Positions 1 through 64,000 of a stretch of 64,000 bases of DNA are shown here, piece by piece. The stretch is taken from positions 64,258 through 128,257 of the forward strand of contig CAMCQH010000001.1 of assembly GCA_945877035.1 (NCBI GenBank), written 5' to 3'. Below the pieces are notes generated by a model, which saw only the letters and a program-made list of their open reading frames with translations, did not search any database and was not told where the DNA came from. Positions within the stretch are counted from its first letter, which is position 1, and every line of letters begins with the position of its first letter. Position numbers and translations under genes: made by a program. The stretch comes from an uncultured Clostridium sp. (lineage in GTDB: Bacteria; Bacillota; Clostridia; TANB77; CAG-508).

Positions 1-906
1 AATATAATCTTTATAGTCATTGCAATAAGTATTGCCATAAAACTTATTATATTCTGTATATTTATCTTTATAAGTATTTAGTAAATCAGTAATAAAATCA
101 AATAAAGGTAAAGTTCTATAACCAGAATCACTTTTTGCTCTGTCTTTAAAAATAAATTGTGTAACTCCATCAATTTTTCCACGACCTACAGTATGCCTAA
201 TTGTTAATGTCTTAGCTTTGAAATCAATAGCATTCCATTTAATACCAATAACTTCTTCACGCCTTAATCCATATACACCAGCTATAATTACTGGCAATTC
301 AATAGGTGTAGTTTTTATAATTTCCATTAGTTTTAGTAACTCATCTTGTGTATAATAATCTGCTGTATATTCTTTAGTTTTAATTGATTCCAATTTAGTA
401 GCTGGGTTACTATCAATTATTTCTGTGATAACTGCACTTTTTAAAGCTTTACTAATATTTGCTCTATAATGTTTTACTGTATTTCCAGATAAACCTTCTG
501 CAAATAGTAAGTCAAAAAAGTCTTGAATGTGTTTAGGTTTCAAATCAACTAATTTTATTTTCTTTGCTTTAAAGTATTTGTATAATCTACCCTTAATTAC
601 TTGTTCATAACCTATATAGGTTGTTTGTTCAACTTTTCCTTTTTGTTTTTCTAGCCATTCCAACATATAATCACAAAATAAAATATTTTTATATTTATCA
701 TATATGTTTGGATCTCTTAATTGTATTTTTGATTTTTGTTCATACTCAATTTTAAATTGTTCTAATTTTTCTTCAGCCTTTTTCTTGTTTCCTTTTATAG
801 TATAACCTGTAGGAATCCATTTCGGTTTTCTTTTTCCATAGTCATCATATAAATTTAAAACTGCATAATAAAGACCTTTCTTTTTTTGTAAGCTACCTGT
901 TATCAT
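1..906 (-). CDS. int: Tyrosine-type site-specific integrase, N-terminal ~302 aa; the 3' end runs off the left window edge
   Basis: Not in the ORF track because it is open-ended. Own translation from ATG 906 (RBS GGAG 912-915) gives MITGSLQKKKGLYYAVLNLYDDYGKRKPKWIPTGYTIKGNKKKAEEKLEQF...LSGNTVKHYRANISKAL...AGVYGLRREEVIGIKWNAIDF. This shows a SAM-like N-domain and the first catalytic Arg region of Tn916/phage-type integrases. Confidence 0.8.
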   Translation of the reverse strand, partial: MITGSLQKKKGLYYAVLNLYDDYGKRKPKWIPTGYTIKGNKKKAEEKLEQFKIEYEQKSKIQLRDPNIYDKYKNILFCDYMLEWLEKQKGKVEQTTYIGYEQVIKGRLYKYFKAKKIKLVDLKPKHIQDFFDLLFAEGLSGNTVKHYRANISKALKSAVITEIIDSNPATKLESIKTKEYTADYYTQDELLKLMEIIKTTPIELPVIIAGVYGLRREEVIGIKWNAIDFKAKTLTIRHTVGRGKIDGVTQFIFKDRAKSDSGYRTLPLFDFITDLLNTYKDKYTEYNKFYGNTYCNDYKDYI

Positions 907-987
907 ATTTCTCCTTTCCGTTGTAACAGTTTATATTTAACTTATCATTGATATTTTGTGTATTATACCATGATAATTAAAAAATTC

Positions 988-1197
988 CTACTGTTCTGTC
1001 ATCACATATTTGATAACATTAACTTTAGGGATTTTATATTCTCTGCCAACTTTTTTACTTTTAATTTTCTTTTCTCTTAACATACGATATGCAAGAGTGT
1101 TACTAATACCACCTAACATTTTTCTCATTTGTGTAAGATTTACAATGTCTGGGTAGTCTGTAAACATTAAAGTATAAGTTTCTTTCATATCAGCCAT
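988..1197 (-). CDS. xis: Excisionase-type (MerR/Xis-like) HTH DNA-binding protein, 69 aa
   Basis: Start moved to ATG 1197 (MADMKETYTLMF...), preceded by RBS GGAGGTG (1204-1210). The motif ...LTQMRKMLGGISNTLAYRMLREKKIKSKKVGREYKIPK is typical of HTH_17 excisionases. It lies directly upstream of int. Confidence 0.7.
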   Translation of the reverse strand: MADMKETYTLMFTDYPDIVNLTQMRKMLGGISNTLAYRMLREKKIKSKKVGREYKIPKVNVIKYVMTEQ

Positions 1198-1248
1198 ATC
1201 TAGCACCTCCTTTAAAATAAAAAAAGTCCTATTCATCAATAGAACCAA

Positions 1249-1722
1249 TTAAATACTATAACAATATTTTTTCTTATATTTCTGTGTTGGAATTTTAATA
1301 TTCATATTTATTGATTTAGGAATATCTGATCCAACTTTTAGTTTTCTATCTATAACTAAATTACCTTTACTATTTCTATGATAAGCACTTGAATTCCATT
1401 TTCTATATACTAAATCACTCATTTCAGAAGAATAAGATAATTCTTTACTTGCTTCAATATGTTGCTGTTTAACAAATTCATATAATTGCTTATCAGCTTC
1501 ACTTTGTCTTTTGTTTCTAATCCATTCTCTTTTTGCAATTTTACGATTTTCTCTACTTATTTGAGCTCTATATTCTTTTTCCTGAATATATCTTGTATCG
1601 CTTTTGATTATCTTTGTTATATAAGATGGATTAACATTTAATTCTTTTGCAATATTAGTTGGTTTATCATGTTCATTATAATACTTATCTAGTATATAGT
1701 TCTTGTTATCTATAGTAATCAC
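1249..1722 (-). CDS. HTH DNA-binding protein of the element (regulator)
   Basis: 157 aa. N-terminal KPTNIAKELNVNPSYITKIIK is an HTH; the central part is basic and coiled. Same operon as xis and int. Confidence 0.5.
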   Translation of the reverse strand: MITIDNKNYILDKYYNEHDKPTNIAKELNVNPSYITKIIKSDTRYIQEKEYRAQISRENRKIAKREWIRNKRQSEADKQLYEFVKQQHIEASKELSYSSEMSDLVYRKWNSSAYHRNSKGNLVIDRKLKVGSDIPKSINMNIKIPTQKYKKKYCYSI

Positions 1723-1917
1723 AACCTTTCAAACAATTTGGTAAAATTTCTGTCTACATATTTTTTATATAGTTGTAGCTATTGACATTTTATATTAATT
1801 ATTGTAATATATTATTATATTTCAATTATTAACATTTTATATCATTATAAAGTAATAATTGTAATATGTCAATATATTACTCAAAACTTTTTGAAAAAAT
1901 TTAAGGAGATGTAAGTT

Positions 1918-2832
1918 ATGGAATTTAATTTTAAAAGTAGTAGTCCATATTCATATATGAAATATGGTGGTTATCAAGGAAAATTTAAAGGGACAGAATA
2001 TTATCTTGTGCCAAATCCTGAAGCAACTATAAATATTAGAGATGTATATGACATATTCAGTAAAATTGATAGCGCTCTTGTTGATTTATTAAATATGGGA
2101 AAAGTGTGTTCAGATTTAGATAATGATGCAACTAAATTCACATTTGCTACTACATTTGCAGAAAGATATGGATTATTAGGTTTTATGGTTGAAGCACCAA
2201 CTAGCACAGACTTTCTATTAAATAATGAAATAACATTGAAAGAAAATAATTTTATTAGCAAAAATCGTACTATTAAGGCAAAAGATTATTTTGAATTATT
2301 TTTCCCATTTGCAACTAACGATGAAATGAGTTATACAGTAACAAATGGTAAGGTTAAAATAGAAACAAATTCAGACCTACAAAAAATGTTAAGTCGTTCA
2401 TCACTTGAAAATCAGTTAATTTATTCTAGTTTTTATTGTGAAAAAATTGACTGGATTGTAGACTATGCAAAAAAGATGTATAACATATTTAAAAAAGCAA
2501 TAGATTTAAAAAATGAGAATATATATGATTTTGATGAATATGTAGCAAAAGAAACTATAAATAACTATTATTTTTCCGGAATACCATTTAGAATTAATAC
2601 ATATGGGAATACCCCTGAAATAGCGTGGCAACCAAATTCATTAAAGCAAGCTTTAGATATGGCTTTCGGTTTTATGCTTTGCAGTGAACAAAATCCAATA
2701 AAAATTTGTAAGCATTGTGGTAAAATATTTTATGCTAAAAATCCAAAAGCTGAATATGATAGTAGTCAATGTAGAAATCAAGCAAATGTATATAAAAGTA
2801 GAAATAAAAATAAGGCAGATCAAGATAATTAA
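1918..2832 (+). CDS. Hypothetical protein with a C-terminal CGNR-like zinc ribbon
   Basis: 304 aa, RBS AAGGAG upstream. C-terminus is CKHCGKIFYAKNPKAEYDSSQCRNQANVYKSRNK (CxxC ... C-R-N-Q). No other recognisable domain. Confidence 0.5.
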   Translation: MEFNFKSSSPYSYMKYGGYQGKFKGTEYYLVPNPEATINIRDVYDIFSKIDSALVDLLNMGKVCSDLDNDATKFTFATTFAERYGLLGFMVEAPTSTDFLLNNEITLKENNFISKNRTIKAKDYFELFFPFATNDEMSYTVTNGKVKIETNSDLQKMLSRSSLENQLIYSSFYCEKIDWIVDYAKKMYNIFKKAIDLKNENIYDFDEYVAKETINNYYFSGIPFRINTYGNTPEIAWQPNSLKQALDMAFGFMLCSEQNPIKICKHCGKIFYAKNPKAEYDSSQCRNQANVYKSRNKNKADQDN

Positions 2833-2929
2833 TTATATAAATTACCAAAAAACATTGTTTTTGAAGTAAAAATAAAGTATAATAAATCCATCCTTTTCAA
2901 AGGAAATCTTTGTGAAAGGAGGAACACTC

Positions 2930-3061
2930 ATGAATAACGCAGATTTAGTATGGCATTTGGTGGAATTACTATTACAAAAAGAAAAAGACTTAAATCAAGT
3001 AGCTCTTGACCAAGCCAAAAACGACAACAAACCAAATGACCAAAAACAAGATGAGGTTTAG
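2930..3061 (+). CDS. Small ORF, 43 aa, hypothetical
   Basis: Below the ORF-track cutoff. Strong RBS GAAAGGAGG 5 nt upstream of ATG 2930. Sequence MNNADLVWHLVELLLQKEKDLNQVALDQAKNDNKPNDQKQDEV. Followed by a clean terminator. Confidence 0.5.
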   Translation: MNNADLVWHLVELLLQKEKDLNQVALDQAKNDNKPNDQKQDEV

Positions 3062-3069
3062 CTAACCGA

Positions 3070-3116
3070 AAAAAGATAATGTAGCACTACCGTTTTAGCT
3101 ACATTATCTTTTTTTA
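3070..3116 (+). terminator. Rho-independent terminator
   Basis: 13-bp stem aagataatgtagc / gctacattatctt followed by a T-run. Confidence 0.75.
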
Positions 3117-3125
3117 TAAAAATGA

Positions 3126-3158
3126 AAAAACTAAATGCTACCGCACATTTAGTTTTTT
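3126..3158. terminator. Bidirectional-type hairpin terminator
   Basis: aaaaactaaatg-ctaccgca-catttagttttt with an A-run before and a T-run after. Lies downstream of the XRE gene on the minus strand. Confidence 0.5.
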
Positions 3159-3260
3159 CTAACACTCATAAATAATTTTTTTAACTTAAGTTAAATATAG
3201 TATACTATATTTTTTATTATATGTCAAACGATTTTCAAAAATTCATTTTAAACCCAATTT

Positions 3261-3518
3261 TTAGAATTTTTTTCTGATATCTTTTAATAAATCATTAACA
3301 TCTATTCCTAGAACATAAGCAATACCAAATAATTCATAATCTTTTACAGTTCTTTTATTATTTTCAATATCATATAAACTTTGCTTATGAATACTAATTC
3401 CCATTAATTCTAATTTTGCAGAAAGTTTTTCATAAGATAAATCTTTCTTAATTCTATATTCTTTTAGTAATCTTCCTATTACATTCATATTTCCATCAAA
3501 TCTTGCTATCAATGACAT
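3261..3518 (-). CDS. XRE-family HTH transcriptional repressor
   Basis: IGRLLKEYRIKKDLSYEKLSAKLELMGISIHKQSLYDIENNKRTVKDYELFGIAYVLGIDVNDLL is a canonical Cro/C1 HTH. Start is ATG 3518 or 3536 (uncertain). Confidence 0.8.
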   Translation of the reverse strand: MSLIARFDGNMNVIGRLLKEYRIKKDLSYEKLSAKLELMGISIHKQSLYDIENNKRTVKDYELFGIAYVLGIDVNDLLKDIRKKF

Positions 3519-3638
3519 ATTTATTCCCACTTTCATTTTTATATGTATTGATTTTAATATTTTTCTGTGTTATATTTATAAGTGTTAACACTTTATTATA
3601 TTTTATACTTAATTACATTGAAAAAGGAGAAGTACAAG

Positions 3639-3857
3639 ATGGAGCAATTAAATAAAGAATTTTGTGTGCCATACTATATATTTGAAGAAATTGTAGACTA
3701 TGTTGAACTGACTGCAAAAGGCTATTCTAAATGTATGAAATGGGAGAATATAAAATCATTATTGAAATTAGCAGTTGTAAATAATAACTTAACAAAAGAA
3801 CAAGCACAATTTTTAGAAAAAGAATTTAACAGAGAAGAAATATTACAAAAATATTAA
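3639..3857 (+). CDS. Hypothetical 72-aa protein divergent from the XRE repressor
   Basis: Start moved to ATG 3639 (MEQLNKEF...) behind RBS AAAAAGGAGAAG. The divergent arrangement resembles a cro/cI-like switch. Confidence 0.5.
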   Translation: MEQLNKEFCVPYYIFEEIVDYVELTAKGYSKCMKWENIKSLLKLAVVNNNLTKEQAQFLEKEFNREEILQKY

Positions 3858-3965
3858 ATTTTTATGACAAATGCAATATTCGTTGTAAAAAATAAAATAT
3901 TGTGATATAAATTACATAAAAATACGCAATAAATGAACAGTATTTAAAGCAAAGGAGAAATAAAT

Positions 3966-5127
3966 ATGGGTAGATATGCTTATCATGGACAAGAAATCTT
4001 AAAAAGAGATGGCAAATTAGTTGGATTTAATGCAGGATATGGTTTTTATGCTGAACACGAATCTGGTTATACAGGTACAGAACAAATGAAACCTAAAAAA
4101 ATTATAGATAAAAATAAAAATCATCCGTTTAATGGAGAAATTGTTGAAAATCCTCAAGCTATTAATTTAATGGAATTTAGTGATGGAAAAGTTTGGTTAA
4201 CAAATGATGAATGGAATTATGCAAGTTTAATGAGAAAAACCGAAGAAGAAAGACATGAAATTATGGATAGATATATCAATAATGATGATAGAAAACGCAA
4301 TGAAGAATTTATGTCAAAACTTGGTGCTAATGTAGATTCTCCTGAAATAGTTGCTTTATGGTATGCAGGTTTCAATGGTGGAGGAAATTTTGATTTAATA
4401 TCTACAAATGAACAAAGCAGTGAATTGATAAAAACATTGTATGCTGAAATGCAAAAAGGAAATGTTGCAATTTCAAGTGATTATAGTTTTATGTTTAAAG
4501 ACAGAGGACTATCATTTGTATTATTAGACCAATTAACTCAAGAAGACCTTATGAATAAACAATTAGTGGATCATCGTGATGAAATGGCAAGACAATTTCA
4601 AAAAGAATATACAGAATATTTACAAAAAGAAGGATTGCATGGAGAAAGTTGTATACTTGAAGGAAGTAAATATCCAGCAGAATTTTGGAATGTTCAAATT
4701 AGTGATTTAGAAACTAACCTTAAACGGAGAAATAGTACCTAAATTTTATTTAGAAATTCTAGATACTTCAAAAGGAAGAGAAGATTTAGATGCTCTTTGT
4801 ATGCACAAACTATGTCGCTTGAAAGGTGATGAAATTAAGGCTTTAGTACCAGTTGTTCAATCACAAGAATATGCGGAATATGCTAAAAGTCATAGTCAAG
4901 AAGATGTTGAAACATATTTATTAGAAGAATTAGGATTATATCGCCATAGACAAGAAATAGAAGATTTACGATATTTAGCTGATAAAGAAGCTTTAGAGCA
5001 AATTGCATCAGAACAAAGAACAGAAACAGTAGAGAAAAGTTCTTCATCATTAAGAGATAAAATAGGAAAATGGTTACACCCTGATAGAGAAAATGACAAA
5101 GATAAATCAGAAGAAAAAGGAGAATAG
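3966..5127 (+). CDS. Hypothetical element protein, 386 aa if ORFs 3966-4742 and 4801-5127 are joined by a +1 shift at CGG 4725
   Basis: Reading aaa-C-gga at 4722-4728 in +1 gives ...DLETNLK-G-EIVPKFYLEILDTSKGREDLDALCMHKLCRLKGDEIK..., which runs without a stop into the second ORF. RBS AAAGGAGAAA lies before 3966. Confidence 0.5.
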
Positions 5128-5128
5128 T

Positions 5129-5578
5129 ATGGAAAATATAGAATATTCAAATTCGCTTTATCAAATAAATGAAATATTAAAATATATGGAACCAAACTTG
5201 AAAGCTAGAATACCAAAGAAATTTATTAGTTATTTTGAAAATAATAAATCACAAGAATATAATTGGACTATTGATAAATCGCTACCATTAGAAAAACAAG
5301 ACTTATTACCAACTACAAAAGAAATTTTGACAGTATTATATAAAGATTTTATATGTGATGATGTGGAAAGAGTTAAATTAGAAAAAACATTGAGCAATAA
5401 TGAGATAAAATACCAAGAAGAATTAAGAGAAAAATATAATCCTGACAATATATTTAAAGATAGACAAAAAACTACTGAATATGTTGAAACACAAAAAGAA
5501 AATACAGAAATGGCTACTTACAAAGAATCATTCTTTAGTAAAATTATTAGTAAAATTAAATTGATTTTTCATAAATAA
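5129..5578 (+). CDS. Hypothetical protein, 149 aa
   Basis: ATG 5129 (MENIEYSN...) behind RBS AAAAAGGAGAA. It starts immediately after the preceding gene's stop (5125-5127). Confidence 0.5.
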   Translation: MENIEYSNSLYQINEILKYMEPNLKARIPKKFISYFENNKSQEYNWTIDKSLPLEKQDLLPTTKEILTVLYKDFICDDVERVKLEKTLSNNEIKYQEELREKYNPDNIFKDRQKTTEYVETQKENTEMATYKESFFSKIISKIKLIFHK

Positions 5579-5602
5579 TACAATGAATTTTAGGAGAAGA
5601 AT

Positions 5603-6260
5603 ATGATACTAGCAATAACTCGGAAGATATGGATTATCCGAAAAAAACTCTGAAAAATATTATATAGATAAAGAATTTAAAGATATATTTGAAAAACTTA
5701 ATGTATTATTATTTCCAGTTATGTCATTAACTAATTTAGAAGAAGTTGTGAATATTTGTGATGGATTAGTTGTTATAGGAAGTGCAATAGATATAAATCC
5801 TAAAAATTATGATGAACAACCTATCTCTGAAATACACAAGATGACAGAAGAAATTGATACATTAGATTTTGCAATAATAAAAGCATTTAACAATGTGAAT
5901 AAACCTATATTAGGTATTTGTAGAGGAATACAAGCTATAAATGTTTGCTTTGGTGGAAGTTTATATCAAGATATTCCATACCATAAATTACCTAAAGAAG
6001 AAAGACATAATGTACAATTTGAAAAAGCATCTTTTTTATATAATTGTTATAATACAGAACAAATGCTAATAAACTCATTACATCATCAAGCAATAAAAGA
6101 TGTAGCAAAGGGTTTCAAAGTAGTTGCAAAAAGTGAAGATGGAATTGTGGAAGCCATTGAAAATAAAAATATAATTGCAGTTCAATGGCATCCTGAATAT
6201 ATGAATGATATAAAATTCTTTGAATATTTTATTAACAAAATATGTAATAAAGACCATTAA
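5603..6260 (+). CDS. Class I glutamine amidotransferase / peptidase C26 (gamma-glutamyl hydrolase-like), needs +1 at CGG 5621
   Basis: GICRGIQAINVCFGGSLYQDIPYH and VQWHPEY are the catalytic Cys and His motifs. The N-terminus MILAIT is in another frame; skipping C5621 gives MILAIT-G-RYGLSEKNSEKYYIDKEF..., 218 aa, normal for the family. Confidence 0.7.
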
Positions 6261-6293
6261 TAAAATGGTCTTTATTAGTAGATAAAATTCCTA

Positions 6294-7541
6294 TTATATC
6301 TCTAAATCCCATTCTTTTTCTCTTTCTTCGTGTTTAAGTTGTTTTTCTGGATTAATAAAAGTGTGAGTTTCATCTTCGAATTTTTTTACTAATTCTTTTG
6401 ATTCTCCAATACCAAATTTGTGACAAATCCAAACTATAAATTTATCAACTGTTTCATAAAATTTATCAATAATTTTGTGTAAATGGTTATTTTCTTTTTC
6501 CAATGACCTAATTTTATTTTTGTATTTATATTCAATATCAAATTCTTTATTTTTAAATTCATCCTCTAAATCTCTTTTTCTATTATTAAATTCCATATCA
6601 AGAGAATTATTCTTTTTCTTATATTCATGTTCTAAATGTTCTACAGTATTGTGTAATTCTTTATTATCAGCAAGTATTTTATCTCTTTCCTTTTGGTATT
6701 TTTCAGCCTCATTAATAACTTTAGACTGTTTAGATAATTCCTTATGCAATGAAAGATTATCTTTGTATAATTCTTTAATTAACTCATCTTTAGGTTTTAT
6801 AATTTCTTCTAGTATTTTTTCATCTCTTTTTAATGAAAATTTACTAATATCGGTTATCTCAGGAACATCTGGTAATTCTAATTTTATTTCATTCAAAACC
6901 TTTTTAGTATTTTCATAATTAGTAATTTGTTTATATTCTTCAACAGTATAATGTTTTCTGTGAGTATCTTCTACAAACATACCTCTTTCTAAATCAAAGC
7001 CTTTTGACTTCACATGATTAAAATATGCATCTTGTAGTTTTCTATAACTATCTCGACCTTTCCAAAAATCTCTTGCACAAATTTTATCAATATTATTACC
7101 TGCTTTATCTTTTGTGTGAACAACAGGAACAAGCATTAAGTGCATATGTGGTGCTCCTTCATCTAAATGTACAACTGCTGATATTATATTCTTTTCTCCT
7201 AGATTTTTATAATTACATATAAATTTATAACATTCATCAAAATATCGTTTTGTTTCTTTTTCTCCAATTTTATCAAAAAAGGCTTGGTCAGAAGTAAACA
7301 TCATTTGACACATTATTATGCTGTTACTACGAAGATGTCCTTGTACATTATTTTCTTTCAAATACTTATCAAATTCTTTTGTATATGTTAGTTCGTTTTT
7401 CTTGATATAATAATTCAAATGTGTTCTTGTTGGATCAATATCTTTATTAGTATGATTTTTTGCTTTTCTATCATTGTGAGTTCCTTTTCCATTTATTTCT
7501 GCTCGTGTTAATTTTTCATTTCTTACAATAGCATAACTCAT
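6294..7541 (-). CDS. mob: MobV-family relaxase (Mob/Pre plasmid recombination enzyme)
   Basis: Starts MSYAIVRNEKLT... at ATG 7541 behind RBS GAAGGAGGTG (7551-7560). Has the HxDExxPHxH motif VVHLDEGAPHMHLMLVPV and a long coiled-coil C-terminus. The N-terminal extension in the ORF track is rejected. Confidence 0.85.
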   Translation of the reverse strand: MSYAIVRNEKLTRAEINGKGTHNDRKAKNHTNKDIDPTRTHLNYYIKKNELTYTKEFDKYLKENNVQGHLRSNSIIMCQMMFTSDQAFFDKIGEKETKRYFDECYKFICNYKNLGEKNIISAVVHLDEGAPHMHLMLVPVVHTKDKAGNNIDKICARDFWKGRDSYRKLQDAYFNHVKSKGFDLERGMFVEDTHRKHYTVEEYKQITNYENTKKVLNEIKLELPDVPEITDISKFSLKRDEKILEEIIKPKDELIKELYKDNLSLHKELSKQSKVINEAEKYQKERDKILADNKELHNTVEHLEHEYKKKNNSLDMEFNNRKRDLEDEFKNKEFDIEYKYKNKIRSLEKENNHLHKIIDKFYETVDKFIVWICHKFGIGESKELVKKFEDETHTFINPEKQLKHEEREKEWDLEI

Positions 7542-7582
7542 ATCTCCATGCACCTCCTTCTTTACTCGAGATATTGTTTCAA

Positions 7583-7612
7583 TGTCTAACACACTAGACA
7601 AACAAGTTTGTC
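7583..7612 (-). other. Candidate oriT (overlapping hairpins with GTGTGTT in a loop)
   Basis: The minus strand reads GACAAACttGTTTGTCTAGTGTGTTAGACA. It combines IR tgtcta/tagaca with loop GTGTGT and IR gacaaac/gtttgtc, 40-70 nt upstream of mob. It resembles the pMV158-type nick region as I recall it. Confidence 0.5.
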
Positions 7613-7646
7613 CCGTATGGCAGGGTTTATTCAACCCCACACCCCA

Positions 7647-7770
7647 AACCTAAAAATTGCTACTTGCATTTTTAGGTTTTTTCATAAAAATTTGCTTGTT
7701 GCAATTTTTATGAATGTGAGCAAAAAAAATATTTTTTTACTCACACCAAAAAGCAAAAATGCTTTTTGGT
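7647..7770. repeat. Four back-to-back A-run/T-run hairpins
   Basis: The four hairpins are aaacctaaaaat...atttttaggttt (7647-7679), ttcataaaaatt..aatttttatgaa (7681-7714), gtgagcaaaaaaaat/atttttttactcac (7716-7744) and accaaaaagc..gctttttggt (7745-7770). Confidence 0.7.
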
Positions 7771-8170
7771 ATTCACTTTAGCAATTCAAAGAAGAAACCA
7801 GAGGGAGAGAGCTAAAGTGAATTAGGTGTAATAATCCCATTATGAAAAATAGAATTATTACACCTATATAAGCTGAAACCGTCGGTCGTTCGCCTCGTTT
7901 CATAGGTAGTCTAGTAAGTAGTAATATTACTACTATAATTGCTGATACATTTAAGTATCTTTGTTCATACTTGCCCAAACTTTTTACAATTACAAATCCA
8001 TATCAAATATGCCACCGAATACTCTTTTATTATTGTGAGTCTGTGTTCTAAAATCTCACTCACGCACTTTGTATAATTAGACTGCTTATACAAATACGAA
8101 TGAACTTTATAGCATCGGCTCATCACACCAAACACTTTTTAAGAGGTGTTGCATTTCTCTTTGCACGACA

Positions 8171-8207
8171 AAAAAGCCCGTTTGTAGATTTCTATTCTAC
8201 AAACGGA
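8171..8207 (-). terminator. Rho-independent terminator of gene 8258-8989
   Basis: Stem ccgtttgtaga / tctacaaacgg. On the minus strand it is followed by TTTTTTG. Confidence 0.75.
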
Positions 8208-8257
8208 CTTTATCTATATAAATATTAAATTAACTTTTATCTCAAAAGTAATATTAA

Positions 8258-8989
8258 TTACTTTTCTTGAAGTTTTTTAGCTATATTAGGACAGAATTTA
8301 ACTATTATTTTTCCAATTGGAATCATTACTAAATATTTAAATAAAACTTTTAATATTCCTATTATTGGTGAGACTATACTGTAATAAAGTTTTTTTAGAA
8401 AAATAAATTTAGTTCTATCTAGCATAAATAATTCAAATTTAATCATAAATATTTTATATCTATCTTTCATCCATTTTTGTTTAGCAATAGGATTGTATGA
8501 CATTTCATTTACAAAAAAAGCTATTGAATCATATCCAGTATTTCCTTCAAAAATATTTAATCCGACTTCTTTTCTAATTTGATTTAGCATATCATTTATC
8601 AAGTATAAAGTTAAATTCTCTTCATAATATTTACATTGTTTCACTAAAGGCGACTGGAAATTTCTAAAGAAGATATATTTTTTATATAGTTTTTTTGATC
8701 CATATAATAATAGAGAAGATCCCATATCGAACCATTCTTCTGCTACTTTTGGTGTCATTTTTATTTCTTTATTATTAGTTTGAAATTTTGCAGTGAAAGT
8801 TTGTAAAGTCTTTATAAACTTAATATAATTTTCTTTTCTTAATTCATGCTTTTTTAACTTTAGTTCATTTTGTTTTCCTAGAACATAAATTATAAATGTA
8901 ACAAAAATTGATATTAATGCTATTTGTTCAGTTGATAAATTTTTAATATAATTAATTATTCTTTCTATTAGTTCAATCAAAGAATCCAT
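8258..8989 (-). CDS. Hypothetical membrane protein (N- and C-terminal TM segments)
   Basis: 243-aa ORF with its own terminator. No recognisable domain. Last gene before the core genome. Confidence 0.5.
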   Translation of the reverse strand: MDSLIELIERIINYIKNLSTEQIALISIFVTFIIYVLGKQNELKLKKHELRKENYIKFIKTLQTFTAKFQTNNKEIKMTPKVAEEWFDMGSSLLLYGSKKLYKKYIFFRNFQSPLVKQCKYYEENLTLYLINDMLNQIRKEVGLNIFEGNTGYDSIAFFVNEMSYNPIAKQKWMKDRYKIFMIKFELFMLDRTKFIFLKKLYYSIVSPIIGILKVLFKYLVMIPIGKIIVKFCPNIAKKLQEK

Positions 8990-9317
8990 TTTATCCCTTT
9001 CTTTCTTGAAATGGATTTTATCATATTTCTATAAATTATTCAACTAATATGATTATAATATCAATAATAAGTTAGCCTGTTATTCTATCAAAAGTTCTAA
9101 CATAGTTCTAACACTTAATTCAAAATTTTAGAAAAGAATTTTTTTGCTTTTTCTTGCATATTTATCAATGCTTGTGCTATAATCTCCTACAGATAAGCTA
9201 AATAGGTTAGTTATCAAAAGAGATTAATTGATGTTATCTAATGGTAAAAGATGAGGTGCGTTAAATTCTAAAAATCCTGTAGCTTTATAATATATATACT
9301 TTAAAAATATTTATGTA

Positions 9318-9884
9318 TTATGCATTTGTTGTACTATCTCCATCAAATGGAATAAATTTATTAACAATACTTTGTTGCTCAACACCTTCTGCTCTAAAAG
9401 TCATAAAAGATGTATTTATTTTGTTTTCAATTTGCTCCTCTATTTCTTCTTGGTTAGCATGTTCTGCTAAAACTAATTCACTAACTAATATTTGTTTTGC
9501 ATTATTAAGCATTTTCTTTTCACCTGTAGAAAGTCCTTTTTCTTTTTGTTTAAAACTTAAATTTCTAACTACATCTGCAACTTCATAAATATCTCCGCTT
9601 TTCATTTTATCCATGTTATCTCTATATCTTTTATTCCAATTTTTTTCCATTTCAGTTTCATCTTCACTAAGTACTTTGAAAACTTTTTCTGCTGATTGTT
9701 TATCTATTATATTTCTTACACCTACTTCTTCTGCCTTAGCTGTTGGTATCATTACTTTTACATTGCTTGGCATTTTTAAGATGTAATATGATTGTTTCTC
9801 ACCTAAAATATCTTTTTCTTCTATTGAATCTATTGTCCCTGCTCCGTGCATTGGGTAAACTATTTTGTCTCCTACATTAAACAT
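9318..9884 (-). CDS. carD: CarD-family transcriptional regulator
   Basis: MFNVGDKIVYPMHGAGTIDSIEEKDILGEKQSYYILKM is the CarD_CdnL_TRCF N-domain. ATG 9884 sits behind RBS AAGGGAG; the track start 9893 is a TTG. Confidence 0.8.
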   Translation of the reverse strand: MFNVGDKIVYPMHGAGTIDSIEEKDILGEKQSYYILKMPSNVKVMIPTAKAEEVGVRNIIDKQSAEKVFKVLSEDETEMEKNWNKRYRDNMDKMKSGDIYEVADVVRNLSFKQKEKGLSTGEKKMLNNAKQILVSELVLAEHANQEEIEEQIENKINTSFMTFRAEGVEQQSIVNKFIPFDGDSTTNA

Positions 9885-10104
9885 GTAAGCCAACTCCCTT
9901 CTTTATGTTTTGTCAGCAAAAAAATATTATAAAGTTAAGTCAATATGAAATAACTTTATTGGATTTTTTAACCATCTTTATTATACTACAAAAAAAATAA
10001 AAAGTCAAAGCTTTTATTTTGACTTTTTATGTAATTTTAGCTTAAAAGCCTGAAATTTCAAGTTAAAAATTTTTTATTATTTTTTTATAGTTAGACTAGT
10101 TATT

Positions 10105-10566
10105 CTATTTTGACGTTGAACCAAATCCTCCTAGTCTTTCTCCTTCAGCTTGATCATTATCTGTTATTAAGTATTTTTGAAAGATTGCTTGTGCAATCGC
10201 TTCTCCTCTTTTTATTTCTACGTCTTCTTCTTTTATGTTAATGCATTGGATAAAAATATGTCCATCATTATCTGGATTACCATAATAATCTTGGTCAATT
10301 ACTCCTGCGCTATGTGGGAATAAAATTCCTTGTTTTTTTGGTCCTGAGCTTCTAGGTACAATTAATAGAACTTCATCTGGTTGCATATAAGCTTTTAACC
10401 CTGTTTTGATTAGAGTTGGTTTCATTCCTTTTTTATAGCTCGGTAAAATTGTATCTTCTGCCGCTTCTATATCATATGCTGCTGAATATTTTGTTTTTCT
10501 AATTGGTAAGTTTATACCTTTGTCTTCAAATCCTTTTGCTACTTCAAATCCTCTTACTTTTTCCAT
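10105..10566 (-). CDS. dut: dUTP diphosphatase
   Basis: SAAYDI, PRSSG, GVIDQDYYGNPDNDG and RLGGFGST are the dUTPase motifs. Confidence 0.85.
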   Translation of the reverse strand: MEKVRGFEVAKGFEDKGINLPIRKTKYSAAYDIEAAEDTILPSYKKGMKPTLIKTGLKAYMQPDEVLLIVPRSSGPKKQGILFPHSAGVIDQDYYGNPDNDGHIFIQCINIKEEDVEIKRGEAIAQAIFQKYLITDNDQAEGERLGGFGSTSK

Positions 10567-10691
10567 TTTAATTCATTCCTTCCTTTAGGCATATTCTTAT
10601 GCCTTCTTTTTTCTTTTTACATTTTTACATATCCTCGTATAAATGTCAAGCATTTATTATTTAAAAATTTATATATTCATTCAATTAGGTT

Positions 10692-10902
10692 ATAGTTCAG
10701 TCTTAATATTATAGAGTAGTTCTGGATGTTTATATATTAAAATTTAAAATTTGTTTTGACATACTGTTTTAAACAGTCTCTCCAGAACGGTTACCGTAGC
10801 GATAAACTCCTTTTTTCCTCTTAGTATTGCGTTTGGAAAAATGAATTTTAAATTTTAATATATAAACATACAGAATGGCTCATTTTAAAACTGTAAATCA
10901 TA
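10692..10902. repeat. MITE-like hairpin element, copy 1 of the family also at 51996-52212
   Basis: Perfect 26-bp inverted arms atgtttatatattaaaatttaaaatt (10726-10751) / aattttaaattttaatatataaacat (10844-10869) flank a ~92-bp G+C-richer core. Nearly identical to the second copy. Confidence 0.85.
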
Positions 10903-10946
10903 AAAAAGATATTCTGCATCACTACAAAATATCTTTTCATTTTATA

Positions 10947-11210
10947 TTATGCTCTTGCCTCCACAATAAGCTTAATTCCGGTTCTATCTTCTCCTTCAAC
11001 CTCAACTTCTGCAAATGCTGGTATGCACACTAGGTCAACTCCTGATGGTGCTACAAAACCTCTTGCTATTGCCACCGCCTTTACAGCTTGGTTTAATGCC
11101 CCTGCTCCTATTGCTTGCATTTCTGCTTTGTTTGATTCTTTTACTAATCCAGCTATTGCTCCTGCTACTGAATTAGGGTTTGATTTTGATGAAATCTTTA
11201 AAATTTCCAT
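10947..11210 (-). CDS. spoVS: Stage V sporulation protein S
   Basis: MEILKISSKSNPNSVAGAIAGLVKE...ALNQAVKAVAIARGF is the canonical 86-aa SpoVS. Synteny rny-ymdB-spoVS as in Bacillus. Confidence 0.9.
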   Translation of the reverse strand: MEILKISSKSNPNSVAGAIAGLVKESNKAEMQAIGAGALNQAVKAVAIARGFVAPSGVDLVCIPAFAEVEVEGEDRTGIKLIVEARA

Positions 11211-11438
11211 TTTCTTTTGCCTCCTATTATTAATTTATTTTTTGTTGCAACTTTTATGATGTTATTTTACATTAATTGGAAAAAAATGTAAATAGTTTTT
11301 TGGAAATTTTTTCAAGTTTTCATCGCAATAAAAATTATATTTCGACATTTGTATTTAATTTTCGTTTTTTTAAAACTTATTCTTACTTAATTTGTGTAAA
11401 ACAGGTTTAATTCCTTAAATTTGTTTAGCAATAATTTT

Positions 11439-12212
11439 TTATTTAGTATATATTCTCTTGATGTTTGTAACTTTTGATGTTTTATCATCTACTTCAAATA
11501 TAACTCCATTAAATATACATTCTCCTTCTGCAATTTTATATCTTTCTGGAAGTGTTGTTTCAAATCTCTTTATTGATGCTTTTATATCCATTCCTATTAC
11601 AGAATGTTCTGGTCCTGTCATTCCTATATCTGTTATATATGCTGTTCCATTTGGCAATATTTTTTCATCTGCTGTTTGTACATGTGTATGTGTACCAAAT
11701 ACTGCTGTAACTTTTCCATCTAAATAATATCCTAATGCAATTTTTTCTGCTGTTGCTTCTGCATGAAAATCTACTATAATCATATCAACTTGATTTTGTA
11801 TTTTTTCTATTATTTTTTTAGCTTTTAAAAATGGATTTTCTGTTAAAATATTTATATCAACTCTTCCTATTAAGTTTATTACTGCTATTTTTTTGTCTTT
11901 GCATTTATAAATATTATATCCTTTTCCAACAACACCTTCTGGATAATTGGCTGGTCTTATTATTTTTGGATTATCTATAAATTTGAATATGTCTTTTTTA
12001 CCCCATGTGTGGTTACCCATTGTTACTACATCCACACCTTGAGATATGATGTCATTAAAGTTTTTTTCTGTAATTCCCATTCCTTCTGCTGAATTTTCGC
12101 CATTTACTATTACAAAATCTATATTTTCTTTTTCTTTTATTTCCTTTAATTTTAGTTTCAACTCATTTATTCCTGCTGATCCTATTATGTCTCCAACTGC
12201 TAAAATTTTCAA
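11439..12212 (-). CDS. ymdB: YmdB-family metallophosphoesterase (2',3'-cyclic-nucleotide 2'-phosphodiesterase)
   Basis: MKILAVGDIIGSAG...VIVNGENSAEGMGIT...GNHTW...DFHAEATAEK, and its position downstream of rny. Confidence 0.85.
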   Translation of the reverse strand: MKILAVGDIIGSAGINELKLKLKEIKEKENIDFVIVNGENSAEGMGITEKNFNDIISQGVDVVTMGNHTWGKKDIFKFIDNPKIIRPANYPEGVVGKGYNIYKCKDKKIAVINLIGRVDINILTENPFLKAKKIIEKIQNQVDMIIVDFHAEATAEKIALGYYLDGKVTAVFGTHTHVQTADEKILPNGTAYITDIGMTGPEHSVIGMDIKASIKRFETTLPERYKIAEGECIFNGVIFEVDDKTSKVTNIKRIYTK

Positions 12213-12496
12213 ATTAATTCCCTCTTTCTTTTTCTATATTCATCTTTTATTATAATACTATATATTTCAAAATTTGGCAAGTTTGCATTTTTTGTAATTT
12301 TATGTTAATATATATTAAACTCGTAAACACAAAAACCAATGGAGACACAATTGACTACTCAGCTGAAAATGATGAAATCTTGTATTATCACACAGATTTC
12401 TCACTTTATACTAGAAGTTGGGATTTGATAAGTAAAAACATTATTGAAGGATATATGTTAATAAATTTTGAAGATTTAAAAAAGTTGCTCTCACTG

Positions 12497-12534
12497 TAAA
12501 AAAAGGTTGTGACTTTTCAGTCACAACCTTTTTA
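12497..12534. terminator. Bidirectional terminator just after the rny stop
   Basis: aaggttgtgac-ttttca-gtcacaacctt flanked by an A-run and a T-run. Confidence 0.75.
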
Positions 12535-14073
12535 TCTTGCATAATCAACTGTTCTAGTTTCTCTAATAACATTAACTTTTATTTGACCTGGATAATCCAT
12601 TTCATTTTCAATCTTTTTAGATACATCTCTAGCTAAAATAGTCATTTGATCATCATTAATTTTTTCTGGTTTTACTAAAATTCTAACCTCACGACCTGCT
12701 TGAATTGCAAATGATTTTTCAACTCCATCAAATGAGTCTGCAATTTCTTCAAGATTTTGTAATCTTTTAATATATGCCTCTAATGTTTCTCTTCTAGCTC
12801 CTGGTCTTGATGCACTTATTGCATCAGCTGCTTGGATTAATACAGCTTCTAATGTTTGTGGTTCAACATCTTCGTGATGTGCCTCAACTGCATTTATTAC
12901 TAATGGATTTTCTTTGTATTTTTTAAGTACTTCTACACCTATTTCTACGTGTGTACCTTCCATATCGTGATCTAATGCTTTACCAATATCATGTAATAAT
13001 CCTGCTCTTCTTGCAAGTTTTGCATCTAATCCTAATTCTTCTGCCATAATTCTTGCTAAATTAGAAACTTCAATTGAGTGATTTAATACATTTTGTCCAT
13101 AACTTGTCCTATATTTTAATTTTCCTATTAATTTTACTATATCTGGATGTAATCCAATTACACCTGTTTCTAGGACAGCTCTTTCTCCTTCAGATTTAAT
13201 TGTTTCTTCTAATTCTTGTTTTGCTTTTTCTACTACTTCTTCTATTTTTGCTGGATGTATTCTTCCATCATCAATTAATTTCTCTAAAGCAATTTTAGCA
13301 ACTTCTCTTCTTAATGGGTCAAATCCTGATAGAACTACTGCTTCAGGTGTATCATCGATTATTAGGTCCACTCCTGTTAATGTTTCTAAAGCTTTTATGT
13401 TTCTACCTTCTCTACCTATAATTCTTCCTTTCATTTCATCACTTGGAAGTGCTACAATTGATACTGTAGTTTCTTGAGAATGGTCTGCTGCACATTTTTG
13501 AACTGCATATGTTAGTAGTTCTCTAGCAGCTTTGTGTGTTTCTTCTTTAGCTTTTTGATTTGCTTCTCTGATTATAGCAGCTTTTTCTGCTGTTACATCT
13601 TTTTCTACTTCCTTTAACAATCTAGCTTTTGCTTCTTCTCTTGTTAAAGATGCAATTTTTTGAAGTTCTTGGATTTCTTGTTCATGCATTTTTTCAATTT
13701 CTTGTTTTTGTTCTTCTAGTTCTTTTAGTCTTAATTCTAAGTCTTCTTCTTTCTTTTCAAAATTTTCTGAACGTCTGTCTAAGTTTTCTTCTTTTTGAAT
13801 AAGTCTTGTTTCTTGTCTTTGTATTTCGCCTCTTCTTTCTTTAATCTCTTGATCTAATTCATTTCTACTGTTTACAAGTTCTTCTTTAGCCTCAATAATT
13901 TTGGCTTTTTTTAGATTTTCTGCTTCAACTTTTGCCATGCTTACTATTTTTTTTGCTTCAGCTTCTGCTCCATTTATTTTAGATTCTGCAACTTTTTTTC
14001 TGTACACAATTCCTACTAGTACTCCTATTGCAAGCGAGATTAAGACAGCGGCGATAATGATTCCTATATTCAT
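12532..14073 (-). CDS. rny: Ribonuclease Y
   Basis: N-terminal TM, long coiled coil, KH domain ([11 protein letters not shown]) and HD domain (LLHDIGKA). Confidence 0.9.
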
Positions 14074-14233
14074 GAATCTACACCTCTTTCTTATTAAATT
14101 TTCAATGTTCGAATCAAATATATATGTTTTCTTTTTGTTAATATATTTTTTTCTTACCTATTCTATTTTATCTTTATTCGCTTAAACTGTCAAGTGATTT
14201 TTGATAATTTGTTTCAATAACTGTCACCATACA

Positions 14234-14276
14234 CAAAATGTGGTCAAAAAGGGGCGTCCCTATTGACCACATTTTG
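14234..14276. repeat. GGGAC-core palindromic element abutting the pheT stop
   Basis: 14-bp stem caaaatgtggtcaa / ttgaccacattttg with loop aaaggggcgtcccta. The same loop recurs at 36475-36489. Confidence 0.75.
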
Positions 14277-16649
14277 CTATTTTCTAATTTCAATTCCTTT
14301 ATTCTCTAAATCTTTAATGATACTCTCTAAAATACTATTAATTTCATCATCATTTAAAGTTCTATCAGGTGTACCAAATGTTAATGAATATGCAATACTT
14401 CTCTTATTTTCATCAATATTTTTACCTTCATAAACATCAAACACTTTAATATCTAATAACAATTTTCCAGCTTTTTTCTTAATTAAAGTTTCAACATCTT
14501 TTGATGTCATATCTTTACTTACTAAAACTGCGATATCTTTTTTGATAGTAGGAAATTTTGAAATTTCTTTAAATTTCATTTTTCCAACTCTTTTTGCTAA
14601 AAGTTTATCTAAGTTTATTTCCATTACATAAACCGCTTCTTTTTCTACTGATGGATGTATTCTTCCTAAAATTCCTACCATATCATTATTTACTGATATT
14701 TCTGCTGTTTGACCTGGGTGGAATTCTGCTGGCATTTGTTTTGGCATTACAAAACTATATCTATTTTCATATCCTAAATAGTCTAGCAATTCTTCTGTTA
14801 CACCTTTAATATCATAGAAGTCTACATTTTTGCTACGTCCTATTCCTGTATAATATTCACCTGTCATTAACACACATATTTTTTGATTTTCTCCGTATTC
14901 TTCTTGTTTTTTCCAGAAGCCTTTTCCTATTTCAAATAAACATACATCTTTGTTTTCACGAGCTTTATTATATTCATATATTTTATATAATGATGGTATC
15001 ATACTATATCTTAATGTGTTTCTTTCTTCTGTTATTGGGTCTAATAATTTTACTTCTTCAAATTCATCTGTTGTGAATTTGTGAACATCTTTGTCATTTA
15101 TTAAGATATATGATAATGTTTCATTTAGTCCCATGTTTGACATTTTTGCTCTTATTTTTCTTGTTGTTTTGTCTAGACTTCCCATTTTCATTGGAACTAC
15201 TGGTAGTTTTCCTTCTATATTGTCAACTCCATAGATTCTTCCAACTTCTTCTATCAAATCTGCTCTTATTGATATATCTATTCTTCTTGTTGGTACTGTA
15301 ACAATTACTGAATTTTCTTTTGCATCTGTTTTGAAATCTGATTTTCTAAACACTTCTACTATATCTTCTTTAGATATATTTGTTCCAAGTACATCGTTTA
15401 TTTCTTGATATGTTATTTCTATAACTTTTTCTTTATTATCTGTTACATCATATTTTACAATTCCTGTTTCAATTTCTGCATCTGCATATTTTTCAAGTAA
15501 TGTACAAGCTCTGTCCATTGCCATATATGTTCTTGCTGGGTCTAGTCCTTTTTCAAATCTGTTACTTGCTTCACTTCTTAATATTTTATTTGATGTTTTT
15601 CTTACTTTTACTGAATCAAAAATTGCTGATTCTATTACAATGTTTTTTGTTGTTTCTTCTACTTCTGTGTCAAGTCCTCCCATAACACCTGCTAAGCCAA
15701 TTGCTTTTTTATCATCTGCAATTACTATATCTTCTGTTGATAAAGTTCTTTCAATATTATCAAGTGTTGTTAATTTTTCGCCTTCTTCAGCCATTCTTAC
15801 AACTATTTTATTTTCTAAATTATCTGCATCATAGAAGTGTAATGGTTGACCTAGTTCTAACATTACATAGTTACTTATATCTACAACATTGTTTATTGGT
15901 CTTATTCCACATGCGATTAATCTATTTTTTATGAAATCTGGACTTTCTTTTATTGTTACATTTTTTGCTTTTCTTGCTAAAAATAATTTACAATTTTCAG
16001 TATTTACATCAACTGAAAATTCTTTATTTATATCTTCACCATTTTCTTTATATGAGATTTCTACTGGTTTTACTGGTTTATTATAGATAGCACCTAATTC
16101 ATATGCCATACCTAATATACTTAGTAGGTCTCCTCTATTTGCTGTTAATTCGAAATCTATAACACCATCATCTAAGCCCATATATTTTACTGGGTCACCA
16201 CCTACAGGTGCATCTTCTGGTAATTCGTGAATTCCATTTTTGTCAGCTTCTGATAAGAATTTTTTATCAATTCCTATTTCATATAAAGCACATAACATAC
16301 CATTTGATTCTTGACCTCTTATCATTCCTTTTTTAATTTTAAAATCTCCTGGAAGTTCAGCTCCAACTTGTGCAACAATTACTTTTATTCCTTTTCTTGC
16401 ATTAGGTGCACCACATACTATATTTAAAACTTCACTTCCAATATCTACTTTGCATAAATGTAAATGGTCTGAGTCTGGATGTGGCTCACATTCTTTTATT
16501 TCTCCAATTATTAAATTTGTAGCATTTATTAGCTTTTCTGCTGAATCATATTCACTACCAGCTTTTGTCATAGCTTCTGCTATTTCTTCTACTGTTAGAT
16601 TTTCATCTAAATCTATATAATCTTTTACAAAATTTAAACTTAAATTCAT
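14277..16649 (-). CDS. pheT: Phenylalanine--tRNA ligase beta subunit
   Basis: Start at ATG 16649 (MNLSLNFVKDYIDL...) behind RBS GAGGAGG. Has tRNA-binding, B3/4, B5 and FDX-ACB regions. The upstream extension is an artefact of the repeat element. Confidence 0.9.
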   Translation of the reverse strand: MNLSLNFVKDYIDLDENLTVEEIAEAMTKAGSEYDSAEKLINATNLIIGEIKECEPHPDSDHLHLCKVDIGSEVLNIVCGAPNARKGIKVIVAQVGAELPGDFKIKKGMIRGQESNGMLCALYEIGIDKKFLSEADKNGIHELPEDAPVGGDPVKYMGLDDGVIDFELTANRGDLLSILGMAYELGAIYNKPVKPVEISYKENGEDINKEFSVDVNTENCKLFLARKAKNVTIKESPDFIKNRLIACGIRPINNVVDISNYVMLELGQPLHFYDADNLENKIVVRMAEEGEKLTTLDNIERTLSTEDIVIADDKKAIGLAGVMGGLDTEVEETTKNIVIESAIFDSVKVRKTSNKILRSEASNRFEKGLDPARTYMAMDRACTLLEKYADAEIETGIVKYDVTDNKEKVIEITYQEINDVLGTNISKEDIVEVFRKSDFKTDAKENSVIVTVPTRRIDISIRADLIEEVGRIYGVDNIEGKLPVVPMKMGSLDKTTRKIRAKMSNMGLNETLSYILINDKDVHKFTTDEFEEVKLLDPITEERNTLRYSMIPSLYKIYEYNKARENKDVCLFEIGKGFWKKQEEYGENQKICVLMTGEYYTGIGRSKNVDFYDIKGVTEELLDYLGYENRYSFVMPKQMPAEFHPGQTAEISVNNDMVGILGRIHPSVEKEAVYVMEINLDKLLAKRVGKMKFKEISKFPTIKKDIAVLVSKDMTSKDVETLIKKKAGKLLLDIKVFDVYEGKNIDENKRSIAYSLTFGTPDRTLNDDEINSILESIIKDLENKGIEIRK

Positions 16650-16664
16650 TATTTTTCCTCCTCT

Positions 16665-16815
16665 TGAGACAATTGGGACAGTCCAAAATTGTCTCATTAT
16701 TTTTGTTGTTTTTTGTCGATTTTTGTTATCGTTACCTTATTTATTTTTTATATCATTTTTCGACATTATTCTATCAATTTTATGAGACAAATTTGGACTG
16801 TCCCACATGTCTCAT
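16665..16815. repeat. Pair of inverted GGGAC-core hairpins bracketing a ~85-bp AT-rich insert in the pheS-pheT spacer
   Basis: tgagacaattgggacagtccaaaattgtctca (16665-16696) and atgagacaaatttggactgtcccacatgtctcat (16782-16815), in opposite orientation. The second overlaps the pheS stop. Confidence 0.75.
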
Positions 16816-17861
16816 TCTTCGTCCTTTCTATCAAATTGACTTAAAAATCTCACATCATTTGTGTACAAATATCTCATATCTGTTATTCCATATCTAAACA
16901 TTGCAAGTCTATCAATTCCTGTACCAAAAGCAAATCCACCAAATTTTTCTGGGTCATAACCATTCATTTTTAAAACATTTGGATGAACAATTCCGGCACC
17001 TAGTACTTCTATCCAGCCTGTTTGCTTACATAGGTTACATCCTTTTCCTCCACATTTAAAACATGTTACATCAACTTCATATGATGGTTCTGTAAATGGG
17101 AAATAACTTGGTCTAAATCTTAAATCTAGATTTGCTCCTATTATTTTTCTAACAAATACTTCTAGTGTTCCTTTTAAATCTGCTAAAGAAACATTTCTTT
17201 CTTTTTTGTCAATTACTAGACCTTCAATTTGATTAAATTGATGAGAGTGTGTTGCATCATCTTCTCTTCTATATGTTTTACCAGCTGTAATCATTCTTAT
17301 TGGTGTTTTTTCAGTATTTGCCATCATTGTTCTTGCTTGAACTGCTGATGTTTGTGTTCTTAATAAATATTCATCTGTAATATAAAAGCTATCTTGCATG
17401 TCTCTTGCTGGATGTCCTTTTGGAAGATTTAATCTTTCAAAACAGTATTCATCATTTTCAAGCTCTGGTCCTGTTACTACATCATATCCCATAGATACAA
17501 ATAAGTCTTCTATGTCTTCAATTATTCTATTTACTGGATGTAAGCTACCTCTTTTCATTTTTGTGCTTGGAAGTGTTATATCAATTTTTTCTTCCTCTAG
17601 CTTTTTATTTAATTCTTCTGTTTTGAATTTTTCTTCTTTTTCTTGAATTAATTTTTCTAATTCATCTCTTACTTCATTTACTAGACTTCCAATTACTGGT
17701 CTTTCTTCTGGAGATAATCCTCCCATTCCTCTTAGTACTGCTGTAAGTTCACCTTTTTTTCCTAAGTATTTTACTCTTATGTCATTTAATGTTTTTAAGT
17801 CTTCAGCTTTTTTGATTTCTTCTACTGAAGTTTCTTTAATTTTTGAAATTTGTTCTTTCAT
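16812..17861 (-). CDS. pheS: Phenylalanine--tRNA ligase alpha subunit
   Basis: [23 protein letters not shown] and [13 protein letters not shown] are the class II aaRS motifs of PheS. Confidence 0.92.
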
Positions 17862-17892
17862 TTTTTGTATCCTTCCTTTTTTAATTACTTAC

Positions 17893-18017
17893 TGTTTTAA
17901 ATAGAATGGTTATATTGCTAGGCAGAATTCATTAAAAAGGCAAAGGCGCATACTAGTGTATGTAACTGCGTTTTTAATGAATTCTAACGACGCAAGATGG
18001 CCATTATATTTAAAACA
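17893..18017. repeat. Nested palindromic MITE-like element inserted between the T-box terminator and the pheS RBS
   Basis: Outer IR tgttttaaatagaatgg / ccattatatttaaaaca. Inner perfect 14-bp IR gaattcattaaaaa / tttttaatgaattc. The termini resemble those of the 10692/51996/37431 elements. Confidence 0.7.
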
Positions 18018-18021
18018 AATA

Positions 18022-18300
18022 TAAAAAATCCACTTCATCCTATACATATATAGGACGAAATGGATTATATTCCGTGGTACCACCTAATTTTATTAATTAA
18101 TTTTCATATTTATCAATTAACCTCATTATAGTTTTAACGGTGCAACCGCTTCTTTCTACTTAAATTAGTTGTTCAAAAGAAGTCCTAAAAAGTGAAATTT
18201 CTATATATTTTTATTTGAATATTTCTCAACCTAGAATATTCTCTCTGTAAAATAATTTTAAATATATGTACTTTGCTTTTTAATTGGATTTTCTAATATA
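18022..18300 (-). promoter_or_regulatory. T-box leader (Phe) controlling pheST
   Basis: The minus strand carries AATTAGGTGGTACCACGG (T-box motif, 18072-18089). It overlaps the terminator stem aatccatttcgtcctata/tataggatgaagtggatt followed by a T-run. An upstream AGAGAGA box and GAAAUUUCAC with UUC-A give a candidate Phe specifier. Confidence 0.8.
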
Positions 18301-18370
18301 TTTATTATATTAACACGATTTTGTTTATTTTACAAGTTTTTTTCAAAATTTTGTGATAAAAATTTTATAA

Positions 18371-18406
18371 AGGAACATTTACATAGTTTATATGCAAAAT
18401 GTTCCT
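18371..18406 (-). terminator. Terminator downstream of the SCIFF gene
   Basis: Stem aggaacattt / aaatgttcct. On the minus strand it is followed by a T-rich run. Confidence 0.6.
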
Positions 18407-18422
18407 CTTTTTGAAACCTGTA

Positions 18423-18569
18423 CTACTTATTAGGATTCTCGCACTTCTGATTTCCTACTGTGCAGGAAGTCTTACATGCTGACTGGCATGATGTCTGGCA
18501 CTCGCCACAACCGCCATGTTTAAGACTGTTTGTTAATGTCTTTCCCGTAATAGTTTTTACATGTTTCAT
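18423..18569 (-). CDS. scfA: SCIFF six-cysteine ranthipeptide precursor (48 aa)
   Basis: Below the ORF-track cutoff. Own translation gives MKHVKTITGKTLTNSLKHGGCGECQTSCQSACKTSCTVGNQKCENPNK, RBS GGTGGTG. GGCGECQTSCQSACKTSCTV is the SCIFF signature, with six Cys. Confidence 0.9.
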   Translation of the reverse strand: MKHVKTITGKTLTNSLKHGGCGECQTSCQSACKTSCTVGNQKCENPNK

Positions 18570-18689
18570 TTTTTCACCACCTTTTATAAATGTGCGTGGT
18601 TTATAGTTACGAATACTAATTTTTTAGTACATCGAATAGTATATATTAAAATTATATTGTTGTCAAAATTTATTTAAATTATAATAATA

Positions 18690-64000: not shown

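Follow-up and report, generated by a model that had tools for sequence, protein, structure and literature searches.

The window, i.e. the whole 64-kb stretch of DNA analysed here (C1:64258-128257 of the focal genome G000), encodes what is, judged by its sequence, a real, intact and full member of SCIFF, a family of small six-cysteine clostridial peptides. This gene (scfA) is probably a genuine functional one in a lineage that lacks ScfB, the SCIFF maturase (TIGR03974, cut-off 425 bits), and its product would work there without that enzyme. G000 is a metagenome bin of 1.70 Mb and 65 contigs with a completeness of 79.95%, and the window lies on a contig of 129 kb.

The scfA gene and its surroundings

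The features of the locus are the following (window coordinates):

18423..18569, minus strand: scfA, 48-aa SCIFF precursor-type peptide with six cysteines and the block GGCGECQTSCQSACKTSC (open reading frame and profile matches)
18575..18583, minus strand: Shine-Dalgarno sequence AAGGTGGTG, 5 nt 5' of the ATG (read from the sequence)
18638..18666, minus strand: sigma-A type promoter TTGACA-17-TATACT, 11/12 consensus positions (promoter scan)
~18369..18408, minus strand: hairpin, probable intrinsic terminator, 14 nt past the stop codon, with a U-rich tract next to it (folding)
18048..18293, minus strand: pheS-pheT T-box leader, first unit downstream, in the usual place of scfB (RF00230, 94.2 bits)
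18700..21450, minus strand: inserted islet 5' of the SCIFF promoter, made up of an Rpn nuclease gene and a pilin-like/FGE-fold gene (homology breakpoints; profile matches)

The 48-codon ORF at 18423-18569 (minus strand) translates to MKHVKTITGKTLTNSLKHGGCGECQTSCQSACKTSCTVGNQKCENPNK, which matches TIGR03973 (81.7 bits, cut-off 50; model positions 1-43 of 43) and PF13165 (84.3 bits, cut-off 27; whole model covered) and is the sole SCIFF match in a profile search of the G000 genome. The SCIFF signature which an earlier note on this DNA had read in the then unannotated 48-aa ORF is thus borne out. The features by which the family is recognised are six cysteines in about 45 residues together with the block GGCGECQTSCQSACKTSC, and a host of the class Clostridia; the G000 peptide contains both of the former, its block being identical to that of all 55 maturase-paired SCIFFs compared, and its host belongs to this class, in which the class-level sample is 79% SCIFF-positive. 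The cysteines form the array C-x2-C-x3-C-x3-C-x3-C-x6-C, where the four central residues are spaced i, i+4, i+8 and i+12, and the donor Cys32 as well as the reported acceptors Thr34 and Thr37 are present. No signal peptide was found in the sequence, nor any protease or exporter gene accompanying it, and the exact peptide is not present in the protein collection looked up. Matches of the leader (VKTLTGKT) to ubiquitin in a PDB search were spurious and were treated as chance.

The hairpin following scfA had been taken by the earlier note as the gene's own terminator (18371-18406), and its properties agree with this reading, as the arms 18371-18380 and 18397-18406 form a perfect 10-nt inverted repeat and the full hairpin (about 18369-18408) has a dG of about -19 kcal/mol (z -3.6 vs shuffles) and is followed by UUUAUAAAAUUUUUAU. 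A strict terminator scan gave no call for it because the T-tract is interrupted. Promoters at 9-12/12 consensus positions precede all SCIFF genes examined in the genus except one, and a post-stop hairpin lies at the same position in nearly every SCIFF gene examined, whether orphan or paired; nearly all orphan loci combine a promoter of at least 9/12, a strong ribosome-binding site and a hairpin past the stop codon. With its strong predicted sigma-A promoter, strong ribosome-binding site and putative hairpin terminator, the G000 scfA is predicted to form its own transcription unit.

The T-box leader downstream is followed by pheS and then pheT, and a weak promoter-like site was located by the promoter scan at 18346..18318. 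Upstream, the ORF 18791-19606 (minus strand) encodes an Rpn/PDDEXK_2 protein (TIGR01784, 84.6 bits; PF12784, 133 bits), so that both neighbours named in the earlier note, the pheS T-box and the Rpn gene, are as it had described them. By plain translation the Rpn ORF reaches only profile positions 1-231 of 273.

The same note had raised the idea that the Rpn/pilin-FGE islet displaced the maturase, which does not hold. Homology with three relatives (G016, G087 and G130) stops at about 21450 and picks up again at about 18700, and the islet is thus a 2.75-kb insertion between a divergent 409-aa gene and the SCIFF promoter that is absent in all three. It did not displace the maturase, since these islet-free relatives carry the same maturase-less SCIFF; G016, for example, has the order 409aa-SCIFF-small gene-T-box-pheS, with neither islet nor maturase. 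Synteny with G604 likewise speaks against displacement, and in the paired loci of the genus scfB lies downstream of scfA (15/15), on the side opposite to the islet.

Near relatives differ in whether they have the SCIFF cassette at this site (locus L107, for instance, reads 409aa-small gene-T-box without SCIFF), and neither flanking repeats nor target duplications nor any mobile-element signature were found around it. The small gene belongs to a family of about 90-130 aa (N-terminus ..C.EYYFDSKKYN..) which has its own promoter and lies just 5' of the pheS T-box in relatives (L031:9663-9944, L104:2264-2584 and L107:2255-2650); G000 has no such gene there. SCIFF has another location in 12 other species, between an SNF2/SWIM-like gene and trmFO, and the equivalent site of G000 holds an unrelated 96-aa ORF (C30:8030-8317).

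The pheT gene of G000 (C1:78537-80954; window 14277-16697) shows a bimodal conservation within the genus, where the identity of PheT to that of G000 is either 61-91% (about 65 species) or 33-44% (about 70 species), and species with nearly identical SCIFF-ScfB loci occur on both sides of this split. The bimodality points to either a pair of xenologous pheT (pheST) lineages or a very deep division of the genus, and a PheT-based species tree was abandoned because the copies may be xenologous.

Absence of the maturase and distribution of orphan SCIFF genes

A profile search of the 80%-complete G000 genome for ScfB gave a best TIGR03974 match of 26.9 bits (cut-off 425), and tblastn with two ScfB queries from the genus detected distant radical-SAM genes only. 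No remnant or pseudogene of a maturase adjacent to SCIFF emerged from tblastn, either in G000 or at seven orphan loci of its relatives. All 16 radical-SAM matches of the genome over the PF04055 cut-off are outside the window, in agreement with the statement of the earlier note that the 64 kb contain no radical-SAM gene.

The possibility that the maturase lies in the unassembled 20% of the bin, G000 then having a SCIFF system of the usual kind whose scfB is unlinked, draws on the incompleteness of the bin, from which the ribosomal protein gene rplB is also missing, and on the unlinked scfA and scfB genes of some Clostridia (e.g. genus g99 and G222). It is nevertheless decidedly improbable given the relatives. 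The closest syntenic relative with SCIFF-T-box-pheS, G604 (the same record as locus L105), reaches at most 22.7 bits with TIGR03974 at 95% completeness; among four further relatives of 96-98% completeness, G019, G087 and G131 gave no match and G134 reached 55 bits, under the cut-off of 425. The sample contains 16 further genus species with a PheT at least 85% identical to that of G000; ScfB is found in none of these, and SCIFF in six. The pairing of ScfA with ScfB is thus found neither in G000 nor in these relatives. The earlier note had proposed that scfA is a stand-alone precursor gene without its maturase, to be given up if all relatives had the enzyme as a normal unlinked gene; this proved not to be so, as no ScfB was found in G000, G016 or G604, nor in 27 of the 42 SCIFF-carrying species of the genus.

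The same pattern is seen in wider samples of the genus, order and class, and the absence of the maturase thus does not stem from the incompleteness of G000 alone. Among 150 species of the genus, SCIFF was detected in 42 and ScfB in 15 (directly after SCIFF in 15/15), counts which, here as below, are samples of metagenome bins whose relatives are mutually non-independent. The genus orphans comprise 27 species, of which 11 have genomes of at least 90% completeness. A point against the main reading is that SCIFF can be dispensed with in this genus, being absent from 108 of the 150 species. In the order sample (200 genomes of at least 90% completeness from 34 genera), 30 genomes carry SCIFF and five a true ScfB, all five in the genus of G000, which leaves 25 orphan genomes in nine genera and three families (25/30 SCIFF carriers of the order), one of them, G544, probably owing its gene to a mis-binned contig. 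The class sample (300 genomes from 175 genera, at least 90% complete apart from G000) behaves differently, with SCIFF in 238 and ScfB in 238 genomes; the family and genus tallies match but for two genomes, namely G000 with the peptide alone and one genome with the maturase alone, and no orphan occurs among the other 237 SCIFF carriers. A few class genomes (G386, G410, G338, G286 and G222) have an scfB which is unlinked but present.

The G544 locus (L232, on G544:C93) is 98.7% identical over a 4.2-kb stretch to L068 (G051:C1), although the two genomes are assigned to different families. Cross-family transfer of SCIFF was rejected for this pair, as the whole stretch is near-identical, and the 5.7-kb G544 contig is probably mis-binned. 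At the paired loci (L026, L027 and L088-L100), a gene of about 480 aa directly follows scfB in 14 of 15 cases, and its sequence motif reads as an Orn/Lys/Arg-decarboxylase-like protein (PLP fold).

Orphan SCIFF genes were found in at least five genomic contexts, and no neighbour gene is common to these, which leaves no conserved neighbour as a candidate partner. This also speaks against the view that a non-ScfB enzyme, either another radical-SAM protein or one of a wholly different class, modifies the orphan peptide in trans with the leader as its recognition element. Such an enzyme is conceivable, as the leader N-terminus MKH[VI]KT[LI] is conserved in orphans and G000 holds two radical-SAM/SPASM genes that are in no named family (C1:25005-26186, 393 aa; C64:451-1821, 456 aa). 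However, these two genes occur in 21/150 and 5/150 genus genomes and in 3/27 and 2/27 orphan genomes, i.e. without co-occurrence with orphan SCIFF, and were rejected as trans maturases. No SPASM enzyme is common to the orphans either, since SPASM domains are wholly missing from G019 and G087 and the SPASM enzymes of other orphan genomes come from assorted, unrelated systems (HxsB, ACGX-system, TIGR04463-like or NirJ2-like). A stand-alone PqqD/RRE, LanC or YcaO enzyme was excluded for G000, in which none of these gave a match. Modification in trans is, on balance, unlikely.

The 393-aa gene, which lies outside the window, recurs at 82-93% identity in 21 of the 150 species of the genus, to either side of the PheT split, and looks horizontally mobile. 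G079 has a gene 100% identical to the 456-aa one, which few other genomes of the genus carry; the 2.9-kb contig of the G000 gene (C64) is possibly mobile DNA or else mis-binned.

Constraint, codon usage and possible mode of action

Orphan SCIFF is under strong and long-lasting purifying selection on its protein sequence. Over a 26-codon core of 26 genus orphans, pS is 0.80 and pN 0.042 (ratio 0.05), with nearly all of the core pN coming from one variable position, and pN/pS of the core ranges from 0.02 to 0.07 across orphan groups with synonymous sites near saturation. The 12 species with the derived, maturase-less arrangement of SNF2-like gene, SCIFF and trmFO (TrmFO proteins 77-96% identical) have a core pS of 0.79 and a pN of 0.0175; as synonymous sites turned over here while the protein stayed fixed, selection persisted after this arrangement had arisen. 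The leader is also conserved in orphans (MKH[VI]KT[LI]..L), with a pN/pS of 0.42, and another protein could still recognise it.

Residues differ in how far they are held. The 18-residue block GGCGECQTSCQSACKTSC does not vary among the 55 paired SCIFFs (15 genus sequences and 40 of the class sample), whereas 11 of 48 orphans deviate from it, at G19, E23, Q25 and T26 only; the six cysteines and the segment SCQSACKTSC are unchanged in all 48. Fisher's test for block alteration in orphan against paired sequences gives 1e-4, a value taken as descriptive because the sequences are related. This pattern fits a relaxation of residues which the peptide would require only as a substrate of ScfB, with the cysteine array still constrained.

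A decaying, functionless relic left behind by the loss of scfB might account for the patchy occurrence of SCIFF (42/150 species) and for its absence at this site in some close relatives. Such a relic is very unlikely, as the orphan sequences read contain neither stop codons nor frameshifts and always keep the six cysteines, the low core pN/pS at near-saturated synonymous sites extends to groups defined by a maturase-less arrangement, and promoter, ribosome-binding site and terminator have been kept.

The codon usage of the orphans is unusual. Genus orphans (loci including L028-L032 and L067-L087) have a GC3 of about 0.40 vs a genome GC3 of 0.133, and that of the G000 gene (0.41) ranks among the highest 0.16% of 48-codon windows of its genome, whereas GC3 is 0.14 for the 15 SCIFFs of this genus that are paired with a maturase; orphans at the level of the order deviate less (mean 0.29). 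The orphan codons include CAG, GAG, AAG and GGC. Translational selection was rejected as the cause, because the highly expressed genes tuf, fusA, rpsL and rpsG (combined GC3 0.137) avoid these same codons. A conserved mRNA structure was discarded since the RNAalifold consensus fold is no better than that of codon-column shuffles, and a general trait of SCIFF genes likewise, as elsewhere in the class the GC3 of SCIFF tracks that of its own maturase (0.44 vs 0.46, r 0.77). In a crude test, polarised third-position changes number 41 from A/T to G/C vs 29 in reverse, and there is thus no sign of drift to the A/T bias of the host. A foreign origin and a constraint on synonymous sites are both possible reasons for the high GC3, and neither conflicts with the main reading.

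The foreign origin would take the form of a solo scfA cassette acquired horizontally from higher-GC Clostridia, possibly more than once, whose codon usage reflects its source; the gene would then not descend from an operon already present in the ancestor. The gap in GC3 between orphans and both paired genes and genome points in this direction, as do the correlation of SCIFF with its maturase in the class, the five or more genomic contexts of the orphans, and the orphan peptide type MKHIKTLNT...TVGNQ, which matches that of families with 40-48% GC. Against it, no close nucleotide match was found among 40 class-level loci, the best identity outside the genus being 0.81, so that a recent donor was rejected; peptide similarity follows shared synteny, as vertical descent predicts; the third-position changes do not move towards A/T; and flanking repeats and target duplications are absent. 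Such an acquisition, which appears rather unlikely, concerns solely where the gene came from and does not conflict with the main explanation, namely that a genuine scfA probably functions without ScfB.

As to how the orphan peptide might function, it would act without thioether cross-links made by ScfB, most likely, as a best guess, through its cysteine array as free thiols, disulfides or ligands of a metal or iron-sulfur centre. The site of action is probably intracellular, because of the missing signal peptide and the lack of an accompanying protease or exporter gene. Cross-linking by ScfB would then be an added layer, mostly dropped by this order of gut bacteria with reduced genomes. One may tentatively go further and suppose that the primary role of SCIFF is maturase-independent, e.g. 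that of a metal- or iron-sulfur-binding or redox-buffering cysteine-array peptide, and that this role is all that remains here. The rare G/C-ending codons of the genus orphans, seemingly at equilibrium, may point to a further layer.

Comparison with known SCIFF systems

SCIFF, defined in 2011, is among the most conserved small peptides of Clostridia. Ranthipeptides are defined by thioether cross-links from cysteine to a C-beta or C-gamma which are made by a radical-SAM/SPASM enzyme. The G000 product has the donor and acceptor residues in its sequence but was not filed as a ranthipeptide, since no cognate enzyme gene was found. CteA/CteB of Clostridium thermocellum (PDB 5WGG) and Tte1186a/Tte1186 are examples of the ScfA-ScfB ranthipeptide system (TIGR03973 with TIGR03974). 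In the literature, every ScfA is accompanied by an ScfB maturase (TIGR03974), usually within 500 bp, and peptide and maturase are treated by the authors of the family as strictly paired (PMC5300114). What is known of SCIFF comprises in-vitro chemistry that revealed a single thioether and one study of mutants, which connected the system with quorum sensing and with genes of sporulation (PMC8326336, PMC8102284). A literature search retrieved no paper describing orphan SCIFF lineages.

An order which keeps the peptide under strong selection without the enzyme amounts to a natural experiment, suggesting that part of the function of SCIFF is separable from cross-linking. It sorts residues by role, with G19, E23, Q25 and T26 free in orphans and the six cysteines and SCQSACKTSC fixed. 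If a maturase-independent role is true, the thioether product alone would not explain the near-universal conservation of SCIFF in Clostridia. For genome mining, it means that ranthipeptide callers based on the maturase miss orphans, while tools keyed to the peptide over-call clusters.

By sequence, then, G000 carries a member of the SCIFF family, which as a system departs from the defining ScfA-ScfB pairing. Like the peptides of ScfA-ScfB systems, it is full-length and scores above threshold, with the invariant core, Cys32, Thr34 and Thr37; a match to the CteA leader chain in 5WGG was obtained with its leader, and, as at canonical scfA loci, a strong promoter precedes the gene and a hairpin directly follows it. 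Unlike in these systems, no ScfB was found in G000 or in most SCIFF carriers of its order, while the class sample fits strict pairing (0/237 exceptions besides G000). The genomes with unlinked scfB (G386, G410, G338, G286 and G222) resemble G000 in that scfA is a self-contained unit without the maturase gene next to it, but they encode a full-scoring ScfB elsewhere, and none was found in G000 and its relatives. The one-to-one pairing of peptide and maturase is also broken in NF040492 ('not_ScfB'), an ScfB-related orphan maturase, under whose cut-off the ScfB proteins of the genus score (577 vs 855); NF040492 is an enzyme without a peptide, and G000, with a peptide without an enzyme, is its mirror image.
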